Position numbers and translations under genes: made by a program. Source: an uncultured Candidatus Saccharibacteria bacterium (lineage in GTDB: Bacteria > Patescibacteriota > Saccharimonadia > Saccharimonadales > CAYLGV01). From it: a stretch of DNA of 64,000 nt. Where the stretch lies: NCBI GenBank assembly GCA_964394925.1, contig CAYMZG010000003.1, positions 40,414 to 104,413 on the forward strand, in the 5' to 3' direction. Every line of letters starts with the position of its first letter. Position 1 is the first letter of the stretch. The notes under the pieces are model-generated. The model searched no databases and had not been told where the DNA came from. It was given only the letters and a program-made list of their open reading frames with translations. Of this stretch, positions 1 to 64,000 are shown piece by piece.

Positions 1-1626
1 ACCAGAACGATTGCGACGAATTGCCTTAGAAACAGCTTCTACTGCTTCATGTTGTCCAATCACATATCGACTCAGGTTCTTCTCGAGATTCAATAGATAC
101 TTCGCCTCGGAACGGATGACTTTAGTTACTGGCACGCCAGTAATGCGAGCTGTGACTTCGGCCACATCATCACTCGTCATTACAATCCGCTTAACCGCCT
201 TGCCACTTTCCTCGAGCTTCTTTAGGTCTTCGTTAATCTGCGAAGCGCGTTGTTTGTATCGAGCAGCTTTTTCGTAGTCTTCACTGTCGACGGCTTCATC
301 AATACGGGTTTCGACGAGCTTCAACTCTTTTTGGAGCTTACGAACCTCGGGCGGTGTTTTGCCTTTGTCTACACGGAGATGCGCTGCAGTTTCATCCAGA
401 AGATCAATTGCCTTGTCAGGCATGAAGCGTTCGTTTATGTAACGCTTGGCAAGCGTCACGGTGTCATCAAGTACTTCATCGCTAATCTTCACCCCGTGGA
501 ACTGTTCGTAGTGTTTACGTAAGCCTTTAAGGATAGCCAGCGTTTCAGCAGGATTCGTTTCTGGCACCTGAATTGGCTGGAAACGTCGTTCAAGCGCGGC
601 ATCTTTTTCGATATGCTTGGTGTATTCAGCGGTGGTAGTCGCTCCAATCACCTGTACTTTACCGCGAGCTAAAGCTGGTTTGAGGATGTTACCCGCGTCC
701 ATAGCACCCTCTGCAGCACCCGCGCCTACAATTAAGTGCAACTCATCAATAAATACGATCGTCTTGCTGTCATTCTCCAGTTCGCCCATTACTTTTTTTA
801 GACGCTCTTCGAACTCACCTCTGTACTTTGTTCCGGCGATCATACCGGCCAGGTCGAGCATGACGATACGCTTATCAAGGAGGCTATCGGGTACTTCTTC
901 GGCAATAATGCGCTGAGCCAAGCCCTCTACAATAGCTGTCTTGCCAACGCCAGGCTCACCAATGAGTACGGGATTATTCTTGGTGCGTCGATTCAGAATT
1001 GTCACGACACGTTTAATCTGATTCTCGCGTCCCACGACTGGATCAAGCTTGCCCTGCCGAGCCATATCAGTAAGGTCGGTCCCGAAAAAGTCGAGCGCTG
1101 TCTTGCGCTGCTTCTTAACTTGACGACGACGGCCTTCAGTGGAAGTATCGCCGTTGTCGTCGTACTGCTGCCTATTTAAGAACTGTTCGATTTCATTGTT
1201 TAGAGCATCGACGTCAACATTCATGTCAGCCAGCAGCTTAGTAGCACGGGCATTCTTTTGGCTTAAAATACTGTAGATAATATGCTCAGTGCCGGTATAT
1301 TCCTGGTTAAACTCTTGAGCAATCTCTTGAGCCATTTTTAGTGTTAGTTTGGCCGTTTCACTCAAACCCTTACCGCCCAGGTTAATAACCAGGGTTTTAG
1401 GTGTCAGATTTAGCACAAGTCGAGCACGGTCAAGCGTTACACCCGCATCAGATAAGATCTTGGCACCAATGCTGCCATCTTGCGCCAAGATACCGAGCAT
1501 CAGGTGCTCAGTGCCCACGTAGGCACTCCCAAAACTACGTGCAATAGCATCAGCATGGCGCAAGCTATGCAATGCGTTGTCGGTTAAGTGGTTCAAAAAT
1601 TCCTGGAAATCAGGACTATTTGGCAT
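1..1626 (-). CDS. clpC: ATP-dependent Clp protease ATP-binding subunit ClpC, first 542 codons (3' end lies beyond window start)
   Basis: Absent from ORF track because truncated. My reverse-complement translation from ATG 1626 reads [22 protein letters not shown]..., with two Clp_N-type repeats, Walker [10 protein letters not shown], Walker B VFIDELH and a UVR-like linker [13 protein letters not shown]. The frame stays open to base 1. Confidence 0.9.
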
Positions 1627-1673
1627 CAATGTATCCTACCCTTCAGCGAAATTTATATCTGTTCGCTCCTACC

Positions 1674-1701
1674 ATTATACCAATTAGCACTCGCTGGTCA
1701 A
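1674..1701 (-). promoter_or_regulatory. clpC promoter: -35 TTGACC (inside CIRCE spacer), 16-nt spacer, -10 TATAAT
   Basis: Minus strand reads ...TTGACCagcgagtgctaattggTATAAT..., followed by a ~45-nt leader with SD-like AGGGTAGGA before ATG 1626. Confidence 0.6.
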
Positions 1702-1710
1702 GAGTGCTAA
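1684..1710. promoter_or_regulatory. CIRCE element (HrcA operator), perfect consensus TTAGCACTC-N9-GAGTGCTAA
   Basis: Sequence ttagcactc gctggtcaa gagtgctaa read directly. It overlaps the stop codon of the 223-aa ORF and the -35 of the clpC promoter. Confidence 0.8.
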
Positions 1711-2378
1711 TTAACAGCGTTCGGGGCGTTGATTTCATAATCGCCCCATTTAATTGCCATTGAGCCAATGGCATCTAGGGGGTAACTATGTATTGCAGTA
1801 ACTAGCGTTTCACAATCTGAATTCTGCAAGATATACGGTGAATAACCATTTTGTTGGATTATGGAAACTATTCTTTGATAGTAACCAGTTACCCCATTAT
1901 CAGGTTCGGGCAATAAACCACGATGCTCCTCTTCTGCCACTTTTTCCGCATTTTCTACTACCCATGAAATAGCTGCAAAAGGCGGTAATTCACGACTAGT
2001 GAATATGAAGTAACTGTCTGGTGCAAAACTTGAATTATGTGGACGCAAGAGAGCCACATCTTCCTCTCGTACATAAGGTGAACCGTCATTAAACAGTTCA
2101 ACCTCTAATTGAACAATGTCGGTCTGACCGTCGAATGTAAGACTCAGGGGTCTATATGAGTCTGCGCCCAACAAAGTATCCATCACGCGGGGGCTGCGAA
2201 AATCAAAACAGCAGTCAAAGTCACCAGAGCCGTCTGGACGGTAGATTTTTCCAAATTCGATCTTGCAAAGGGCATTAAGCTCGGCAATACGCTCAATGGC
2301 ACTATTCGCGATCTGACGATGGAACATAAGCCGCAAGGGCATCTGCTGCTTGAAGGGATCGAATTCCGGATCGATCAT
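1707..2378 (-). CDS. hypothetical protein, 223 aa
   Basis: ORF track. Packed 10 nt downstream of nusA. No motif recognised. Confidence 0.6.
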   Translation of the reverse strand: MIDPEFDPFKQQMPLRLMFHRQIANSAIERIAELNALCKIEFGKIYRPDGSGDFDCCFDFRSPRVMDTLLGADSYRPLSLTFDGQTDIVQLEVELFNDGSPYVREEDVALLRPHNSSFAPDSYFIFTSRELPPFAAISWVVENAEKVAEEEHRGLLPEPDNGVTGYYQRIVSIIQQNGYSPYILQNSDCETLVTAIHSYPLDAIGSMAIKWGDYEINAPNAVN

Positions 2379-2388
2379 GAAAGCTTAT

Positions 2389-3552
2389 CTATTCCTCGTT
2401 AGGAGTATCTTCGCCGTGCTGCTCAATTGCTTCAAGCAGTGAAGACTCAAGGGCTTCTTTCTTCTTCAAGCGTGGTGGCGAGATTTTGACGGGGCCTTCA
2501 CTAACGGGAGCTTCTTGGGCAGCGTTGATGTCAAGCTCGTAACCAGTTAATTTGCTGGCAAGACGAACGTTCTGGCCGCTCTTACCGATGGCGATGCTCA
2601 GCTGATCTTCGGGAACAATAACCTTTGCTTTCTTGTTGGTTTCGTCGAGTTCAACTTTATTAACCTTGGTGGGGCTCAGGGCATTAATTATGTATTCCTT
2701 GGTGTCTTCGCTAAAGATTACGATATCGATCTTCTCTTGTTCGCCAACCTCGCTCATAACCGCGTTAACACGGGTGCCATGACCACCAACAAAAGTACCA
2801 ACTGGATCTACGCCAGGCACGCTGCTCGCAACTGCAATCTTACTGCGCACACCGGCTTCACGGGCAATGTTCTTAATCTCAACAGCACCACTTTCCATCT
2901 CGGGCACTTCAGCCCGGAAGAGCCAATCAATAAATTGCGTGTTGCCACGGCTCACCACCAATTGTGGGCCACGGAAGCCTCGCTCAACATCTTTTAAGAA
3001 AACTTTGAGGCGTTGGCCAGGATAGTAGCGCTCACCTTGAATCTGTTCACTGCGCGGCATAATACCCTGGGCCTTACCAAGGTCAACACGCACAATATTG
3101 CCTTCAACGCGTGCCACAATACCGTTCACAACGGTGCCGATCTTATCCTCATACTCGTTCATGATAATGTCACGTTCAGCTTCGCGCAGACGCTGCAAAA
3201 TCACTTGCTTGGCAGTCTGAGCAGCTACGCGGCCGAACGAACTAACTGATTCATGAATTTCCATCATGTCACCAATCTTGGCGTTCTTCTTCATGACTTG
3301 GGCATCCTTGAGACTAATCTCGAAGTGTTCGTCGCCAACCGTCTCCACGACTTCCTTGCTCACGTAAGCATCGACATCACCACTGTTAAGATTCATGCTG
3401 ACGCGTACTTCTTGCTCACGCTCACCATAATCGCGGCGATAGGCTGCGGCTAGTGCTTGTTCAACAATTTCTTGCACGACGTCTTCGGGTAAGTTCTTCT
3501 CTTCGGCAATCGTTTTTAGGGCCATTGCCAGTTGTTTTACATCCAAATCCAT
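2389..3552 (-). CDS. nusA: transcription termination/antitermination factor NusA
   Basis: 387 aa with N-terminal domain, S1 and two KH-like regions (GPQLVVSRG, GVDPVGTFVG, AIGKSGQNVRLASKLTG). SD AAAGGAG upstream of ATG. Confidence 0.95.
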   Translation of the reverse strand: MDLDVKQLAMALKTIAEEKNLPEDVVQEIVEQALAAAYRRDYGEREQEVRVSMNLNSGDVDAYVSKEVVETVGDEHFEISLKDAQVMKKNAKIGDMMEIHESVSSFGRVAAQTAKQVILQRLREAERDIIMNEYEDKIGTVVNGIVARVEGNIVRVDLGKAQGIMPRSEQIQGERYYPGQRLKVFLKDVERGFRGPQLVVSRGNTQFIDWLFRAEVPEMESGAVEIKNIAREAGVRSKIAVASSVPGVDPVGTFVGGHGTRVNAVMSEVGEQEKIDIVIFSEDTKEYIINALSPTKVNKVELDETNKKAKVIVPEDQLSIAIGKSGQNVRLASKLTGYELDINAAQEAPVSEGPVKISPPRLKKKEALESSLLEAIEQHGEDTPNEE

Positions 3553-3587
3553 TTTTATCTCCTTTACTTGTGATCAGGTTCGGTATG

Positions 3588-3612
3588 AAAAAAGCCGACC
3601 TGCTGGCCGACT
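3588..3612 (-). terminator. intrinsic-terminator-like hairpin plus U-tract in the nusA 5' leader (candidate attenuator)
   Basis: Minus-strand RNA AGUCGGCC-AGCA-GGUCGGCU-UUUUU forms an 8-bp stem that includes two G-U pairs. The plus-strand transcript cannot form it (C-A mismatches). Confidence 0.5.
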
Positions 3613-3624
3613 CGTACACCTATA

Positions 3625-3652
3625 AGTATAACAAACATTGCGATTACGTCAA
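3625..3652 (-). promoter_or_regulatory. nusA promoter: -35 TTGACG, 16-nt spacer, -10 TATACT
   Basis: Minus strand reads TTGACGtaatcgcaatgtttgtTATACT, upstream of the leader hairpin. Confidence 0.55.
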
Positions 3653-3701
3653 TCGTCAAGCAATTGATGTAAATATCATCCTCCCCTGGCGCCTGCCAGT
3701 T

Positions 3702-3710
3702 TGCTAGAAT
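3702..3710 (+). promoter_or_regulatory. extended -10 (TGcTAGAAT) 6 nt upstream of pepN ATG; leaderless candidate
   Basis: ttTGcTAGAATaatcagATG, with no SD. Confidence 0.5.
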
Positions 3711-3716
3711 AATCAG

Positions 3717-6284
3717 ATGAGTAAAAACGTGAAACGCCTCCTTGATCAGTTTGTTCCGAAGAATTACCAATTAGCCCTTGATATTGACCGTGACGACATG
3801 ACCTTTACCGGGAGCGTTACCATTGAAGGGCAAAAAGTTGGTCGCCCCAACCAGCGCCTCACCTTTCACCAGAATGGCCTCGAAATCACCGCAGTGCATG
3901 TTGTAAAACACGATAAATCTGGGGATCACGAGGTAGCGATCGATCGCATCAACCACCACAGCAAATTCGACGAAGTCCGCCTGCATGCCACGCACATGCT
4001 CTACAACGGTAGCTACAGCGTGCGCTTGGAATTTAAGGGGAAGATCACCCGCCAAATGAATGGTGTGTATCCCTGCTTCTTTGCACATGACGGAAAAGAG
4101 AAGCAGCTTATAGCAACTCAGTTCGAATCCCACCATGCCCGTGAGGTCTTCCCGTGTATCGATGAGCCTGCCGCCAAAGCTACCTTTGAGCTCACCCTCA
4201 CCACACCAGCCGGCGAAACAGTTCTATCGAATACGCCAGCCAAGAAGGGCGTCGAAAAAGCCGGGCGCCTGGTAACCACCTTTGAGCCTACACCCCACAT
4301 GTCAACCTATTTATTGGCATTCATCTTTGGTGAACTGGGCTATAAAGAAGCCAAGACCAAAGACGGTGTCGTGGTACGTACCTATGCGACGCCAGACAAT
4401 GTGGCATTCACCGAGTTTGCTTTGGAAGTGGCCGTTAAGTGCCTTGAATTTTACGAAGAATACTTCGACATTAAATATCCGCTCGAAAAGTGTGATTTTA
4501 TTGCGCTGCCTGATTTTGCCTCGGGTGCCATGGAAAACTGGGGTTGTATTACCTTTCGTGAGCAAGCTATGCTCGTTGACCCGAAGAACAGTACGCTGGC
4601 TACCAAACAATATGTGGCATTGGTTGTCGCTCACGAGCTCACGCACCAGTGGTTTGGCAATTTAGTCACCATGCGCTGGTGGTCCGACCTATGGCTCAAC
4701 GAAGGCTTCGCCAGCTGGATGGAATACCTGGCCGTTGACCATCTGTACCCCGATTGGCAACTTTGGACGCAATTCGTAGTAGACGAGCAACAGCAGGCCC
4801 TCAAGCTAGACGCGCTCGAACATACCCATCCAATTGAAGTTCCGATCCACCACCCTGATGAGATCCGTACCATTTTTGATGCCATCAGCTACAACAAAGG
4901 TGCCAGCGTGATTCATATGTTGCACGAATACCTTGGGCACGAAGCCTTCAGGGATGGTCTCAGGCACTATCTGTCGACACACAAGTATGGCAACACCGAC
5001 ACCATTGATTTATGGGCTAGCCTCGAGAAAATATCTGGCAAACCGGTGCGTGACTTTATGCATTCATGGACAAGCTTGCCTGGCTACCCGATTGTCTCGG
5101 CAACTGTTAGCAATAAATCGGTCTCATTGCGGCAGGAGCGGTTCTACACAAACCCTGACCACAGCAAAGCCGAGCCCACCAACTGGCCGGTTCCACTCCT
5201 CGCGTCCGAGAGCGCACCAGATACACTCCATGAATCAACAACTTTATTTGCCATCCAAGATGTTGCAAACTTCAAACTCAACAGTGGTCAAAGTGGTTTT
5301 TATCGGACTGTTTACGATCCAGAGCAACTCGAACGTCTTGGTGCGCTCATAAAACAAGGCACCTTGCAGCCACTCGATCGGCTTGGTGTGCTTTTTGATC
5401 TGTTCGAGGCAGCCAAGGCAGGCTACGCCAAAACATTCGATGCTCTTCAATTCCTTGACAACTTTGCGGCTGAGGACAACTTTGCCGTTTGGGATGCCAT
5501 GACCGCTTCGATTGGCAGTGTGCGCCTCATAATGGGCGACGAAGACTTGCGAGAAACCATGAAGCCCTATATTCGTAAGCTTGTGGCCGTGCAGTTAAAA
5601 CGCCTGGGCTGGAAGCAGCGTAAACAAGATAGCCACTTTGATAAGCTCATGCGACCAATCATTTTGAGCCTTGCAGCAAGCGCAGATACCAAGGAAGTAG
5701 TAGACCAATGCTTGACGCTCTTCGATTCAATTGATGAAACAAGCGGCACGAGCAGTATTGACCCTGACCTGCGCGGCACCGTCCTTAGCACTGCCGCTCG
5801 GCTCGGCAACGAGCAAACCTTTAATAAACTTGTGCGCCTCCATAATGCCTCGAGCCTGAGCGAAGAACGCCTAACGATCGCGGCAGCTATTACTGGCTTT
5901 AAGCAGCCTGAACTTATCGAACGTTCCCTGAGTATGATCGACAGCAAGGATGTTCGCTTGCAGGATGTAACATTTTGGATGGCCTATAGTTTTATGAATC
6001 GTCATGCCAAGCACACAACCTGGCAGTGGCTCAAAACACATTGGTCGTGGCTGCAAGATAATCTGGGCAGCGACCTGAGTTTTTATCGTATGCCAATTTA
6101 CGCTGCGCGCGTTTTTGCCGACAAGGACTTTGCTCACGAATATACAAGTTTCTTTAAGCCCAAGATGTCACCCGCGCTTGAGCGTTCCTATAACCAGGGC
6201 CTGGAGATGCTGAGCTGGCAAACCGCCTGGCGTGACCGCGCTCTCGAGGAGACTAAGGCGTTCTTTAGTTCAAAAGCTAAATAA
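3717..6284 (+). CDS. pepN: aminopeptidase N, M1 family zinc metallopeptidase
   Basis: 855 aa with GAMEN exopeptidase motif (SGAMENWG), HELTHQWFG...WLNEGFA zinc site and a C-terminal ERAP1-like helical domain. Confidence 0.93.
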   Translation: MSKNVKRLLDQFVPKNYQLALDIDRDDMTFTGSVTIEGQKVGRPNQRLTFHQNGLEITAVHVVKHDKSGDHEVAIDRINHHSKFDEVRLHATHMLYNGSYSVRLEFKGKITRQMNGVYPCFFAHDGKEKQLIATQFESHHAREVFPCIDEPAAKATFELTLTTPAGETVLSNTPAKKGVEKAGRLVTTFEPTPHMSTYLLAFIFGELGYKEAKTKDGVVVRTYATPDNVAFTEFALEVAVKCLEFYEEYFDIKYPLEKCDFIALPDFASGAMENWGCITFREQAMLVDPKNSTLATKQYVALVVAHELTHQWFGNLVTMRWWSDLWLNEGFASWMEYLAVDHLYPDWQLWTQFVVDEQQQALKLDALEHTHPIEVPIHHPDEIRTIFDAISYNKGASVIHMLHEYLGHEAFRDGLRHYLSTHKYGNTDTIDLWASLEKISGKPVRDFMHSWTSLPGYPIVSATVSNKSVSLRQERFYTNPDHSKAEPTNWPVPLLASESAPDTLHESTTLFAIQDVANFKLNSGQSGFYRTVYDPEQLERLGALIKQGTLQPLDRLGVLFDLFEAAKAGYAKTFDALQFLDNFAAEDNFAVWDAMTASIGSVRLIMGDEDLRETMKPYIRKLVAVQLKRLGWKQRKQDSHFDKLMRPIILSLAASADTKEVVDQCLTLFDSIDETSGTSSIDPDLRGTVLSTAARLGNEQTFNKLVRLHNASSLSEERLTIAAAITGFKQPELIERSLSMIDSKDVRLQDVTFWMAYSFMNRHAKHTTWQWLKTHWSWLQDNLGSDLSFYRMPIYAARVFADKDFAHEYTSFFKPKMSPALERSYNQGLEMLSWQTAWRDRALEETKAFFSSKAK

Positions 6285-6618
6285 TTGGGATAAAACCCGT
6301 AACAGTTGGTGGATCACCACTGAGCTGTATGGCACTCAAAAAATACGCACCCTCCCACCTATGACGTTGAACCCATATTTCGGCGGCGAATTGCATTTGT
6401 TTGAGTTTTTGTTCGGTTAGGTAGTCAAAACCCGAGCCGTATTCATCGTTACTACGATACTTACATTCCACAAAATATTTGACTGGTCCTTTTTGGGCAA
6501 CAATATCAATCTCACAGCGCGGGGTCTTCCAGTTTTGTTGCAAAATAATGAAACCCCGTGAAATAAGGTATTCGGCGGCGGCATTTTCGGCACGATGACC
6601 AATGTCTGTTGTATCCAT
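6277..6618 (-). CDS. yraN: YraN family (UPF0102) endonuclease-like protein
   Basis: 113 aa reading GHRAENAAAEYLISRGFIILQQNWKTPRCEIDIVAQK...FVECKYR, typical of UPF0102. Overlaps the pepN 3' end by 8 nt (convergent). Confidence 0.85.
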   Translation of the reverse strand: MDTTDIGHRAENAAAEYLISRGFIILQQNWKTPRCEIDIVAQKGPVKYFVECKYRSNDEYGSGFDYLTEQKLKQMQFAAEIWVQRHRWEGAYFLSAIQLSGDPPTVTGFIPII

Positions 6619-6624
6619 GTGGCC

Positions 6625-6633
6625 ATGGTAACA
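6625..6633 (-). promoter_or_regulatory. extended -10 (TGtTACCAT) 6 nt upstream of yraN ATG; leaderless candidate
   Basis: Minus strand reads TGtTACCATggccacATG. The same 9-mer occurs upstream of the DUF475 gene. Confidence 0.45.
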
Positions 6634-6652
6634 AAAAGTTATTAACGAATTA

Positions 6653-7219
6653 TTAAATGTTCATACTTTTTTGAACGGGCTTAAAACTTTTTCTATGTAT
6701 CTCTGTTATGCCATGCAGCTGCATGGCTTTAACATGCGCTGCCGTGCCGTAACCAACATGTTGAGCAAAACCATAGTTGGGGTATTTTTCATCCTGATCA
6801 ACCATGTAGGCATCACGGCGAACTTTGGCAATAATACTGGCCGCGCTTACTTCAGGGACAAACGCATCTGCCTTCACCAGGCACTGAACACGTGTATATT
6901 CTGGCGGACAGTAATTATAGTTTCCATCCATAATAATCTCGTCGTTCAAACTGACCCCAAGCTCATCGAGAGCACGACGCACCGCAAGACGCATTGACTC
7001 CGTTAAGCCAAGGGCATCAATTTCGGCAGGCGAGACCCAGCCTTCGCCCCACTGACAGCAGGCCTCGAGCTCAGTGGCAAACTGTTCCCTGGCTCGTTTC
7101 GTAAGTTGTTTTGAATCAGTAAGCCCGTTTGGTAGTGCTCTGTCGGCTTGCAGTGCAACTACCAGGAGCGGTCCTGCCCAACAACCTCGTCCAACTTCAT
7201 CGACCCCAATTAGTGTCAT
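6653..7219 (-). CDS. rnhB: ribonuclease HII
   Basis: 188 aa with GVDEVGRGCWAGPL catalytic N-terminus and DSKQLT motif. Confidence 0.93.
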   Translation of the reverse strand: MTLIGVDEVGRGCWAGPLLVVALQADRALPNGLTDSKQLTKRAREQFATELEACCQWGEGWVSPAEIDALGLTESMRLAVRRALDELGVSLNDEIIMDGNYNYCPPEYTRVQCLVKADAFVPEVSAASIIAKVRRDAYMVDQDEKYPNYGFAQHVGYGTAAHVKAMQLHGITEIHRKSFKPVQKSMNI

Positions 7220-7225
7220 AATACT

Positions 7226-7231
7226 AGTGTA
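7226..7231 (-). promoter_or_regulatory. -10 box TACACT 6 nt upstream of rnhB ATG; leaderless candidate
   Basis: Minus strand reads TACACTagtattATG, immediately after the rplS terminator. No SD. Confidence 0.4.
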
Positions 7232-7233
7232 CT

Positions 7234-7258
7234 AAAAAACCGCTCGAGCGAGCGGTTT
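7234..7258 (-). terminator. rho-independent terminator after rplS
   Basis: Minus RNA AAACCGCUC-GCUC-GAGCGGUUU followed by UUU: perfect 9-bp stem. Confidence 0.8.
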
Positions 7259-7277
7259 ATATTCACGCAAAAGTGTA

Positions 7278-7751
7278 TTACGCTTCTTCGGTTTGCTTTT
7301 CCGTAGTTTCCGCTTCAGCTGATGTTTCAACAGGGGCAGACTGAGCTTCTTCAACGGGTGCTTCTGCTACCGGCTCTGGGATGTCATTAACTGCATCTCG
7401 GTCAAAATCACGACCCGTCAAACGAGCTGACTTGCCGGTACGCTCGCGCATGTAACTAAGGTAGTTGCGGCGAACTTTGCTTCGCTTAGTAACTTCAACC
7501 TTAACTACCAATGGGCTGTGCAGCAAGAAGGACTTCTCAACACCAATGCCGCTGGCGATACGACGTACTGTAATGCGACTGGTGTGCGAACCTTTGCGAT
7601 CAGTACGAATCACCAAGCCCTGAAAGACCTGGATACGCTCCTTGTTACCTTCGCGAATCTTTTGGTGCACTTTAACGGTATCACCAGATCGCACGTCAAC
7701 GACTTGCGGTTTCTTGTACTTCGCCTCAATTTTCTTAATCACAGATTCCAT
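7278..7751 (-). CDS. rplS: 50S ribosomal protein L19 with ~40-aa acidic C-terminal tail
   Basis: 157 aa with an L19 core (RSGDTVKVHQKIREGNKERIQVFQGLVI...) and the tail PEPVAEAPVEEAQSAPVETSAEAETTEKQTEEA. Confidence 0.95.
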   Translation of the reverse strand: MESVIKKIEAKYKKPQVVDVRSGDTVKVHQKIREGNKERIQVFQGLVIRTDRKGSHTSRITVRRIASGIGVEKSFLLHSPLVVKVEVTKRSKVRRNYLSYMRERTGKSARLTGRDFDRDAVNDIPEPVAEAPVEEAQSAPVETSAEAETTEKQTEEA

Positions 7752-7809
7752 AGACCGTTAGATTCTACACCAGTTATCTGTAAAAAGCAACACTTTTCCC
7801 TGATACTAG

Positions 7810-8067
7810 TTAAAGTGTGTACGATGGACAAGCATCTTCTGAGCAAGTACCGCTCAATACGCCTCGATCAACCTCCAAGATGAAACCGCAGCCCCTTAAG
7901 GCCAATCCGGCGTTTGTGCCTCGAACAATATCTTCTTGCGCATCGACTTGCGGCCGTATGTTCCCTCCGCTCTGACCGATTGCAGTTATATCTTGATTCA
8001 ACTCGCGTATCTGTACTTTTACATCGTTCAATGTGTTATCAAACTGCTTGCAAATATATTCACCCAT
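7810..8067 (-). CDS. hypothetical small protein, 85 aa
   Basis: ORF track. Strong SD (AAGGAGAG, 5-6 nt) before ATG 8067. Lies upstream of rplS where trmD usually sits. No motif recognised. Confidence 0.45.
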   Translation of the reverse strand: MGEYICKQFDNTLNDVKVQIRELNQDITAIGQSGGNIRPQVDAQEDIVRGTNAGLALRGCGFILEVDRGVLSGTCSEDACPSYTL

Positions 8068-8119
8068 AAATCTCTCCTTAATGGTCTATAATATGCTTCA
8101 GATTGGGGATTGCAAGCAT

Positions 8120-9253
8120 ATGGATTATGGACGATTAGCTTTAGAAAAACACAAAGAACTTAAGGGCAAAATTGCCGTCAAACTGAAAGATGAGCTCGAT
8201 AGTAAAGACAAGCTCAGCACCTACTACACGCCTGGCGTTGCGGCTGTTTCGAGCCATGTTGCCGAACATCCAGACGAAGCACGAGATTACACCTGGCTTG
8301 GCAACTCAGTCGCGGTCATATCGGACGGCTCGGCCGTACTCGGGCTTGGTGGTATTGGTCCATACGGCGCCCTGCCAGTCATGGAAGGTAAATCAATGCT
8401 ATTTAAGCACTTTGCTGATATTGATGCCGTGCCAATTGTATTGAACGTTCACACGCCCGACGAGATCGTTACTGCTGTGGCAGCTATCGCACCAAGTTTC
8501 GGTGGTATCAACCTTGAAGATATCGCAGCACCCCAGTGTTTTGAGGTAGAAGATCGTCTGAAAGAAATGCTACAAATTCCCGTTATGCACGATGACCAAC
8601 ATGGCACGGCCGTGGTGGTGCTGGCAGGTCTTATCAACGCCATGAAGGTTACTGGCCGCAAGCTAGAGAACTGCCGTATTGTCTGCGTCGGAGCTGGGGC
8701 AGCTGGTACGGCCATCATGAAACTCATCAACCTATACGCCCACCCCGAGATTCTGGCAGTTGATAGCAAGGGTATCGTGAGCCCAGATCGCACTGATCTA
8801 AATGAGGATAAGCGTAAACTTCTCGAATTCACAAATAAGTCTGGCGTGTCAGGCAAGCTTGAAGACGCTCTCAAAGACGCTGATATATTCATTGGCGTGT
8901 CAAAGGCTGGTCTATTAACGGCTGATATGGTCAAGACGATGGCCAAAGACCCTATCATCTTTGCCATGGCTAACCCGACACCCGAGATTATGCCCGACGA
9001 AGCGAAGGCAGCTGGTGTAGCCATTATGGCGACGGGTCGGAGTGATTTCCCGAATCAAGTAAATAATGCACTAGCGTTTCCAGGCATTTTCAGAGGCGCC
9101 CTCGATAACCGTGTGCCAAAAATCACCGACGACCATAAGATCGCTGCAGCTGAAGTGATTGCAAACCTCGTGGATCAACCAAGTGCGGAGCAAATTATTC
9201 CGAGCGTGCTCGATGATCGGCTCGTGCCCGAAATCGCCAAGGTTATTGTTTGA
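8120..9253 (+). CDS. NAD(P)-dependent malic enzyme (short bacterial form)
   Basis: Track ORF starts at 8033, but homology-like sequence starts at ATG 8120 (MDYGRLALEKHKELKGKI...). Motifs: YTPGVA, VISDGSAVLGLG, GINLEDI, DDQHGTA, GAGAAG. Confidence 0.9.
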   Translation: MDYGRLALEKHKELKGKIAVKLKDELDSKDKLSTYYTPGVAAVSSHVAEHPDEARDYTWLGNSVAVISDGSAVLGLGGIGPYGALPVMEGKSMLFKHFADIDAVPIVLNVHTPDEIVTAVAAIAPSFGGINLEDIAAPQCFEVEDRLKEMLQIPVMHDDQHGTAVVVLAGLINAMKVTGRKLENCRIVCVGAGAAGTAIMKLINLYAHPEILAVDSKGIVSPDRTDLNEDKRKLLEFTNKSGVSGKLEDALKDADIFIGVSKAGLLTADMVKTMAKDPIIFAMANPTPEIMPDEAKAAGVAIMATGRSDFPNQVNNALAFPGIFRGALDNRVPKITDDHKIAAAEVIANLVDQPSAEQIIPSVLDDRLVPEIAKVIV

Positions 9254-9278
9254 TAGTTAACTATATCCGTATCAAGGA

Positions 9279-10877
9279 TTAGCCAACTACGCGGTAGACT
9301 TCTTCGAGTGTGGTTTCGCCATTGATCACTTTTAGAATGCCGTCTTGAAGCATCGTACGCATACCGCTCGCGATGGCTGAAGCTTCAATCTCTTGGGCGG
9401 TTGGCTTCTTGCCTGAACCAAGTAATTCGGCAATCTTGCCGGTCATCAGGAATTGTTCGCGCAAAGCCAATTGGCCCTTGTAGCCATAGGGGTTTTCGGC
9501 CGAGGAGCCAGGGTTAAACAGCTGTAAGTTATCAAGGTTGGGGCGATCAACACCTGGCGGCAGATTGTCTACAACCGTACGGATTTTTGCGAGTGTTGCT
9601 TCGTCGGGTGAATAAGCCTGTTTGGTAGCGTCATCGAGCCGTCGGACCAGGCGTTGTGCCATCACCAAACGAATTGCCGACACAAACAAAGGATTCTCGC
9701 CAATGATATCCATCATACGCGTGAGGGCTGCGGCCGCTGAGCTGGCGTGAAAGGTTGAAAGTACCAGGTGACCCGTGAGTGACGCCTGCAGAGCAGTCTT
9801 GGCCGTATCCATGTCGCGAATCTCACCAACCATGACTATGTCGGGGTCAAGGCGCAACACAGCGCGCAGCTTGTTAGCGAAGCTAGTGTCCTGTGAGTTC
9901 TGACTCGTAACAGATATCTGGGTAATACCATGGAACTGATATTCAACGGGGTCTTCGATAGTGATAATCTTGCGCTCTTCGCTATTAAGGCTGTTCAGCA
10001 TAGAGTACAAAGTAGTTGTCTTACCTGAGCCAGTTGGACCAACGACCATAACCAAGCCGCTTGGTTTCATGACAATATCATCTACAATCGCCCGCTCAGA
10101 GGGCGACAAACCGAGTCGATCAAGGTTATACATTGACTGGTCCAGGTTGAACAAACGCATCACGACATCGATGCCATTAACTGTTGGTACGGTTTCGAGG
10201 CGCACATTAATGTCAACCTGCGTACCGTCGGCCATAGTAACCGCCTGAGCAATATGTCCCTGTTGAGCATCCGGCGCGGCCGTGGAGACATTGCCGGCAC
10301 TTGCGATAGCAGAAATCAGAATGCGGTACTTTGTGTGATCTATTTCGGCAATCTTATGGAGCACCCCGTCGATACGAAATCGGATACGAGCGTTGGAGCG
10401 TTGAGTTTCTAGGTGAATATCTGAGGCGCCCAGTTGGTGAGCCTGTTTAATAAGATAGGCCAGCATGTCGTCGGCTTTAACTTGTTCAAGCGTCGATGAC
10501 ACTTGTTTGACTTGGTCTTCGCTACCAGCTTGAGATAGTGAAATATCATGATACTCAACCTGCTTGGGAGGATCATACAGACGCATGTACTCCCGGTAAC
10601 CTACGTCGGAAATCAGTACAAAAGCGGTACGTACATCGGCAAAGCGGCTGCGCAACATGGACATTGTTTGGTTTGAAGTGTTGTTGGTAACCCCAAAAAT
10701 GATGCTATGCTCTTCGGCGCGAAGTGGTATTACCCGTAGTTGATATAACTCTTCTTTGGTGAGGATATCTTTGTACAGCGGCTTCTCACCCGTTGACGTA
10801 TCAAAATACTGCAGATTCAAGATCTGCGCACGTCGCTGCGTGCTGAGTTCGTCGTCTCGCCTGGCGTCTTGGCTCAT
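9279..10877 (-). CDS. pilB: GspE/PilB-family type II/IV secretion (type IV pilus assembly) ATPase
   Basis: 532 aa with a T2SSE N-terminal domain, Walker A GPTGSGKTT, Asp box, Walker B (IVMVGEIRD) and His box (GHLVLSTFH). Confidence 0.9.
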   Translation of the reverse strand: MSQDARRDDELSTQRRAQILNLQYFDTSTGEKPLYKDILTKEELYQLRVIPLRAEEHSIIFGVTNNTSNQTMSMLRSRFADVRTAFVLISDVGYREYMRLYDPPKQVEYHDISLSQAGSEDQVKQVSSTLEQVKADDMLAYLIKQAHQLGASDIHLETQRSNARIRFRIDGVLHKIAEIDHTKYRILISAIASAGNVSTAAPDAQQGHIAQAVTMADGTQVDINVRLETVPTVNGIDVVMRLFNLDQSMYNLDRLGLSPSERAIVDDIVMKPSGLVMVVGPTGSGKTTTLYSMLNSLNSEERKIITIEDPVEYQFHGITQISVTSQNSQDTSFANKLRAVLRLDPDIVMVGEIRDMDTAKTALQASLTGHLVLSTFHASSAAAALTRMMDIIGENPLFVSAIRLVMAQRLVRRLDDATKQAYSPDEATLAKIRTVVDNLPPGVDRPNLDNLQLFNPGSSAENPYGYKGQLALREQFLMTGKIAELLGSGKKPTAQEIEASAIASGMRTMLQDGILKVINGETTLEEVYRVVG

Positions 10878-10904
10878 AGCTTATATTTAACCATAAGCAC
10901 TCCT
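10874..10904 (-). promoter_or_regulatory. SD (AGGAGTG) plus 6-codon upstream ORF MVKYKL whose TGA overlaps the pilB ATG (ATGA)
   Basis: Minus strand reads AGGAGTGcttATGGTTAAATATAAGCTATGA. The only SD is 21 nt from the pilB ATG but 5 nt from the uORF ATG. An in-frame stop lies 2 codons upstream of the pilB ATG. Confidence 0.4.
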
Positions 10905-10927
10905 GTTACCAAAGTATCTTTCTGCGT

Positions 10928-11446
10928 ATGATACGATTAGCAACAATGAAACGAAACATAGTGATCATTGCCCATGATATACGCAGCACACACAACATAG
11001 GGTCCCTCCTGCGCACCGCAGAAGGTCTGGGCATTGATCATGTGTATATAACTGGCTACAGCCCCTATCCATTGGCCTCGAGCGATAAACGCTTGCCGCA
11101 TTTAGCACAGAAAACACACCGAGCCATACAAAAAACAGCCCTTGGCGCCGAAGAGTCCCAATCCTGGAGTCAGCACGATGATATCAACGATGTGCTGCGT
11201 GAACTGAAACAGACGGGTTATTGCTTGGCTGCCCTCGAGCAAGCGCCGAACGTCGTGCAATTACCAAGCTGGCAACCGCCTCAGCAGGTGGCCGTGCTGC
11301 TTGGCCGTGAGGTAGAGGGTATCGAAAATGCTCTCCTCCAAGAAATGGATGTCGTTATTGAAATACCAATGTTTGGCAGCAAGGAGAGTTTTAACGTCGT
11401 GCAAGCTGCTGCAATGGTCATGTATCACCTACGTTTTACAAACTAA
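10928..11446 (+). CDS. TrmH/SpoU-family RNA 2'-O-methyltransferase
   Basis: 172 aa with SPOUT motifs NIGSLLRTAEGLG, LLGREVEGI and IPMFGSKESFNVVQAAAMVMY. ATG 10946 is an alternative start. Confidence 0.85.
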   Translation: MIRLATMKRNIVIIAHDIRSTHNIGSLLRTAEGLGIDHVYITGYSPYPLASSDKRLPHLAQKTHRAIQKTALGAEESQSWSQHDDINDVLRELKQTGYCLAALEQAPNVVQLPSWQPPQQVAVLLGREVEGIENALLQEMDVVIEIPMFGSKESFNVVQAAAMVMYHLRFTN

Positions 11447-11457
11447 CCAAAAGCGTT

Positions 11458-11463
11458 TAAACT
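11458..11463 (+). promoter_or_regulatory. -10-like TAAACT 6 nt upstream of the CAP-domain gene ATG; leaderless candidate
   Basis: TAAACTattggcATG, with no SD. Confidence 0.3.
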
Positions 11464-11469
11464 ATTGGC

Positions 11470-12402
11470 ATGGCGACGAAGCCGGGCCGTCCACACAATT
11501 TCCGGGCCCTCAGCAAACCAAAACCGATCCGAAAAGCAGACCACCGACACTATTGGCCGTATATTCCTGTGCTCTTGTTAGTTATCGCAACTATGCTGAT
11601 GTGTCTTGTGCAACCAGCCCAGAAACATGGTGTATTGGCGTATGCCACAAACGTCAGCAATGATGACCTCTTAGCGTCTACCAACCGCCAACGTGAAAAC
11701 AATCAAGTTGGTGACCTATCTATAAATAGTGAGTTGTCTGCGGCAGCCCAAGCCAAAGCCAACGACATGGCAACGCGTAATTACTGGGCTCACAACACTC
11801 CTGATGGTAAAGAGCCCTGGGTGTTCATAAATGCTACCGGCTATAAATATCAAAAAGCTGGCGAAAACCTGGCGTATGGCTTCCTCAGTAGCAAAGATAC
11901 CGTTACTGGCTGGATGAACAGCCCATCACACCGTGAAAATCTATTAGATAAAGACTTTACTGAGGTTGGTTTTGGCTTTGCCAATGCCTCAAACTTTAAT
12001 AACAACGGCAATGAAACTATCGTGGTAGCAATGTATGGTCGACCGCAAGCCCTTGGCGCTGCCGACAGCTCGAGTGCCATTCCCCTAAACTCAGTCAAGC
12101 AGATACCGACCGCCAACCAGCCCGTTACAACTCAGACCAGCCTTTCCCAAGAGCCAACCAGCAAACCCGTGACTCGTGCCCAAACTCTGAGTGGCGGCAA
12201 AGCACCCTGGCTTGTCTTCTTGGCTGGGCTCATGGTTGGCATACCGCTCGCTATACTACTTATGAAGCATATGGCCGGCTTACGACATGTTCTCAGGAGT
12301 GGTGAGAAGTTTATGCTGCACCATCCACTACTAGACACTATCCTCATTAGCCTGGTCTTGCTCGGTAGTTTCCTTTCACAAACAACAGGTTACATTCGCT
12401 AA
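11470..12402 (+). CDS. membrane-anchored CAP/SCP (YkwD-like) domain protein
   Basis: 310 aa with an N-terminal TM helix, a CAP core (YWAHNTPDG..., GENLAYG, GWMNSPSHRENLL, EVGFGFA) and C-terminal TM helices. Confidence 0.8.
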   Translation: MATKPGRPHNFRALSKPKPIRKADHRHYWPYIPVLLLVIATMLMCLVQPAQKHGVLAYATNVSNDDLLASTNRQRENNQVGDLSINSELSAAAQAKANDMATRNYWAHNTPDGKEPWVFINATGYKYQKAGENLAYGFLSSKDTVTGWMNSPSHRENLLDKDFTEVGFGFANASNFNNNGNETIVVAMYGRPQALGAADSSSAIPLNSVKQIPTANQPVTTQTSLSQEPTSKPVTRAQTLSGGKAPWLVFLAGLMVGIPLAILLMKHMAGLRHVLRSGEKFMLHHPLLDTILISLVLLGSFLSQTTGYIR

Positions 12403-12403
12403 A

Positions 12404-15400
12404 TTACTGAAGCTTTACCGCATCGGCGCCAATGAGGGTCGTCAACTCCGGCACGCCCGTCTCATGAGCAATACGGTTTGGCAAACGAATAATCTGTTTC
12501 TGCTCGCCTATTACCAATACGACCTCAGTATCACCTGGGTGCGCATCCATGGTTTGTTTAAGAGCTAGCAGCGTCTCTTGGTCATTACTCGACGCGAGGC
12601 GTACATATAGGCGACTTGGTACCATGCTCGCCGTGCTTGAAGTACTTGCAGCTGCCTTGGTCTTGGTAGCCTTGCTGCCAGCAGTTGGTGTTTTCTTTTT
12701 TTTGCCCGTAGCCTGATAGGCGGCAGCCTGTTCGGGCGTTATCTCACGTGCATCATCTACCAAAACTTTTACTTCTGAGCCAAGATTGCCTTCACGGTCC
12801 TTGGCGCTCACCTTGCCCTTAATGAGCACTACTTGATCGCGTTCCCAGATACCCGTTGTTTGCTGATAAATACTGGGGAAAAGTATAATTTCGGTTTCTG
12901 CAAACTGATCCGCAATACGTACAAAGGCCATCTTCTGACCGTTTTTGGTGGTGATTTCGCGGACGTTACTAATGGCACCGCCAACCTGCACACTTTTACC
13001 ATCATGTTCTGGTTTAAGCTCAGCTAATGGCACGGCTTGCTCAGCCAAGTAGAGCTCGAAAGCCGCAAGTGGGTGCTGGCTTAAGTACAGGCCCAGCAGC
13101 TCACGCTCCCAGATCAATTGTTCATGACTGGTGACCGTTGGCACCGTTAGGTCGAGGGTTAACGTAGACTTAATCTCCGGTGCTGCGTTACCAAACAGGT
13201 CAGTTTGCCCACTTAACGCGTCTTTTTGGACTTTTGAAGCGTAGGCAAGCATCATATCAAGGTTGCCGAGCAAAACATGGCGCTCCCCAAACGCGTCAAA
13301 TGCTCCCGCTTTAATGAGACTTTCCATGGCTTTTCGATTAGTAATTCTTGTATTTACATGTACCAAAAAATCCTCAAGACTGGCAAATGTACCAAGCTCT
13401 TCGCGTGCTCGCAAGATCTCTTCTACGGCGTTACTGCCGACATTTTTAATGGCTCTAAGCCCAAAGCGAATCTGTTTTTTACCTGGCACCACAGCAAATT
13501 CATTAAATGATTCATTGACATCGGGTGGCAGCACTTCAATGCCTACGTGCTTGCATTCGGTAATCTCAATTGCCAGACGATCGATATCATCGTAATCACT
13601 CGTCATAAGTGCCGCCATAAAGGCCTCAGGGTAATGCGCTTTCAAGTAAGCAGTCCAATAAGCAATCAGGCCATAACAGGCAGCGTGACTTTTGTTGAAA
13701 CAATATGCTGCAAAGTCTTCGAGCTGCTTCCAGAACTTCTCCATGTCTGCACGGTTAGCCCCAGAATGTTCCACTGCACCATCAATGAACTTGACCTTCA
13801 TTTTAGCCAGCACTTCAGGAATCTTTTTGGCGATACCTTTACGCAGTGTGTCTGCCTCGCCACCAGTAAAGCCACACATATCCTTAGAGATCTGCATAAC
13901 CTGCTCCTGGTAGACCAACACACCATAGGTGGTTTCGAGAGCATCTTTCATTTTTTCATGAAAATATGTAATTTCACGACGACCATGTTTGCGTTCAATA
14001 AAGTCCTCTATAAACTGCATAGGCCCCGGACGGTACAGTGCAACCATAGCAACAATGTCTTCAAACACAGTTGGCTTCAGTTCTTTCAGGTAACGCTTCA
14101 TGCCGGCTGATTCAAGCTGGAACACTCCAGTTGTGTCACCGTGCTGCAAGAGCTCAAAAGTGAGGCCGTCGTCGAGTGGCATGGTGTCAAGGTCAATATC
14201 TACCTTGTGAACTTTTTTCACAATACGCAGAGCATTTTTAATAATTGTGAGGTTGCTAAGACCGAGGAAGTCCATTTTTAAGAGGCCCAGTTCCTCGACC
14301 GGGCCCATTGAATATTGGGTAGCCACCACGCCCTTCTGGGCCATTTCAAGTGGAGCAAACTTCACTAACTCATCCGGTGCAATAACCACACCCGCGGCAT
14401 GCACGCCGTGACTACGAATAGTGCCCTCTAGTCGAACGGCTTGATCCAGAACTTGCTTAGCTGTGGCGTTGGTTTCATATTCACGCTTTAGGTCTGGATC
14501 ATCCTCGAGTGATTTAACCAAGGGAATGTGCCGTCCTTGCACTGGCTGCGGAATCATCTTAGCCAGTCGATCGGCGTCTGCATATGGTACTTGCAGTACG
14601 CGCGAGACATCGCGTACGGCGTTTCGCGCAAACATACGACCAAATGTCACAATATTCGCCACACGCTCTTTGCCGTACTTCTGTACACAATACTGAATTA
14701 CTTCGTCGCGCCGTGTGTCTTGAATATCAATGTCGATATCAGGCATGGAGATACGATCAGGATTTAAGAAGCGTTCAAACAGCAGGTCGTAAGCCAGTGG
14801 ATCAAGCTCGGTGATTTTGAGCGCGTAGGCAATGATCGAACCAGCTGCCGAACCACGACCCGGGCCAAACACAATGCCCTCATTTTTGCCCCAGTTAATA
14901 AAGTCATGGATGATCAAAAAATAGCCGTTAAAGCCCATTTTATCAATAATATCGAGCTCGTAATCGGCACGCTTTAAAACCTCTTTAGTAACCAGTTTTC
15001 GAATGTCTGCTTCTTTGAGTTTCTCGGCTTCGGTTTCTGTTTTACCACCGTAGCGGTACGCTATACCGCGCCACACCAGACTATGCAGGTAACTTTTCTC
15101 GGTACTCCCCTTTGGTACCGAGAATTTTGGAATCAGGATCTTGCCAAGATCGATTGTCACCTCACAACGTTCCGCGATCTTGCGTGTGTTTGTTATGAGC
15201 TCAGGATGGTCCTTGCCCCATCGTTCAATGATTTCAGCCGGTTCAGTCACATGCAGCGGATAGTCTTTCAGTGACATACGCTTTTCATCACTGAGGAATG
15301 AGCCGGTGCCCACACACAGCAAAATCTCGTGCGCTTCTTGGTCGGCATGCCGTAAATAGTGTGCGTCACAGGTCACAACTGCCGGAATATCGAGTTCTTT

Positions 15401-16024
15401 ACTTAGCTTAAGAACCTGCTCATTGATGTTTTGCTGCTCGCCATTGTGCATGGGGTTATCGGGATGCCCATGATCTTGAATCTCCAGGTAATAGCGATCA
15501 CCGAAAACACTTTTGTACCAAGTTGCGATGTCTTTGGCTTGTTCGTACTGAGCTTGCTGAAGCGCTGAACCAATCTCACCACCCATACAAGCGCTAAGGG
15601 CAATAATGCCTTCGTTATATTGCTCAAGCAGATCATGATCAATACGTGGGAAGTAGTAAAAGCCATCCAGATTTGCGATCGAAGACAAACGCATTAGATT
15701 CTGGTAGCCCGTATTGTTCATGGCGAGCAAAATAAGATGGAAGCGATTCTTGTCTTTTTGAGGGTCTTTGTCGGTGTGCTTGCGGGTGGCCACGTAAGTT
15801 TCAATGCCAATAATCGGCTTGACCGAGTTATTGATTGAGGCCTTATAGAATTCAATGGCGCCCGACAGCGTACCGTGGTCGGTCATTGCCACCGACATCA
15901 TGCCCTGCTCATTTACAAACGCGATTAGATCGTCAACCCGCGTCAAACCGTCCAGCAGGCTGTACTGGGTGTGGTTGTGCAGGTGCACGTAATCAGCATT
16001 CGTCAGCTGGCTTGCTTTGGCCAT
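12404..16024 (-). CDS. dnaE: DNA polymerase III alpha subunit
   Basis: 1206 aa with PHP domain (HLHNHTQYSLLDG), polymerase core (GPGRGSAAGS, PDIDIDI), HhH and OB fold. Confidence 0.97.
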   Translation of the reverse strand: MAKASQLTNADYVHLHNHTQYSLLDGLTRVDDLIAFVNEQGMMSVAMTDHGTLSGAIEFYKASINNSVKPIIGIETYVATRKHTDKDPQKDKNRFHLILLAMNNTGYQNLMRLSSIANLDGFYYFPRIDHDLLEQYNEGIIALSACMGGEIGSALQQAQYEQAKDIATWYKSVFGDRYYLEIQDHGHPDNPMHNGEQQNINEQVLKLSKELDIPAVVTCDAHYLRHADQEAHEILLCVGTGSFLSDEKRMSLKDYPLHVTEPAEIIERWGKDHPELITNTRKIAERCEVTIDLGKILIPKFSVPKGSTEKSYLHSLVWRGIAYRYGGKTETEAEKLKEADIRKLVTKEVLKRADYELDIIDKMGFNGYFLIIHDFINWGKNEGIVFGPGRGSAAGSIIAYALKITELDPLAYDLLFERFLNPDRISMPDIDIDIQDTRRDEVIQYCVQKYGKERVANIVTFGRMFARNAVRDVSRVLQVPYADADRLAKMIPQPVQGRHIPLVKSLEDDPDLKREYETNATAKQVLDQAVRLEGTIRSHGVHAAGVVIAPDELVKFAPLEMAQKGVVATQYSMGPVEELGLLKMDFLGLSNLTIIKNALRIVKKVHKVDIDLDTMPLDDGLTFELLQHGDTTGVFQLESAGMKRYLKELKPTVFEDIVAMVALYRPGPMQFIEDFIERKHGRREITYFHEKMKDALETTYGVLVYQEQVMQISKDMCGFTGGEADTLRKGIAKKIPEVLAKMKVKFIDGAVEHSGANRADMEKFWKQLEDFAAYCFNKSHAACYGLIAYWTAYLKAHYPEAFMAALMTSDYDDIDRLAIEITECKHVGIEVLPPDVNESFNEFAVVPGKKQIRFGLRAIKNVGSNAVEEILRAREELGTFASLEDFLVHVNTRITNRKAMESLIKAGAFDAFGERHVLLGNLDMMLAYASKVQKDALSGQTDLFGNAAPEIKSTLTLDLTVPTVTSHEQLIWERELLGLYLSQHPLAAFELYLAEQAVPLAELKPEHDGKSVQVGGAISNVREITTKNGQKMAFVRIADQFAETEIILFPSIYQQTTGIWERDQVVLIKGKVSAKDREGNLGSEVKVLVDDAREITPEQAAAYQATGKKKKTPTAGSKATKTKAAASTSSTASMVPSRLYVRLASSNDQETLLALKQTMDAHPGDTEVVLVIGEQKQIIRLPNRIAHETGVPELTTLIGADAVKLQ

Positions 16025-16105
16025 CAGTGCTTATTTCCCCTATTTGTCTCCTTATATTCTAAAGGAAATGGGGCCCTGAGGCGAGATTAAACGATAATTA
16101 CAACG

Positions 16106-16423
16106 TCAGTTTGTGGCGGGTTTATTGGCCGGCGGTACTGGCTGTTGGTACTGCGTACTTGTTTCAATGGTGTGTGTTACATTCTCTGCAATCCGCCCAA
16201 TAAACGGCACGTTGCTAAAGAGCGACAGTGCCCAGAGCAGAAAGGCGACTAGTATGGTCGCACCCAAGACACCACCAAAGCCGGCCAACATGCCTTTTAT
16301 AAAGCTCATTTTGTAAGCTTTTTTCTGGTCTAAATAGCCGCTCTCATAAATTGATATGAGCATGCGCCCCATCTGTTCAGGAGTGGGCTGCTTTGGTTCT
16401 TGCTTAGACGCTTTTTTTATCAA
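16106..16423 (-). CDS. small membrane protein, DUF5665-like
   Basis: 105 aa reading SFIKGMLAGFGGVLGATILVAFLLWALSLF...PFIGRIAE. The track start is a TTG overlapping the YtxH-like gene by 20 nt; ATG 16372 is an alternative. Confidence 0.6.
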   Translation of the reverse strand: MIKKASKQEPKQPTPEQMGRMLISIYESGYLDQKKAYKMSFIKGMLAGFGGVLGATILVAFLLWALSLFSNVPFIGRIAENVTHTIETSTQYQQPVPPANKPATN

Positions 16424-16811
16424 GGTATTTCTTTAGGTGTTCTGTTGCTTTGTTAACTTCATCAACGGCATTTTGCAGATCATCATCATTGGCCTCACCT
16501 TCATGAATCGCCGTGAGGATTTCACGAGTTTTTTGGCGCACTTCAATAGCTTGCTCGCGCAGCTTCTCAAATTCGGCACTCGCCTTGCCTTTCGTTTGCT
16601 CGGCCAACTCACCAGCTTTTTGGATCAATGCATTTAGTTCAGCATTAACATCTTTGAGTCGACGCTCAGCTTCCTTCTTGGCCTTAACGGCAGTATTCTT
16701 AATGTCTTGGCGAGTTTCCTTGCCACTCTTTGGAGCGGTCAAAATACCTGCTAAGTAGCCTGCAACACCTGCAACTAACGCACCAACTGCAACATCTTTT
16801 TTAGTAACCAT
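16404..16811 (-). CDS. YtxH-domain protein
   Basis: 135 aa with an N-terminal helix (GALVAGVAGYLAGILTAPKSGKETRQDIK) followed by coiled coil. Confidence 0.8.
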   Translation of the reverse strand: MVTKKDVAVGALVAGVAGYLAGILTAPKSGKETRQDIKNTAVKAKKEAERRLKDVNAELNALIQKAGELAEQTKGKASAEFEKLREQAIEVRQKTREILTAIHEGEANDDDLQNAVDEVNKATEHLKKYLDKKSV

Positions 16812-16813
16812 AA

Positions 16814-17083
16814 TTAATCCTCTCGCTTTCCTTTACGCTTCTTCATTGCATCTCCCAAATTAGCAATGATCGTTCCAATGGCTGTAGGTGCGGTCACTGA
16901 GGATATGAATTCACCGACAGACTCAGCCTTATCAGCAAAGCGCTCGGCCTTGTCGGTAATTACTTTGACTTGATCGAGGATTTGGTTAAGTTTTACAGCT
17001 GCTATGATTGCAAGAATCAAGAATACGGCGAGGGTTGTCGCCAGGATCAGAACGAGAACTTCGTAAGCATTGTTTATATACAT
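16814..17083 (-). CDS. DUF948 (YtxG-like) small membrane protein
   Basis: 89 aa with an N-terminal TM helix and a helical tail (LNQILDQVKVITDKAERFADKAESV). Confidence 0.65.
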   Translation of the reverse strand: MYINNAYEVLVLILATTLAVFLILAIIAAVKLNQILDQVKVITDKAERFADKAESVGEFISSVTAPTAIGTIIANLGDAMKKRKGKRED

Positions 17084-17087
17084 ACTA

Positions 17088-17978
17088 CTATTTTAACACC
17101 GATTGCAAGTACTTGCGAAATTCTTCTTTAATATCATCGCGCTGGAGGGCAAAATCAACGACAGTTTTGAGGTATTCTAACTTGTTGCCTGTATCGTAAT
17201 AACGACTATTCTCAAGCTTGCAGCCATAGAATGGCAACCCGCTGTCGATCATCGGCTGTATGGCGTAGGTTGTGAGATAGAACTCCTGTGCATCGCTTAA
17301 GTTTGCACGGGCCTTCTCGACAAAATCGAATACATCTGGCGTAAGTAGGTAACCACCTACGCTTGCAAAGTTTGAAGCAGCCTTGTCTTTACCAGGCTTT
17401 TCAACCAGACCATTCATTCTCATGACTCCTGGTCGAACTTCATCGCCTGTAACAATACCGTAGCGTGAATACTCGTCGTCGTTCGTTACTTCAATGCACG
17501 GCACAATCGAGCCGCCCAGCTCGTTATACAGATCGATCATCTGTTTAAATCGGTTTGGCTGGGAGGGTATAAGGTCGTCGGCATAGGTGTAGATGAACGG
17601 CTCATCGCCAATGAGGTGAGCGGCGTTATGTATGGGGGTCGCACTGCCATATGGCCCCTTTTGGCGAACATATGCAAAATTTGCAAGTCCAGAGATGTGC
17701 TTAGTTTGCTCTAGCAAATCATGCTTGCCACCCTGCTTTAAGTTGGCTCGTAGATCAGCGCTGATGTAGTCAAAATGGTCTTCGATTGAACGCTTGTGGT
17801 AACCCGTAACGATCACAATGTCTTCAATCCCCGCTTCGGCCAATTCCTCTACAATGTATTGAATAATTGGCTTATCTACCAGTGGTAGCATTTCTTTTGG
17901 CATCGCCTTAGTTTGCGGCAAAAAACGGGTGCCAAAGCCCGCAGCAGCAATAACGGCTTTTCGTACTTGTTTTGTCAT
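17088..17978 (-). CDS. galU: UTP--glucose-1-phosphate uridylyltransferase
   Basis: 296 aa reading KAVIAAAGFGTRFLPQTKAMPKEMLPLVDKPIIQY, the typical GalU N-terminus. Confidence 0.92.
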   Translation of the reverse strand: MTKQVRKAVIAAAGFGTRFLPQTKAMPKEMLPLVDKPIIQYIVEELAEAGIEDIVIVTGYHKRSIEDHFDYISADLRANLKQGGKHDLLEQTKHISGLANFAYVRQKGPYGSATPIHNAAHLIGDEPFIYTYADDLIPSQPNRFKQMIDLYNELGGSIVPCIEVTNDDEYSRYGIVTGDEVRPGVMRMNGLVEKPGKDKAASNFASVGGYLLTPDVFDFVEKARANLSDAQEFYLTTYAIQPMIDSGLPFYGCKLENSRYYDTGNKLEYLKTVVDFALQRDDIKEEFRKYLQSVLK

Positions 17979-17986
17979 ATGCTTTT

Positions 17987-17995
17987 AGTATATCA
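17987..17995 (-). promoter_or_regulatory. extended -10 (TGaTATACT) 8 nt upstream of galU ATG; leaderless candidate
   Basis: Minus strand reads TGaTATACTaaaagcatATG, with no SD. Confidence 0.45.
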
Positions 17996-18045
17996 CCACA
18001 GGTGACGCTTGCAGATTTACATATTAGGAGTACAATTTTGCCACA

Positions 18046-18750
18046 ATGTCCAGTCACGAGTCACTAAGAACCGCATTAGAAAAAGCCGATATTCTGCACA
18101 TGTTAATGGCCGACGTACGGCCTGGTTACGAGCCACCCATGAGCTATCATAACTGGGACAGCCATATTCTGCGCGGCTTAGAACGAATTGACGAGCTTGA
18201 AGCATCAGGTATTGCAACAGATGTACAGAATTGGTTTGTGGTTCGAGCGGCATACATTGGGCACGATGTTTTCCTGACCAGTACCAAAGAAGATCCATCC
18301 TTGCTGGAAGGTTTTAGTTGTCCGGAGGAGTTATCAGCAGAAAAGACCACTGAGCTTCTCCGTTCGTACGGAGTTGAAGAAGACGTCGTCGAGCAAGTCC
18401 ATTACGCTATAATGGCGACGAATCCAAATTCACCATGCGAAACGCCAGAGGCGCGCGCTGTTTGTCGCGTTGATATTGGCAATATTGGTGATAACTTTGA
18501 TGAGTTCCTGCGAAACTTCGTACTTGTCCAACTAGAAGATAAGCGCATCGATCAGTTGATTCTCAATCCACTATCTGTGGTGCGTGCAAGTTGTGATTTC
18601 TTAAATCTATACATGAAACGTTCCACGCTGTCATTGGGCCCAGAGGATGACTTTCCCACACTTGTTGAGCAGAATCTTGCACGCATACGCTCTATGGGGG
18701 CAACCGCCATCAGGGCGGCTGTATTTCCACACATGAATCAGAGAGATTAG
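18046..18750 (+). CDS. hypothetical protein, possible HD-superfamily phosphohydrolase
   Basis: 234 aa. H...HD spacing (SYHNWDSH ... AAYIGHDVF) resembles an HD domain. Weak call. Confidence 0.5.
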   Translation: MSSHESLRTALEKADILHMLMADVRPGYEPPMSYHNWDSHILRGLERIDELEASGIATDVQNWFVVRAAYIGHDVFLTSTKEDPSLLEGFSCPEELSAEKTTELLRSYGVEEDVVEQVHYAIMATNPNSPCETPEARAVCRVDIGNIGDNFDEFLRNFVLVQLEDKRIDQLILNPLSVVRASCDFLNLYMKRSTLSLGPEDDFPTLVEQNLARIRSMGATAIRAAVFPHMNQRD

Positions 18751-18766
18751 TTGCGCAGGCTGCCAG

Positions 18767-20221
18767 TTAAACCGACAGCTGCTTCTTGATCAACTCTTGT
18801 GCCATGCCAGGGTTGGCCTTGCCTTGTGATTGTTTCATGACCTGACCAACCAAAAAGCCAATGGCTTTCATTTCACCGTTCTTAACATCTTCGGCGGCCT
18901 GCGGGTTGTCGGCCAGTACTTTAGCGACAATTTCGGCAATAGCACCTTCATCAGATACCTGTAGTACATTCTTGGCTTGAGCAATCGATTCGGCGTCGCC
19001 ACCGTTTGATAATAATTCGACAAGAATTGTCTTGGCGCCAGTGGAGCTCACTTTGTTATCTTGAGCCATTTGAGCCAGCTTCAGCAATTGCTCGCCGTTC
19101 AGCTCGAGTGTGTCCCACGTTACATCACTCTCGGTGAGCCAGGCCTGCACCTCAGTTACGAGCCAGTTGGCGATGCGCTTCACTAATTTTTTATCGGTGC
19201 CGTGCGCCATCATATCGCTCACCAGTTTACCGGCAGGGATTTCTTCTACCAGGGTTTCGATAGCTGAGTTATCAAGTTGCAGGTCACGCAGCTGGGCCCT
19301 CACGTCATCGGGCATTGGCGGCATGTTGACACGAATTTCTTCAATGGCCGCATCGGAGAGCACAATTGGCGGAATATCAGCATCGGGCATGTAACGGTAG
19401 TCGTGCGCTTCCTCCTTGCTGCGCTGTGTGTTGGTTCGCTGCTTCGCTTCGTCCCAACCGCGCGTTTCCTGCGTAATAGTGCCACCTTTTTCCAACACTT
19501 CTATTTGGCGAATGATCTCATACTCGGCTGCTTTTTCAACACTCTTAAAGCTATTAAGGTTCTTGGTTTCGGTACGCGTACCAAGTGCATCGGTTTTACT
19601 CACACTTACATTAACGTCGAAACGCATGTTGCCGTAGTACAAGTTAGCATCCGATACATCAGCGTAACGCATGCGCAGGTATAGTTCTCGAGCATAGGCG
19701 CGTGCCTCTTGCGGCGTATGTAGGTCTGGGTCAGACACAATTTCGAGCAGCGGCGTGCCAGCACGGTTTAGATCAACGAGGCTGTAGTCTTTGCCAGCGG
19801 GGTGCACGCTCTTGCCGGCGTCAGCCTCCAGGTGGGCTTCGTGAATACCAATCGTCTTGGTTTCGCCGTCAATGGTAATTGTCACTGAGCCGTCTTTAAT
19901 AATCGGGTCATAGAACTGTGTGATCTGGTAGCCCATGGGAAGATCGGGGTAAAAATAATGCTTGCGATCAAACTTACTGAACTTTTGCGGTGGTGTGCCA
20001 AGGGCAAAAGCTGCTTTCATAGCTAGCTCAACGGCTTTTTCGTTTAAGACTGGTAAGGCACCAGGCATGCCAAGGTCAATGTGACTAATAAGGGTGTTGG
20101 GCGCGGCCTCACGAGCATCATTGTCGACGGCCGAAAACAGCTTGGTTTTGGTCTTCAGCTGCACGTGGCACTCAATGCCAATCGTAACCTTGTATTGCTT
20201 ACGAATATCGGCACCGATCAT
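18767..20221 (-). CDS. gatB: Asp-tRNA(Asn)/Glu-tRNA(Gln) amidotransferase subunit B
   Basis: 484 aa with GIECHVQL, MPGALPVLN and a C-terminal YqeY-like tail. Confidence 0.96.
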   Translation of the reverse strand: MIGADIRKQYKVTIGIECHVQLKTKTKLFSAVDNDAREAAPNTLISHIDLGMPGALPVLNEKAVELAMKAAFALGTPPQKFSKFDRKHYFYPDLPMGYQITQFYDPIIKDGSVTITIDGETKTIGIHEAHLEADAGKSVHPAGKDYSLVDLNRAGTPLLEIVSDPDLHTPQEARAYARELYLRMRYADVSDANLYYGNMRFDVNVSVSKTDALGTRTETKNLNSFKSVEKAAEYEIIRQIEVLEKGGTITQETRGWDEAKQRTNTQRSKEEAHDYRYMPDADIPPIVLSDAAIEEIRVNMPPMPDDVRAQLRDLQLDNSAIETLVEEIPAGKLVSDMMAHGTDKKLVKRIANWLVTEVQAWLTESDVTWDTLELNGEQLLKLAQMAQDNKVSSTGAKTILVELLSNGGDAESIAQAKNVLQVSDEGAIAEIVAKVLADNPQAAEDVKNGEMKAIGFLVGQVMKQSQGKANPGMAQELIKKQLSV

Positions 20222-20679
20222 GCTTTGCCCTCGGGCAGCTTTTCAATTGGTTTATCGGTCGGCTTTGAAGATGGCAAGGCACCAATGTCGCGCAGGGCTT
20301 GTCGAAAACCAATCAATGCATCTTTCACGTCAGATTCCTTCGGACGCTTTACATCTCCGGCTATGAGTTTTTTAACATAGTTATGAGCAAACCACACGTC
20401 ATCATTATTCGTAAATAAGCGCTGGGCGCTCACCAGTCGCTCACCCATGGTCTTGCCCTTCATACGTCGACGCTTCAGGGCTTTGTCGAGCAGCTCATCG
20501 GCTTGTGTGAGCAATGTTGGCCAGTTAGCTTTGTCTTTGCACATAGCCTGAATCGACTGCCAGTCGTCGGTGAATTTGTCGGTTTTGAGCTTGCGGGGAC
20601 GTTTTTTAAACACAATCAAAGCTATGATAGCCAAAACAACCAGCGCACTGCCTGCCGCTGCGATAAGTCCTATATTCAT
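20218..20679 (-). CDS. membrane-anchored hypothetical protein inserted between gatA and gatB
   Basis: 153 aa with an N-terminal TM helix (IGLIAAAGSALVVLAIIALIVF) and a basic helical cytoplasmic domain. 4-nt overlaps at both ends (20676-20679 and 20218-20221). Confidence 0.7.
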   Translation of the reverse strand: MNIGLIAAAGSALVVLAIIALIVFKKRPRKLKTDKFTDDWQSIQAMCKDKANWPTLLTQADELLDKALKRRRMKGKTMGERLVSAQRLFTNNDDVWFAHNYVKKLIAGDVKRPKESDVKDALIGFRQALRDIGALPSSKPTDKPIEKLPEGKA

Positions 20680-22130
20680 ACCAGTAGCTCCTCGAGTTTA
20701 TGAGCCGCACCTAGTAGCTGGCGATCAGCATGTTGCGGCGCCATCAACTGAACACCGACCGGCAAGCCGTTTACCGTGCCGCCAGGAATACTTATGGCAG
20801 GAATACCGACCAAGTTAACCGCCACTGTCATGATGTCGGTCAAGTACATCTGAAGCGGGTCGTCAACATTTTCACCAATCTTAAAGGCAGTAACGGGCGC
20901 GGTGGGGCCAAGCAGAAAATCAACATCCGAAAACGCTTTATTGAACTCTTCGGTAAGTTTGGTGCGAATCTGTTGAGCGCGGTTGTAGTAAGCGTCGTAG
21001 TAGCCGCTACTCAGTACATAGGTGCCGATCATAATGCGGCGCTTGGCCTCTTTACCAAAACCAGTACTCCGTGCGAGGTTATAGGAATCGTCTACTGTTT
21101 TAGCGTCTTCATGGCTAAAGCCATAACGCTGACCATCATAACGGCTCAGATTACTGCTCACTTCCGCAGGGCAAATGATGTAGTAACACGCCAGGGCTAG
21201 TGGCAACGAAGGCAGACTCACCTCAATAACTTCGGCACCGGCTGCCTTTAGTTTGTCGGCAGCTTTCAAAACCACATCTTTTATTTCACCGGTTAACTCA
21301 TCAGTCATATACTCTTTGATCAATCCGACTTTTTTGCCGCTTAGGTCGCTAGGGAGTTCGCTATAGCTATACTGGTCACGGTCGATCGTTGTACCATCTA
21401 GCTCATCCTTGCCCGACATTACATCAAGCACGAGTGCGGTATCTTCAACAGTCCGGGTAATTGGACCGATAACATCGGTGCTACTGGCCATTGCCACCAC
21501 GCCACTACGCGAAACCAGACCATAGGTTGGCTTATAACCAACGGCTCCTGTAAAGGCTGCCGGCAAACGTATTGACCCGCCCGTATCAGTACCTAGTGCG
21601 AATGGCGCAAGATCAAGCATCACCGCCGCAGCCGAGCCGCCAGAAGAACCACCAGGCACGCGCTCGGGATCAACGGGATTCTTAGTAGTCATGAAGTCGC
21701 TGTTTTCGGTACTCGAACCATGGGCGAAGGCGTCGAGGTTGGCCTTAGCAACCACAATTGCCCCCTCGGCCTCCAGCCGTTCAATAGCGGTCGCCTGATA
21801 CGGTGCCTCAAAGCCTTTCAATATGTTACTTGCAGCTGTGGTTTCGCTGCCAAAAGTCAGGAAGTTGTCTTTGGCGATAAATGGTACGCCAGCCAGCCTG
21901 CCGACTTTTTCACCCTGAGCAATGCGTTCATCGATGTTTTTAGCACGTTCTTTTGCCCTTTTTTCGGTCGTTGCTATGACCGTGTTATATTCACTTTTGT
22001 CTTCAATGGCTTGTAAAGCGCGAGCCACTAAGTCCGTAGCTTTTATTGTACCCGCCTGCACATCACTTGCAATACTTTTTATGCTTGGCCACTGGCTGTG
22101 GCCCTGATCAGTCTTCTGGCCGTTGCTCAT
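20676..22130 (-). CDS. gatA: Asp-tRNA(Asn)/Glu-tRNA(Gln) amidotransferase subunit A
   Basis: 484 aa with the amidase signature GGSSGGSAAAV...GTDTGGSIR. Confidence 0.96.
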   Translation of the reverse strand: MSNGQKTDQGHSQWPSIKSIASDVQAGTIKATDLVARALQAIEDKSEYNTVIATTEKRAKERAKNIDERIAQGEKVGRLAGVPFIAKDNFLTFGSETTAASNILKGFEAPYQATAIERLEAEGAIVVAKANLDAFAHGSSTENSDFMTTKNPVDPERVPGGSSGGSAAAVMLDLAPFALGTDTGGSIRLPAAFTGAVGYKPTYGLVSRSGVVAMASSTDVIGPITRTVEDTALVLDVMSGKDELDGTTIDRDQYSYSELPSDLSGKKVGLIKEYMTDELTGEIKDVVLKAADKLKAAGAEVIEVSLPSLPLALACYYIICPAEVSSNLSRYDGQRYGFSHEDAKTVDDSYNLARSTGFGKEAKRRIMIGTYVLSSGYYDAYYNRAQQIRTKLTEEFNKAFSDVDFLLGPTAPVTAFKIGENVDDPLQMYLTDIMTVAVNLVGIPAISIPGGTVNGLPVGVQLMAPQHADRQLLGAAHKLEELLV

Positions 22131-22420
22131 CCGACCATCCGCTTCACTTTAATGTGATCATCTTCCACATCTGGCGCATTTTTTAGTAGATCGGCGGGTT
22201 TGTAACCGTAGTCCTTAATAGCATCTTGGCGCATCACATTTGTAAGACCCGTTACCTGATAGGTCGGCATTGTGCTCTCAACATCAACGTTTTGCAACTG
22301 CTCAGCGTACTGCAAAATAGCCGAGATCTCCTCGGTGAATTCATCGATCTCGTCGTCAGTTAAGCTAAGTCGCGCGAGTCGCGCCAATTTTAATACATCA
22401 TCCCGCGAAAGTTTTGCCAT
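22127..22420 (-). CDS. gatC: Asp-tRNA(Asn)/Glu-tRNA(Gln) amidotransferase subunit C
   Basis: 97 aa reading VLKLARLARLSLTDDEIDEFTEEISAILQYAEQL. 4-nt overlap with gatA. Confidence 0.93.
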   Translation of the reverse strand: MAKLSRDDVLKLARLARLSLTDDEIDEFTEEISAILQYAEQLQNVDVESTMPTYQVTGLTNVMRQDAIKDYGYKPADLLKNAPDVEDDHIKVKRMVG

Positions 22421-22428
22421 TTGGGACC

Positions 22429-22437
22429 ATTATAGCA
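22429..22437 (-). promoter_or_regulatory. extended -10 (TGcTATAAT) 8 nt upstream of gatC ATG; leaderless candidate
   Basis: Minus strand reads TGcTATAATggtcccaaATG, with no SD. Confidence 0.5.
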
Positions 22438-22456
22438 GAGGTGCCCACGAATTGTC

Positions 22457-22472
22457 TTTACAAACTTGTAAA
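22457..22472. promoter_or_regulatory. perfect inverted repeat TTTACAA-AC-TTGTAAA in the gatC / 359-aa-ORF divergent region
   Basis: Read directly. Sits about 20 nt upstream of the gatC -10 box. Confidence 0.35.
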
Positions 22473-22527
22473 ACAGGACTAGCATAAGCTTAAAGGTAAG
22501 AGATCTTACGAAAATAGAGAATATGGC

Positions 22528-23607
22528 ATGTCACTTATAAGGTTTCCAGGCGCAAATAGCGCACCATCACATTCACCAGAATACGTACACCCTTGCGAAA
22601 GCGAGGGTGTTTCTTTTAATAACGTTGTTAGTATCGATCCGTCGATTAGAAGCTTGGAGCATGAGCCGCTACCAACATTTCCCCTGCTTGAACTTGAGGT
22701 TAAAACAGTGCGTCGCAGAAAAGATTTAGATAATCCGCATGCTCAATTCTACGAACGTGAGCTAGAGCTAAGCGATGGCACCAGGTTCAAAGATTATACC
22801 GGTATCACAGACAACCCTATAAACCCGTGGCCTGTTGTTAAAGTCCCGGCTTGGTGGACCGACCCAATTAATGGCTTTAATAAACGTACGACCGATAAAC
22901 TTAACGCACTTGGTCGGCATACCCACACCGTTGGCATCCCAGAGAATAAACCGGCGTCCTTGTATCACAATGCATGGATGGTGCATTTGGCGATAGATAG
23001 TACCGGGGTGGAATTTGGGGCTGATTTGGATACCACAATCATCGATCAGGAGGGTGACTCCAATGGCGCCATCACCGGACACGGTGTCATGGCTTATGCG
23101 CCTGACTTTGAAAGGACTGTGCGAGATGCCTATCTTGTTGACCAGTGTCTGATGCGACCAATTGGGAAGCCGGACATTATTAAGTTCTTCAAACACCCCG
23201 ATTATGGTGTGCGTGAATTGTATTGCCTCGCCCGGCAAATTAAACGCATGGCCCAAGATGATGCTGAAAATATACGTGATTACGTAGGCACCATCAGTTT
23301 TACTCCCCAGTTCCTGGTTGGAAATCTGCTCTTAGCACGCCAACTTTTCTGGGGTGAACAAGGACACTTAGTGGCCCATATCCCTGATGATCAACGGAGC
23401 CATGATCGACTCTTTAGTTATAGTATTGCCAATCAGAAACAATACTTCGCCGAGGTGCTACGCGGATCAAGCCTGAATGCCCGCCCTGGTATGACATACG
23501 ATGTTATAACAGGAACCCATATGTCGATTGCGAATCCACGTATCGTAGATGATAAAGTGACCTACATTGCCCGTATCGATCGCCCTGACTTTACGATGGC
23601 AGCTTAA
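22528..23607 (+). CDS. hypothetical protein, possible serine hydrolase (GDSNG nucleophile-elbow-like motif)
   Basis: 359 aa. IIDQEGDSNGAITGHG resembles a GxSxG elbow, with later candidate Asp/His residues (HIPDD, GTHMS). Function call is weak. Confidence 0.55.
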   Translation: MSLIRFPGANSAPSHSPEYVHPCESEGVSFNNVVSIDPSIRSLEHEPLPTFPLLELEVKTVRRRKDLDNPHAQFYERELELSDGTRFKDYTGITDNPINPWPVVKVPAWWTDPINGFNKRTTDKLNALGRHTHTVGIPENKPASLYHNAWMVHLAIDSTGVEFGADLDTTIIDQEGDSNGAITGHGVMAYAPDFERTVRDAYLVDQCLMRPIGKPDIIKFFKHPDYGVRELYCLARQIKRMAQDDAENIRDYVGTISFTPQFLVGNLLLARQLFWGEQGHLVAHIPDDQRSHDRLFSYSIANQKQYFAEVLRGSSLNARPGMTYDVITGTHMSIANPRIVDDKVTYIARIDRPDFTMAA

Positions 23608-23616
23608 TACTAGCCA

Positions 23617-24393
23617 TTAGTCTACTGAAATCACCTGCATGCGCTGCGTCCAGCTTTCATATACCACCGAAAAGCCACGGTCATGGCCGCCAGCAAGAAG
23701 CAAATGCTGACCACTGTTAAGACTGCGTATATCAAGGTCTTCGGTGTCAAGGTGAAAGTGTCCAGAAATTAACCGCTTAGTAAGGCCTGAACGGACCAGG
23801 TTTACTGCGTGCGGCGTAACCTGCGCCTCGCCAAGTTGCTGTGGCATAAGATACTGAGCGCTCCATCCCCAATAATGCCCCTCGAGGTTTCGAGCCCGTT
23901 CAGCGTCAAGTTCAGCCTTCTGAGCTCCCCAGGGCTCGGCGGTTACATCTGCGTGCAGCACAACAAAGTCGTCTGCTTCGAAATACATAGGCGACTCTCG
24001 GAGTAGTGCCAGGTGACCAAGTGCATCCATTCTGTCTCGTAATTTATGAGCATTGTCGGGGGTTGGCCCACCGTAAATGCTATACGATTCTAGCGTGCCT
24101 CGGTGGATGCCGCGCCATACATTCACAATATCTCGCCGGCGTTCGGCACCGACTGCGTCTTCTTCTGCTTCAAGCATTGAACCAAGCAAGTACTGCTCAT
24201 GGTTACCTCTTACAAGAACACCATCAACAGAGATAATTCGATCAAGTAGCTGGTTAACGCCGGGCCCATCGACCGCATCACCTGCAATGACGTATTGCAC
24301 GTCATCACCGTACGCACGACAGATTGTCTCAAAGAGTGCCACATTGCCATGGGGGTCTGGTACCACCACAAACTTTTCGGGCATATTACTCAT
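23617..24393 (-). CDS. calcineurin-like metallophosphoesterase (PPP / ApaH-PrpE-like)
   Basis: 258 aa with VVPDPHGN, GDAVDGPG (GDxxDRG-like), RGNHEQ, VVLHAD and SGHFH. Confidence 0.85.
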   Translation of the reverse strand: MSNMPEKFVVVPDPHGNVALFETICRAYGDDVQYVIAGDAVDGPGVNQLLDRIISVDGVLVRGNHEQYLLGSMLEAEEDAVGAERRRDIVNVWRGIHRGTLESYSIYGGPTPDNAHKLRDRMDALGHLALLRESPMYFEADDFVVLHADVTAEPWGAQKAELDAERARNLEGHYWGWSAQYLMPQQLGEAQVTPHAVNLVRSGLTKRLISGHFHLDTEDLDIRSLNSGQHLLLAGGHDRGFSVVYESWTQRMQVISVD

Positions 24394-24455
24394 AGCCGTA
24401 GAAGTCTACTCTGTTACGAATAAAAATTCAATACAATATTTTTGATAAATAGCAA

Positions 24456-26423
24456 TTACGGTAATTTGGCTTTTATGTCGGCAATAATGTCGCGTAGCTC
24501 TGCGGCTTTTTCAAACTCCAAATTAGCGGCCGCCAGATCCATTTGGGCATTCAGATCTTTCAGAAGATGGCCGTACTCATCTTTCGGAATCTTCTTAAGG
24601 TCGAGTTTGGCTTTCTTGGCCTCCTCTGGCAGATCAGGCCTAAGACCCTTTTCGATAGCCTTGGCAATACCTTGCGGCGTGATGCCATGCTCGTCATTGT
24701 ATTGCTGCTGGATTTCACGGCGACGATTTGTTTCATCAACCGCTCGTTTCATGCTTCCCGTAATGGTGTCGGCGTACATGAGTACGCGACCTTCAACATG
24801 GCGTGCAGCACGGCCAATAGTCTGGACCAGGGCTTGCTCACTGCGTAAGAACCCTTCTTTATCAGCATCGAGAATTGCTACTAAGCTAACTTCTGGCAAA
24901 TCGAGCCCTTCGCGTAAGAGGTTTATGCCCACCACAACGTCGTACACCCCGAGGCGTAGATCACGCAGTATGTCGGTGCGATCAAGCGTATCAACGTCAC
25001 TATGCAAATACGTCACCTTAATGTTAATGTCTTGCAAATACTCGGTTAAGTCTTCAGCCATGCGTTTAGTGAGTGTGGTTACCAGCACGCGTTGGTGCTT
25101 GTCGATGGTCTCGCGAATTTCACTAATCAGGTCGTCAATTTGACCATCGATCGGCCGCACCTCAATCTGCGGATCTATCAGTCCGGTTGGGCGAATGACT
25201 TGCTGAACAGGTTCAGGACTACGCGAAAGCTCATACTCTGCTGGGGTAGCGCTCACATACACCACCTGATTCACATGCTTTTCAAACTCGGTGAACGTAA
25301 GCGGACGATTGTCGAGGGCGCTTGGCAAGCGGAAACCGTGCTCCACGAGGACTTCTTTGCGTGCCCTGTCACCGTTATACATACCCCTAATCTGGGGTAC
25401 CGTCATATGTGACTCATCGATCATCATCAAAAAGTCATCAGGAAAATAATCAAGCAGTGTGGCTGGCTGCTCGCCCGGTTCGCGGTTGGTGAGGTAACGA
25501 CTATAGTTCTCGATGCCTTTCACAAACCCTGTTTCTTGCAGCATTTCCAGATCAAAGCGGGTACGCTGTTCAAGCCGTTGGGCTTCGAGTAATTGGCCAT
25601 GGCTCTTAAACAGTCTAAGCCGCTCATCGAGCTCGTTCTCAATGTGTCCCAGAGCAACCTTTAGTTTGTCTTGCGGCGTCACGTAGTGACTGCTTGGAAA
25701 CACTTTTAGCTCATCCAGATTTGCGAGTATTTCACCCGTTAACGGATCCACCTTCGTTATACGATCGACTTCGTCACCAAAGAACTCTACTCGGTAGGCA
25801 AACTCTTCGCTGGCTGGAAAAACGTCCACCACATCACCACGGACTCGGAAGGTGCCACGGTGGAAATCAATATCATTGCGCTGATACTGGATATCAGTTA
25901 ACTGGCGAAGGAGTTTATCGCGCAAGCGGCGTTCTCCCTTTTTCATGTCTACCGAGAGACCGTCGTAGTCATCAACCGAGCCAATGCCGTATATACAGCT
26001 CACGCTGGCCACAATAATAACGTCTTTGCGCGTCAGGAGCGCATCGGTTGCAGCGTGCCTTAAACGATCAATTTCTTCGTTAATCTGTGAGTCTTTCTCA
26101 ATATAGGTGTCCGAACGCGGGATATACGCCTCTGGCTGGTAATAATCGAAGTAGCTCACAAAATAATGCACGGCATTATCGGGGAAGAAACTCTTAAACT
26201 CGCTATACAGCTGGGCCGCCAAGGTCTTGTTATGGCTCAAAATCAGCGTTGGCTTCTGCACGTTTTCAATCACATTCGCCATGGTAAAAGTCTTGCCGCT
26301 ACCCGTGACTCCTAGCAAAACCTGTTCTTTTACACCTTTCACAACATTATCAGTCAATTTAGCAATCGCCGCCGGCTGATCGCCTTGTGGTGTATAGTCT
26401 GACTTGATTTTGAGCTTGCTCAT
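24456..26423 (-). CDS. uvrB: excinuclease ABC subunit B
   Basis: 655 aa with [10 protein letters not shown], a DESH box and a C-terminal UVR motif (FEKAAELRD). Confidence 0.97.
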
Positions 26424-26429
26424 CCTGAT

Positions 26430-26438
26430 ATTGTAGCA
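26430..26438 (-). promoter_or_regulatory. extended -10 (TGcTACAAT) 6 nt upstream of uvrB ATG; leaderless candidate
   Basis: Minus strand reads TGcTACAATatcaggATG. Confidence 0.5.
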
Positions 26439-26491
26439 ACTATTGACTCATGCTGATACAGCCCTTAATATTTACAAATAATCAATATGAG

Positions 26492-26497
26492 TATATT
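26492..26497 (+). promoter_or_regulatory. -10-like TATATT 8 nt upstream of ATG 26506; possible leaderless start
   Basis: TATATTatacatttATG. An alternative upstream TTGACT-17-TAATAT promoter is also present at about 26443-26471. Confidence 0.3.
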
Positions 26498-26505
26498 ATA
26501 CATTT

Positions 26506-27057
26506 ATGAAACATTCATCACGATCAACCAGGCCAAAATCACCATATGAAAAAGCTGGCAATATCTTAAAGATATATGCAGAAAAGCACCAGGGTCACCC
26601 AGTCATAGGACCACTGTTATGTACTACGACAGTTGTTGTAGAATATGGTGATACCCTGAAAAACAGCAAGAAGTTTTTTAGTGCAAGGCTCGATCAAGAG
26701 GACCTACCGGTATTTAGAGTTGACTACAGTCGAGGACCACTTGGAGACTCTATGACACTAGAGAGGATAGCAACAAGAAACGTCACTGCGGGTGGCTTAA
26801 TAGAGGTGGACGCTATTTCACTTGACATTGAACTGTATGGATCTCCTTCAGATGGTGATGCTTTTATGATCACTGGTCGTGTACCAGTAGACGCAGTGCC
26901 ACGCCCGGTCTTGAGCAATGAGTGGGAAAACCTTGCAATGCTGGACGGTTACTTTAGTGGCGTCACTCCTGTCAGCGCAAATGAGCTTATTCACCGAGGC
27001 AGCGCAATGTATGAGGAATTGACTAAAGCTGGCCTTGTAGCGCATAGCCAAACTTGA
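26506..27057 (+). CDS. hypothetical protein, 183 aa
   Basis: ORF track. No motif recognised. AGA/AGG/ATA/CTA-rich codon usage. Convergent with the 565-aa gene. Confidence 0.6.
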   Translation: MKHSSRSTRPKSPYEKAGNILKIYAEKHQGHPVIGPLLCTTTVVVEYGDTLKNSKKFFSARLDQEDLPVFRVDYSRGPLGDSMTLERIATRNVTAGGLIEVDAISLDIELYGSPSDGDAFMITGRVPVDAVPRPVLSNEWENLAMLDGYFSGVTPVSANELIHRGSAMYEELTKAGLVAHSQT

Positions 27058-27106
27058 TGCGGGTTTGCCCATCTTTGCATTGTGGTAGGATTATTCGCCG
27101 TAGGGA

Positions 27107-28804
27107 CTAGGTTGTACTGACCGGGTGGCTGCTTCTGCTAGTATCAAGTTCGATGTGCCTGCCTAGTATCTGTGCAATCTCATCCTCATTGATAGACAAC
27201 GCAGCAATGGGGTTGCTTTTGCATATATCTGCCGTTTTTTGCAACGTCTCCTTCTGGCGTTTGTAGCTACTATCAATACTCGTATCGTGTTCTTTTTGTA
27301 TATCCATAAGCCGCGCCAGCAAGCGAATTCGCTCAGATGCAAAATGAATTTGCTCGAGCTTTTCAAACACCGTCGTTAAGCCTTGGTTGAATTTCTGTCG
27401 ATGACGTGACTGGTCAACTGCATCGAGCATCCTAACACGTGAATCGCTTTCCATCTCTGCCTCAATAATGTCTAGCTCGGCATGTAACTGTAGGTAGGGT
27501 GTTAACTCTGAACTATCCGAAGTTGATTCAGCAATACATAGGCTTGAGGCCTGGTCGAATAGACGAAGAATATTTGAGTCGTGGCGTTCTGGGATCGCAT
27601 AGTCTCCCCCAAAGCGCGGTATGTAAATAATGATTCCGGCGTTAATCTCATCGGCATAAGATTGTTTTAGCTCATCACTTGATCTCTCGGAAGGCGGAGG
27701 CAAAGATATGTGATCACCAAAACACTCCGAAAGAGCACGGAGGTATGCATCGGCTCTTGCCGAATCCTCACTTGGGGGACTGGTACCAATGTTAGATAGC
27801 AATGACGATGTACCTTCTCTCGAAAGCACACCGTTTACTCGATTAAGCATTGCATCGTCAACAACACACTGTGGATACCGTAGATATGCAAATGCTAACT
27901 GCTTCGCGGTAAAACTCTGTTTGTTTCGAATATCCAGGAACTCAACGACTTTTTGGTCAACATGTCGCTTTCCTTTCCTGAGCTCCCTGCCATTTACCAC
28001 TCTCGTGTTTTCAGTTTTGCATCTACTGTAGGTGTCGCGGTATATTTCAAGCGCCTGCTTTGCTTCTGGATCAACTGCAGCTAACTCATCGGCATAAGCT
28101 TCTTCGGGTGTTCCAACAAGCTTTCGAGCATGCTGGTACAACAAATGTTGAAACCGCACAGTTGCACTCTTCTCGAGGTGGTTTTTTGTAACTGAATCAT
28201 TGACCCCCGAGAACAGATTTTTATCTTGGAGTAGGATTGCAATCGCTCGCGAGTTTGCGAACAGATTCATGCCATGTTTCATCTCAACCATCAGATACTC
28301 CATCAGATCGCGAATATTGGCACGCTCTTCGGCATCTTGGCGCAAGTCTCCAAGCTTGAGGAGCACACTGAATGCAGCATCTTTGTCACAACCGAGCGCC
28401 TGATCAAGCAAGTCGAGCTTATCGTCATAATCGGTGATATCACTCACCAGCCAACCGGCGATATCGCCACGGTTGCGTCGCATTTCAAACGCTACCTTGT
28501 GGGTGACAAGGCTGGAACGAAGGCAAGCAAGCTGCTTGGCTACATGTATGGCTCTTTCACTCTCCAAAAAAGGCGCCGTTTGCTGGACTTCTTGAGCCTC
28601 AGCTAGTTGGGCGTCAATTTCTTGAATCCCGGTTATAAAAAGAGCTTCTTGATGCTCGTCATAAACTGAAGTGGGAAGAAATTGTCGTTCGACGTAATTA
28701 TCTACCCATAGGCTACCATCGTCGGCAACAGGATTAAATCCGTCAGCATTGAGGACCTGGGGTCCCAGCTCCTCAGTGATAAAAACAACTTTTTCAAGTG
28801 ACAT
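27107..28804 (-). CDS. hypothetical protein, 565 aa, predicted mostly alpha-helical
   Basis: Long uninterrupted ORF with no motif recognised and its own extended -10. By my hand count roughly a third of its Arg codons are AGA/AGG. Confidence 0.75.
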   Translation of the reverse strand: MSLEKVVFITEELGPQVLNADGFNPVADDGSLWVDNYVERQFLPTSVYDEHQEALFITGIQEIDAQLAEAQEVQQTAPFLESERAIHVAKQLACLRSSLVTHKVAFEMRRNRGDIAGWLVSDITDYDDKLDLLDQALGCDKDAAFSVLLKLGDLRQDAEERANIRDLMEYLMVEMKHGMNLFANSRAIAILLQDKNLFSGVNDSVTKNHLEKSATVRFQHLLYQHARKLVGTPEEAYADELAAVDPEAKQALEIYRDTYSRCKTENTRVVNGRELRKGKRHVDQKVVEFLDIRNKQSFTAKQLAFAYLRYPQCVVDDAMLNRVNGVLSREGTSSLLSNIGTSPPSEDSARADAYLRALSECFGDHISLPPPSERSSDELKQSYADEINAGIIIYIPRFGGDYAIPERHDSNILRLFDQASSLCIAESTSDSSELTPYLQLHAELDIIEAEMESDSRVRMLDAVDQSRHRQKFNQGLTTVFEKLEQIHFASERIRLLARLMDIQKEHDTSIDSSYKRQKETLQKTADICKSNPIAALSINEDEIAQILGRHIELDTSRSSHPVSTT

Positions 28805-28812
28805 AAGAGTTT

Positions 28813-28821
28813 ATATTAACA
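28813..28821 (-). promoter_or_regulatory. extended -10 (TGtTAATAT) 8 nt upstream of ATG 28804; leaderless candidate
   Basis: Minus strand reads TGtTAATATaaactcttATG. Confidence 0.45.
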
Positions 28822-28926
28822 GTTTTGTCGGGTTTTTGCTAGTTTATGTCTTTATATGTTATTCCACGGCTATTTTTAGATTGTAGCCCGAAAATAACTC
28901 AACACACGACCTGGTTGGTATAGAGG

Positions 28927-29532
28927 CTAACCGTTATGCTTATGGGGATGGCTTAGGAACCACTGATTACTGAGAGACTTGGTATTAATGTCGGCGTAGT
29001 CTTTGTCGAGCATTTCAATGACTCGCTTTACAAGCTTGTGAGGATCCGTGTCAAAAATGACCATATCTTTGTTGATTGGCTCGAGTCGTTCCATGAGTTC
29101 TGGAATAATATCGGCAGTACCCCCGCTTCCAAGAAGTACGCCACATGGCATATGTGATTCAAGGGCAGTCGTAAACTCATGCAAGCTGCCGAAGCGTCCA
29201 CCAACGGTAATTACCGCATCGCTCGACTGCACCAGGTGTACATCTCGGCCAACGTAGTGCATGCCAGTGAAGTTAACAAAGTCGAAAACACCAATTGGGA
29301 GCCGATACTTGGCGACATGTTCTCGCAAACTACTGGCGGGTGAAAAGCCAATGCTGATACCCCCGGCCTCTTTTGCAGCTTTAGCCGCAAAAAAAGGCAG
29401 ACCAACGGTTGCGCCCGTGGTGATCATATGTCCAGATTTGGCAATTTCGCGGCCAACCTGCTCGGCTAGCTCGTGGGCACCTTCTACCGTCTTCCCAGAA
29501 GCGGCCCCTGATACACAAATAGCATAATTCAT
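28927..29532 (-). CDS. TIGR00725 / LOG-like (SLOG superfamily) Rossmann-fold protein with degenerate nucleotide loop
   Basis: 201 aa reading ICVSGAASG..., TTGATVGLPFFAAKAAKEAGG..., SDAVITVGGRFGSLHEF (compare the family GGGxGTxxE). Its ATG overlaps the upstream stop (ATGA). Confidence 0.65.
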   Translation of the reverse strand: MNYAICVSGAASGKTVEGAHELAEQVGREIAKSGHMITTGATVGLPFFAAKAAKEAGGISIGFSPASSLREHVAKYRLPIGVFDFVNFTGMHYVGRDVHLVQSSDAVITVGGRFGSLHEFTTALESHMPCGVLLGSGGTADIIPELMERLEPINKDMVIFDTDPHKLVKRVIEMLDKDYADINTKSLSNQWFLSHPHKHNG

Positions 29533-30788
29533 AGGGCAAACTCCATGTCCTCACTTAGTGCGCTCACAAAGCCCATCTGTTGGTGTAGTTGCTGTAACAA
29601 TTGACGCTCGAGAGCACTTTGGCCCACATAGCGCCGATATAGCTCATTCCAGACGGCCTCACGGTTATGATACGCAATTCTGCGCTCAAACGGCAGATGG
29701 TTAACAAGGTTAATGGCGACATCCATGAGATTAAAACTAATTGGTACCTGTTGCTCTTGCGGTAATGCAACATAATCGGTGTTATGCCAAAAATGAAGGG
29801 CTGGCTCAAGGTGAAACAGGGTGTGCTCGGCCTTGCGGTAAGCCATATCCTCTGGCTGAACATGTGGCTGGAATATCTCTGGGTGCTGACTCGCCCCTTG
29901 TGATCCATAGTAGTGATGCACAATGCGCCAGTGAATGGGCTGGCCCGCTACCGTAGCATGACTCGCCGCCGGAGCAGTAATGTCGTTAACAAGCCGTTTC
30001 GAGAATTCGGGATGCAAATGATGCAGCTTCCAATGGGTTGCCTGGCTACGGATTTCATTGATGTAATGGAGTACGAGCAACAGGCTAACTAGTGTTACAC
30101 CTGGCAGATCGGTCGACGGTACTGGTAGCACGGCGATTGCTGCCGCCTCTGGCGCGTGCAGTATATTCGTGTGATGTGTTAGCGCGTAGGCCTTACCAAT
30201 GTATGCCCACTGGCCCTTGGTGAGGTACATCACTTCAACATTGCGATTTTCAAAGTCATTACTTTTCAACTTCTTGTAGCTATCGATGAATTTGTGCTGC
30301 CAGGTGGCTGGCTCAGTGTGTCGAGCAACGGTTATCAACTGCAATGGTGATTCACGCTTGAGCATGGAATCAACGGAACGGTAGTGTAGGCTCTTCATTA
30401 GCTGTTTTGGTGGCGTGGCTTTTAGTAGTCTTTTTGCGGCCGCAGGCTTCATGGCCCAGGCGTGCTTTGGGGCACCCATTCGCTCAACCAGTCGAACAAC
30501 AAGGGGTAGTATCACCTCTGGATTCGTTGGCTCAGAAGCGCCAAGTTTGTCTGCCAAGAATCTATCGTGGAGTGCAGCCAAATTTAGTAGAGCATGATAC
30601 AGCTCGCGCGGCGTTGTGTCGCTGGGATCAAGCCCAAGCCCACGCATTTTCATGTGAATGCTACCGAATATTTCACCTGTTAAACGTAAGTCTACACCAG
30701 GATCACCACTGGAGCGCTCCAATCGAGTGATCATCTGTTTCATGACCTGCTTGTCGGTACTCGTTAGCTCTGCGAGAAGCTTACACAC
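29529..30788 (-). CDS. hypothetical protein, 419 aa, His/aromatic-rich C-terminal half
   Basis: GTG start with AAGGA 12 nt upstream. Clusters HWKLHHLHPEF, HWRIVHHYYG, HFWHNTDY and AYHNRE. No family recognised. Confidence 0.7.
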   Translation of the reverse strand: MCKLLAELTSTDKQVMKQMITRLERSSGDPGVDLRLTGEIFGSIHMKMRGLGLDPSDTTPRELYHALLNLAALHDRFLADKLGASEPTNPEVILPLVVRLVERMGAPKHAWAMKPAAAKRLLKATPPKQLMKSLHYRSVDSMLKRESPLQLITVARHTEPATWQHKFIDSYKKLKSNDFENRNVEVMYLTKGQWAYIGKAYALTHHTNILHAPEAAAIAVLPVPSTDLPGVTLVSLLLVLHYINEIRSQATHWKLHHLHPEFSKRLVNDITAPAASHATVAGQPIHWRIVHHYYGSQGASQHPEIFQPHVQPEDMAYRKAEHTLFHLEPALHFWHNTDYVALPQEQQVPISFNLMDVAINLVNHLPFERRIAYHNREAVWNELYRRYVGQSALERQLLQQLHQQMGFVSALSEDMEFAL

Positions 30789-30885
30789 GTGTTTGTTTAT
30801 TCCTTACGATTGTTTACCATAAGCATATCACTTTAGGCCAGAGGTCGTCTAGTGGCTGCTTGTTATTTGTAAATATTCGGCTAAT

Positions 30886-31884
30886 CTAAAATGGCTCGGC
30901 CTTGTACCACTCAGGGGCCTTTTTGAGGAAATTGCCCAGCTCACGCTCATTAAGCAAGCCCTCTTGAGCACCGGTATGCTGAACAACATTCATCGAATTA
31001 ATTGGCGCCCACTGAAGCGCACCTTCGAGGTTATTGCCTTGAATGAGAGCTGCCACAAAGGTGCTGGCAAACGCATCCCCAGCTCCTGTCCGCTCAAACG
31101 GTGGCGCCGGATCGGGGTATGGTGGCATTTTGAGACGCTGATTGCCATCAGATGCATAAGCGCCAGCCGGCCCATCCGTTATGACGACTGTCTTGGCGCC
31201 AAGTTCATGGAGCTTATTCAACAGATCATGCACATCGTCATAGTTTCCGCCTGTTACCTGAACTGCTTCTTCGCGGTTCAAAATGAGCACAGTCGTTCGT
31301 TCGTACAGCTCTTTAAGGCGTTCCTTACCTGCTTCAATTTGGAACGTGCCAGGCTGAAAAGCAAACTTTACCTCGGGGTTATCTTTGAGCCAATCTGACA
31401 CTCGGTCGTGATAGGTATCAAGCGCATTTTTACTAATGGAACTAAAGTAGATCCACTTTGGAATATCATTACTACGGAACCGTGGCCAGTGATAATCATA
31501 TTCTTCGTGCTTAATAAGTATGGTGCGCTCTTCTTTGTACCAGAGCACATAGTGATAATTACTAATCTTCTTGGGATTAATGTGTACGAAGCGGGTATCG
31601 ACATCTTGTTTTTTTAAAGCACCGATGATGTCTCGGCCAAACTGGTCGTCGCCAACATTACTGATAAGCCCGCTGTTAAGCCCAAGGCGTGAAAAGCTGA
31701 CAGCCGCATTGGCGGCATTACCAACACCCTCAATAACTTGGGCATAGTCAAAAGGCACCTTCATGCCAAACGGCACGGCCAGAAACTTGCCATGTTCGTT
31801 TTCAAACGTGCTGGCACGGTCATCGAATAGTTTTATGAAAGCATCGGTAACCACATCACCGATCGCTAAGACGTCCAAGCTCAT
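30886..31884 (-). CDS. PfkB/ribokinase-family carbohydrate or nucleoside kinase
   Basis: 332 aa with an N-terminal GDVVTD strand, GVGNAANAAV (GG-like motif) and a C-terminal TGAGDAFASTF anion-hole/catalytic motif. Confidence 0.88.
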   Translation of the reverse strand: MSLDVLAIGDVVTDAFIKLFDDRASTFENEHGKFLAVPFGMKVPFDYAQVIEGVGNAANAAVSFSRLGLNSGLISNVGDDQFGRDIIGALKKQDVDTRFVHINPKKISNYHYVLWYKEERTILIKHEEYDYHWPRFRSNDIPKWIYFSSISKNALDTYHDRVSDWLKDNPEVKFAFQPGTFQIEAGKERLKELYERTTVLILNREEAVQVTGGNYDDVHDLLNKLHELGAKTVVITDGPAGAYASDGNQRLKMPPYPDPAPPFERTGAGDAFASTFVAALIQGNNLEGALQWAPINSMNVVQHTGAQEGLLNERELGNFLKKAPEWYKAEPF

Positions 31885-31906
31885 ATTAGTTTTCCACCCC
31901 TTTTAT

Positions 31907-31930
31907 CATGCTTATGCTAAGCATAGCATG
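31907..31930. other. imperfect palindrome/hairpin (CATGCTTATGCT-A-AGCATAGCATG) between the heptad-repeat gene and the PfkB kinase
   Basis: Read directly. One unpaired base. No U-tract. Confidence 0.3.
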
Positions 31931-31966
31931 GCACACCCAGGTTGACTAGTAATTCACAGCCGTTTA

Positions 31967-32458
31967 TCAAGTGGTTTTGAGGGCGTTACGAACCTTCTTG
32001 ATGATTCGATCGTGTGCGTCAGCTCGCTTTACTTCGGCTTTTACGATGTGTTCAACGTTATCAAAGCGCAGATCTATCGCATCGAAACGTGTGTCTATCT
32101 GGTCAAAGCGCAGGTCCATCTCATCCATGCGCGCATCCATGGCGTCAAACCGGACGTTCATAGCATCGAAGCGCTCGTCCATCGCATCGAAGCGCTCGTC
32201 CATGGCATCAAACCTCTGGTCCATCGCATCCATGCGAATGTCCATGGCATCCATACGGACGTCCATTTGGTCAAAGCGGAGGTCCATGGCGTCAAAACGC
32301 GCGTCCATGGCATCAAAACGTCGGTCGACGGCTTCGAAGCGGGCGTCGACAGCTGCAAAACCATGTGCCACCTGTTGGCCAAATTCTTCGAGGGCGTCAT
32401 CAATGTTTGTTTTAATAATTGCGCTTATGGCAACCAAATCTTCATTTGTTAAGCTCAT
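31967..32458 (-). CDS. coiled-coil protein made of 14 tandem D-x-R-F-D-A-M heptads
   Basis: The track ORF is longer (32563), but ATG 32458 has GGAGG 7 nt upstream. The 163-aa product reads MSLTNEDL...DARFEAVDRRFDAMDARFDAMDLRFDQMDVRMDAM...DLRFDNV. Confidence 0.75.
   Translation of the reverse strand: MSLTNEDLVAISAIIKTNIDDALEEFGQQVAHGFAAVDARFEAVDRRFDAMDARFDAMDLRFDQMDVRMDAMDIRMDAMDQRFDAMDERFDAMDERFDAMNVRFDAMDARMDEMDLRFDQIDTRFDAIDLRFDNVEHIVKAEVKRADAHDRIIKKVRNALKTT
32054..32347 (-). repeat. 21-bp tandem repeat x14 (coding, heptad periodicity)
   Basis: Units such as catcgaagcgctcgtccat. Two adjacent units at 32163-32203 are 20/21 identical. All six frames are nearly stop-free here. Confidence 0.9.
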
Positions 32459-32596
32459 GTAAGAACCTCCGTTAGATGATATAACGCGTTGTTGTGTATC
32501 ATCGTGGTTGCTCGCATTGCCTTGCCCTATAGTCATACAAACTAGTATAGACTCAGGGCACAAGAAAATCTGTTGTGCTTTAAGCGTTTTTTGGTG

Positions 32597-33514
32597 TTAT
32601 AAACTGGCGCGCGCCTTGCCGGCCGAATTGAACATGTCAATCTTTTCTTCCACAACTTTGCTGACAGCATCAACGACAGTATCCATAAGTTTTACGACTG
32701 CGAATTCTGAAGGGTTATCAGCCAAGACTTTCTCAAGGGTGGTTCGATACGCCACGCGCATATCACTGTTTATATTAATCTTACTCACGCCAATTTTAAC
32801 CGCGTCTACAAAGTAGTGCCCAGGAGTGCCGCTACCGCCATGCAAACTAATGTTACAGTCAATGGCCACCCGAATCCGCTTAAGTAGTTCGAGGTCTAAT
32901 TTTTTAGGGACAGGGTATGAGCCGTGCAAGTTGCCGATGGCAGCAGCAAATGTGTCGATACCAGTAGCTTCCACGAACTGCCGAGCTCCCTCCGGCGTAC
33001 TAAACGATTTTTTGATCTCTTCGTAATCAAACGCCTCTTTAAAGACGTTTGAACCACCACCAAAATAATGCGGCTCGCTTTCTACCAAAGCACCAGTCAA
33101 CTTGGCATAGTTCACTATTTGCTTAGTCTCAATAATGATGTCTTCAACGGGTGCATCCTTGCGGGCCTGGCTAATGTCGATATGAATAAACTCAAAACCA
33201 GCCTCAATCCCTGCTATGGCTGCTGCGACCGTTGGGCTGTGATCGAGGTTCACGTACATTTCTACGCCGTATTCAGCCTTATAGTTGTCTACCATGTCAC
33301 GAACATTATCAATACCGAGGGCTTCGACTTCCCCGTGGCTCACTTCAACAAGCAGTGGGGCTTTCTTGTTGGCGGCAGCATGCACCACCGCTTTGAGGGT
33401 TTCTTGGTTGTCGAGATTGAAAGCGCCCAGGGCAAAATGTTCAGTCCGTGCCCTCGCCATGGCATTACGCGCATCTTCACAGTTCTTTCGGATTTGTTTT
33501 AACGTTAATCCCAT
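32597..33514 (-). CDS. fba: class II fructose-bisphosphate aldolase
   Basis: 305 aa with FNLDNQETL, HLDH-like NLDHS, SLHGGSG and KININSD. Confidence 0.92.
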   Translation of the reverse strand: MGLTLKQIRKNCEDARNAMARARTEHFALGAFNLDNQETLKAVVHAAANKKAPLLVEVSHGEVEALGIDNVRDMVDNYKAEYGVEMYVNLDHSPTVAAAIAGIEAGFEFIHIDISQARKDAPVEDIIIETKQIVNYAKLTGALVESEPHYFGGGSNVFKEAFDYEEIKKSFSTPEGARQFVEATGIDTFAAAIGNLHGSYPVPKKLDLELLKRIRVAIDCNISLHGGSGTPGHYFVDAVKIGVSKININSDMRVAYRTTLEKVLADNPSEFAVVKLMDTVVDAVSKVVEEKIDMFNSAGKARASL

Positions 33515-33528
33515 ACCACCCTCACTCT

Positions 33529-34503
33529 CTATTTTTTGTCCATAATATGATGTGCAGCGAGCACGATATGTTTGGTCGTAAGCCCGAGATGCTCGAGCAG
33601 ATCCGCCGGATGACCCGACTCGCCAAACCTATCCTTAACACCAACTCGGTGAATCGGCACTGGATACTCCTCGCCGAGCAGTTCAGCAACTGCGCCACCG
33701 AGACCACCAGTAATTTGCGCCTCTTCAACCGTAATAACCGCTTTTGTCTTACGCGCACTGCGCAAAATCGTCGCCTCATCGAGGGGCTTAATGGTTGGGC
33801 AGTGGATAACTTCAGCGTCAATGCCGTCTTTGAACAGTTTTTCAGCCGCAACCAGAGCAGGATGTGTCATTGTTCCAGTTGAGATAATGGTCACATCCGT
33901 GCCCTTGGCATACACGTATGCCTTGCCGATTTCGAACGGTGTTTTATCGGTCGTAAAAACGGGGATTGGCTCCCGTGCTAAACGCATATAGTTTGGACGC
34001 GAATCTTTTGCCATGGCAAGCGTGGCCTTCTCTGCTTCGATACTATCACCGGGTGCAATCACCACCATATTAGGGAGCGCTCGCATGATGGCAATGTCTT
34101 CGAGCATTTGGTGCGTGGCGCCATCTTGGCCGGTGTAAAGCCCAGCATGTGAACCTACAATTTTTACGGCCTGATCATTCAAGCATACCGTGGTTCGAAT
34201 CTGTTCCCAGTTGCGGCCGGGGCTAAATGCAGCATACGAGCTCACAAACGGAATTTTGCCCATGGCAGCCAGCCCTGAGCCAACCGTAACAAGGTTTTGC
34301 TCGGCAACACCAATCTCAATAAAACGGTCTGGGAAGGCGTCACGGAAGAGGCTCATTTGTGTTGAATCAGTCAGATCAGCACAAGCAGCCACTACGTGTT
34401 CATCAATTTGGCCAGCCGCAAGCAAGCCACGGCCGAAGCCCTTGCGGTTGGGCTCAAGGGCAATATCGGTCGCCAAAATATTTTCTACAAGGTAGTAGCT
34501 CAT
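33529..34503 (-). CDS. transketolase, C-terminal (pyrimidine-binding) subunit
   Basis: 324 aa with FIEIGVAEQNLV and GATHQMLEDIA. 4-nt overlap with the N-terminal subunit gene. Confidence 0.93.
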   Translation of the reverse strand: MSYYLVENILATDIALEPNRKGFGRGLLAAGQIDEHVVAACADLTDSTQMSLFRDAFPDRFIEIGVAEQNLVTVGSGLAAMGKIPFVSSYAAFSPGRNWEQIRTTVCLNDQAVKIVGSHAGLYTGQDGATHQMLEDIAIMRALPNMVVIAPGDSIEAEKATLAMAKDSRPNYMRLAREPIPVFTTDKTPFEIGKAYVYAKGTDVTIISTGTMTHPALVAAEKLFKDGIDAEVIHCPTIKPLDEATILRSARKTKAVITVEEAQITGGLGGAVAELLGEEYPVPIHRVGVKDRFGESGHPADLLEHLGLTTKHIVLAAHHIMDKK

Positions 34504-35384
34504 TCGTGTTCCCCCGTAATTTTGCCTTTAAGCGTTCGGAGCTCGTGCAAAGCCTGTTTTGCCTGTTCACGGTTAGGCGGTGCCCCATGCCAGTGAAAGT
34601 CATACTCCATAAAGTCAACGCCTTTGCCCGGCACAGTGTGAGCGATAATCATAACGGGTTTTTCAACCACGGCCCGTGCCATAGCACAAGCATCGATCAC
34701 GGCTTCAATGTTGTTGCCGTCAATTTCAATCACATGCCAGCCAAAGGATTCCCACTTGCCACGCAGATCTTCGAGTGGCATAACACTTTCAGTTGGTCCA
34801 TCGATCTGGATATTGTTGCGATCAATAATACCAATGATGTTATTGAGTTTGTATTTGCCTGCCAGCATGGCCGCTTCCCAGATATTGCCTTCGTCGAGCT
34901 CGCCGTCGCCCAGCACCACATAGACCCAACGGTGTTGTTGCTTGTCCATACGCAGCGCAAGTGCCATCCCGCAGGCTTGACTGAGACCTTCTCCAAGTGG
35001 CCCGCTGGTGTTTTCGACGCCGGGTAAACGGTTGCGCTCAGGATGACCCTGTAGCCGTGACCCGTATTGGCGCAGGGTCATGAGTTCTTTTTTGTCAAAG
35101 TAACCAGCCTCGGCCATGGCCGCATAGCGCACGGGAACACAGTGCCCATTGCTCAGCAGTAAAATGTCACGCTCGTCCCAGTCGGGTTTCTTGGGGTCAT
35201 GCTTCAAAATGTCAAAGTATAAAGCGGCAAAAATGTCGGCTAAGCCCAACGGCCCAGCACTGTGGCCACTCTTGGCATGCTCAAGCATACGAATAATATC
35301 TTCGCGGATCGCCTCCGCCTTTAACTCGAGCTCTAAGAGAGATAGTTTCTTTGCTTGTTTTGCCACCGGCTTATTCGTTCCCAA
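34500..35384 (-). CDS. transketolase, N-terminal (TPP-binding) subunit
   Basis: 294 aa with SGHSAGPLG, SNGHC and GDGELDEGNIWEA. Confidence 0.93.
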   Translation of the reverse strand: MGTNKPVAKQAKKLSLLELELKAEAIREDIIRMLEHAKSGHSAGPLGLADIFAALYFDILKHDPKKPDWDERDILLLSNGHCVPVRYAAMAEAGYFDKKELMTLRQYGSRLQGHPERNRLPGVENTSGPLGEGLSQACGMALALRMDKQQHRWVYVVLGDGELDEGNIWEAAMLAGKYKLNNIIGIIDRNNIQIDGPTESVMPLEDLRGKWESFGWHVIEIDGNNIEAVIDACAMARAVVEKPVMIIAHTVPGKGVDFMEYDFHWHGAPPNREQAKQALHELRTLKGKITGEHE

Positions 35385-36006
35385 TTACTGATAACAGTTT
35401 ATCATAAGCGGCTTTTGGATCATCGGCACTTTGTATAAAGCCACCCGTATTCAGAACATTCACACCAGCCTCAGCAAGTGAAAAAATGTTTTGGTCATTG
35501 ATGCCCCCGTCCCAAGCAATCTCCGCCTCGGGATGATGTTCGCGCACAAAACGGACTTTATTGAGCTGTGTCAGGTCGGCCTCGCCACCATGGTAGCCTA
35601 GGTGGCCGCTAAAGATCAGCACTTGGTCGAAACTATGCATGATTTGTGCCGCCCACTCAATTGGCGTCTCTTGCAAGATTGCCAAGCCAGTTTTAATATC
35701 GTGCTTATGTAGTTCGGCGGCAAAGTGCATATGATGCACATCGACTTCGTTGTGCACAATTACCATATGCGGCTTAAGCTGTATTAGCCGTTTAATCACA
35801 TCCATGGGTCGTTGGTACATAAGATGGATGTCGACCGTTTGATGATACGGGAGCCATATTTCTTCTAGGCGCGGTGAGCGGCTCGGCGCAAAATGACCAT
35901 CCATGAGGTCAACGTGAATACGCGGTGCAAAACGCACAGCACCCAGTTGACGTTCGAACTCATGTAAATCGGTAGCAGTAATGGTCGGACAAACCTCAGC
36001 TGCCAT
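35371..36006 (-). CDS. rpe: ribulose-phosphate 3-epimerase-like protein (divergent)
   Basis: 211 aa. HVDLMDGHFAP, DIHLM and VHNE match the Rpe metal/substrate motifs. Divergent elsewhere. Confidence 0.75.
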   Translation of the reverse strand: MAAEVCPTITATDLHEFERQLGAVRFAPRIHVDLMDGHFAPSRSPRLEEIWLPYHQTVDIHLMYQRPMDVIKRLIQLKPHMVIVHNEVDVHHMHFAAELHKHDIKTGLAILQETPIEWAAQIMHSFDQVLIFSGHLGYHGGEADLTQLNKVRFVREHHPEAEIAWDGGINDQNIFSLAEAGVNVLNTGGFIQSADDPKAAYDKLLSVIGNE

Positions 36007-36448
36007 CTATCTCGTCCATTTCCATAATGCGTCGTTGGTAGCGACCAACGCGCGAGAATGGCACGTTCAAAAACGTCTCTACTAACATGTTGGCTTCATC
36101 CTTTTGCAGCACCCTAGCCGCCAAACACAGCACATTGGCATCGTCATCGTTTCGACTGGCTCGAATTGATTCGCGGTCGTAGCCCATGCACGCACGGATG
36201 TCTTTATAGCGATTAGCCGCCATGCACATGCCCTGACCACTACCGCAAATGAGTATGCCGCGGGCATCGGGATCAGCACTCGTCTTCATGGCATGAACAA
36301 CTCTGCTGGCAAAAACTGGATAATCATCTTCCGGGTCTAACTTTGCATCGCCGTTGTCTACCACATCATAGCCGGCACGTTTTAAGTAGGCTACGATTCG
36401 ATTACGTAGCTGGAAGCCGTTATGGTCGGCACCAACAAAAACTTTCAT
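35996..36448 (-). CDS. rpiB: ribose-5-phosphate isomerase B
   Basis: 150 aa with GADHNGF and ILICGSGQGMCMAANR. Confidence 0.92.
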   Translation of the reverse strand: MKVFVGADHNGFQLRNRIVAYLKRAGYDVVDNGDAKLDPEDDYPVFASRVVHAMKTSADPDARGILICGSGQGMCMAANRYKDIRACMGYDRESIRASRNDDDANVLCLAARVLQKDEANMLVETFLNVPFSRVGRYQRRIMEMDEIDGS

Positions 36449-36460
36449 CAGTTGTAGCTC

Positions 36461-37501
36461 CTATGCGTGATGGGCTGAGTGATCTTCTTTTTGGTGCAAC
36501 ATGCGACCCGTGTCGGCCACAACTTCTACAAGTCGGTTGCTGTAACCCCATTCGTTGTCATACCAGGCAACCACCTTGAGCATATTGCCTGCGACCACGG
36601 CGGTGAGCTTAAGGTCAACCGTACACGAGTGACTGTTGCCAATATAGTCACTACTTACCAATTCTTCTTCAGTAACCGCAAGAATACCTTGATAGTATGG
36701 CTCTTGGGCGGCCTTTTTGAAGGCTTCATTCACTTCTTCAACCGTGACATTTTTCTTGGTGATAATCACAAAGTCACTCAGCGATACAACTGGGGTAGGA
36801 ACGCGCACGCTGAGGCCGCCAAAGATACCCTGTAAGGCAGGGAGGGCCTTGCCGGCGGCGATTGATGCGCCCGTAGTTGTTGGAACAATGTTTTCGGCCG
36901 CATTACGAGCTTCACGTAAGTCTTTGGCTGGAGCATCTTGCAGGCGTTGACTAGCTGTGTAGCTGTGAACGGTGGTCATCATGGCTTTTTCGATGCCAAA
37001 ATGACTCTCAATTACGGCCGCGACAGGGGTTATACAGTTCGTGGTACACGAGGCGTTGCTAATAATCTCGCCTGAGTGCTCAAGCTTGTCTTCGTTAACA
37101 CCAAGCACAATGGTGGTAGCACCTTCGCCCTTGGCAGGTGCACTGATAACAACTTTTTTAGCACCTGCCTGCACATGGGCCTTGGCTTTTTCTGGGTCCA
37201 CAAAGAAACCAGTCGACTCAATAACGACGTCGACCTTCATATCACCCCAGGGCAGAGCGGCCGGATCCTTTTCGGCTAGAACCTTGATGTGCTTACCATT
37301 AATGATGATATTCGTTTCATCGAAGCTCACCTCATGCTGGTACGTACCGTAGTTACTGTCGTGTTTTAACAGATGTGCCAGCGTTCGCGTATCTGTCAGG
37401 TCATTGATGGCGACTATCTCACAGTCACTTCGGTCGAAAGCAACCTTAAAAGCATTTCGGCCAATGCGACCAAATCCGTTGATAGCAATTCGTGTTTTCA
37501 T
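36461..37501 (-). CDS. gap: type I glyceraldehyde-3-phosphate dehydrogenase
   Basis: 346 aa with INGFGRIGR, the SNASCTTNC active site and WYDNEWGYS. Confidence 0.96.
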   Translation of the reverse strand: MKTRIAINGFGRIGRNAFKVAFDRSDCEIVAINDLTDTRTLAHLLKHDSNYGTYQHEVSFDETNIIINGKHIKVLAEKDPAALPWGDMKVDVVIESTGFFVDPEKAKAHVQAGAKKVVISAPAKGEGATTIVLGVNEDKLEHSGEIISNASCTTNCITPVAAVIESHFGIEKAMMTTVHSYTASQRLQDAPAKDLREARNAAENIVPTTTGASIAAGKALPALQGIFGGLSVRVPTPVVSLSDFVIITKKNVTVEEVNEAFKKAAQEPYYQGILAVTEEELVSSDYIGNSHSCTVDLKLTAVVAGNMLKVVAWYDNEWGYSNRLVEVVADTGRMLHQKEDHSAHHA

Positions 37502-37602
37502 TCCCCTACCCTTGTATTAGCGTTAGCATGTTCTGCAGGGTATTGTACGGTGTTGTAGGGCTGGTTGCAACTGTTTGCAGAAGCTTCGGCAAGGATTGCT
37601 GG

Positions 37603-38133
37603 CTACTGTTGTTTGTAGCGCTCGATACACTCGTTGATAATCTTTTTGGCTTCTTCAACATCACCCCAGCCAACAACCTTGGTCGATCCAGGTTTCTTGA
37701 GATCTTTGTAGTGTGTGAAGTGATGCTCCACTTTTTGCTTCCAGCGTTCGCCCAAATCATCAAGTGACTTGAGCGTATCGCCTGTGTTTCGATCATCGGC
37801 TGGCGTCACGACTACCTTGTCGTCAACCTCGCCATCATCTTCAAACTTCATAACGCCAAGGACGCGAGCCTCAAACCAGATACCGGTGGGTAGTGCTTCA
37901 TCACAGACAATGAGGGTATCCAGTTCATCACCATCCTCATCAAGAGTTTGTGGGATAAAGCCATAGTTACAAGGCTTAGCAAAAATAGCCGGTTCAACGC
38001 GGTCGAGCATAAAGGCCGCGCGCTTACGGTCCCACTCAATTTTTAGGATCGAGCCTTCTGAAATTTCAACGACGGTATTCACCAGGCCATTCTCAACGTC
38101 GCCTGGATCCAAAACTTGATTAAAATCTGCCAT
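37603..38133 (-). CDS. ppa: family I inorganic pyrophosphatase
   Basis: The track ORF extends to 38340, but ATG 38133 has AAAGGAGAA upstream. Motifs EISEGS, YGFIPQTLDEDGDELD and DDKVV. Confidence 0.95.
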   Translation of the reverse strand: MADFNQVLDPGDVENGLVNTVVEISEGSILKIEWDRKRAAFMLDRVEPAIFAKPCNYGFIPQTLDEDGDELDTLIVCDEALPTGIWFEARVLGVMKFEDDGEVDDKVVVTPADDRNTGDTLKSLDDLGERWKQKVEHHFTHYKDLKKPGSTKVVGWGDVEEAKKIINECIERYKQQ

Positions 38134-38176
38134 ATATTCTCCTTTGTTTCGGTTCCTATTGTACACTAGAACGGTT

Positions 38177-38878
38177 ATGAAAATCATCGGCCATCGTGGC
38201 GCCGCCGGCTTAGCCCTCGAAAATACGGTTGAAAGCATTCGTGCTGCTATTGCAGCTGGGGTAGACGCCGTAGAGTTTGACATTCGGGTGACCGCCGACA
38301 ATAAGCTTGTTTTGGTACACGACAAGCACACTGGCCGCATTAGCCACGAGAGCCTACACGTACAAGATCACACGTTGGCAGAGTTACGAAAAAGGCTCCT
38401 CCATAATGGCCACCCTCCTGCCTCAATATATGAAGCCTTGGCGGCCGCAGGCAATACACCGGTTATTATTGAGGGCAAGGAATCGAAGTGGGCAGAACCA
38501 CTGGCGGCATTTCTTAAGCAGCAACCCCACCCCGCCAACTACCGTGTGATTTCTTTTAACTTGAAAGAGCTCTACCGCTTCAACTTGCTCATGCCATCCA
38601 TTAAGACGTACGCCCTGGAGCACACAAAGTCAATCGAAGCTATTCAATCAGCTCGGTTGCTTGGCTTTAATGGTATAGATATTAACTTTTGGTTGCTGAA
38701 CCCGCTGACGTATCTGCTGGCACGTCGCCGTAAACTCGACATTATCGTGTATACAGTTAATTCACCGTTCTTGGCACGCTTTCTAAAACTGTTCTATCCT
38801 CATGTGAGTATTACCACAGATGTGCCAGATAAATTACAGTTCCTGCGAAGCCGCCCAAAAACTGCAACCAAACAATAA
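38177..38878 (+). CDS. glycerophosphodiester phosphodiesterase family protein
   Basis: Start refined to ATG 38177 (MKIIGHRGAAGLALENTVESI...EFDIRVTADNKLVLVHD). Confidence 0.85.
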   Translation: MKIIGHRGAAGLALENTVESIRAAIAAGVDAVEFDIRVTADNKLVLVHDKHTGRISHESLHVQDHTLAELRKRLLHNGHPPASIYEALAAAGNTPVIIEGKESKWAEPLAAFLKQQPHPANYRVISFNLKELYRFNLLMPSIKTYALEHTKSIEAIQSARLLGFNGIDINFWLLNPLTYLLARRRKLDIIVYTVNSPFLARFLKLFYPHVSITTDVPDKLQFLRSRPKTATKQ

Positions 38879-38913
38879 GTTTGTCGCTATAATACTGACT
38901 AAGGAGCACTGCT

Positions 38914-39618
38914 ATGAACGTTAGTCTTGATCACATCGAACCTGTTGCCGACCACATTTATACCCTGTGGCTGAAGCCAGAAACAAAAACAACATATATT
39001 GCTGGCCAGTATATTGAAATGTATCTGCCTCACGAAAACTCCGATGAACGAGGGCAAAAACGTTGGTTCACGCTCTCTTCGTCACCGACCGAAGAACTGC
39101 TGGCGATTACTACAAAGCACTTCGGTGACCCTGTTAGTACCTTTAAGCAGCATTTGTTCGATCTGAAGCCAGGTGACCAACTTAAGTTGTCTGAGCCAAT
39201 GGGCGACTTTGTATTACCAAAGGATGCGTCTATACCACTCGTATTCGTTGTGGGGGGTATTGGGGCTACACCGGTTCGCAGCATGATTAAGTGGCTTGTC
39301 GACACTGGCGAGCAGCGCGATATTACGCTTATTTACGGAGTGCGCAAACCAAGCGAAGTTGCCTTTGGCGACGTCTTTGAAGCATACGGCCTAGCCCCTG
39401 AAGTTATTGTGAGTGAGCCAGACACAAGCTGGGACGGTCTGACTGGCCATATCACCGCAAAGCATATACTTGATGTGGCCGACAATGACCCACGCACCCT
39501 CATATATGTTTCTGGCCCAGAGCCACTAACTGAAAAACTCGAAGCTGATCTAAAAACAGCGGGCGTGTCGTCAGACCGTTTAGTTCTTGATTTCTTTCCA
39601 GGTTATCCAGAACAGTAA
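38914..39618 (+). CDS. ferredoxin-reductase-type FAD/NAD(P)-binding oxidoreductase
   Basis: 234 aa with RWFTLSS (RxYS-type FAD motif) and the GGIGATP NAD(P) loop. TATAAT plus AAGGAG upstream. Confidence 0.8.
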   Translation: MNVSLDHIEPVADHIYTLWLKPETKTTYIAGQYIEMYLPHENSDERGQKRWFTLSSSPTEELLAITTKHFGDPVSTFKQHLFDLKPGDQLKLSEPMGDFVLPKDASIPLVFVVGGIGATPVRSMIKWLVDTGEQRDITLIYGVRKPSEVAFGDVFEAYGLAPEVIVSEPDTSWDGLTGHITAKHILDVADNDPRTLIYVSGPEPLTEKLEADLKTAGVSSDRLVLDFFPGYPEQ

Positions 39619-39631
39619 GCCGAGCTTTAAC

Positions 39632-40078
39632 TTATTCGATTTCTGCCGGGCGCGCTAGTTGCTGCATCACAGCAAGGTAGCTCTCGAGTTGGTCAGGGTC
39701 AATTGAAGCGCTCAACGCCTCGAAAGCCAACTGCGAATCAAGCTCCATATTTCCAAGCAATCGCCTGCCCTTCAGGGTGACTTGCACTTGCCTACCGCGA
39801 TGATCGTCATGTGCAATATGTTGTTTACACAGTTTTTTCTCGATCAGTTTTGCAATCAGCGCCGTCGCTTGTGGCAGCGCAATATTGAGTCTGTCCGCAA
39901 TCGCGCCCATACGAATACCTTCTTTAGGCGCATCAGCGATTGTTGAGAGAGCCAACCATTCTATCATCGTTAGTGAGTAACGCTGTAACTCGGGCTCAAT
40001 AGCAGCTTTAAGCGCCCGCTCCGCTTCGTTGTACATGAGAAAGAACTCAGACATCGAAGGCGGAAGTTGCTTGCTCAT
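39632..40078 (-). CDS. MarR-family transcriptional regulator
   Basis: 148 aa with a winged HTH (IRMGAIADRLNIALPQATALIAKLIEKKL...DHRGRQVQVTLKG). 4-nt overlap with trxB. Confidence 0.85.
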   Translation of the reverse strand: MSKQLPPSMSEFFLMYNEAERALKAAIEPELQRYSLTMIEWLALSTIADAPKEGIRMGAIADRLNIALPQATALIAKLIEKKLCKQHIAHDDHRGRQVQVTLKGRRLLGNMELDSQLAFEALSASIDPDQLESYLAVMQQLARPAEIE

Positions 40079-41040
40079 TGTTTTTTGGTTGCTTCGCTGT
40101 GTTTTCGTAGGTGTTCTTCGAGATACTTGCGAATCATCATAGCTGCTGTGGCGCCCTCACCCGTAGCACTGGCAATTTGCATATTTGCCCCAGCTCGCAC
40201 ATCACCTGCCGTAAAAACGCCCGGCATGCTGGTAGTCAGATCATCACCTGCCATAACCATGCCGATTTGATCAAGTTTCACATCACTATTTTCCAAGAAT
40301 TGCGTGTTTGGCTGAAGGCCAACAAACACAAATACACCGTCGGTGGCAAATTCTACTTTTTTACCATCGTGTGTGCCAACTACTTTTGTTACTACATTGT
40401 TTTCGCCCACAATTTCATCGGTAGTCGTGGCTAAGTGTACCGTTATTTTGTCGGCATGCTTCTCAAGCTCATGCTGCAAAATTTCACTTGCGGACAACTT
40501 GCTGCGGACTAGTAAATCTATATGAGTTGCAAAGCGTGTTAAGAAAATAGCCTCTTGTACAGCTGAGTTGCCACCGCCCACAACGACCAGTCGCTTGTCA
40601 CGGTAGAACGCGCCATCACAGGTAGCGCAATAGTGCACGCCACGAGCGTAGTATTCTTGCTCGCCAGGTATGCCAAGTTTCTTGTAGTCGCTACCGGTGG
40701 CTAACAGAACGGCTTTCGCCAGAATATCACCATCGGTCGTTTCAAGACGCTTGAACTCACCTTCGTCATGAATACCAAACACTTCGCCCAAACGAATGTC
40801 CGCACCAAAACGCTCCGCCTGCTTACGCAGACTTTCTGCCAAGTCGAGCCCGGCAATACCATCAGGAAAGCCAGGGTAGTTGTCTACCCAATCAGTGACA
40901 GCAGCCAAGCCACCAACGACACCTTTTTCGTACAAGACTGTGTCGATATCCTCGCGGGTGGTATATATGGCCGCAGCCAAAGCGGCTGGTCCTGCACCAA
41001 CAATTACCAGTTCATGGATTTCTGGTTTCGTGTCACTCAT
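40075..41040 (-). CDS. trxB: thioredoxin-disulfide reductase
   Basis: 321 aa with GAGPAALAAAIY, the redox-active CATCDG, GGGNSAVQEA and a C-terminal GD motif. Confidence 0.95.
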   Translation of the reverse strand: MSDTKPEIHELVIVGAGPAALAAAIYTTREDIDTVLYEKGVVGGLAAVTDWVDNYPGFPDGIAGLDLAESLRKQAERFGADIRLGEVFGIHDEGEFKRLETTDGDILAKAVLLATGSDYKKLGIPGEQEYYARGVHYCATCDGAFYRDKRLVVVGGGNSAVQEAIFLTRFATHIDLLVRSKLSASEILQHELEKHADKITVHLATTTDEIVGENNVVTKVVGTHDGKKVEFATDGVFVFVGLQPNTQFLENSDVKLDQIGMVMAGDDLTTSMPGVFTAGDVRAGANMQIASATGEGATAAMMIRKYLEEHLRKHSEATKKQ

Positions 41041-41059
41041 AGTAGCGTGCCGACTAGAC

Positions 41060-41308
41060 CTATGCCAAAGCTGGGGCTAATTTTGCTAAATTGTAGCCCA
41101 CTACTACTTCTTGCGTATCATCAGTCTTCGTAACAACTGTTACGGGAACCGTTAATGCACCGCTGAGCGCAAAAGCTTCTTGCTGACGCTCGGGATTTTG
41201 GTCCAGGTTTACCTCGTCGTACGTAATACCCTTGGTACCAAGGAACTTTTTGACCATGCCACAGTAGGCGCAGGTATTAGTAGTGAAAATAGTGATGTTT
41301 TTGACCAT
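41060..41308 (-). CDS. glutaredoxin-like / NrdH-like small redoxin
   Basis: 82 aa with a CAYC active site and a TVPV cis-Pro loop. Confidence 0.8.
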   Translation of the reverse strand: MVKNITIFTTNTCAYCGMVKKFLGTKGITYDEVNLDQNPERQQEAFALSGALTVPVTVVTKTDDTQEVVVGYNLAKLAPALA

Positions 41309-41346
41309 TACTGATCTCCCTTGTTTATGTGTTGATTACATTGTTT

Positions 41347-41403
41347 TTAACGTTTTTATTGAAGCGTTAATTCATTATATCTAGCGTTTATGGTTAGTGT
41401 AAA
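41347..41403 (-). promoter_or_regulatory. promoter of the grx-trxB-marR operon (-35 TTTACA, 18 nt, -10 TATAAT) followed by inverted repeat TTAACG-N12-CGTTAA (candidate MarR operator)
   Basis: Minus strand reads TTTACActaaccataaacgctagaTATAATgaaTTAACGcttcaataaaaaCGTTAA. -35 at 41398-41403, -10 at 41374-41379, inverted repeat at 41347-41370. Confidence 0.55.
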
Positions 41404-41477
41404 GACCCTACATGTTGTGTTTTTTCACTTTTTGACACTTTTGTGAGTAATGTTACAAAACTATAGCTAGAATTACT

Positions 41478-42023
41478 CTATTGGCCGATTTTAATGAGCT
41501 CGATATCGAAAACAAGTGGTGCATTAGCAGGAATGCCAGAACCAACTGGCGGGTTTGCACCGTAAGCTTGATCGGCAGGAATTACCAAACGACGCGTGCC
41601 ACCAACCTTCATGCCAGGTACACCGTCGGTCCAACCCTTGATGACGCCCGAGAGTGGAAAAGTAACCGGGTTCCCAGTGTCTTTAGAACTCTGGAAAATC
41701 TTGCCCGTGCCGGCAACAGCACCAGTGTAATGAACCGTAACCGTGTCACCCGGCTTAACGACATCGCCGTTACCCTCTTTAGTATCGATCTTCTGTAGAC
41801 TGTCGACAGTTGTGACAGGGGTGAAGTTAGCGAGTTGTGTACCTTCCAATTTGGCCTCCTTATTTTGTTGTTGAGCTTGTGCCTGAACATCTTTAATGTT
41901 TTGTTGATTCTTTTTATCTTGTTGAGCCTGCCAGACCACTATTACTGCAGTAGCAACAGCCGTTGCGAGAAACAGCAAGGCTCCAACGAGCGCAAAGGCG
42001 CGTTCATGTGGCTTGGTAGCCAT
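41478..42023 (-). CDS. membrane-anchored FKBP-type peptidyl-prolyl cis-trans isomerase
   Basis: 181 aa with an N-terminal TM helix and FKBP core VTVHYTG...FPLSGVIKGW...GGTRRLVIP. Strong SD AAGGAGGG. Confidence 0.9.
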   Translation of the reverse strand: MATKPHERAFALVGALLFLATAVATAVIVVWQAQQDKKNQQNIKDVQAQAQQQNKEAKLEGTQLANFTPVTTVDSLQKIDTKEGNGDVVKPGDTVTVHYTGAVAGTGKIFQSSKDTGNPVTFPLSGVIKGWTDGVPGMKVGGTRRLVIPADQAYGANPPVGSGIPANAPLVFDIELIKIGQ

Positions 42024-42105
42024 TAATATAACCCTCCTTAACTTGTCTCACTAAGTATACGACCACCTAGCAAATGCCGCTAGAGTTTTTATCGCAACAG
42101 CAGCA

Positions 42106-43890
42106 TTATGCGGCAATGTCGTAGCTGCGTAGCTGTTTCTTGGTCTGTTCTTTATCCTTGCCACGCTGCAGTTTGAGTAGCTGGTCGTAAATACCACCAG
42201 AGGAAGCCAATTTGGCGGGTGAACCAATCTCATCGATTGCGCCGCTACGTAAGGTCACAATCTGGTCGACATGCTGGATGGTGCTCAAACGGTGAGCAAT
42301 GATAATAGTCGTACGACCCTTCATGAGTCGCTCGAGTGCCTCCTGCACCATCGCCTCCGACTTGCTGTCTAGGCTGCTAGTTGCTTCGTCGAGGATCAGA
42401 ATCGGTGCGTCTTTTAGCAGCGCACGTGCAATGGCAATACGTTGTTTCTGGCCACCAGAAAGTTTCAAGCCGCGCTCACCAATTTCAGTATCATAACCTT
42501 TCTCTAATTTGTTAATAAACTCATGAGCATTAGCGGCCTTGGCGGCAGCAATAACCTGCTTATCGGTAGCTGTGGGCTTAGCGTAACTAATGTTTTCACG
42601 AATTGTGCCACTAAAAAGCGCTGGATCCTGGAACACAACACCGATCTGCGTGCGCAAAGATGACTGGGTGACATCGTTAATATTTTGATCGTCAATGAGA
42701 ATAGTCCCCTTCTCAGGTTCGTACAAGCGAAGCAATAGGTTCGTGAGAGTAGTCTTGCCTTCGCCACTTTCACCAACGAGGGCAATTTTAGTATCCGGCT
42801 CAATGCTCAGATTAATGTTATGCAGAACGGGCTGGCTACTGTCATAGCTGAATGACACCTTGTTAAATTGAATCGAGCCTTTATGTACCTCTAGGGCAGC
42901 TGCCCCCGCATGATCGGCAATCTCGGGCTGCTCATCCATCACCTTAAAGTAGTCTTTGCTATTAGCGATTGCCCGCTGCGTGCGGTCCACCAGGAAGCTA
43001 ATGCTAAAAATTGGGATACGGATAAGCATTGAATACTGTATAAGTAGCACCATGGTGCCGATGCTATACACGCCGCGGGCGGTCTGCACAAAAATATACA
43101 TAAACACCATGAAGAAAATTACCGATAGTACTGCGCGGCGTTTGTTATCTTGACGATGCCAATACTTACTTTGCGGTTCGGTGGTCTTGACAGCGTGTTT
43201 CATGCGCCTGTCAAAGAACTTAAGTTCACGCACTTCTTGTACGAAACTCTTAACCACCTTGATCTGACTAATGCTTTCGTTGAAGCGGCCACTCGCGACA
43301 TCAAGATCCTGATTGATGGATTTTTGGTAGCCCTGCCACTTACCACTGGTTCGTGCCGTCATCCAGATAAAGATTGGGTACAACGTAAATAACATTAAAG
43401 CCACGGGCCAGGCATAATACGCCACAATAATGAGTGTAAAGATTGTACTGAAGATAAACTGCAAGAAGTTATTGCTAAAGATCTGTATAAAATCACCGAT
43501 GTCCTGAATGCCGCGACTCATGCGGTTGATGATTGTGCCAGTGAGCTCTGTGTCGTAGTAGCGTTGGGGGAGACTCAAGAGGTGCTCGTAGTATCGGTTG
43601 CTCATGTATTGCTTCAACTTAATGGCCAACATATCGCCCCAGTAGCCACTGATATTACCAAAGATGGTTTGGCCAAGGTCCGTCAAAAAAATCAAGAATG
43701 CGAATAGGGCAACCGTCTTGACATCATTGTGCCCATTGTTAATGCCGCTACTTATGCTATCTATAGCCGCTTTCGTAAAAAGCGGCACTAGCTGGCTCAT
43801 AGTTGCCAGCAAAATAGTCATCAGTCCAATTGCAATGTAGTAGCGCTTGAGACTACTCGTAAAACGCAAGATCCGCCAGATGTATTTCAT
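42106..43890 (-). CDS. ABC transporter, fused permease/ATPase (type I exporter)
   Basis: 594 aa with a 6-TM domain, Walker A GESGEGKTT, signature LSGGQKQR and Walker B ILILDEATS. Confidence 0.93.
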   Translation of the reverse strand: MKYIWRILRFTSSLKRYYIAIGLMTILLATMSQLVPLFTKAAIDSISSGINNGHNDVKTVALFAFLIFLTDLGQTIFGNISGYWGDMLAIKLKQYMSNRYYEHLLSLPQRYYDTELTGTIINRMSRGIQDIGDFIQIFSNNFLQFIFSTIFTLIIVAYYAWPVALMLFTLYPIFIWMTARTSGKWQGYQKSINQDLDVASGRFNESISQIKVVKSFVQEVRELKFFDRRMKHAVKTTEPQSKYWHRQDNKRRAVLSVIFFMVFMYIFVQTARGVYSIGTMVLLIQYSMLIRIPIFSISFLVDRTQRAIANSKDYFKVMDEQPEIADHAGAAALEVHKGSIQFNKVSFSYDSSQPVLHNINLSIEPDTKIALVGESGEGKTTLTNLLLRLYEPEKGTILIDDQNINDVTQSSLRTQIGVVFQDPALFSGTIRENISYAKPTATDKQVIAAAKAANAHEFINKLEKGYDTEIGERGLKLSGGQKQRIAIARALLKDAPILILDEATSSLDSKSEAMVQEALERLMKGRTTIIIAHRLSTIQHVDQIVTLRSGAIDEIGSPAKLASSGGIYDQLLKLQRGKDKEQTKKQLRSYDIAA

Positions 43891-43915
43891 TACTTTTAGC
43901 TTACCACGTGAGCAA

Positions 43916-45295
43916 TTACAGTTTCATTTCTTCAAACGCATCACGAAGCAGGCTGTACATAACAGCGTAATCGGCATTGTTGTCGAGCGAGTACAGATAC
44001 ACCACATTGTCGACAACTTCAATATTTACCTTAAATGGCAGGGCAAATAATTTCTCCATATACACAGGGTGCAGCAGTTCGAAAGCTGTCACCTGCTCAA
44101 CATTAGTAGCATACACGTTGTAGCGCTTGTTAAAGTCAGCCCACTCCAGACTGAGTTTATTGTAGCCGGCGGGCGTACGCTGGAACATTGAGGCCATAAC
44201 ACCTTGCTTTGCTTGAACAATCAGTGAGTCATACCGTTTTGGCAAAGCTACTTGCGCTATCACATATTGCTGCGGGTTCATGCTTTTACTCTGGGAATAC
44301 ATAGATGGCAAATACGTGTAGAGTTCAACAATAAGGTTATGATAAACGCCGATAACATGGTTGTTTATGTCTGACTTGCCGAACCGGCCACCGCTAAACA
44401 ACATGCCACGTCGTGGTAGCAGTAGCCAACCCCAGTCCTTGCTGTAAAACAGTCCGTTATCCTTTGCGAATGACTCAATCTCTGGGCGCGCCAGATAGGC
44501 ATCTTCAGTTTCTTGCATAATGCCATCAAGCAGCCATGTATTGCCGCTACGCACAAAGCGCCAGTACTCAGTAAAAATGCTTTTGTCCTGAAAAAGAAGC
44601 GTTTCTTGTCCATCGATCTGTTCAATCAGCACATCGTTGGCTCGAGCTTTCACCATAAAGGTTACCCGGTCCCCCGAATTATCACTAAAGTCTTGCACTT
44701 CAGTTGGTTCAGGAGCACTTATCAGTTCGGGGTTCTGGACATCATTGCGACGCTGGCGCAGTTTAATGGCTGCCATTACTAAAGACATATGCTGCCAATA
44801 CGGTTCGGTAAGATAAGACCGCATACTATCTATATTGAATGTTGACCAGTCGGCCTGAAATTGCATAAAGGTGTTCTGCACACCTTGTTGCAACGAAGTC
44901 AGATCCCAGGCAGGGTCTGCTTGCGCAGCTACAGCAATATCTTTCTTGGCTTTACCAATACGCTTCAAATAGCGCTCGCCCCAGCCCCTGTAGCCACCTA
45001 CGCCGCCAGCCAGGGCCAAAGCGGCAAGCAATATTCCCCAACCACGAAAGCCAATAATTGCAACAAAAATCCAAAACGTCACTGCAACGAGCGTTCCCGC
45101 AAGGCAAGCAATTGCTAAAGCCGGGTCGGTCAGCCGACGACGCAGCCAAACACCCCATGCATGTGGAGGGATGTAGCCCATGAGGAACAATATGCTGTCA
45201 GCGCCACCTCCGCCACCGCCAGAACCACCGCCGCCACCACGAGCAAAAAACAACAGGTCATTCGACGCTATTGTAATCAAGTGTGGTAAGGTCAT
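43916..45295 (-). CDS. membrane protein with Gly-run, Tim44-like middle region and DUF3137-like C-terminal half (tentative)
   Basis: 459 aa with the ARGGGGGSGGGGGGADS run and 2-3 TM helices. Domain names come from memory of similar architectures and were not searched. Confidence 0.55.
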   Translation of the reverse strand: MTLPHLITIASNDLLFFARGGGGGSGGGGGGADSILFLMGYIPPHAWGVWLRRRLTDPALAIACLAGTLVAVTFWIFVAIIGFRGWGILLAALALAGGVGGYRGWGERYLKRIGKAKKDIAVAAQADPAWDLTSLQQGVQNTFMQFQADWSTFNIDSMRSYLTEPYWQHMSLVMAAIKLRQRRNDVQNPELISAPEPTEVQDFSDNSGDRVTFMVKARANDVLIEQIDGQETLLFQDKSIFTEYWRFVRSGNTWLLDGIMQETEDAYLARPEIESFAKDNGLFYSKDWGWLLLPRRGMLFSGGRFGKSDINNHVIGVYHNLIVELYTYLPSMYSQSKSMNPQQYVIAQVALPKRYDSLIVQAKQGVMASMFQRTPAGYNKLSLEWADFNKRYNVYATNVEQVTAFELLHPVYMEKLFALPFKVNIEVVDNVVYLYSLDNNADYAVMYSLLRDAFEEMKL

Positions 45296-47802
45296 AACCG
45301 TTCTGCGCTCAGCTTAGTAGTAACTCTCGCACTCATTTCATCTAACAACTTACTCATTTCATTATCGGTCAACGTCCGTTCATAGCTCGCCAGGGTAAAT
45401 CTAAACGTTACATTCTTGGTAGCTGTGTCATTGCCCTGATAGATATCGACTACGGCAAGCTGAGGCAGGCTATGCTCGGGCCAGTCTAAGCTATCCCATA
45501 TTAGATCGTGCAGCTCTTGATAGTTCACGGATTGTTTCACTTTAAACGTAATATCTTGGCTCACCTTCGGGAACCGAGGAAGCGGGCGATAGGTAACGCC
45601 GGCGGCTTGTTGCATGAGATCAACCGTACTAACTTCGAAACCCGCACTTCGCTTGGGAAGCTTGAGGGCTTTAATAACAGACGGCTTGAATTCACCAATT
45701 AGCCCAAGCACCACATCAGTGTGTTTAACCTTGACTGTTGCTGTTCGACTGAGGTTGTATGGCTTAAATACTGGGAAATCAAGCTCTTTGGCGGGTTCAT
45801 ATGACAGATCAATTCCCAGTTTAGCTGCCAAATAATCCAAATAGCAGCGTGCTTCATACAAGGCGGCGCCGGGCTTTTGCAGCTTGTCGTTGGCAGCGTA
45901 CACCAGTGCAAGCATATTGAACTCAGTGGGCAGCCCCGCATCGTCGTTGGCATGGATCTTGTTGTGAGCTTTGTTCAGCTCAAAGATGGCAAATTCATCA
46001 TAACCAGCTTTAATATTTTGATGCACCTTATCGAGCAAACTCGGCAACAGATTCATGCGGAAATACTGCAGGTCAGGACTAAGAGCATTGGTGAGCTTAA
46101 ACGCTAGTTTTGGATCTTGGCCTACTCTTTCGAGCAAGTTACTATGCACAAAGTTGTAGGTGAGCACTTCGTTAGCACCACCAGCTGCTAAGATCTCACG
46201 AACACGCTGCTTGAACTCAAGCAGATCATCGGCCTTGGTAGGTGATAGGTCGCGCCTGGGTAGTTCGAGCGGCAAATGATCAAAGCCGTAAAGTCGACCG
46301 ACCTCCTCAACAATGTCTTCGGGAATTTCTAGATCAGTTCGCCAGAAAGGTGGCGTTACGGTAAGCTGCTCCTTATTGTCGCTTCGCTCAACCGAAATCT
46401 CAACGTTTTCAAGCAGTTTCTGCATTTCATCAGTTGTCAGCTCCAACCCCAGACGTTCATTAATAAACGAAGATGTCACTCGCAATGCTTTTGGCTTTAC
46501 CAACCCCTTGTGCTCATCAACGACCGCACTGGTAACCTTGCCGACGCAAAGCTGCGTTACAAGCTGAATAGCATAGGCGAGGATGCGGTCATTCTGCAGT
46601 GGGTTCTGGCCCTTGTTAAAGCGCGTTACCGCATCGGTAAACAGACCATACTTCATACTGGTGCGTCGAATGTTATACATGTCAAATGTTGCCACCTCGA
46701 GCACGATCCGCTTGGTGTTCTCGTCTACTTCTGTGTCGGTACCGCCCATGACACCACCAACACCAATTGGAACATTATTTGAGGCTATCAGCACAGTGGA
46801 ATCGTCGCCGAAAGTTATCTCTTTGCCATTTAGTAACTTAAGGGTGTCGCCTCTTTTAGACAGACGGGCTTCAAGCTGAGCGGTATCGCCTTTGCTTATT
46901 TTTAGGAGTTTGTCGTAATCGTAGGCATGCAACGGCTGAGCAGTGAGGTACATTACAAAGTTGGTGATATCTACAATGTTATTAATCGGGCGAATACCGA
47001 CCCGGGTAAGACCGGCCTGCATCCAGACTGGGCTTGGCCCAACCTGTACGCTATCGAGCGACACAGCCATAAATCGCGCAACCATATCTGTTTGAACATT
47101 AACCGAAACTGGCAAGCCAGTGCCCCCCGGAAACTTCAGTGGCTTGCTGTACCAACCGGGGCTTTTAAACGCCAGCCCTTGAATACCAGCTATCTCGCGG
47201 GCGTCACCAAGAATGCCAAACAGATCAGGACGATGCGTAAACATCTTATTCTCGACATCAATGACAACGTCATCCAGGCCATATAGCTGCTTAAATGGGG
47301 TGCCGGGCTTCGTATTGTCCTCGCCCACGTCCTCGGCTGTGATTTCCAGAATACCGCTGTGATCATCAGAAATTGCCAGCTCAGCAGGGCTAGCGAGCAT
47401 CCCGTTACTGACCTTCCCTCGAAGCTCTCGCGCTTCAAGTACAAACGGATCTTTGTCGAAAGTCGATGGAACGGTGCTACCGGGCGGCAACCAAGCCACC
47501 GTTAGCCCAGCTCGAACATTGGGCGCCCCACATACAACCTGCACGGTGCCATCTTCGTTACGCTCTACCCCTTTTGCCTTCCAGCCATCGTCGATTGTAC
47601 ACAGCGAAAGCTTATCGGCGTTGGGATGCTTTTCGCAGCTGATGACTTTAGCAACCAGTACACCTTCGTATTTTTGACCCCAATGAATAACTTCATCAAC
47701 TTCACCCAGCTGCGAACCGATTTTTTTAACGAGTTCATCAACGCCGATCTTGCTTAGATCGACATTGCTGTACTGCTGCGCCCAATGAAGTGATATTTTC
47801 AT
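45292..47802 (-). CDS. pheT: phenylalanine--tRNA ligase beta subunit
   Basis: 836 aa with an N-terminal tRNA-binding OB fold plus B3/4, B5 and FDX-ACB domains. 4-nt overlap with pheS. Confidence 0.96.
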   Translation of the reverse strand: MKISLHWAQQYSNVDLSKIGVDELVKKIGSQLGEVDEVIHWGQKYEGVLVAKVISCEKHPNADKLSLCTIDDGWKAKGVERNEDGTVQVVCGAPNVRAGLTVAWLPPGSTVPSTFDKDPFVLEARELRGKVSNGMLASPAELAISDDHSGILEITAEDVGEDNTKPGTPFKQLYGLDDVVIDVENKMFTHRPDLFGILGDAREIAGIQGLAFKSPGWYSKPLKFPGGTGLPVSVNVQTDMVARFMAVSLDSVQVGPSPVWMQAGLTRVGIRPINNIVDITNFVMYLTAQPLHAYDYDKLLKISKGDTAQLEARLSKRGDTLKLLNGKEITFGDDSTVLIASNNVPIGVGGVMGGTDTEVDENTKRIVLEVATFDMYNIRRTSMKYGLFTDAVTRFNKGQNPLQNDRILAYAIQLVTQLCVGKVTSAVVDEHKGLVKPKALRVTSSFINERLGLELTTDEMQKLLENVEISVERSDNKEQLTVTPPFWRTDLEIPEDIVEEVGRLYGFDHLPLELPRRDLSPTKADDLLEFKQRVREILAAGGANEVLTYNFVHSNLLERVGQDPKLAFKLTNALSPDLQYFRMNLLPSLLDKVHQNIKAGYDEFAIFELNKAHNKIHANDDAGLPTEFNMLALVYAANDKLQKPGAALYEARCYLDYLAAKLGIDLSYEPAKELDFPVFKPYNLSRTATVKVKHTDVVLGLIGEFKPSVIKALKLPKRSAGFEVSTVDLMQQAAGVTYRPLPRFPKVSQDITFKVKQSVNYQELHDLIWDSLDWPEHSLPQLAVVDIYQGNDTATKNVTFRFTLASYERTLTDNEMSKLLDEMSARVTTKLSAERL

Positions 47803-48836
47803 TTGAATTGCCTCAAAAAGTCTAAGCGCCCTGATTCAAAATAACGAATATCCTCAATGTCGTTCTTCATAAGTACCAGACGATCGATACCGCAGCCCCA
47901 AGCAAAGCCCGTGTATTGTTTTGGATCAATACCTGCCATCTCAAGAACATTGGGGTGAATCATGCCACAACCAAGTAGCTCGATCCAGCCACTGTAACTA
48001 CAAACCTGGCAGCCCGCCTTTTGGCAAAACGGGCAGCTCAAAGCAAACTCAAAACTCGGCTCGGTAAATGGAAAGTAATATGGCTGCGTTTTAACCTCTA
48101 GTTCTTGGTGATAATACTCTTGTAAAAAGGTCTTAAGTGTGGCGATCAGATGCCCCGCATTAATGCCCTTGCCGACGCAAATACCTTCGAGCTGGTAGAA
48201 GGTGTGCTCGTGACGAGCATCGAGGTCTTCATTACGAAAAACGCGGCCCGGGATTACTACACGGATGTCTTCACCCATTTCGAGCTTTTCCTTGTGAGCT
48301 GACAGTACACGGTTTTGCATAGTGCTCGTATGAGCCGGAGCAATCAGGCCTTCTTCGGTCATAAAGGTATCGTAATCGTCGCGGGCGGGGTGGCCATCGG
48401 GGAAGTTCAGCGTTTCGAACATGTGATAATCATCATCGATCTGGCGCGACTCAACTGCCGTGAAGCCCATGCGCACAAATATATCGAGCACATTGTTGAG
48501 CTCTTTCATAAGTGGGTGAATGGTACCATTTTCAGCACCAAGTAGAGTAGGTCGCTGATTGTGCGGGGTGTTAACGTCGAAAGGCGCAGTTACATCAATA
48601 GGAGCTAACGCTTCGGCCACTTCCTGATGTTCGGCGACTTTAGCTTCAAGTTCCGCCTTAAGCTTGTTGATTTCTTTACCGAACGGACCGCGCTTTTCTG
48701 GTGGTAACTGAGGGATTTCGGCATACAGTGCCTTTAGCTCAACCGCACGCAGAATACTTGCCTTGTCATCAAGCTCTTCCATGCGCTTAGTGAGTTGCGC
48801 AGCAACAGTAGCAATTTGCTCATTCTTGTAACTCAT
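47799..48836 (-). CDS. pheS: phenylalanine--tRNA ligase alpha subunit
   Basis: Start refined to ATG 48836 (MSYKNEQIATVAAQL...). Class II motifs FRNEDLDARHEHTFYQLEG and GFAWGCGIDRL. Confidence 0.96.
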   Translation of the reverse strand: MSYKNEQIATVAAQLTKRMEELDDKASILRAVELKALYAEIPQLPPEKRGPFGKEINKLKAELEAKVAEHQEVAEALAPIDVTAPFDVNTPHNQRPTLLGAENGTIHPLMKELNNVLDIFVRMGFTAVESRQIDDDYHMFETLNFPDGHPARDDYDTFMTEEGLIAPAHTSTMQNRVLSAHKEKLEMGEDIRVVIPGRVFRNEDLDARHEHTFYQLEGICVGKGINAGHLIATLKTFLQEYYHQELEVKTQPYYFPFTEPSFEFALSCPFCQKAGCQVCSYSGWIELLGCGMIHPNVLEMAGIDPKQYTGFAWGCGIDRLVLMKNDIEDIRYFESGRLDFLRQFK

Positions 48837-48873
48837 ATTTACTGTATATTGTACCAAACGAATAGGTAAGCGA

Positions 48874-49656
48874 TTATAGTTTCTTCGCCCCTTTATACCA
48901 TTCGTTGATCCACGGCACATAGTTTGTATTGAAATTTGGACCACGAATAACATCCTGAAGAGCTTTATTGTCGGTAATATACAGCCCGGAGGCCAGTGCC
49001 TTTACGCCGTCCACGCTGCGAGAAGGCTCGTAAATTTTTAGCGCGATGTTTTGATATTTACCAAAGAAGTCACCCGTTCCAGACGAGTAAAGGCTAATGC
49101 CGTTAACCACACCGATTCTCTGGCAAGTTTGAATTTTTTGATAGGTGTACTCTATGTTGGAAATCATTTTGTAGTAATCGCAAGTCCCAGCTTCTGGCGT
49201 AAAATACTTTGCACCTACCTGTGTGATAACTGCCTGGTCAACGTAAGCCTTGTTGGCGTATTTTAGCCCAATCCCTGGTGGCCGTTGCGGAAATTCCACC
49301 ACTGTATTTTCAGCATGCGACAAGACAACAGCGTCTTTGTATTGCTCAGCATAGGCAAGCGCAGCTTTGCGATTGTAACTCAAGCCATCGTTGTTTTGAA
49401 GGTTGAGCTGGCCGAAACGCAGTGCGATCAAGACCACTATAACGGCTATAATCCCCCACACGATTCGTGGATCTAAAACGTATCGAGGTCGGGTCTTCTT
49501 AGCGACCGTGAAACCAACAGATAGTACAGCCTCTACTGCAAGCCACGTCGCCGCCACTGCAGCAAGAAAAATAACTGCATAATACAGAATGATAAAAAGC
49601 AGAAAGCCACCAGTTTCTGGACCAGTTAGCTCGAGTCCTGCAAGAACTGTAACCAT
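48874..49656 (-). CDS. hypothetical membrane protein, 260 aa
   Basis: Two N-terminal TM helices and an extracytoplasmic domain with 2 Cys. No motif recognised. Confidence 0.65.
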   Translation of the reverse strand: MVTVLAGLELTGPETGGFLLFIILYYAVIFLAAVAATWLAVEAVLSVGFTVAKKTRPRYVLDPRIVWGIIAVIVVLIALRFGQLNLQNNDGLSYNRKAALAYAEQYKDAVVLSHAENTVVEFPQRPPGIGLKYANKAYVDQAVITQVGAKYFTPEAGTCDYYKMISNIEYTYQKIQTCQRIGVVNGISLYSSGTGDFFGKYQNIALKIYEPSRSVDGVKALASGLYITDNKALQDVIRGPNFNTNYVPWINEWYKGAKKL

Positions 49657-49662
49657 AACCGA

Positions 49663-49671
49663 ATCATAGCA
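49663..49671 (-). promoter_or_regulatory. extended -10 (TGcTATGAT) 6 nt upstream of ATG 49656; leaderless candidate
   Basis: Minus strand reads TGcTATGATtcggttATG. Confidence 0.5.
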
Positions 49672-49700
49672 AACTTATTGGCAGCTGTCTTTATAGAGCA

Positions 49701-49706
49701 TACAAT
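49701..49706 (+). promoter_or_regulatory. -10 TACAAT 6 nt upstream of yajQ ATG; leaderless candidate
   Basis: TACAATggagtaATG. The GGAG lies only 2 nt from the ATG, too close to act as an SD. Confidence 0.45.
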
Positions 49707-49712
49707 GGAGTA

Positions 49713-50210
49713 ATGGCACAATTTAGTTTCGATATAGTGAGTGAATACGACAAGGCTGAGATGAACAATGTCTTTGATCAGGCGCAGCGCGAGATTGCCA
49801 GTCGCTATGACTTTAAGGGCACGCCGGCCGAACTTGACTGGCTCAATAGTGATAAAACCGGGTTGAAAGTGACCGGCAACGGTGATTGGCAAATTGACGC
49901 CATACTTGATATTGTTCGCAAGAAATTAGCGAGCCGCGGGCAATCTCAGAAGGTACTTGATACGTCGCGTGAGATGACTGTCAGTAACCTTAAGACCACG
50001 CAAGAGGTTCCGTTTAAACAGGGGCTCGATCAAGACAAAGCCAAAAAGATAACGTCGCTAGTGCGTGACAATTATCCAAAAGTCAAAACACAAATTCAGG
50101 GTGATACTGTGCGCGTAATGAGTGGCAGCAAAGATGATTTACAGGCCGTAATGCAACTCGTTCAGGCCCAGGATTTTGACTTCCCAACCAGCTTCACAAA
50201 CTACCGCTAG
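49713..50210 (+). CDS. yajQ: YajQ-family nucleotide-binding protein
   Basis: 165 aa reading MAQFSFDIVSEYDKAEMNNVFDQAQREIASRYDFKGT, the typical YajQ N-terminus. Confidence 0.9.
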   Translation: MAQFSFDIVSEYDKAEMNNVFDQAQREIASRYDFKGTPAELDWLNSDKTGLKVTGNGDWQIDAILDIVRKKLASRGQSQKVLDTSREMTVSNLKTTQEVPFKQGLDQDKAKKITSLVRDNYPKVKTQIQGDTVRVMSGSKDDLQAVMQLVQAQDFDFPTSFTNYR

Positions 50211-50222
50211 CCAAACTAGATG

Positions 50223-50789
50223 CTATTTAGGTATCAATTGACTAATCATTTCTAGGTACTTTGTTGCAACCGAGTTGTCGTCGGTTTGCTGCGGTACTAT
50301 CCAGCCACCTTCATCATCACGAATCATTAGATGTTGCAGGCTGCATTCACCCCTGCCGTCCCTTGGATAAGACTGCAGCGGCAATAATAGACGTGCTATA
50401 GGGTGATGGGGTAGGCTGGTATCGACCGCCTTTTCAAGGACGACTTCAAATGCCCTGCCACTCAGTGCTTGATGGTCCCATAAGTAATCATGTTTTATGG
50501 TTTGTGTATTATATGAGCCCGCAAAATCACTATCACTATCCAAAACCAGTGGAAAGCTACGTTTGCTGGTGGCATGATGATAAACACCCCACCAACCGGC
50601 ATTAGTGGCAAGCCGCTGTCCTTCAAAGACCGCGCTTGGCTTAACAATTTGTCTTACTTCGATGTCACTGAGCCAAGCAAGCGGGGGGACTATCCATTCC
50701 AATCTGCGTTTATAAAGTGGCCCATCCACAGGCGTTTCAGATTGAAAACCAGGAAATAGAACTGTTGTCTCATGCCACATTCTATACAT
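50223..50789 (-). CDS. hypothetical protein, about 188 aa
   Basis: The track start is GTG 50819. I prefer ATG 50789 because TATAGT lies 7 nt upstream. No motif recognised. Confidence 0.55.
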   Translation of the reverse strand: MYRMWHETTVLFPGFQSETPVDGPLYKRRLEWIVPPLAWLSDIEVRQIVKPSAVFEGQRLATNAGWWGVYHHATSKRSFPLVLDSDSDFAGSYNTQTIKHDYLWDHQALSGRAFEVVLEKAVDTSLPHHPIARLLLPLQSYPRDGRGECSLQHLMIRDDEGGWIVPQQTDDNSVATKYLEMISQLIPK

Positions 50790-50796
50790 ACCTAAA

Positions 50797-50802
50797 ACTA
50801 TA
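50797..50802 (-). promoter_or_regulatory. -10 TATAGT 7 nt upstream of ATG 50789; leaderless candidate
   Basis: Minus strand reads TATAGTtttaggtATG. Confidence 0.4.
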
Positions 50803-50852
50803 CGCAGCTCAAATGCCACTTACAAGCACCAGCGTTTTGGCAGCTTTTGCGC

Positions 50853-50858
50853 TATACT
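50853..50858 (+). promoter_or_regulatory. -10 TATACT 7 nt upstream of ATG 50866; leaderless candidate
   Basis: TATACTgtgtgctATG, with no SD. Confidence 0.45.
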
Positions 50859-50865
50859 GTGTGCT

Positions 50866-52218
50866 ATGGACGATGAGGCGCCACCAGAAATACCCGCACC
50901 TCAAAATATCTTTGATGAAGCCCGATCGGTGTTAGACGAAAACGATCAGGGCCAGTACACCTTGCCCGCGCCAGGTTTGTACCCTCATCAGTGGCTGTGG
51001 GATAGCTGTTTTATAGCCATTGGCCGGCGCCATCTTGACCTAGATCGTGCCAAAACTGAGATATTAAGTTTGTTGCGTGGTCAGTGGCACAATGGCATGT
51101 TGCCACACATGGTGTTAGTTGGACACCGAAAATACCGAAGAGACCGAGATATTTGGCGCAGTTGGGCCAACCCCTATTCACCAGATGATGTAGCCACGAG
51201 TGGCATTACCCAGCCGCCAATCCTGGCAGAAGCGATCGTGCGTATTGGTGAAAGTATGAAGAAAGTTGAGCGACGCAGTTGGTACAAGCAGGTTTACCCC
51301 GCCCTGCTTAAGTATCACCAGTGGATTTATGAGGATCGCGATCCGCATAACGAAGGTCTGGCTCTGCTCATTCACCCCTGGGAATCTGGCTTGGATAACT
51401 CACCACCCTGGATGAGCGAACTACATGAACACGACATGGCACTGTGGATCAAAGTTATGCAAAAGTTGCGTGCCGGCTGGTTCGTCAATACGTTTCGGCG
51501 AGACACCAAACTAATACCAGCCGAAGAACGGCTTGATCCGATTGATGCGCTCGCACTCTACAGCAGCCAACGTCGCCTTCGACGCAAACGGTATGACATC
51601 GACAAAATTCTGAGCCATTCGGTCTTCGCCATAGAAGATCTCACCTTTAATTGCATATTGATTCGGGCCAACCAGCACCTTAAGACAATCGCCGATTTCA
51701 TAAAACAAGAAATACCCGACGATCTGGCCGAGGCTATACAACGCACCGAGGCAACCCTCGAACAACTGTGGGATCCTTACTCAGGCCAGTACTACTCTCG
51801 CAATTTTGTGACACATAACCTTATTAAAGAGCCGACGCTGGCAACCCTGATGCCTTTGTACGCGGGCACTATTAGCAAAGATCGGGCGCAGCAGTTAGTA
51901 CGGCTACTCGAAAATCAACATGTGTTTGGGGCTAATTTGCCCGTGCCGAGCGTTCCGCTCAATTCCAATTGGTTCCGAGCGCACACCTACTGGCAAGGCC
52001 CCAGTTGGGTAAACACTAACTGGCTGATCATCAATGGTTTGGAACGAATGGGCTTTGCTGATCACGCTGCTGCTCTACGCGACACGACCATAGATATGGT
52101 GTCTGAAGCTGGCTGTTATGAATATTTCAGCCCGTTCGATGGCAGCCCAGCGGGGGCACCACACTTTAGTTGGACGGCCGCTCTTACGATCGATCTCCTC
52201 AAAACACAGTCTAAGTAA
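50866..52218 (+). CDS. (alpha/alpha)6-barrel glycoside hydrolase, GH63 / MGH1-like
   Basis: 450 aa with YPHQWLWDSCFIAIG, HPWESGLDNSPPW and YWQGPSWVNTNW, typical of the glucosidase/mannosylglycerate-hydrolase-like clan. Confidence 0.8.
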   Translation: MDDEAPPEIPAPQNIFDEARSVLDENDQGQYTLPAPGLYPHQWLWDSCFIAIGRRHLDLDRAKTEILSLLRGQWHNGMLPHMVLVGHRKYRRDRDIWRSWANPYSPDDVATSGITQPPILAEAIVRIGESMKKVERRSWYKQVYPALLKYHQWIYEDRDPHNEGLALLIHPWESGLDNSPPWMSELHEHDMALWIKVMQKLRAGWFVNTFRRDTKLIPAEERLDPIDALALYSSQRRLRRKRYDIDKILSHSVFAIEDLTFNCILIRANQHLKTIADFIKQEIPDDLAEAIQRTEATLEQLWDPYSGQYYSRNFVTHNLIKEPTLATLMPLYAGTISKDRAQQLVRLLENQHVFGANLPVPSVPLNSNWFRAHTYWQGPSWVNTNWLIINGLERMGFADHAAALRDTTIDMVSEAGCYEYFSPFDGSPAGAPHFSWTAALTIDLLKTQSK

Positions 52219-52221
52219 GTT

Positions 52222-52860
52222 TTATGCGCCGAAGTAGTACCAGAAATGGTTCAGCAGAAGTACGGCAATAAGGATATACGTTAACAGAATGATGCCAGTA
52301 TGATTGGCTGAAATGAACGTACCGACTCGTTTTAAGCGCCCCGGGAACACAAGATAACCCTGGCGGATCGTCCAAGCCAGTGTGTAAACGAACAAGGCGA
52401 TCACCACTAACCACGTTAGTGCACAGTATGGACAAATGGCGTTAATGCGATAAATACCCTGGAAAAATAGATACACAACACCAGCTACACCTCCCGCAAT
52501 GCCAAGCGTAAAGAGGCGCCAGAACCATGGCTTCATGCGCGCTCCGAATAGTAGCGTAACCGCAATTGCCACCACCATGCTAAAAGCTATGATGCCAAAC
52601 AAGGTATTCGGAATGCCAAACACTTCTGCTTGTTGGGTCTTCATAACCGAGCCGCACGAGAAGATCGGGTTAATGTTGCAGTCGGGTATAAATGATGGAT
52701 CTTTCAATAGCTTTATTTTGTCGATGGTCAGAATAAATGACGCATAAAGCCCTAGTAGCCCGGCCACCAACACGATGTACGGATAGGCTTTTTCGAGCGT
52801 TAATGCTTTCAGCCCTTTCTTGTTAATTGTGTTGGTTTTCTTTTGTATGGTTTTAGTCAT
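52222..52860 (-). CDS. vitamin K epoxide reductase (VKOR) family membrane protein
   Basis: 212 aa with a loop Cys pair (CNINPIFSC), the CPYC active site in a TM helix, and 5 TM helices. Confidence 0.85.
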   Translation of the reverse strand: MTKTIQKKTNTINKKGLKALTLEKAYPYIVLVAGLLGLYASFILTIDKIKLLKDPSFIPDCNINPIFSCGSVMKTQQAEVFGIPNTLFGIIAFSMVVAIAVTLLFGARMKPWFWRLFTLGIAGGVAGVVYLFFQGIYRINAICPYCALTWLVVIALFVYTLAWTIRQGYLVFPGRLKRVGTFISANHTGIILLTYILIAVLLLNHFWYYFGA

Positions 52861-53959
52861 CCAAATCTCCTCCTGGGCGATCTAATAAAGCGGACTCAAC
52901 ACCAACCGATTCACCGGCTATGCGGTAAATGTCGGTGTCCACTTTTTGAAATTCTTTATTGGCTGAATTGTAATGGTTGACTGTAGTGCCGAGCGAGTTT
53001 CCGAGTTTTTCCATGAAGGTTTTATAGCCATTTAAGTGACGCCCCAATTGACCAATACGAAGTTGGATATCTTTAGCCTGCTCTTCAATCTGTAGTGCCC
53101 GCAGACCTTGCATAACCGTTTGTAAATACGCCATAAAAGTGGTCGGGCTCACAATAATCACATTCTTGTCCCTGAAGGCATACTCCATCAAATCACGTGC
53201 CGACGTACCCGAACTGCCAACTTTGTTAATTAACAGATCATAATAAATTGCTTCACTCGGAATAAACATGAAGGCGTAGTCCATGGTTTTTTCTTTAGGG
53301 CGTATATATTTAGCTGTTTCATCAATGCGATTTTTAAGGTCGGTCTTAAACGTTTTGGCTAATGCTTCTTTGCGGGCTTTATCAGTTTCCTCGAGCATGC
53401 GGTTATAATTTTCGAGACTGAACTTGCTATCGACCGGCAACACCTTGCCATCTAGTTTTACGATGGCATCTACAATTTCGCCGTCTTTGAATTTGTATTG
53501 CATGCTATAGCGATCGGGTGGTAACACGTTTTCGAGCACTTGGCTTAGGTAATACTCACCGAGTACACCACGCTGCTTTGGATTAGCTAGAACGTTTTGT
53601 AGCACCTTCAATTCGCCGGCGATATCACCAACCTGCTGGTTAGTCTTTTCGAGCGCTGTGAGTTTTTGTGTAACGTCCTTAATAATCTCAGAGCTTTGAG
53701 CGAATTGCTTCAGCATCTGCTGGTTGTTCTTATCGAGGCGTTCATTCAGTTGTGTGTTGAGGCCATCTTTGAGCTGCGTAACACTATCTGTTAGATTGGT
53801 CAGATCTTGTTTGAGTAATAATGCAGCATTGTCGTCACCACGCTCCTGGGGGCGACGCATAAGCAATGCGAGCATAGCCACACACAGCACCCCTAAAACT
53901 ATCACCGATATAAGCATGAGAATATTGTACCATTTACTCTGGGATAAAATGGTGTGCAA
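52853..53959 (-). CDS. rmuC: DNA recombination protein RmuC
   Basis: 368 aa with an N-terminal TM helix, coiled coil and a C-terminal RmuC nuclease-like domain (MFIPSEAIYY). The track start is TTG 53959; ATG 53917 is an alternative. Confidence 0.9.
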   Translation of the reverse strand: MHTILSQSKWYNILMLISVIVLGVLCVAMLALLMRRPQERGDDNAALLLKQDLTNLTDSVTQLKDGLNTQLNERLDKNNQQMLKQFAQSSEIIKDVTQKLTALEKTNQQVGDIAGELKVLQNVLANPKQRGVLGEYYLSQVLENVLPPDRYSMQYKFKDGEIVDAIVKLDGKVLPVDSKFSLENYNRMLEETDKARKEALAKTFKTDLKNRIDETAKYIRPKEKTMDYAFMFIPSEAIYYDLLINKVGSSGTSARDLMEYAFRDKNVIIVSPTTFMAYLQTVMQGLRALQIEEQAKDIQLRIGQLGRHLNGYKTFMEKLGNSLGTTVNHYNSANKEFQKVDTDIYRIAGESVGVESALLDRPGGDLDD

Positions 53960-54731
53960 TTAACACAGCCGCACCAACAATAAGAGCACCGAGGATAACG
54001 AGGACAACCTGCCAGTCAATCAATTTCTTCTCATTACGCGATTGATTAATGCTTGGGATGATATCGCTGGCAGCGATGTAAATAAAGAAGCCGGCGGTTG
54101 AGCCAATCAACACCGCCAAGAGCGTTGTTGAGTGACGACCAAGCGTGTAGAAGAGTACCGTACCAAGAGCGGTAACGGCAATCGCCACCCCGTGAACTGC
54201 CAGTACGCCACGCCTGCTTAGCCCTCGCTTGAGCAAATAGCCTGAATCGGCCATTTCACGCGGGATCTCATGCATTGCAACTGCTATGGTGGTTATAATA
54301 CCTGCGCTAATGCTCACGAGAAACGCCGCCGCTATCGCAGCGCCGTCTATGAAGTTATGAAGCCAGTTACCGCCCGCCGCCAAAGCCACTATTGGATCGG
54401 CTTCATGATGATGCGCATCACTGCCCGACGCCGGCTCGAACGGCTCTTTACTGTGGTGGTGGAACCAGTGCAGCCAACCCTCGAGCACAAAGAAGAAAAG
54501 CAAACCTACCAGAGCCGCCAGCAATACCGTAAGCGGTTCGTAGTGCTCAACACCGTCATGTAAAAAATCCAGGAACGCTGCAGCGAGCAATGCCCCAGCG
54601 GCAAATGGTGTCGCATACTTCGTTAGGAAGGCGATGGTTTTTTTATGCGTTAATAGAACAACACTACTCAAGAAAACGACTATATCCCCCGCTAGGGAAA
54701 TTGTTAGAACCAACCAAAGAGGTGCAATCAT
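53934..54731 (-). CDS. ZIP-family divalent metal (zinc) transporter
   Basis: 265 aa with a His-rich loop (HWFHHHSKE...DAHHHE) and HNFIDGAA / HEIPRE motifs. Confidence 0.9.
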   Translation of the reverse strand: MIAPLWLVLTISLAGDIVVFLSSVVLLTHKKTIAFLTKYATPFAAGALLAAAFLDFLHDGVEHYEPLTVLLAALVGLLFFFVLEGWLHWFHHHSKEPFEPASGSDAHHHEADPIVALAAGGNWLHNFIDGAAIAAAFLVSISAGIITTIAVAMHEIPREMADSGYLLKRGLSRRGVLAVHGVAIAVTALGTVLFYTLGRHSTTLLAVLIGSTAGFFIYIAASDIIPSINQSRNEKKLIDWQVVLVILGALIVGAAVLIAHHFIPE

Positions 54732-54758
54732 ACGTAATCCTTTTTATATATTCACCAA

Positions 54759-54818
54759 AGCATACGCTAAAATGCCGTATAATTGCAATTTTGTCGCATT
54801 TTGTGCTAGATTTGCAAT
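54759..54818. promoter_or_regulatory. divergent ZIP / Fur-family control region with two TTGCAA-centred sites (AATTGCAATT at 54781-54790; ATTTGCAAT at 54810-54818)
   Basis: Site 1 is a perfect 10-bp palindrome that supplies a -35 TTGCAA for a ZIP promoter (-10 TATGCT at 54759-54764, 18-nt spacer). Site 2 overlaps the -10 and start of the Fur-family gene. Confidence 0.45.
54804..54812 (+). promoter_or_regulatory. extended -10 (TGcTAGATT) 6 nt upstream of the Fur-family gene ATG; leaderless candidate
   Basis: TGcTAGATTtgcaatATG. Confidence 0.45.
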
Positions 54819-55286
54819 ATGGAACAAAAGTTTAGAGATACCTTGCGAGCAGCTAATGCCAGCGTTACTAAACCACGTCAGATTATTTTTGAATACCTGC
54901 AAGGTAAAGAGCCGCTGACCATGCAACAATTGGAGAAGGCATTATCCGGACAATTTGACCGCGCAAGTTTATACCGTACAATTTCGTTATTTGAACATCT
55001 GGGAATTACTCGCCGTTTACAAATGGGCTGGAAGTATAAGATTGAGTTATCCGGCCGTTTTGCACACCATCACCATCATTTAACATGTTTGGAATGCGGC
55101 AAGATCATTCCTGTCGAGAATGATAACGGTTTAGAGCGACAATTATCCATAATCTTACGCACATATCGTTTTACAGAAAGTTCGCATGAGCTAGAAGTAC
55201 GGGGATACTGTGAAAGCTGCACAAAAAATGACCCCAGGCTATTGCCCAGGGTCTTCGGAAGCCTCACACTTCCACATGCATCATAG
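54819..55286 (+). CDS. Fur-family metalloregulator (Zur-like by context)
   Basis: 155 aa with a winged HTH, a HHHHH run and two CxxC pairs (CLEC, CESC). Divergent from the ZIP transporter. Confidence 0.88.
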   Translation: MEQKFRDTLRAANASVTKPRQIIFEYLQGKEPLTMQQLEKALSGQFDRASLYRTISLFEHLGITRRLQMGWKYKIELSGRFAHHHHHLTCLECGKIIPVENDNGLERQLSIILRTYRFTESSHELEVRGYCESCTKNDPRLLPRVFGSLTLPHAS

Positions 55287-55325
55287 CACTGGCATCATGG
55301 CAGGTAAAGTGATTTGAAACATAGA

Positions 55326-55961
55326 TTATCTCTTATCAGTGAGCTTCAAATGTGTGATATTTCGCACAAATGCCAACTTGCCATGAAGCAGTAGCGACAC
55401 GCTCACTACGAGCACGCCCGCAGCAAAGCCACCGACGACATCCAGTGGTGCATGAACGCCCAAATATATCCGTGATAGGCCAACCAGCACAATCCAGGCC
55501 ACAATACACCAGCGCCACTTATGAGGGAGCCAGATTGCTAGTAGGAGTGCCATTACCGTTGCCATGGCAGTGTGCGTTGATGGGAAGCCAAAGCCTGTAA
55601 TTAGTTTTTCACGCTGAACAGTACCAACTAAGGTCATATACGGACGCGGACGTTCAACAATTCGTTTTAAGATTTGCGTGAGCAGAAAAACACTCACGCC
55701 ACCGCAAAAAATTCGTAAAGCTAGCCGGGGGTAACCTCGCCAGATCATGAATAGCGTTAGGGCAGCCATGGTATACACCGTGCCACTATAGGTAATAATC
55801 ATAAATGGCAGGCGCCAATATTCTGGCCAGTTATTGATGGCATGAAAAATGCTCGCCTCCAGGCTGCTGAAAGTGCGACTTGAAGCAATCCACGTCGACC
55901 AAGCCAATAGCAAACCGCTGGCAATGGTCAGAGCAATGATCAGCTTTTTATAGCGAGACAT
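55326..55961 (-). CDS. PAP2-family membrane phosphatase
   Basis: 211 aa with KRIVERPRP, FPSTH and SRIYLGVHAPLDV (PAP2 motifs C1-C3). Confidence 0.85.
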   Translation of the reverse strand: MSRYKKLIIALTIASGLLLAWSTWIASSRTFSSLEASIFHAINNWPEYWRLPFMIITYSGTVYTMAALTLFMIWRGYPRLALRIFCGGVSVFLLTQILKRIVERPRPYMTLVGTVQREKLITGFGFPSTHTAMATVMALLLAIWLPHKWRWCIVAWIVLVGLSRIYLGVHAPLDVVGGFAAGVLVVSVSLLLHGKLAFVRNITHLKLTDKR

Positions 55962-55967
55962 GACTGT

Positions 55968-55973
55968 AGTATA
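55968..55973 (-). promoter_or_regulatory. -10 TATACT 6 nt upstream of ATG 55961; leaderless candidate
   Basis: Minus strand reads TATACTacagtcATG, immediately after the DUF475 gene stop. Confidence 0.4.
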
Positions 55974-55975
55974 CG

Positions 55976-56992
55976 CTAATGTTTACTGGACTTTTCTTGC
56001 TGGTTTCTGAGATGTGACGTAAACACGGCGGCCGAAATAAATGAAACACCAACCAGACCCGTAACAACTTCTGGCACTTCAATTTTTACGCTGAGTAGCA
56101 AAACAACGGCAAGTGCCAAGATGGCATAGTGCGCGCCATGGATCAGAAATCGAAAATGCGCCAGCGTCCCTCGCCGTAGCAAGTGAACAGTCATGGAGCG
56201 CACAAACAGTGCCCCTATGCCAAGCCCGGCGGCAATCAAGAAAATCTTTTGAGTAATAGCAAAGGCACCGACCACCCCGTCAAAACTAAACGTAGCATCC
56301 AACACCTCAAGATACACAAAGGCCAAAAACGCAGCATGTCCGGTGGCCATGCCCTGTTTGGTCCCTTTCATGAGCAGCTCGCTAACGCCTTTTATTATCA
56401 CAAAAGCGACAGCCCCAAGTGCGGCCGCAAGGGTAATATTTGGTTCATGCGTGTCTAGCAGGTGTAGCAGCCCAATGGCAGCGACAGCTCCAACTATGGC
56501 CACCCACCACGGCTGATTAAACTCACCGAGCGGGGCCTCAACCGTATTTAGCCAGCGGACTTGGCGTTTTTCACCAAAAAACCGCAAGCCAATCATCAGC
56601 AAGAACACGCCGCCAAAGGCAGCGATGAGCGGATAAGCCTCGTGTAGCTCCTGAGCATAAGCCTCGGGGTGATGCAAGGCACTATCCCATACCGTAGTCA
56701 TACTTTGACCGCTAGTAGCGCTCACCATGACAATCGGTAGCACTAAACGCACGCCGAACACCGCAACAGCAATACCAATGGTTAAAAATAATGTTTGCCA
56801 AAGCCGAGACATGCGGCTCAACACTTCACTGTTAATGACCGCATTCTCAAAACTAAAGGTAATTTCGATGACTGCCAGCAAAAGGATTGGTATAACTGCG
56901 CTCAGGCCACCCGTCAGAGCAGCCGCAACAATCACAATCAATGAGGCGATGACTGCAAAACCATATAACCGAGACAAACTCTCTTTTGGCAT
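55976..56992 (-). CDS. DUF475 / TerC-related integral membrane protein
   Basis: 338 aa, polytopic, with duplicated EITFSFENAV... / LEVLDATFSFDGVVGAFAIT motifs. Confidence 0.8.
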   Translation of the reverse strand: MPKESLSRLYGFAVIASLIVIVAAALTGGLSAVIPILLLAVIEITFSFENAVINSEVLSRMSRLWQTLFLTIGIAVAVFGVRLVLPIVMVSATSGQSMTTVWDSALHHPEAYAQELHEAYPLIAAFGGVFLLMIGLRFFGEKRQVRWLNTVEAPLGEFNQPWWVAIVGAVAAIGLLHLLDTHEPNITLAAALGAVAFVIIKGVSELLMKGTKQGMATGHAAFLAFVYLEVLDATFSFDGVVGAFAITQKIFLIAAGLGIGALFVRSMTVHLLRRGTLAHFRFLIHGAHYAILALAVVLLLSVKIEVPEVVTGLVGVSFISAAVFTSHLRNQQEKSSKH

Positions 56993-56998
56993 AGAGTT

Positions 56999-57007
56999 AT
57001 GGTAACA
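56999..57007 (-). promoter_or_regulatory. extended -10 (TGtTACCAT) 6 nt upstream of ATG 56992; leaderless candidate
   Basis: Minus strand reads TGtTACCATaactctATG. Confidence 0.4.
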
Positions 57008-57019
57008 CTCAGCTAAAAA

Positions 57020-57598
57020 CTACACTATATGCTGATGTAAAATGTTGAGTACTGTTTGGTAATTGGCCCAGTAAAACAGTAGATTGAATATAACGAGCGC
57101 GGGAAATACAACCAGCGTTTCCATGGCTTTACCGGTGGTGATGCGCCAATGTTTGAAGGGTGGAAAGCCAAACTTAATGGGAATTGGCAACAACCACGGC
57201 ACACCCTCCTTAGTAAATGAGTCCATCACCAAATGCGACACCATGCCAATCATAAATGCCCACCATACGTAACCTGTATTTACGTGTGGCATAATCGGAT
57301 GTAAAAAAGCCAACAGCCAATGCACGCCAACCCCAAACACCGCCAGCCCTAGCAGTGAGTGGGTCAGAAAGCGGTGACCGCCCGACAGTAATCCAAATAT
57401 GCGACCAAAATATTTTCCGACTGGCAAATTCCGCCAAAACGGTGCCGTTGGCTGATCCAGATCAGGTGCGATGCCGCCAAGCAAGACTGCCACCAGTGCG
57501 AGCAGTGCCGTAGCAAGATTGACGGTGATAGTTCCCATCGACACTACTACGACCCCTAAGGTTGTAAAGGCAGCAAGGTCATGCGTACGAGCAATCAT
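57020..57598 (-). CDS. YdjM-family membrane-bound metal-dependent hydrolase (DUF457)
   Basis: The track start is GTG 57625. ATG 57598 (MIARTHDLAAF...) is preferred because TACACT lies 7 nt upstream. Motifs HRFLTHS and SHLVMDSFTKEGV. Confidence 0.8.
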   Translation of the reverse strand: MIARTHDLAAFTTLGVVVVSMGTITVNLATALLALVAVLLGGIAPDLDQPTAPFWRNLPVGKYFGRIFGLLSGGHRFLTHSLLGLAVFGVGVHWLLAFLHPIMPHVNTGYVWWAFMIGMVSHLVMDSFTKEGVPWLLPIPIKFGFPPFKHWRITTGKAMETLVVFPALVIFNLLFYWANYQTVLNILHQHIV

Positions 57599-57605
57599 GT
57601 GCTGT

Positions 57606-57611
57606 AGTGTA
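57606..57611 (-). promoter_or_regulatory. -10 TACACT 7 nt upstream of ATG 57598; leaderless candidate
   Basis: Minus strand reads TACACTacagcacATG. Confidence 0.4.
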
Positions 57612-57644
57612 GCGCAATCAGGCACGTCACATAAACGAATTCAT

Positions 57645-57680
57645 AAAGAAAGCGACCGTCTGGGTATACGGTCGCTTATT
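57645..57680 (-). terminator. rho-independent terminator ending the GGDEF-to-secreted-protein unit
   Basis: Minus RNA AGCGACCGU-AUACCCAG-ACGGUCGCU followed by UUCUUUAU: perfect 9-bp stem (57651-57659 pairs with 57668-57676). Confidence 0.8.
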
Positions 57681-57703
57681 TTGGTGAGGGAGTTCACCGG
57701 TAA

Positions 57704-58228
57704 CTAGTTGGTTTGCGACATTGGCATCGTTGAGGAACCACCCTGGTCTCCACCAGCTTGATCCCCGTCACGATCTGGCCTGTGGCCGCCCATCATACCA
57801 TGCCCCATTGGCATATAGCCCTTAGGGATGTTATTGTCGGTTGCCCACTGCTTGAGCTCATCCATCTTAGTCTTCATAGCATCTCGACGTTCTTGTCCCG
57901 TCTTGTCTTTCAGACTGTCCATGAATGTTTTCATTTCTTGCAGCTTGGCTTTAATCGCATCAGCCTGGGCTTGCGTCAGCTTGCCATCTTTAACGGCTTG
58001 CGTTAGTCGCTCTTCCATTTTTTGCTGCCGTTCGGCTTCGTGACTGGCACGATCTTCATCGAATACTTTTTGCACATCACTCTTATTGAGATTAAATTTC
58101 TGTGCAATCTTGTCGACAAGACTGGTGCCACCCGAAGTGCTACTTTGGGCATTAACCAGGCCAGCACCTGCCACGGTAGCAATCCCTACCGTCGCCGTTA
58201 CTGCAGCAATAGCTAATGATTTTTTAAT
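57704..58228 (-). CDS. secreted coiled-coil protein with Met/His/Gly-rich tail; probable ATT start
   Basis: The track start (TTG 58294) has no SD. AAGGAGT lies 5 nt upstream of ATT 58228, giving the classic signal peptide (M)KKSLAIAAVTATVGIATVAGAGLVNA. Tail reads YMPMGHGMMGGHRPDRDGD. Confidence 0.6.
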   Translation of the reverse strand: MKKSLAIAAVTATVGIATVAGAGLVNAQSSTSGGTSLVDKIAQKFNLNKSDVQKVFDEDRASHEAERQQKMEERLTQAVKDGKLTQAQADAIKAKLQEMKTFMDSLKDKTGQERRDAMKTKMDELKQWATDNNIPKGYMPMGHGMMGGHRPDRDGDQAGGDQGGSSTMPMSQTN

Positions 58229-58332
58229 GAAATACTCCTTCCTTTTAGTTTGCCAACCGCGTTGTCGTTGTATTTCTACAAGCGACAAGCCCAATACTAA
58301 ACAAGAATTTTGAAAGAATGCTTAGAAGCTTG

Positions 58333-58605
58333 TTACTTCTTTAGTTCTTTGCGGATTTCGTCGAGCTGCTCTTTGGTGATATCGCCCTTAGCATAGCGTT
58401 CTTTGGCTATGTCGAGTGGATTAGTCGCTGTGCTGTCTTCTGACGATGTGCTGCGTTGTACTAGAATCTTAGCAACCCACACTACGCCAGCTACAACAAT
58501 CGCCAGCATCAGCAAACGAAACAGGCTCGTTACCCAAGTGTCTTCGGTGTGCTGAAACATCACGGGACTATCTTGGATATAGCGTGCTACATTCATTGCA
58601 TCCAT
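58333..58605 (-). CDS. SHOCT-domain small membrane protein
   Basis: 90 aa with a TM helix and a C-terminal AKERYAKGDITKEQLDEIRKELKK (SHOCT-like). GGAGG SD. Confidence 0.8.
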   Translation of the reverse strand: MDAMNVARYIQDSPVMFQHTEDTWVTSLFRLLMLAIVVAGVVWVAKILVQRSTSSEDSTATNPLDIAKERYAKGDITKEQLDEIRKELKK

Positions 58606-58669
58606 ATTTTTCCTCCTACCCCTAAAACTACGCCGCCTACCTGTGTCGACGCTTAGAGATGGCTACGTA

Positions 58670-59059
58670 TTAATGCCAGTTGCGTTCAATCTCGTGGATA
58701 CGGTCATGATCGAGGCCATAAAAATGAGCAATCTCGTGCCAGAGAGTGTGTTTTACCTGCGCCCTGAGTGCATTTGGATTGGGGGCAGCACGCGAAAGCG
58801 GCCCCTTAAAAATCGTTATTTTGTCGGGAATCACTAGATTGTAACCTGCTCCGCGTCGATTCAGCGGGATACCTTCATACAGCCCAAAAAGAGTCTGATC
58901 GGCCCGTAGATGTTGTTTTTGCCGCTGCTCGGGCGTTGGCTCATCTTCATACGTAACCACTACATTGTCGAGGTGCTTCATGTATTGCTCGGGCATTTCA
59001 TCCATGGCCTGGGCAATCAGGGCTTCGAATTGTTCGTCGCTTATGTCTATCACAATCAC
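58670..59059 (-). CDS. minimal zincin-like metallopeptidase (DUF1025-type)
   Basis: 129 aa with the HEIAHFYGLDH zinc motif. The N-terminus (MIVIDISDEQFEALI...DNVVVTYEDEP) is typical of the family. GTG start abuts the 26-bp palindrome. Confidence 0.85.
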   Translation of the reverse strand: MIVIDISDEQFEALIAQAMDEMPEQYMKHLDNVVVTYEDEPTPEQRQKQHLRADQTLFGLYEGIPLNRRGAGYNLVIPDKITIFKGPLSRAAPNPNALRAQVKHTLWHEIAHFYGLDHDRIHEIERNWH

Positions 59060-59085
59060 AGTATACTTAACATGTTAAGTATACT
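59060..59085. promoter_or_regulatory. perfect 26-bp palindrome AGTATACTTAACA|TGTTAAGTATACT
   Basis: Read directly. Fills most of the 38-nt GGDEF-zincin spacer and carries TATACT on both strands. Confidence 0.6.
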
Positions 59086-59097
59086 CAATCGCTCATT

Positions 59098-59862
59098 TTA
59101 ACCGAAGCGATTCCAGGCAAAGTTGTGCGTCTTGGGGTCGGCTCGTAACATCAGTTTTTTGAGCTCGACTGTACGTCCTCTGGCACGTAGATCGGCCGGG
59201 TAAACTGTTATGGTGCCGACGCGCACGCCAAGACTTTCGGAGCTCGTATAGCCAAACTGATCATTATAATCATTAAATTCCTCGAGTTCATCAAAGCCAC
59301 GCAGTATCTCATGAGCAATCTGGGTTTCAATAGCTGGCGCTTCCTTAGGAGAGATCGGAACCGTAACCACATTACCTACCCCATCATCAACATCACGGCA
59401 CAGTTGTTTAAGTACTACCATTTCGTCACCGCCAGCGCGCCCCTTAACAACTCCTTCCTCGTCTGGGAAAAGATCGTTTAACGTATGAGCCGCTGCAATT
59501 AACAATCTGTCACCATCGATATAACTTAGGTTTTCGTTAACCGGCTTGAAGTTTCTAAGATCCGTAAAAATAAACAAGATTGGCATATCTTGTCGCATCA
59601 TCGCTGCTAGACCAGATTTAAGTGCGTGGCGGTTACCAAGACCTGTCAACTCATCATTAAAGGCCTGCTCCTCGAGCTGCATCTGACATGATGTACAGGT
59701 AACACATTTACCGATTCTCGTACTGAGGGAGACCACTTCCGGGTCAGAACACTCGTCCAAGTTAAATAAACGCATGCCAACGCAAAGCTCTGCAGCTTCT
59801 GGGGTAGTAACCTCGACTTCTTGTGCCTGTGTCACGTCAACAGGAAATTTTTCAGCTGTCAT
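59098..59862 (-). CDS. GGDEF-domain diguanylate cyclase-like protein (GGDEM variant) with N-terminal Cys cluster
   Basis: DELTGLGNRHAL, FIFTDLRNFKPVNE...DGDRLL and RAGGDEMVVL. N-terminal CVTCTSC plus 2 more Cys. ATG 59862 is preferred over the track TTG 59898 because of an extended -10 located 7 nt upstream. Confidence 0.8.
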   Translation of the reverse strand: MTAEKFPVDVTQAQEVEVTTPEAAELCVGMRLFNLDECSDPEVVSLSTRIGKCVTCTSCQMQLEEQAFNDELTGLGNRHALKSGLAAMMRQDMPILFIFTDLRNFKPVNENLSYIDGDRLLIAAAHTLNDLFPDEEGVVKGRAGGDEMVVLKQLCRDVDDGVGNVVTVPISPKEAPAIETQIAHEILRGFDELEEFNDYNDQFGYTSSESLGVRVGTITVYPADLRARGRTVELKKLMLRADPKTHNFAWNRFG

Positions 59863-59869
59863 GTACATA

Positions 59870-59878
59870 ATTATGACA
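59870..59878 (-). promoter_or_regulatory. extended -10 (TGtCATAAT) 7 nt upstream of ATG 59862; leaderless candidate
   Basis: Minus strand reads TGtCATAATtatgtacATG. Confidence 0.4.
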
Positions 59879-59911
59879 TATTGTGAGTTATTTAACAATG
59901 ATTACTCTGTC

Positions 59912-59920
59912 TGTTAGACT
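59912..59920 (+). promoter_or_regulatory. extended -10 (TGtTAGACT) 6 nt upstream of rarA ATG; leaderless candidate
   Basis: TGtTAGACTagctgtATG. Confidence 0.45.
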
Positions 59921-59926
59921 AGCTGT

Positions 59927-61120
59927 ATGGAACCAAGGAGTAGTACCCCCTTAGCCGAACAGATGCGGCCACAGACCCTTGAGGACGTGGTAGGTCAATC
60001 TCACTTGGTTGAAACCGGGCAGATTATCCACGAGATTATTGCTAATAAACAACCAACGAGCTTAATTTTATGGGGGCCGCCAGGCAGCGGTAAAACCACA
60101 CTGGCGCGTATCATAGCCAATGAAACCGATGCGGAGTTTATTGAACTCAGTGCTGTCACATCTGGCAAAGCTGATGTTACGCGTGTGATCGAGCATGCCA
60201 AGGGCAATAAGCGGCTGGCGCAAACTACCATATTATTCGTTGATGAAATTCACCGCTTTAACAAAGCTCAACAAGACGCTTTTTTACCTCACGTGGAAGA
60301 TGGCACTATTGTGCTGATTGGCGCCACTACCGAGAACCCGAGCTTTGAGGTTATAACACCCCTTTTAAGCCGAAGCCGCGTGCTGGTTTTACAACCGCTT
60401 TCTAAGGCCGAAATTACCACCATCCTAAAAAAAGCCGCTAAAGAGCTGAAACTCAACGCCAAACGGCTGCCCGCCAAAAGCCTAACCATGCTAGCTGAAC
60501 TATCTGGTGGTGACGCGCGCGTGGCGCTGGGCAACCTTGAGTTAGCTATACAATTATCTAGCGGTAAACCACTTACTCCAGATGTAATTGAAACGGCAGC
60601 CCAGAAGCGCTTGCCTGGCTACGATAAAAAGGGTGAAATGCACTACAACGTCATTAGTGCATTCATAAAGTCCCTGCGTGGGTCAGATCCAAACGCTTCG
60701 CTCTATTATTTGGCCCGTATGTTACAAGCTGGCGAAGATCCTAAGTTTATAGCCCGGCGAATGGTAATTTTTGCTTCAGAAGACGTTGGCATCGCAGCAT
60801 CACCAGCTTTAAACCTGGCTGTTGCTACATTTCAGGCCGTAGAACGGATCGGCATGCCAGAGTGCCAATATAACCTGTTCCATTGTGCACTGGTGCTGGC
60901 TAAGTGCGAGAAGTCACGCGTGGTTGCAGATGCTATGAATCAAGCGACTAAAGCGGCACAAATATACCCCGAGGCGGCCGTACCACTTCACTTAAGAAAC
61001 GCGCCTACAAAGCTCATGAAAGACCTTGGCTACCAACAGGGCACAAAATGGGAAGCGGGCTTTCAGCACCCAAAGGGCTTTTTGCCCGACGAACTAACAG
61101 ACCTAAATCTTTTCAGCTAG
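59927..61120 (+). CDS. rarA: replication-associated recombination protein A (MgsA/RarA AAA+ ATPase)
   Basis: 397 aa with LAEQMRPQTLEDVVGQ, GPPGSGKTT, VDEIHRFNK and the C-terminal MgsA domain (YYLARML..GEDP). Confidence 0.95.
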   Translation: MEPRSSTPLAEQMRPQTLEDVVGQSHLVETGQIIHEIIANKQPTSLILWGPPGSGKTTLARIIANETDAEFIELSAVTSGKADVTRVIEHAKGNKRLAQTTILFVDEIHRFNKAQQDAFLPHVEDGTIVLIGATTENPSFEVITPLLSRSRVLVLQPLSKAEITTILKKAAKELKLNAKRLPAKSLTMLAELSGGDARVALGNLELAIQLSSGKPLTPDVIETAAQKRLPGYDKKGEMHYNVISAFIKSLRGSDPNASLYYLARMLQAGEDPKFIARRMVIFASEDVGIAASPALNLAVATFQAVERIGMPECQYNLFHCALVLAKCEKSRVVADAMNQATKAAQIYPEAAVPLHLRNAPTKLMKDLGYQQGTKWEAGFQHPKGFLPDELTDLNLFS

Positions 61121-61176
61121 TGCTAGCTATCAAGCTCGACTCATACCGTGCCTTATGCCGCCGCACGCAACATAAC

Positions 61177-61857
61177 TTATTTGGCCTTGCGCTTGATAGG
61201 TTCGAACAAAACTTTATTACGCACAAACGAAAGTGGCAGTAAGAAGATCCAAGCACATGTTGCAATCAGGAAATATCGCTGCGCTAGGTAGGCGGGGCCT
61301 GGCATGACCGAATAAAAGAACGACAGTATGCCAAAAGTAGTCAAGGCAGCTAATATAATATGAATTGCTAGCATACGCTCGTCTCGGTCGTAGCGTTTCC
61401 ACATCATAAAGGCTGTTACATAAATTGCCATGCCCGCAGCAATGCTCACCATATTATGAAGTATCATCCGCCAATCATGATTCTCGGCCGGGCAAATACT
61501 TATTGAGGGCGTGCAGCTCATGGGCAATAAGGCCGCAACAATGGTAAGAATGCCGAACAGTGCGAACAGTCCAAGGAGCCATTTGTGCCAGCTACGAAGC
61601 TTCTTGTTAAACTCATGCCGTAGCAGCCAAACAATAAGAAGCACTAGCACACCAGCCAAAACATCACCAACAATGAACACCCAGTTGTAGGGCTGCCCTT
61701 CGGCTGCCAGCTCGCTCGCATAGCCGGTAGCACCTACTTTTGGATTGAGATAATAGCCAAGCGGCCAAGAAGAATAGGCCGCAGCTGCAAGCAGGCCCAA
61801 GCTTGCAATAATCCAGCCGTGTTTCGTCGAACTTTGCTTAGTTACCTTCTTTGCCAT
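61177..61857 (-). CDS. polytopic membrane protein, DUF998-like (tentative)
   Basis: 226 aa, about 6 TM helices. The family name is from memory only. Confidence 0.6.
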   Translation of the reverse strand: MAKKVTKQSSTKHGWIIASLGLLAAAAYSSWPLGYYLNPKVGATGYASELAAEGQPYNWVFIVGDVLAGVLVLLIVWLLRHEFNKKLRSWHKWLLGLFALFGILTIVAALLPMSCTPSISICPAENHDWRMILHNMVSIAAGMAIYVTAFMMWKRYDRDERMLAIHIILAALTTFGILSFFYSVMPGPAYLAQRYFLIATCAWIFLLPLSFVRNKVLFEPIKRKAK

Positions 61858-61863
61858 GTTTGT

Positions 61864-61869
61864 AGTATA
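61864..61869 (-). promoter_or_regulatory. -10 TATACT 6 nt upstream of ATG 61857; leaderless candidate
   Basis: Minus strand reads TATACTacaaacATG. Confidence 0.4.
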
Positions 61870-61942
61870 TCTTGGTTAGTGCTTATGCTATGTAATCTAA
61901 ATTGCTTTTCAATCAAAATCAAGCTTGATATTTAACTGACCG

Positions 61943-62839
61943 CTAACGAACGTCCACTGGCGTTTCACGCCTGAAACGGCTCCAGGTGTGCGCCAGCGAG
62001 CGCACAATATGTGGCGCAGCCAAGTAGCTCAACCAGGCAAATAACACACCTAAAATGGCGTCGATTGCATAATGCTCACCGAGATAGATAGTGCCAACCC
62101 AAATCAACAGTGGATAGAGCCACGCCACAAAACGCCATTTTGTTTTATATAACTTGGTGATCCATAGGGCGAATAGGAACGAATAGGCAGCATGGAGTGA
62201 AGGCACGGCTGCGACGGGATTAGGAGATATCTTATTGTAGACGCTTGGGAAATCATGAATACCAAACGCACTCCAAACTGCCGATGATACGCGTGTAATT
62301 GGTTCTATGAGATGTTTTTCACTCGCCATCCAGGGTGGTGCAGCTGGAAAAAGTAAGAAGGTTATAAAGCCCATGAAGCTCACCATTACGTAACTTGTCA
62401 CATATCGCCAATAGTACGAATCACGTGTCTTCCAAATAAAAGCCGCGAGGGCGAACGGCAGCACGAAATGCAGTGTATAGGCTCCGTAAAACATAAAGTC
62501 ATACCAAGTAACTTGGCCATGCCACCACCAGGCTTGCAGCCGTGCCGTTGGAATTCTCCCGAAGAACAGAAGCTTGTCGACCGACGGCATCCATAAATAG
62601 TTAACGCGGGCATTGAGGTGTGGCACCAGACCACGGAATGATTCGTAGATTAATAATAGCGCTACAAATGGGACAAATCTTTTGAGTAGCTCCTTGGCTT
62701 GCCCATACCCCATAGCCAGAAAGGTCGCAAAGATTAAGATCTTGTCTGGTGTTGGAAAACTCGGTGACCTTGCAAATATAACAAGGCAAACAATTGCACC
62801 GACTACTCCAATGATTCGATAAACACGCGATAACACCAC
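61943..62839 (-). CDS. PAP2-superfamily polytopic membrane protein (phosphotransferase/phosphatase-like)
   Basis: 298 aa with PSLHAAYS and GEHYAIDAILG (PAP2 C2/C3-like). GTG start, with TACAAT 3-6 nt upstream. Confidence 0.75.
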   Translation of the reverse strand: MVLSRVYRIIGVVGAIVCLVIFARSPSFPTPDKILIFATFLAMGYGQAKELLKRFVPFVALLLIYESFRGLVPHLNARVNYLWMPSVDKLLFFGRIPTARLQAWWWHGQVTWYDFMFYGAYTLHFVLPFALAAFIWKTRDSYYWRYVTSYVMVSFMGFITFLLFPAAPPWMASEKHLIEPITRVSSAVWSAFGIHDFPSVYNKISPNPVAAVPSLHAAYSFLFALWITKLYKTKWRFVAWLYPLLIWVGTIYLGEHYAIDAILGVLFAWLSYLAAPHIVRSLAHTWSRFRRETPVDVR

Positions 62840-62891
62840 ATTATTGTAGCCTACTTTTGGTGCTTACCTAGTGTTTAGCACAAGCTTTACT

Positions 62892-63020
62892 CTAGCTTTC
62901 GATATAGCGAAGATATGACGGCCGTTGGGGCGGTACATCAACTTCTTCGTTGGCTTTTGGCCTCGAACCAAAACTTACCTTTACTACGTGACGCTGCAGT
63001 TTTTTAAGATATGCCCACAT
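62892..63020 (-). CDS. candidate small ORF 2 (42 aa)
   Basis: ATG 63020 lies 1 nt after the sORF1 stop (TGAgATG) with GGGGAGGG upstream. Product MWAYLKKLQRHVVKVSFGSRPK... No homology recognised. Confidence 0.25.
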   Translation of the reverse strand: MWAYLKKLQRHVVKVSFGSRPKANEEVDVPPQRPSYLRYIES

Positions 63021-63021
63021 C

Positions 63022-63168
63022 TCAGCCCTCCCCTTGTATTGGTGGTGCAGCAAAAAGCTGTGGCAGTTTGCTTCGCTCAATAACTGGTACATTGAAGTTA
63101 GTGTTCAGGTATTGTTGGTGTCGCTTGGCCGACGTATAGGTTTGTTCTTTTTTGTTGGTTTGGTTCAT
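63022..63168 (-). CDS. candidate small ORF 1 (48 aa)
   Basis: ATG 63168 is preceded by GAGGAGGGG at 5 nt. Product MNQTNKKEQTYTSAKRHQQYLNTNFNVPVIERSKL... No homology recognised. Confidence 0.35.
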   Translation of the reverse strand: MNQTNKKEQTYTSAKRHQQYLNTNFNVPVIERSKLPQLFAAPPIQGEG

Positions 63169-63234
63169 ATAGACCCCTCCTCTTATACAACTTCTATTGT
63201 GAGCTACGAACAACATTTTATTCGTAATTATCTT

Positions 63235-63262
63235 CACAAAATGCGCGTGATATTTGTCACGC
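63235..63262 (-). terminator. terminator-like hairpin after the pilin-like gene
   Basis: Minus RNA GCGUGA-CAAAUA-UCACGC then GCAUUUUGUG. Short 6-8 bp stem. Confidence 0.4.
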
Positions 63263-63302
63263 ATGCGCTTATGCTTGCGTAAGCAACACTAGGTTACAAT
63301 GA

Positions 63303-64000
63303 TTAGTTGAGATTTTCCTTGGCATAGGTTTTGCCATCGGCTAGCGTGGCGGTTAGCACATAGCTATCACAATCTTTTTTGACATTATCACAAGTTGAAC
63401 CATCTTTTGCTTTTGGCTGATACGCATAACTTTTAGCGGTAGGCGTGGCCACAATGGCTGTCGAGCTGTTTTCTGGATCTTTCAGAGCAGATACATCTAG
63501 GCCCGACATATTAGCTTTAAGCCATTTTGCATCATTGAGGTTAGCCAAGCTCGGGTAACGGCCCGTTGTCGCGTAGTACGCTTCTGCCTGACTATGCAAA
63601 GTTTTAATATCACTCATGCGCTCAACATCATTAGCACTTCTCGAGCCGTCGGTTGTTAGATCCAACGGATCAATACCGAGTGCTTTTAGTACCTCCTCGA
63701 TCGAAATTGCTCCCGCGGGCGTATCGGCTTTGATGTCACCAGTGTAGGGTTTAGCCTCGAGGGTGATCTTAATGTTATATGGCGTATCGCCTTGGCTCAC
63801 TGCCGTAATTGCACCCTTTGAGTGATGGGCTTTCAGATCAGCCTCAAGGGCAAATGTAACATCGGTTTTGTCGGCAGCATTGTGGTCTTTCACGAATATG
63901 GTGAAGGCAGAACCACCCTGGTAGTTCTGACCAATTTCGGTATAGCTATTCTTGTCTTTCTCGTCGGTAAAACGAAGTTTGTAAATGAGCTTATATTTGG
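63303..64000 (-). CDS. surface protein with C-terminal type IV pilin / pseudopilin-like globular domain (5' end beyond window)
   Basis: The track start (GTG 63893) is internal; I checked that the frame stays open to base 64000. C-terminal NDVERMSDIKTLHSQAEAYYATTGRYPSLANL...DPENSS...YAYQP...CDNVKKDC resembles the post-helix pilin fold with a disulfide loop. Confidence 0.6.
   Translation of the reverse strand, partial: KYKLIYKLRFTDEKDKNSYTEIGQNYQGGSAFTIFVKDHNAADKTDVTFALEADLKAHHSKGAITAVSQGDTPYNIKITLEAKPYTGDIKADTPAGAISIEEVLKALGIDPLDLTTDGSRSANDVERMSDIKTLHSQAEAYYATTGRYPSLANLNDAKWLKANMSGLDVSALKDPENSSTAIVATPTAKSYAYQPKAKDGSTCDNVKKDCDSYVLTATLADGKTYAKENLN

Follow-up and report, generated by a model that had tools for sequence, protein, structure and literature searches.

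The closest described systems are coiled-coil stalks of prokaryotes. Some members of the DUF3782 family are coiled coils on their own, with very regular repeats and N-capping β-layers, and the characterised constructs of the family are trimeric (PMC4786415); Tcar0761 of Thermosinus (PDB 5APZ) is a nuclease-less relative of this family (Hartmann et al. 2016, PMC4786415). The N-capping β-layer motif reads [aliphatic]-A-T-K-[polar]-[DE], followed by a hydrophobic residue at position a where the coiled coil starts (Hartmann et al. 2016, PMC4786415), and β-layers are nearly confined to homotrimers, with the monomeric SLH domain as the sole exception (Hartmann et al., PMC4786415). The stalk of the adhesin YadA contains left-handed heptads (PDB 3H7X, 3H7Z, 3LT6 and 3LT7), a segment of which has been solved as a parallel trimer (PMC3539135), and the Kammerer trimerization motif R-hxxh-E combines Arg at g, Ile, Leu, Val or Met at a, Leu, Ile or Val at d and Glu at e (PMC3653964). 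Here we describe a gene from an uncultured Candidatus Saccharibacteria bacterium, lying in a stretch of 64,000 nucleotides that was analysed as a whole and is called the window below. On balance we favour the reading that it is an accessory coding gene, inserted between fba and pfkB, for an acidic helix of ~160 residues that belongs to a widespread RFD-heptad group, would self-associate into a rod, likely a trimeric one, and probably plays a structural role.

The complete gene (31967..32458) was obtained by ORF calling and translation and lies on the minus strand, which the earlier note on this DNA had not stated. Its ATG is at 32456-32458 and its stop codon at 31967-31969, and the Shine–Dalgarno sequence GGAGG reported before was read at 32466-32470 on the same strand, 7 nt 5′ of the ATG. 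The choice of this start codon is supported by the homologues, which start with M-[AS]-L-T-x-E-D-L. By composition, the 163-aa product is acidic, with a pI of 4.5, 31 Asp and 18 Arg residues. It consists of an N-terminal head (residues 1-37, MSLTNEDLVAISAIIKTNIDDALEEFGQQVAHGFAAV; 32348..32458, minus strand), 14 tandem heptads (residues 38-135) encoded by 21-bp units (32054..32347, minus strand), and a C-terminal tail (residues 136-163, EHIVKAEVKRADAHDRIIKKVRNALKTT; 31970..32053, minus strand), which from translation and the AlphaFold2 model is helical, basic and non-repeat. The hydrophobic residues of the head are spaced 3-4-4, a hendecad-like pattern that appears to run into the heptads. The tail weakly resembles the ...KKLEFKAGIKTT tails of the Patescibacteria protein P0294 and of L152.

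Translation of the minus strand reproduced exactly the 14-heptad run described in the earlier note: DARFEAV DRRFDAM DARFDAM DLRFDQM DVRMDAM DIRMDAM DQRFDAM DERFDAM DERFDAM NVRFDAM DARMDEM DLRFDQI DTRFDAI DLRFDNV. In the register D(e)-x(f)-R(g)-F/M(a)-D(b)-A(c)-M/V/I(d), Arg is present in 14/14 heptads, and Asp occupies both position 1 and position 5 in 13/14. Position 4 (a) is Phe in 11/14 and Met in 3/14, and position 7 (d) is Met in 10/14, Val in 2/14 and Ile in 2/14, so that the a/d spacing claimed before holds in every heptad. Four further ORFs overlap the array, as had been noted, three on the plus strand (31971-32462, 32012-32452 and 32014-32163) and one on the minus strand (32158-32403). 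Their presence is what would be expected if the array were a 21-bp tandem repeat that codes for nothing and is open in several frames by chance, or if one of the other frames encoded the true product. We find this scarcely credible. The differences between units, counted pairwise with the variable f codon excluded, fall 118/40/295 at codon positions 1/2/3, and the protein identity between units is 64%, as against 38±3.5% (maximum 48.5%) in 2062 neutral-drift simulations matched to the observed DNA identity between units. This third-position bias and the conservation well beyond neutral were seen in the heptad frame only; moreover, the heptad ORF is preceded by the GGAGG and begins with a non-repeat head whose homologues form the heads of other proteins, whereas translation of the other frames gives nonsense rich in Ser/Arg/Lys or His/Val that has no homologues. 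By codon pattern and conservation, the heptad array is a genuine protein-coding gene.

At the DNA level, Tandem Repeats Finder reported a period of 21, 12.3 copies, 69% matches and a score of 145-157, and the mean pairwise identity of the units is 66%. The invariant Arg of the heptads is written with four different codons. Both the divergence of the units and the synonymous codon diversity at invariant residues suggest that the array, taken overall, is old. The pairwise identity matrix did recover the near-identical neighbours pointed out before, units 8 and 9 (DERFDAM DERFDAM; 32159..32200 on the minus strand in the present register), which are 20/21 identical; all other adjacent pairs reach at most 17/21. 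Thus the recent duplication suggested by the earlier note may apply to this one pair and not to the array overall. An assembly artefact was ruled out, since Logan contigs from two other sequencing runs (SRR13287418 and SRR13287419) match the window at 100% identity throughout the array, and one of the two also covers both flanking gene junctions.

Copy-number variation had likewise been proposed, and in its strongest form this would make the array a rapidly length-variable, contingency-type locus, expanding and contracting by slipped-strand events or recombination and thereby giving strains rods of unequal length. In line with such a view are units 8 and 9 and four pairs of related proteins with identical flanks that differ by one heptad (L095, 176 aa, and L106, 169 aa; P0279, 92 aa, and P0310, 85 aa), two heptads (L091, 167 aa, and L100, 153 aa) or four heptads (L086, 205 aa, and L088, 177 aa). 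However, with a mean unit identity of 66% and a single adjacent pair above 17/21, the array is not the long run of near-identical units that marks a simple-sequence contingency locus; the same 14 units were found in three assemblies, and no near-identical protein of another length was present among 5.8 billion clustered proteins. From the diverged units, the constant number of 14 and the absence of a length-variant protein, the change in the array looks slow and evolutionary with no switch, and we consider a contingency locus improbable. What stands of the proposal is that heptad number varies among related proteins, not in this gene. We suggest that rod length in the group may shift by the gain or loss of heptads as complete units, with selection preserving their sequence.

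The heptad itself proved to be common. When the D-x-R-F-D-A-M pattern was sought in other genomes, as had been proposed, it was widespread in bacterial and archaeal proteins: sequence searches gave 977 matches at E≤1e-3 in a 90%-clustered database, and 8830 at E≤1e-3 and 970 at E≤1e-10 among 50%-identity representatives, from both bacteria and archaea. The consensus of 2230 heptads in 242 relatives is D-x-R-F-D-A-[M/V/I]. What the earlier note perceived as an unusual core chemistry is thus nothing unusual, being the consensus in a very large group of prokaryotic repeats. The number of heptads per protein in the 242 relatives has a median of 9 and a maximum of 21, and the 14 heptads of the window protein place it in the top 8% for length (18/242 relatives have at least 14). 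The nearest match among the 5.8 billion clustered proteins has 68% identity over 61% of the query, and a metagenome scan found no protein above ~60% full-length identity. The group includes rods that stand alone, membrane proteins resembling DUF1640, and nucleases of the DUF3782/PD-(D/E)XK kind in which the heptads form the stalk. Likeness across it is largely repeat-driven, and part of it could reflect convergence instead of common descent.

Family databases cover this group in part, through Pfam DUF7310 and DUF3782. DUF7310 (PF23991) matched the window protein with 38.2 bits (E=2.1e-9), a borderline score below the 40-bit gathering threshold, and close relatives are already annotated with PF23991, mostly from faint matches. 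DUF16 (29.9 bits against a cut-off of 40 bits) and DUF3782 (16 bits against 24.4, and at residues 71-89 only) also fell below their thresholds. Indeed, every match in Pfam, NCBIfam, PHROGs and PADLOC was sub-threshold and of coiled-coil type, including DUF7310, DUF16, a GTA head-formation protein, ssr2422, SMC/Rad50, DruC and three PHROGs of unknown function, and we used none of them to assign a function. A whole-protein sequence search of the PDB returned only generic coiled coils (such as tropomyosin and HA2, E>0.006), a PDB search with the DUF1640-like relative P0044 gave nothing useful, and a search for DUF7310 and the structure 6H9L found nothing in the literature covered. The earlier note had held that a known named family with an assigned function would count against its reading; named DUF families do exist, but none has an assigned function. 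Judged by its sequence, the 163-aa protein is a further member of a widespread, uncharacterised group of coiled-coil stalks, real but not unique.

The likeness is closest to the stand-alone RFD-heptad proteins of DUF7310 type (P0033, P0014, P0005, P0036 and L086-L165), in which the D-x-R-F-D-A-[MVI] heptad is identical. They are likewise small, acidic, all-helical and predicted to be soluble, with a variable number of heptads, and many carry the same M-x-L-T-x-[ED]-D-L-x-A-I head, although most members lack the C-terminal tail of the window protein. The head is common to P0033, P0014, P0125, L090, L124, L112, L152 and P0294. Among the nuclease stalks, P0009, which passes the Pfam thresholds for both DUF3782 and PDDEXK_10, has an RFDAMD stalk ahead of its PD-(D/E)XK domain; the window protein has no nuclease domain and does not qualify for that family. 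It also differs from Tcar0761, whose MATKDDIAN nonads form α/β-layers, in having canonical heptads with at most one N-terminal β-layer. DUF1640/CCDC90B/MCUR1-like proteins (P0019, P0038, P0044 and P0089) have an [LV]-A-T-K-x-D-L motif followed by the same RFD/KFD heptad stalk, but only this motif-plus-stalk arrangement is common to them and the window protein, which lacks both their N-terminal globular head and their C-terminal transmembrane helix. Consistent with its exclusion from that family, Pfam gave no PF07798 or CCDC90-like match, and the sequence has no hydrophobic stretch long enough for a transmembrane helix. The DUF16 proteins of Mycoplasma (MPN010, PDB 2BA2) are small cytoplasmic trimeric coiled coils of a reduced genome, a setting similar to that of the window protein, and combine an N-terminal β-layer with hendecad segments, as the window protein may do. 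MPN010, however, has no RFD heptad array and gave no evidence of common descent with the window protein.

The coiled-coil prediction proposed earlier was followed up with AlphaFold2, whose single-chain model is one continuous helix from residue 5 to residue 162 with a mean pLDDT of 93.3 and no hairpin. Together with hydrophobic residues at a and d in all 14 heptads, this uninterrupted helix is the pattern of a canonical heptad coiled coil, and the strict spacing and the model make the reading of a coiled coil with a Phe/Met core a sound one. A single α-helix (SAH) domain, which is recognised by opposite-charge pairs (E-K/R) densely placed at i/i+4 (or i+3) and by the lack of a hydrophobic seam, was rejected, since D-x-R-F-D-A-M places no Arg–Asp pair at i+3/i+4 and the F/M seam is continuous. 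Phe/Met at a and Met/Val/Ile at d would form a continuous hydrophobic seam, with Arg at g and Asp at e positioned for inter-helix salt bridges. Such a seam and such a placement of charges make a lone helix unlikely and argue for self-association into a parallel coiled-coil rod, which would be ~23 nm long.

As to the number of chains, a homotrimer is the most likely assembly as judged from the sequence and from analogy with solved stalks. Two features make a parallel homotrimeric rod the best guess: the N-terminal MSLTNEDL resembles a β-layer cap, and the heptads match the trimeric YadA stalk. The candidate capping motif S-L-T-N-E-D (residues 2-7, followed by Leu8; 32438..32455, minus strand) is a partial match to the published one, in that the Thr, the polar residue, the Asp and the next Leu fit and the Ser, Leu and Asn do not, so that about half of the motif is matched; homologues sharing this head read A-L-T-K-[ED]-D-L. 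β-Layer-related motifs upstream of RFD stalks were found in 23/232 relatives, compared with 0.12 expected. A profile of the head matched the trimeric β-layer structure 6H9L (E=0.0038), and a profile of the head plus the first heptads had the trimeric YadA stalk 3H7X as its best match in the PDB (E=1.5e-4). We suggest that the S-L-T-N-E-D segment may form a β-layer cap at the N-terminus, as in related prokaryotic stalks. In the YadA structures, ...F-H-Q-L-D-N-R-L-D-K-L-D-T-R-V-D has the same register D(e)-x-R(g)-h(a)-D(b)-x-h(d), and the 3H7X stalk (...LDNRLDKLDTRVD) follows the D-x-R-h-D-x-h register of the window heptads, but the YadA core is Leu/Val instead of Phe/Met and the match spans only ~2-3 heptads. 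The similarity ends with the stalk, YadA being a secreted adhesin with a head and a β-barrel anchoring it in the outer membrane. A trimeric autotransporter adhesin was thus ruled out for the window protein, which is all-helical at 163 aa and has no signal peptide, passenger head domain or 4-strand β-barrel anchor.

The same protein might instead assemble as a dimer or as a higher bundle, a tetramer or pentamer packed like a 'Phe-zipper', possibly around a central channel. Designed Phe-rich cores and zippers favour tetramers or pentamers, and here Phe fills 11/14 a positions and Met 10/14 d positions. The Arg–Asp g–e′ pairs would suit dimers equally well, and the β-layer match of the head is only partial. 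Nor does any heptad strictly fit the Kammerer motif, since e is Asp (13) or Asn (1) and never Glu, a is mostly Phe and d mostly Met; with Arg at g in 14/14, the R(g)-h-x-x-h-acid(e) of the array resembles R-hxxh-E as a likeness only. Against a non-trimeric assembly, heptads of the D-x-R-h-D-x-h type form a trimer in the solved YadA stalk, β-layer-type heads are enriched ahead of RFD stalks, and trimers are known both for MPN010 of DUF16 and for coiled-coil constructs of DUF3782 type (Tcar0761) (PMC4786415). We regard a non-trimeric assembly as the less likely outcome, though one to be taken seriously, and retain the homotrimeric rod as the preferred model.

The flanking genes named in the earlier note were both found on the minus strand: the class-II fructose-bisphosphate aldolase gene fba upstream (32597-33514) and the PfkB kinase gene downstream (30886-31884). 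The comparison of repeat number among related strains that had been proposed yielded no orthologue: among 80 Saccharimonadia loci anchored on fba, not one carries such a gene next to fba, and the start of pfkB mostly lies no more than ~100 bp beyond the fba stop. The absence of the gene from these loci, where pfkB mostly follows fba directly, argues that it is an accessory insertion outside sugar metabolism. Comparison of the junction with that of relatives assigned to the insert, as its 5′ part, the 138 bp from the fba stop to the gene start (32459..32596, minus strand), in which a promoter scan found no consensus promoter or sigma-70-like site. The 82-bp spacer ahead of pfkB (31885..31966, minus strand) keeps the pre-pfkB element of relatives, …AGCATAAGCATG…GGGGTGG, and contains an imperfect palindrome (31907-31930). 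In other lineages, unrelated small genes occupy the fba–pfkB junction, which suggests that it behaves as an insertion hot spot, and in the present Saccharibacteria lineage the gene may have been inserted into a normally tight junction.

Its position had been described as inside a sugar-phosphate block, and the gene could accordingly encode a functional partner of its neighbours, perhaps a scaffold or a regulator that shares a transcript with fba and pfkB. The three genes run in the same direction, the spacers are only 138 and 82 bp, and for the heptad gene no promoter of its own or strong terminator was recognised. The synteny largely refutes such a partnership, however, with the gene missing from the junction in 80/80 related genomes, unrelated small genes at the same junction in other lineages, and homologues elsewhere in unrelated contexts; we consider it very improbable, and the placement carries no functional meaning. 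The surroundings of the relatives offered no other clue, since the gene contexts of P0033, P0014, P0036, P0294 and P0310 showed no conserved neighbourhood and neighbour clustering over ~80 metagenome loci (80-81) found no neighbour family that recurs outside single lineages. A phage or plasmid origin was rejected, as no relative was found in IMG/VR or among GenBank phages and there was one weak plasmid match. The composition of the gene (GC 50.8% compared with 48.1% for the window; GC3 57% compared with about 50% for the neighbours) is offset too weakly to be used as a sign of horizontal transfer, and a common origin with the L072 insert was dismissed because there is no DNA similarity past a short head-coding stretch. 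For annotation, the lesson is that the fba–pfkB position is an insertion hot spot and no operon clue.

Judging purely from its architecture, the protein's role in the cell is most likely structural, that of a length-defined spacer or scaffold, with the ends of the rod, the conserved head and the variable basic tail, possibly contacting partners. A bolder proposal is that the RFD-heptad proteins are a functional class of their own, trimeric rods that stand free and can be tuned in length, 'molecular rulers or spacers', whose Phe/Met core and acidic surface were selected for a specific property, and of which this Saccharibacteria lineage acquired an unusually long, 14-heptad, ~23 nm version for a role in its episymbiotic life style. 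We give this proposal little credence; if it were true, the selected property might be, for example, the binding of soft metal ions by stacked Met layers, or an Asp-lined polyanionic rod that binds cations or mimics nucleic acid. The gene alone is of modest importance, as it adds one uncharacterised coiled-coil protein to the inventory of a tiny genome. Of broader interest is that selection maintains one nearly unvarying heptad, D-x-R-F-D-A-M/V/I, in thousands of proteins of bacteria and archaea whose architectures are as different as free rods, nuclease stalks and membrane-anchored stalks. The window protein, which is clean, long, predicted to be soluble and repeat-perfect, may thus offer a convenient model for how a natural Phe/Met core packs and which oligomeric state it adopts, for the idea of an N-terminal β-layer cap, and for variation of rod length in steps of one heptad.

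The 163-codon ORF for the RFD-repeat protein (31967-32458, minus strand) was preceded by a GGAGG Shine–Dalgarno sequence 7 nt upstream of its ATG, and its translation gave 14 uninterrupted D-x-R-F-D-A-[M/V/I] heptads (RFD heptads) at residues 38-135, exactly as listed in the earlier note. Tandem Repeats Finder assigned the array (32054-32347) a period of 21 bp with 12.3 copies and 69% matches, and the four spurious overlapping ORFs noticed previously were seen over it as shadow ORFs. The gene also lies where it had been placed, in a sugar-phosphate block, between the genes for class-II fructose-bisphosphate aldolase (fba) and a PfkB kinase (pfkB); the block further contains a split transketolase, rpe, rpiB and gapdh. 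An assembly artefact, raised earlier as a concern, is very unlikely, because contigs from two other sequencing runs were 100% identical to the array and one of them also spanned both flanking junctions.

The mean identity between units was 66% for DNA and 64% for protein. When the consensus unit was mutated randomly down to the observed DNA identity, the 2,062 matched simulations gave a protein identity of 38 +/- 3.5%, with none above 48.5%. Pairwise unit differences at codon positions 1, 2 and 3 numbered 118, 40 and 295 respectively (variable f codon left out), and the invariant arginine was encoded by CGC, CGT, CGG and AGG. Protein identity above the neutral level, the third-position bias and the varied arginine codons are thus the signature of an old array under purifying selection in the RFD reading frame; neither a young expansion nor non-coding DNA fits this unit divergence and selection signature. 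Homologues of the non-repeat N-terminal part (the head) were seen at the starts of other proteins.

AlphaFold2 in single-sequence mode predicted a single unbroken helix over residues 5-162, without a hairpin (mean pLDDT of 93.3), which would make a rod some 23 nm long. If phenylalanine is assigned to a, the heptad register is F(a) D(b) A(c) M(d) D(e) x(f) R(g). Since the heptad lacks Arg–Asp pairs at i+3 or i+4, a self-stabilised single α-helix was ruled out. Instead, Arg(g) and Asp(e) are positioned for inter-chain salt bridges flanking a continuous F/M seam, so that a homo-oligomeric parallel coiled coil would be the natural reading; the Phe/Met-core coiled coil proposed earlier stands, given the strict register, the one predicted helix and the seam. 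The protein is acidic (pI 4.5, 31 Asp, 18 Arg), and neither a signal peptide nor a hydrophobic stretch of transmembrane-helix length was found in its sequence.

The core chemistry had been called unusual, a description that has to be withdrawn, as it is instead the hallmark of a large prokaryotic group of stalk proteins. A word-indexed search returned 977 proteins at E<=1e-3, and an exhaustive search of 1.84 billion representatives returned 8,830 at E<=1e-3 and 970 at E<=1e-10, from sources named as Actinobacteria, Acidobacteria, Firmicutes, Proteobacteria, Patescibacteria and Asgard archaea. The relatives carry the same RFD heptad, with the consensus D(80%)-x-R(89%)-F(75%)-D(71%)-A(45%)-M/V/I(86%) over 2,230 heptads of 242 relatives, percentages that carry a bias, the relatives having been chosen for their likeness to the query. 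In the same query-similar sample the median was nine heptads per relative and the maximum 21, with 14 or more in 18 of the 242. Three architectures were observed: free rods, rods with DUF1640-like heads and C-terminal membrane anchors (proteins P0019, P0038, P0044 and P0089), and RFD stalks preceding PD-(D/E)XK nuclease domains. One of these last, P0009, scored above the Pfam thresholds for both DUF3782 and PDDEXK_10, and the window protein fell below all curated cut-offs (DUF7310, 38.2 vs 40 bits; DUF16, 29.9 vs 40 bits). RFD-heptad stalk proteins are in fact a large prokaryotic group that has already been partly described.

The start of the window protein, M-S-L-T-N-E-D-L-V-A-I, aligned with M-A-L-T-K-[ED]-D-L-Q-A-I in many small relatives; the closest was P0033 (113 aa, about eight heptads), which has the entire 45-residue head in common. 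The motif [aliphatic]-A-T-K-[polar]-[DE] forms a three-residue β-layer that N-caps coiled coils and is typical of DUF3782 stalks, their nuclease-less relatives (e.g. Tcar0761) and DUF1640, with a comparable β-layer at the N-terminus of the DUF16 protein MPN010; the β-layer proteins identified are homotrimers, the sole exception being a monomeric SLH domain (Hartmann et al., eLife 2016, PMC4786415). Upstream of the RFD stalk such motifs were present in 23 of 232 proteins of the sample, compared with 0.12 expected from shuffles, and a looser pattern in 39 compared with 2.3. The best PDB match of a profile of the head and first heptads was the trimeric YadA stalk 3H7X (E=1.5e-4), in which the segment ...LDNRLDKLDTRVD has the D-x-R-h-D-x-h register of the window heptads, followed by 6H9L (E=0.0038), deposited as three chains with ATKEDIEAL repeats. 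The window heptad resembles the trimerisation motif R(g)-h-x-x-h-E(e) and departs from its strict form because e is Asp, a mostly Phe and d mostly Met. Taken together, the shared head, the motif enrichment, the two structural matches and the likeness to the trimerisation motif favour a parallel homotrimer capped at its N-terminus by a β-layer. Of the models considered this has the best support, at about even odds; quite possibly the rod is instead a dimer or a larger bundle of the Phe-zipper type.

The suggestion of recent unit duplication and copy-number variation held in part. Units 8 and 9 (32159-32200, minus strand) are identical at 20 of 21 positions, as claimed, and relatives do vary, but the array is old, its diverged DNA argues against fast switching, three assemblies agree on it, and no variant of the window gene was found in the databases (best match 68% identity over 61% of the query). 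Among the relatives, pairs of metagenome proteins with identical flanks differed only in heptad number: by four between L086 and L088 (205 and 177 aa), by two between L091 and L100 (167 and 153 aa), and by one between L095 and L106 (176 and 169 aa) and between P0279 and P0310 (92 and 85 aa). The metagenome proteins of L089, L092 and L093 likewise had identical flanks and whole-heptad length differences. These cases are direct evidence of rod-length polymorphism in the RFD group, with length changing by heptad steps.

The best matches of the aldolase were all from Saccharimonadia (TM7) genomes (72-87% identity). No RFD-repeat protein was found in the 80 fba-anchored Saccharimonadia loci, in most of which pfkB starts roughly <=100 bp past the fba stop, and the conserved pfkB leader is retained in the window after the insert. 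From these comparisons we infer that the ~700-bp segment with the RFD gene is an insertion specific to this lineage; the fba–pfkB interval of the window is 31885-32596. In several other lineages this junction holds unrelated small inserts, namely a 93-aa membrane protein (L007), mutually homologous helical proteins of 88 and 105 aa (L025 and L072), an opposite-strand ORF of 283 aa (L011), HAD and transaldolase genes (L079) and 3-kb blocks (L030 and L045), and the junction looks like an insertion hot spot. Because the gene is an insertion at a variable junction and is absent from the 80 loci, its place in the sugar-phosphate block is no evidence of function. Neighbour clustering and individual contexts revealed no gene neighbourhood shared between relatives' loci elsewhere, and no phage relatives were found in IMG/VR or GenBank phages. 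Right before pfkB, relatives (L004, L007, L049, L059) have a conserved element (…TGATAGACTAAGC.TAAGCATG…GGGTGG), which overlaps the final fba codons in several of them; the corresponding window stretch (31907-31930, minus-strand gene orientation) is an imperfect palindrome, CATGCTATGCTTAGCATAAGCATG. The element may be a promoter or operator for pfkB.

At the same junction of the TM7 genome UBA5152, directly upstream of pfkB, a 30-codon mini-ORF, MTMVLTKDDLGAIKTIVDENTEMRKALQAV (L072:3069-3161, plus strand), with a good Shine–Dalgarno sequence of its own (AAGGGAGGG), has the L-T-K-D-D-L-x-A-I head of the window protein without the heptad array. It was the only head-motif ORF with such features in 941 kb of Saccharimonadia sequence, bar GatC, which is unrelated and has a known function. 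No DNA similarity was found between the two inserts; the mini-ORF may be a relic or a progenitor, or the likeness may be coincidental. In another Saccharimonadia genome, a 106-aa coiled-coil protein (MTNNVNKDDLKVL…VDERFNKLKARMDEFDLKLDKL…; L033:821-1141, plus strand) adjoining inorganic pyrophosphatase was a weak homologue (E=7e-6, local search) with just 2-3 RFD-like heptads. The Patescibacteria homologue P0294 (L166:6001-6291) has the ITNEDL head and ...KTT C-terminus in common with the window protein, and adjoins an IS200/IS605-type Y1 transposase and intein-containing genes (neighbour at 6428-7126) in a variable region.

Elsewhere in the window, a motif scan gave a 135-aa ORF (16404-16811, minus strand) that starts with MVTKKDV and continues with a hydrophobic helix and a coiled-coil-like region rich in Lys and Glu; it seems not to be related to the RFD protein. 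Two large minus-strand ORFs of 565 aa (27107-28804) and 419 aa (29529-30788), situated immediately downstream of the sugar block and without a Pfam match at E<=1e-5, enclose an SLOG cluster-4 (LDcluster4) protein (28927-29532). The 64-kb window contained no tRNA genes and no Rfam families at the gathering threshold, and its GC skew was mildly negative throughout (1-64000).

Most likely, copies of the window protein would self-assemble in parallel, probably as trimers, to give an acidic rod of ~23 nm, which would most likely serve as a structural spacer or scaffold.

Follow-up and report, generated by a model that had tools for sequence, protein, structure and literature searches.

A possible metal- or redox-gated diguanylate cyclase beside a phylum-wide mini-zincin gene in Saccharibacteria

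Introduction

DgcZ of Escherichia coli is a precedent for a Zn-gated diguanylate cyclase (DGC), and in Hypr GGDEF enzymes, Ser or Thr occupies the position equivalent to Asp344 of PleD. With regard to the GGDEF motif itself, the literature is divided on the activity of variants whose fifth residue is not Phe: DGCs with a GGDEM motif exist according to a review (PMC8402453), whereas the activity of WspR was reported to be abolished by an F-to-L replacement (PMC4331095). Peptidase activity has been shown for no member of the Zincin_1 family of mini-zincins (PMC3890501). The operator box of AdcR/ZitR has the consensus TTAACNNGTTAA (PMC11580457).

Saccharibacteria combine very small genomes with a life attached to bacterial hosts, and a literature search found no paper on c-di-GMP signalling in them. 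Here, a GGDEF gene and the three genes behind it are described in a 64-kb stretch of DNA from a Saccharibacteria lineage (the window, meaning the whole of the stretch that was analysed). It is proposed, tentatively and at slightly less than an even chance, that the GGDEF protein is a metal- or redox-gated DGC that is transcribed on its own and whose neighbours are not dedicated effectors.

Locus Layout

The four minus-strand genes listed in an earlier sequence-only reading of the window are all present (Table 1), and its domain calls were right, being matched by Pfam and TIGR00254, with a SHOCT-like match just under the cutoff. The base composition of the region is unremarkable. The region is part of a conserved Saccharibacteria chromosome backbone, in which mgsA diverges from Zincin_1, with ydjM, DUF475/TerC, PAP2, ZIP, and rmuC further on. 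The mgsA-Zincin_1 interval is a variable slot that is filled in one rare lineage by a small stand-alone GGDEF protein. Within 5 kb are a Fur-family regulator gene, divergent from a ZIP transporter gene, and a TerC-family gene.

Table 1. Features of the locus and of the wider window.
Feature	Coordinates	Strand	Start or length	Basis or remark
GGDEF gene	59098-59862	minus	254 aa from ATG 59862	Pfam GGDEF, TIGR00254
Zincin_1 gene	58670-59059	minus	homologous start GTG 59053	PF06262
TM + SHOCT-like gene	58333-58605	minus	90 aa	subthreshold profile match
Secreted helical protein gene	57704-58228	minus	probable ATT start; alternative TTG 58294	
GGDEF-gene promoter	59870-59898	minus		promoter scan and conservation in relatives
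26-bp palindrome	59060-59085	strandless		overlaps Zincin_1 -10; candidate repressor operator
Conserved 21-nt block GCTTCTAAGCATTCTTTCAAA	58309-58329	minus		alignment; upstream of secreted-protein gene
Intrinsic terminator	57650-57677	minus		hairpin and T-run; kept in L001, L002
YajQ/DUF520 gene	49713-50210	plus		Pfam DUF520, NCBIfam NF003819

The GGDEF Protein

The GGDEF protein matches Pfam GGDEF with 50 bits (cutoff 23.8), aligning only with positions 2-89 of the 161 in the profile, and TIGR00254 with 46.5 bits (cutoff 37.4). Its AF2 model (pLDDT 85; above 88 in the palm domain) comprises a disordered segment (residues 1-21), the Cys module, a stalk helix (57-68), and a palm domain (approximately 70-245) that carries the motif G144-G-D-E-M148. 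Foldseek matched the model to WspR, PleD, DgcZ, and GcbC with a probability of 1.0 and a TM score of up to 0.7 for isolated GGDEF domains, and the GGDEF palm-domain fold is confirmed.

Across 10 family members (26-50% identical), D70, T73, N77, D101, F105, V108, N109, G117, R142, and G144-G-D-E147 are invariant, including the Mg-binding Asp (D101, equivalent to PleD D327) and a guanine reader (N109, equivalent to PleD N335). The guanine-reading D118 (equivalent to PleD D344) is kept in the window protein and is Asn in the relatives P0003 and P0006. The residue assignments made in the sequence-only reading were right, and all stretches on which they were based (TDL, FKPVNE, DGD, and RAGGDEM) were found. 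The window protein has GGDEM in place of the signature GG[D/E]EF; within its clade, the fifth residue drifts (M/A/L/M/I, giving GGDEM, GGDEA, GGDEL, and GGDEI), and distant family members retain the canonical GGDEF. An R-x-x-D site is present in nine of the 10 members, at a distance from the motif that exceeds the canonical spacing by two residues; the window protein reads P-D-E-E there, and the earlier statement that it lacks an RxxD I-site was correct. In the profile alignment, the canonical AD-x5-AK of the PleD K442/R446 helix is replaced by a family-specific tail, ADPKxHxFxWN, and K244 might stand in for these phosphate-binding residues. In the likeliest case, the protein functions as a nucleotide cyclase and, with regard to its product, most probably as a DGC.

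The CVTCTSC-type Cys cluster noted earlier is indeed located at the N-terminus. The module contains C27, C38, C56, and C59, which are kept in 8/8 Cys-type family members in the alignments, as well as C53, and in the model, its CxxC occupies the N-terminal end of the stalk helix. Comparison with Pfam and PDB gave chance-level matches only, the best being a ferredoxin-like CxxCxxC stretch (6cfw_N, E = 0.0066); by these searches, the 4-5-Cys module is unclassified, as no family or structure was matched significantly. This candidate metal site of about 40 residues, Cys4(5), would most likely hold Zn(Cys)4 or Fe-S.

The family is very rare, with approximately nine full-length lineages or representatives among 1.84 billion representative proteins and an occurrence in one of 185,579 species genomes; a metagenome scan with the GGDEF alignment found no relatives. 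By these counts and the empty literature search, c-di-GMP machinery is rare in the lineage, in agreement with the earlier expectation that such signalling would not be prominent in reduced genomes. The GGDEF ORFs are intact in nine lineages. The dN of the gene is 0.44-0.84, 5-7 times that of the neighbour genes, and dS is saturated for every gene compared, so that only relative dN, and not dN/dS, is usable. Since dN stays in this range while dS is saturated, purifying selection still appears to act on the gene. Its distribution on the Zincin_1 tree is patchy, which suggests repeated loss.

As had been read from the sequence, no EAL or HD-GYP domain was detected by domain searches of the window, and no PilZ domain either. 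Neither a phosphodiesterase (PDE) nor a proven receptor was seen within these 64 kb, and Rfam matched neither a c-di-GMP riboswitch nor any other family across the window. As a candidate c-di-GMP receptor, the window offers only a YajQ-family protein encoded 9 kb away and unlinked to the unit (DUF520, E = 4e-52; NF003819 'YajQ family cyclic di-GMP-binding protein', 179.7 bits, cutoff 146). A PilB-like ATPase (9279-10877) was also considered as an MshEN-type receptor and set aside, as inspection of its N-terminus by eye showed no MshEN-like motif.

Promoters, Operator, and Terminator

The promoter scan placed a -35 element (TTGTTA), a 17-nt spacer, and an extended -10 (TGtCATAAT) upstream of the GGDEF gene. 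Because ATG 59862 is located 7 nt downstream of this -10 and has no Shine-Dalgarno sequence, the mRNA is leaderless. The arrangement TTGTT(T/A)AA...TG(C)TATAAT, followed after 7-9 nt by ATG, is kept in six other loci (L001, L002, L006, L007, L008, and L090), and the upstream boundary set by the sequence-only reading holds. The GGDEF promoter stands back to back with that of mgsA. The downstream terminator that had been described with a 9-bp stem also exists, and L001 (6746-6775) and L002 (9477-9506) have an equivalent hairpin behind the corresponding gene; the stem in the window, however, has 10 bp (6 GC pairs), closed by an 8-nt loop and followed by a T-run. No canonical terminator was found between the GGDEF and Zincin_1 genes, so read-through from one into the other is possible.

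The Zincin_1 gene product matches PF06262 (94.3 bits, E = 4.5e-27) and PDB 3E11 (E = 4.7e-23). Its motif is HEIAHFYGLDH (HEXXHXXGXXH), in which the third ligand position is His, not Asp (His118 aligns with Asp105 of 3E11). The earlier call of a 129-aa HExxH mini-zincin stands with regard to HEIAH and the family, but not to length, as the homologous start, GTG 59053, gives 127 aa. This GTG lies only 6 nt after its -10, and the Zincin_1 mRNA is therefore leaderless too. In most of 87 loci, Zincin_1 is preceded by its own -10 at 5-9 nt from the start, without a Shine-Dalgarno sequence; on this pattern, a leaderless promoter of its own serves Zincin_1 throughout the phylum.

A perfect 26-bp palindrome, AGTATACTTAACA joined to TGTTAAGTATACT, overlaps the Zincin_1 -10 (TATACT), and its core, TTAACATGTTAA, is the AdcR/ZitR box consensus. 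The palindrome occurs once in the window, which likewise contains no perfect box other than the one at 59067-59078. In L001, L002, L006, L007, L008, and the GGDEF-less L035, only the 2-nt centre differs, between arms that do not change; the palindrome also occurs, with one mismatch in the wider core, in the GGDEF-less L010. Eight of the nine distinct perfect boxes in 572 kb of related loci are located directly upstream of Zincin_1, and in L052, one copy stands between the ends of two convergent genes. Another role considered for the palindrome was intrinsic termination of GGDEF-gene transcription. This was rejected, and an operator is preferred, because the hairpin is AU-rich and has no U-tract, and the arms show sequence conservation without covariation. 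The palindrome is probably a repressor operator of the Zincin_1 unit. The only MarR protein in the window (39632-40078) was examined as an AdcR-like regulator and discarded, its best matches being SAR2349, HpaR, and SlyA, and not AdcR/ZitR.

The SHOCT-Like and Secreted Proteins

The SHOCT-like protein is a single-pass membrane protein of 90 aa with a C-terminal SHOCT-like domain, which scores 24.7 bits against PF09851 (cutoff 27). Orthologues in L001 and L002 are 73-78% identical; in L008, where the orthologue is recorded as 'SHOCT (weak)', two genes intervene between it and Zincin_1. Both this gene and the secreted-protein gene have a Shine-Dalgarno sequence, and the strong AGGAGG of the former suggests an internal operon gene behind Zincin_1.

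The secreted protein is helical, with a signal peptide ending in ...LVNA before QSS, a KLTQAQ motif, and a Gly/Met/His-rich tail. The tail that the sequence-only reading assigned to a signal-peptide protein, YMPMGHGMMGGH, is present, while the start has to be revised: it is most likely ATT 58228, six nt after GGAG, and less likely TTG 58294. The tail is conserved among close relatives only. We presume a resemblance to the LTxxQ-motif envelope proteins (CpxP/Spy/ZraP); identity with ZraP, CpxP, or Spy was not supported, as neither the single protein nor a 25-sequence profile gave a Pfam or PDB match to them. The family has 702 homologues across Patescibacteria, in other genomic contexts; DUF2680 is matched weakly by two of 25 members, and one homologue adjoins a two-component system. 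In L002, the 21-nt block remains with the secreted-protein gene, after an inserted YHYH gene.

Alternative Explanations

The sequence-only reading took the four genes for a co-transcribed signal-plus-effector unit, an operon in which the cyclase signal would control the mini-zincin protease and two envelope proteins in a CBASS-type manner. The genes do lie on the same strand, from one conserved promoter to one conserved terminator and with no canonical terminator inside. The GGDEF and Zincin_1 genes are adjacent in 7/7 loci, with a gap of 34-47 bp, and in the Cys-less sister subfamily, the GGDEF gene is still found 3-4 kb upstream of Zincin_1 (2/2 loci); a functional link between these two genes is possible on both grounds. 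However, this is the only adjacency of the unit that persists, and the four-gene order is broken in some relatives. The GGDEF gene is absent from all 80 of the more distant Zincin_1 loci, whose neighbours are highly variable; in L002 and L008, inserted genes interrupt the unit at the SHOCT-like and secreted-protein genes, and in L090, both are missing after Zincin_1, with different genes downstream. The whole 15-kb neighbourhood is collinear, so that a conserved order does not single out these four genes, and such a backbone, together with the 80 GGDEF-less loci and the unremarkable base composition, does not fit a mobile cyclase-effector cassette. PADLOC found no defence-model match for the cyclase, zincin, and SHOCT proteins, and one at chance level for the secreted protein (E = 0.005). 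Given also that Zincin_1 has its own leaderless promoter and putative operator and that the secreted-protein family occurs in unrelated contexts, control of this kind is very improbable. As judged from the comparison of loci, these genes do not make up a conserved functional cassette of the signal-plus-effector kind. The Zincin_1, SHOCT, and secreted-protein genes, which are phylum-wide, would rather form a unit of their own, from the leaderless Zincin_1 promoter to the conserved terminator, which neighbours the cyclase without supplying its dedicated effectors.

Alternatively, the GGDEF domain may have degenerated and lost its catalytic activity, and the protein may be a nucleotide- or protein-binding regulator (a receptor or scaffold) or be on course to loss. 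This would agree with the clade motif GGDE[M/A/L/M/I], given the inactivation said to follow F-to-L in WspR (PMC4331095), with the K442/R446 helix absent by alignment, the RxxD site lost in the window protein only, the guanine-reading Asp replaced by Asn in two relatives, a dN 5-7 times that of the neighbours, the patchy distribution, and the lack of a visible PDE in the window. But the Mg-binding Asp, N109, R142, and G-G-D-E are invariant despite more than 60% divergence, dN is far under the saturated dS, the promoter is conserved, and active GGDEM cyclases are mentioned in the review cited above (PMC8402453). A pure scaffold is disfavoured because it would not be expected to keep invariant Mg/GTP-site residues, and a dead domain is, on the whole, rather unlikely. 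A reading based on zinc stress, in which the cyclase and its neighbours respond to one shared metal signal but not to one another, is clearly less likely again: the Cys4 head would sense Zn, and the Zincin_1-SHOCT-secreted unit would be separately Zn-repressed via the AdcR-box-like operator. The perfect core over the Zincin_1 -10, the placement of eight of the nine boxes, the Gly/Met/His tail, the Fur-family, ZIP, and TerC-family genes nearby, and the precedent of DgcZ, whose structure 4h54 is among the Foldseek matches, all point that way. On the other hand, no AdcR-like regulator was found (the MarR protein of the window is not AdcR-like), the palindrome exceeds an AdcR box in length and has an L052 copy between convergent gene ends, the tail is confined to close relatives, ZraP, CpxP, and Spy gave no match, and Fe-S is equally possible at the Cys site. 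A PDE-less minimal circuit, in which a Cys4-gated (Zn/Fe-S) GGDEF cyclase reports the metal or redox state, YajQ reads the product, and the Zincin_1 adjacency couples it to remodelling of envelope proteins, is a little more doubtful still.

Proposed Mechanism and Significance

In a gated cyclase transcribed on its own, the Cys site would be the only regulatory element, located at the foot of the stalk helix, ahead of the palm domain. Its metal or redox state may set the geometry of the stalk and the dimer, which in turn would decide whether two GTP-loaded palm domains meet. Without the family RxxD site, product inhibition would be absent in the window protein. The product may be read by unlinked receptors, with YajQ as the single candidate encoded in the window.

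If this is true, a lone cyclase with a new metal/redox head would be a simple system for a second-messenger role in an epibiont. The main practical result is corrective, in that the neighbours are phylum-wide genes of an ordinary kind, with a promoter of their own. In addition, the leaderless promoter architecture, the putative AdcR-box-like operator of the mini-zincin gene, and the His-type third ligand in this M94 clade may serve as aids to annotation.

Comparison with Known Systems

DgcZ (YdeH) of E. coli (PDB 4h54/3tvk) is likewise small and is built from an N-terminal metal-binding sensor (putative in the window protein), a helix, and a GGDEF palm. DgcZ senses through a CZB four-helix bundle (3 His and 1 Cys), whereas the counterpart in the window protein is the unclassified Cys4(5) module; GGEEF and an RxxD I-site in DgcZ contrast with GGDEM and the lack of RxxD in the window protein, whose C-terminal tail also differs. 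With PleD and WspR (PF00990/TIGR00254), the window protein shares the fold, the Mg-binding Asp, FK-x-x-N, GD, and R-x-GGDE. It differs from them in the Met at the fifth motif position, the replaced K442/R446 helix, the alignment of only half of the Pfam profile, a beta-hairpin before the motif that is two residues longer, and an extra hairpin and helix after it (residues 155-205). In Hypr GGDEF proteins (Geobacter GacA, PDB 6d9m, among the Foldseek matches), the position equivalent to PleD Asp344, which determines base specificity, also varies, as in the window family; in contrast to them, the window protein keeps Asp, and two relatives have Asn.

The mini-zincin Acel_2062 (PDB 3E11; Zincin_1/DUF1025; provisional MEROPS M94) is of the same size as the window Zincin_1 protein, with HEXXH and no signal peptide; where Acel_2062 has Asp105 as the third metal ligand, the window protein has a His that is invariant (HEXXHXXGXXH). 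With the AdcR/ZitR operator of streptococci and lactococci, the palindrome has in common the exact core, the overlap with the -10, invariant half-sites, and a variable 2-nt centre, although it extends to 26 bp, its host is a Saccharibacterium, and no AdcR-like MarR protein was identified in the window. Finally, the secreted protein matches neither CpxP, Spy, nor ZraP significantly in Pfam or PDB, yet like the DUF2680/YckD-like and CpxP/Spy/ZraP proteins, it is secreted and all-helical, with KLTQAQ and a Gly/Met/His-rich tail.

Gene Layout and Boundaries

Four ORFs lie on the minus strand within 57645-59898 (see table). The residue features listed by the sequence-only reading were all found in the sequence, namely TDL, FKPVNE, DGD, RAGGDEM, CVTCTSC, HEIAH, YMPMGHGMMGGH and the lack of an RxxD. 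By Pfam, the first gene matches GGDEF (3.7e-13, aligned to profile positions 2-89 of 161 only) and the second Zincin_1 (4.5e-27); the third scores 24.7 bits for SHOCT, slightly below the 27-bit cutoff. The extended -10 promoter claimed upstream was recovered by the scan, as was the downstream terminator, with a 10-bp stem rather than the 9-bp stem reported earlier.

Features of the GGDEF-Zincin_1 region and of other genes in the window
Feature	Position	Strand	Basis or remark
GGDEF protein, 254 aa	59098-59862	minus	ORF
Zincin_1 protein, 127-129 aa	58670-59059	minus	ORF
Single-pass membrane protein, 90 aa, SHOCT-like C-terminus	58333-58605	minus	ORF
Secreted helical protein	57704-58294	minus	ORF
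Promoter TTGTTA-17-(TG)tCATAAT	ends 7 nt before ATG 59862	minus	promoter scan
Terminator, 10-bp stem	57650-57677	minus	scan
Perfect 26-bp palindrome	59060-59085		between GGDEF and Zincin_1 genes; overlaps TATACT -10
21-nt block GCTTCTAAGCATTCTTTCAAA	58309-58329	minus	upstream of secreted-protein gene
Conserved start of secreted-protein gene	58226-58228	minus	no ATG, GTG or TTG
ZIP metal transporter	53934-54731	minus	
Fur-family regulator	54819-55286	plus	
DUF475/TerC-family gene	55976-56992		
YajQ/DUF520 protein	49713-50210	plus	NCBIfam equivalog
PilB/GspE-type type IV pilus ATPase	9279-10877	minus	

These outer boundaries are conserved in relatives. The GGDEF promoter is kept in seven loci, each time with the ATG 7-9 nt past the -10 and no Shine-Dalgarno sequence, and the GGDEF mRNA is therefore leaderless; the terminator is retained in two related loci, L001 and L002. 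In the window, starts 6-7 nt past a -10 and devoid of a Shine-Dalgarno sequence are seen for GGDEF (59862), mgsA (59927), Zincin_1 (59053) and ydjM (57598), so that all four are probably leaderless.

The GGDEF Protein

Relatives of the GGDEF protein are extremely scarce. When 5.8 billion proteins were searched with a word index, the protein itself and two relatives (52% and 43% identity) were returned; among 1.84 billion cluster representatives, searched exhaustively with an HMM, four proteins reached E <= 1e-30 and about nine matched over the full length. It was matched in 1 of 185,579 species genomes and had no match in JGI metagenome contigs.

An AlphaFold2 model built from an 8-sequence alignment has a pLDDT of 85 (palm domain >88; residues 22-66, 65-81), and an earlier 5-sequence model matched WspR, PleD, DgcZ, GcbC, the Thermotoga maritima GGDEF domain (4urs/4urg) and others with a Foldseek probability of 1.0. 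Ten family members (26-50% identical) share invariant D70, T73, N77, D101 (Mg), F105, V108, N109 (guanine), G117, R142 and G144-G-D-E147. At the fifth position of the motif, the window's clade has M/A/L/M/I and distant members keep F; the guanine-reading Asp is replaced by Asn in two relatives. The family RxxD sits two residues farther from the GGDEF motif than usual and has been lost in the window protein alone, which reads PDEE. By profile alignment, a family-specific ADPKxHxFxWN tail takes the place of the PleD helix bearing K442/R446. The literature is split on the activity of GGDEM-like motifs: GGDEM cyclases have been identified, according to a review (PMC8402453), whereas another paper anticipates that replacing F by L would abolish activity, as it does in WspR (PMC4331095).

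At the N-terminus, C27-x10-C38-x17-C56-x2-C59 is conserved in all eight members of the Cys-type subfamily, and an additional C53 in the close clade yields CxxCxxC. In the AlphaFold2 model, the stalk helix (residues 57-68) has the CxxC at its beginning. Comparison of this Cys head with Pfam families and solved structures gave no significant match, the best being a ferredoxin-like stretch (E = 0.0066); it can reasonably be regarded as a putative Zn(Cys)4 or Fe-S sensor.

Across the window, L001 and L002, the neighbouring proteins are 70-89% identical and the GGDEF protein 41-51%. The dN of the GGDEF gene is 0.44-0.84, as compared with 0.06-0.27 for Zincin_1 and 0.07-0.11 for MgsA, dS being saturated for all three genes alike. 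Thus, the GGDEF gene is still under selection, and its amino-acid sequence evolves 5-7 times faster than those of its neighbours. Judged from its sequence, it encodes a predicted enzyme: a stand-alone protein of cyclase type, rare, fast-evolving and translated from a leaderless mRNA, with an unclassified, putatively metal-binding Cys head.

Relationship between the GGDEF Gene and Its Neighbours

The sequence-level finding is real; the proposal that the four genes form one delimited unit with a signal-plus-effector logic is not supported. Zincin_1 has its own promoter, its homologous start being a GTG 6 nt past the TATACT -10, and in most of 87 Zincin_1 loci the ATG is preceded, at a distance of 5-9 nt, by a TACAAT, TATACT or TATAAT box; throughout the phylum, therefore, Zincin_1 is a first gene with a leaderless mRNA. 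The SHOCT and secreted-protein genes have strong Shine-Dalgarno sequences, as internal operon genes would. Scanning with the Zincin_1 alignment retrieved 80 loci (48-71% identity); neither tblastn nor a family HMM detected a GGDEF gene in any of them, and the immediate neighbours of Zincin_1 were very diverse. Gene content also varies: a YHYH-domain gene is inserted between the SHOCT and secreted-protein genes in L002, four additional genes are dispersed through the unit in L008, and L090 retains mgsA<-GGDEF->Zincin_1 with unrelated genes downstream. No PADLOC defence model was matched. At 7648-8832 in L002 and at 6721-8118 and 8568-10817 in L008, the intervals among the Zincin_1, SHOCT and secreted-protein genes take in additional genes for secreted or membrane proteins (YHYH-domain, DUF8173, Cohesin-domain and others).

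A functional link of the GGDEF gene to Zincin_1 is possible, as the former lies 34-47 bp upstream of the latter in 7/7 Cys-type loci; in the Cys-less sister subfamily, the two genes share a strand in both loci, with GGDEF 3-4 kb upstream. Distant loci also keep the broader arrangement mgsA ... Zincin_1 ... DUF475, PAP2, rmuC, so that the adjacency needs no explanation beyond inheritance of position in a variable slot. In the Zincin_1 tree, GGDEF-bearing loci are placed apart from one another, a scatter that would fit a gene present from early on and lost several times. The three neighbouring genes are commonplace across the phylum and have a promoter of their own and a probable operator.

With regard to the Zincin_1 protein, an invariant His (His118) occupies, in this clade, the position of Asp105, which is the third metal ligand in the M94 mini-zincin structure PDB 3E11. 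With His as third ligand, the motif is therefore of the metzincin type, HEXXHXXGXXH.

A Candidate Metal-Responsive Operator

The palindrome, an TACTTAAC-NN-GTTAAGTA site, has invariant arms and a variable 2-nt centre in five relatives, and is also present at L035 and L010, two loci that lack a GGDEF gene. Its core, TTAACATGTTAA, is identical to the AdcR/ZitR box of streptococci and lactococci, TTAACNNGTTAA (PMC11580457, PMC6372160), and is the sole perfect site of this kind in the window; across related loci totalling 572 kb, all but one of the 9 distinct perfect sites (8) are directly upstream of Zincin_1. The palindrome is a lead, a candidate metal-responsive operator. One copy of the extended palindrome, ATTACTTAAC-CT-GTTAAGTAAT, occurs in locus L052 between convergent genes (4555-4566), which is not a promoter position.

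One-mismatch TTAACNNGTTAA sites occur in the window at 2539, 10477, 21285, 25731, 30672 and 47726, all six inside predicted genes as judged from position; together with the perfect site there are 7, versus 2.1 expected in shuffled sequence. A Fur-family gene 4 kb away is divergent from a ZIP transporter gene in a Zur-like arrangement, and a DUF475/TerC-family gene is nearby. The window's MarR protein, considered as an AdcR-like regulator, proved not to be AdcR-like on comparison.

Possible c-di-GMP Partners

In line with the sequence-only reading, Pfam scans of the window ORFs detected no EAL or HD-GYP domain; they also revealed no PilZ domain, and Rfam no riboswitch in the window. The only candidate c-di-GMP receptor in view is a YajQ/DUF520 protein, which is classed by an NCBIfam equivalog model as 'YajQ family cyclic di-GMP-binding protein' and also occurs in L001 (12174-12671). 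On inspection by eye, the N-terminal 140 residues of the PilB/GspE-type ATPase showed nothing resembling an MshEN c-di-GMP-binding motif. For Patescibacteria MAGs from groundwater, counts of diguanylate cyclase genes have been published (PMC9938205). Our literature search found no paper linking Saccharibacteria to c-di-GMP, and by the literature found, c-di-GMP-type signalling is undescribed in this phylum.

The Secreted-Protein Gene

The secreted-protein gene has a conserved start in which an ATT is located six nt past GGAG in the window and L001, and an ATG at the same place in L002; the ATT is probably the initiation codon, to judge from this alignment. The 21-nt block upstream is conserved in three loci, and in L002 it travels with the gene despite the inserted gene. 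The family comprises 702 homologues across Patescibacteria, and in other genomes its members either adjoin a two-component system or stand by themselves. In locus L092 (7001-9293), a homologue (68% identical) is followed directly by genes for an OmpR-type response regulator and a histidine kinase, a layout that recalls cpxP-cpxRA and zraP-zraSR.
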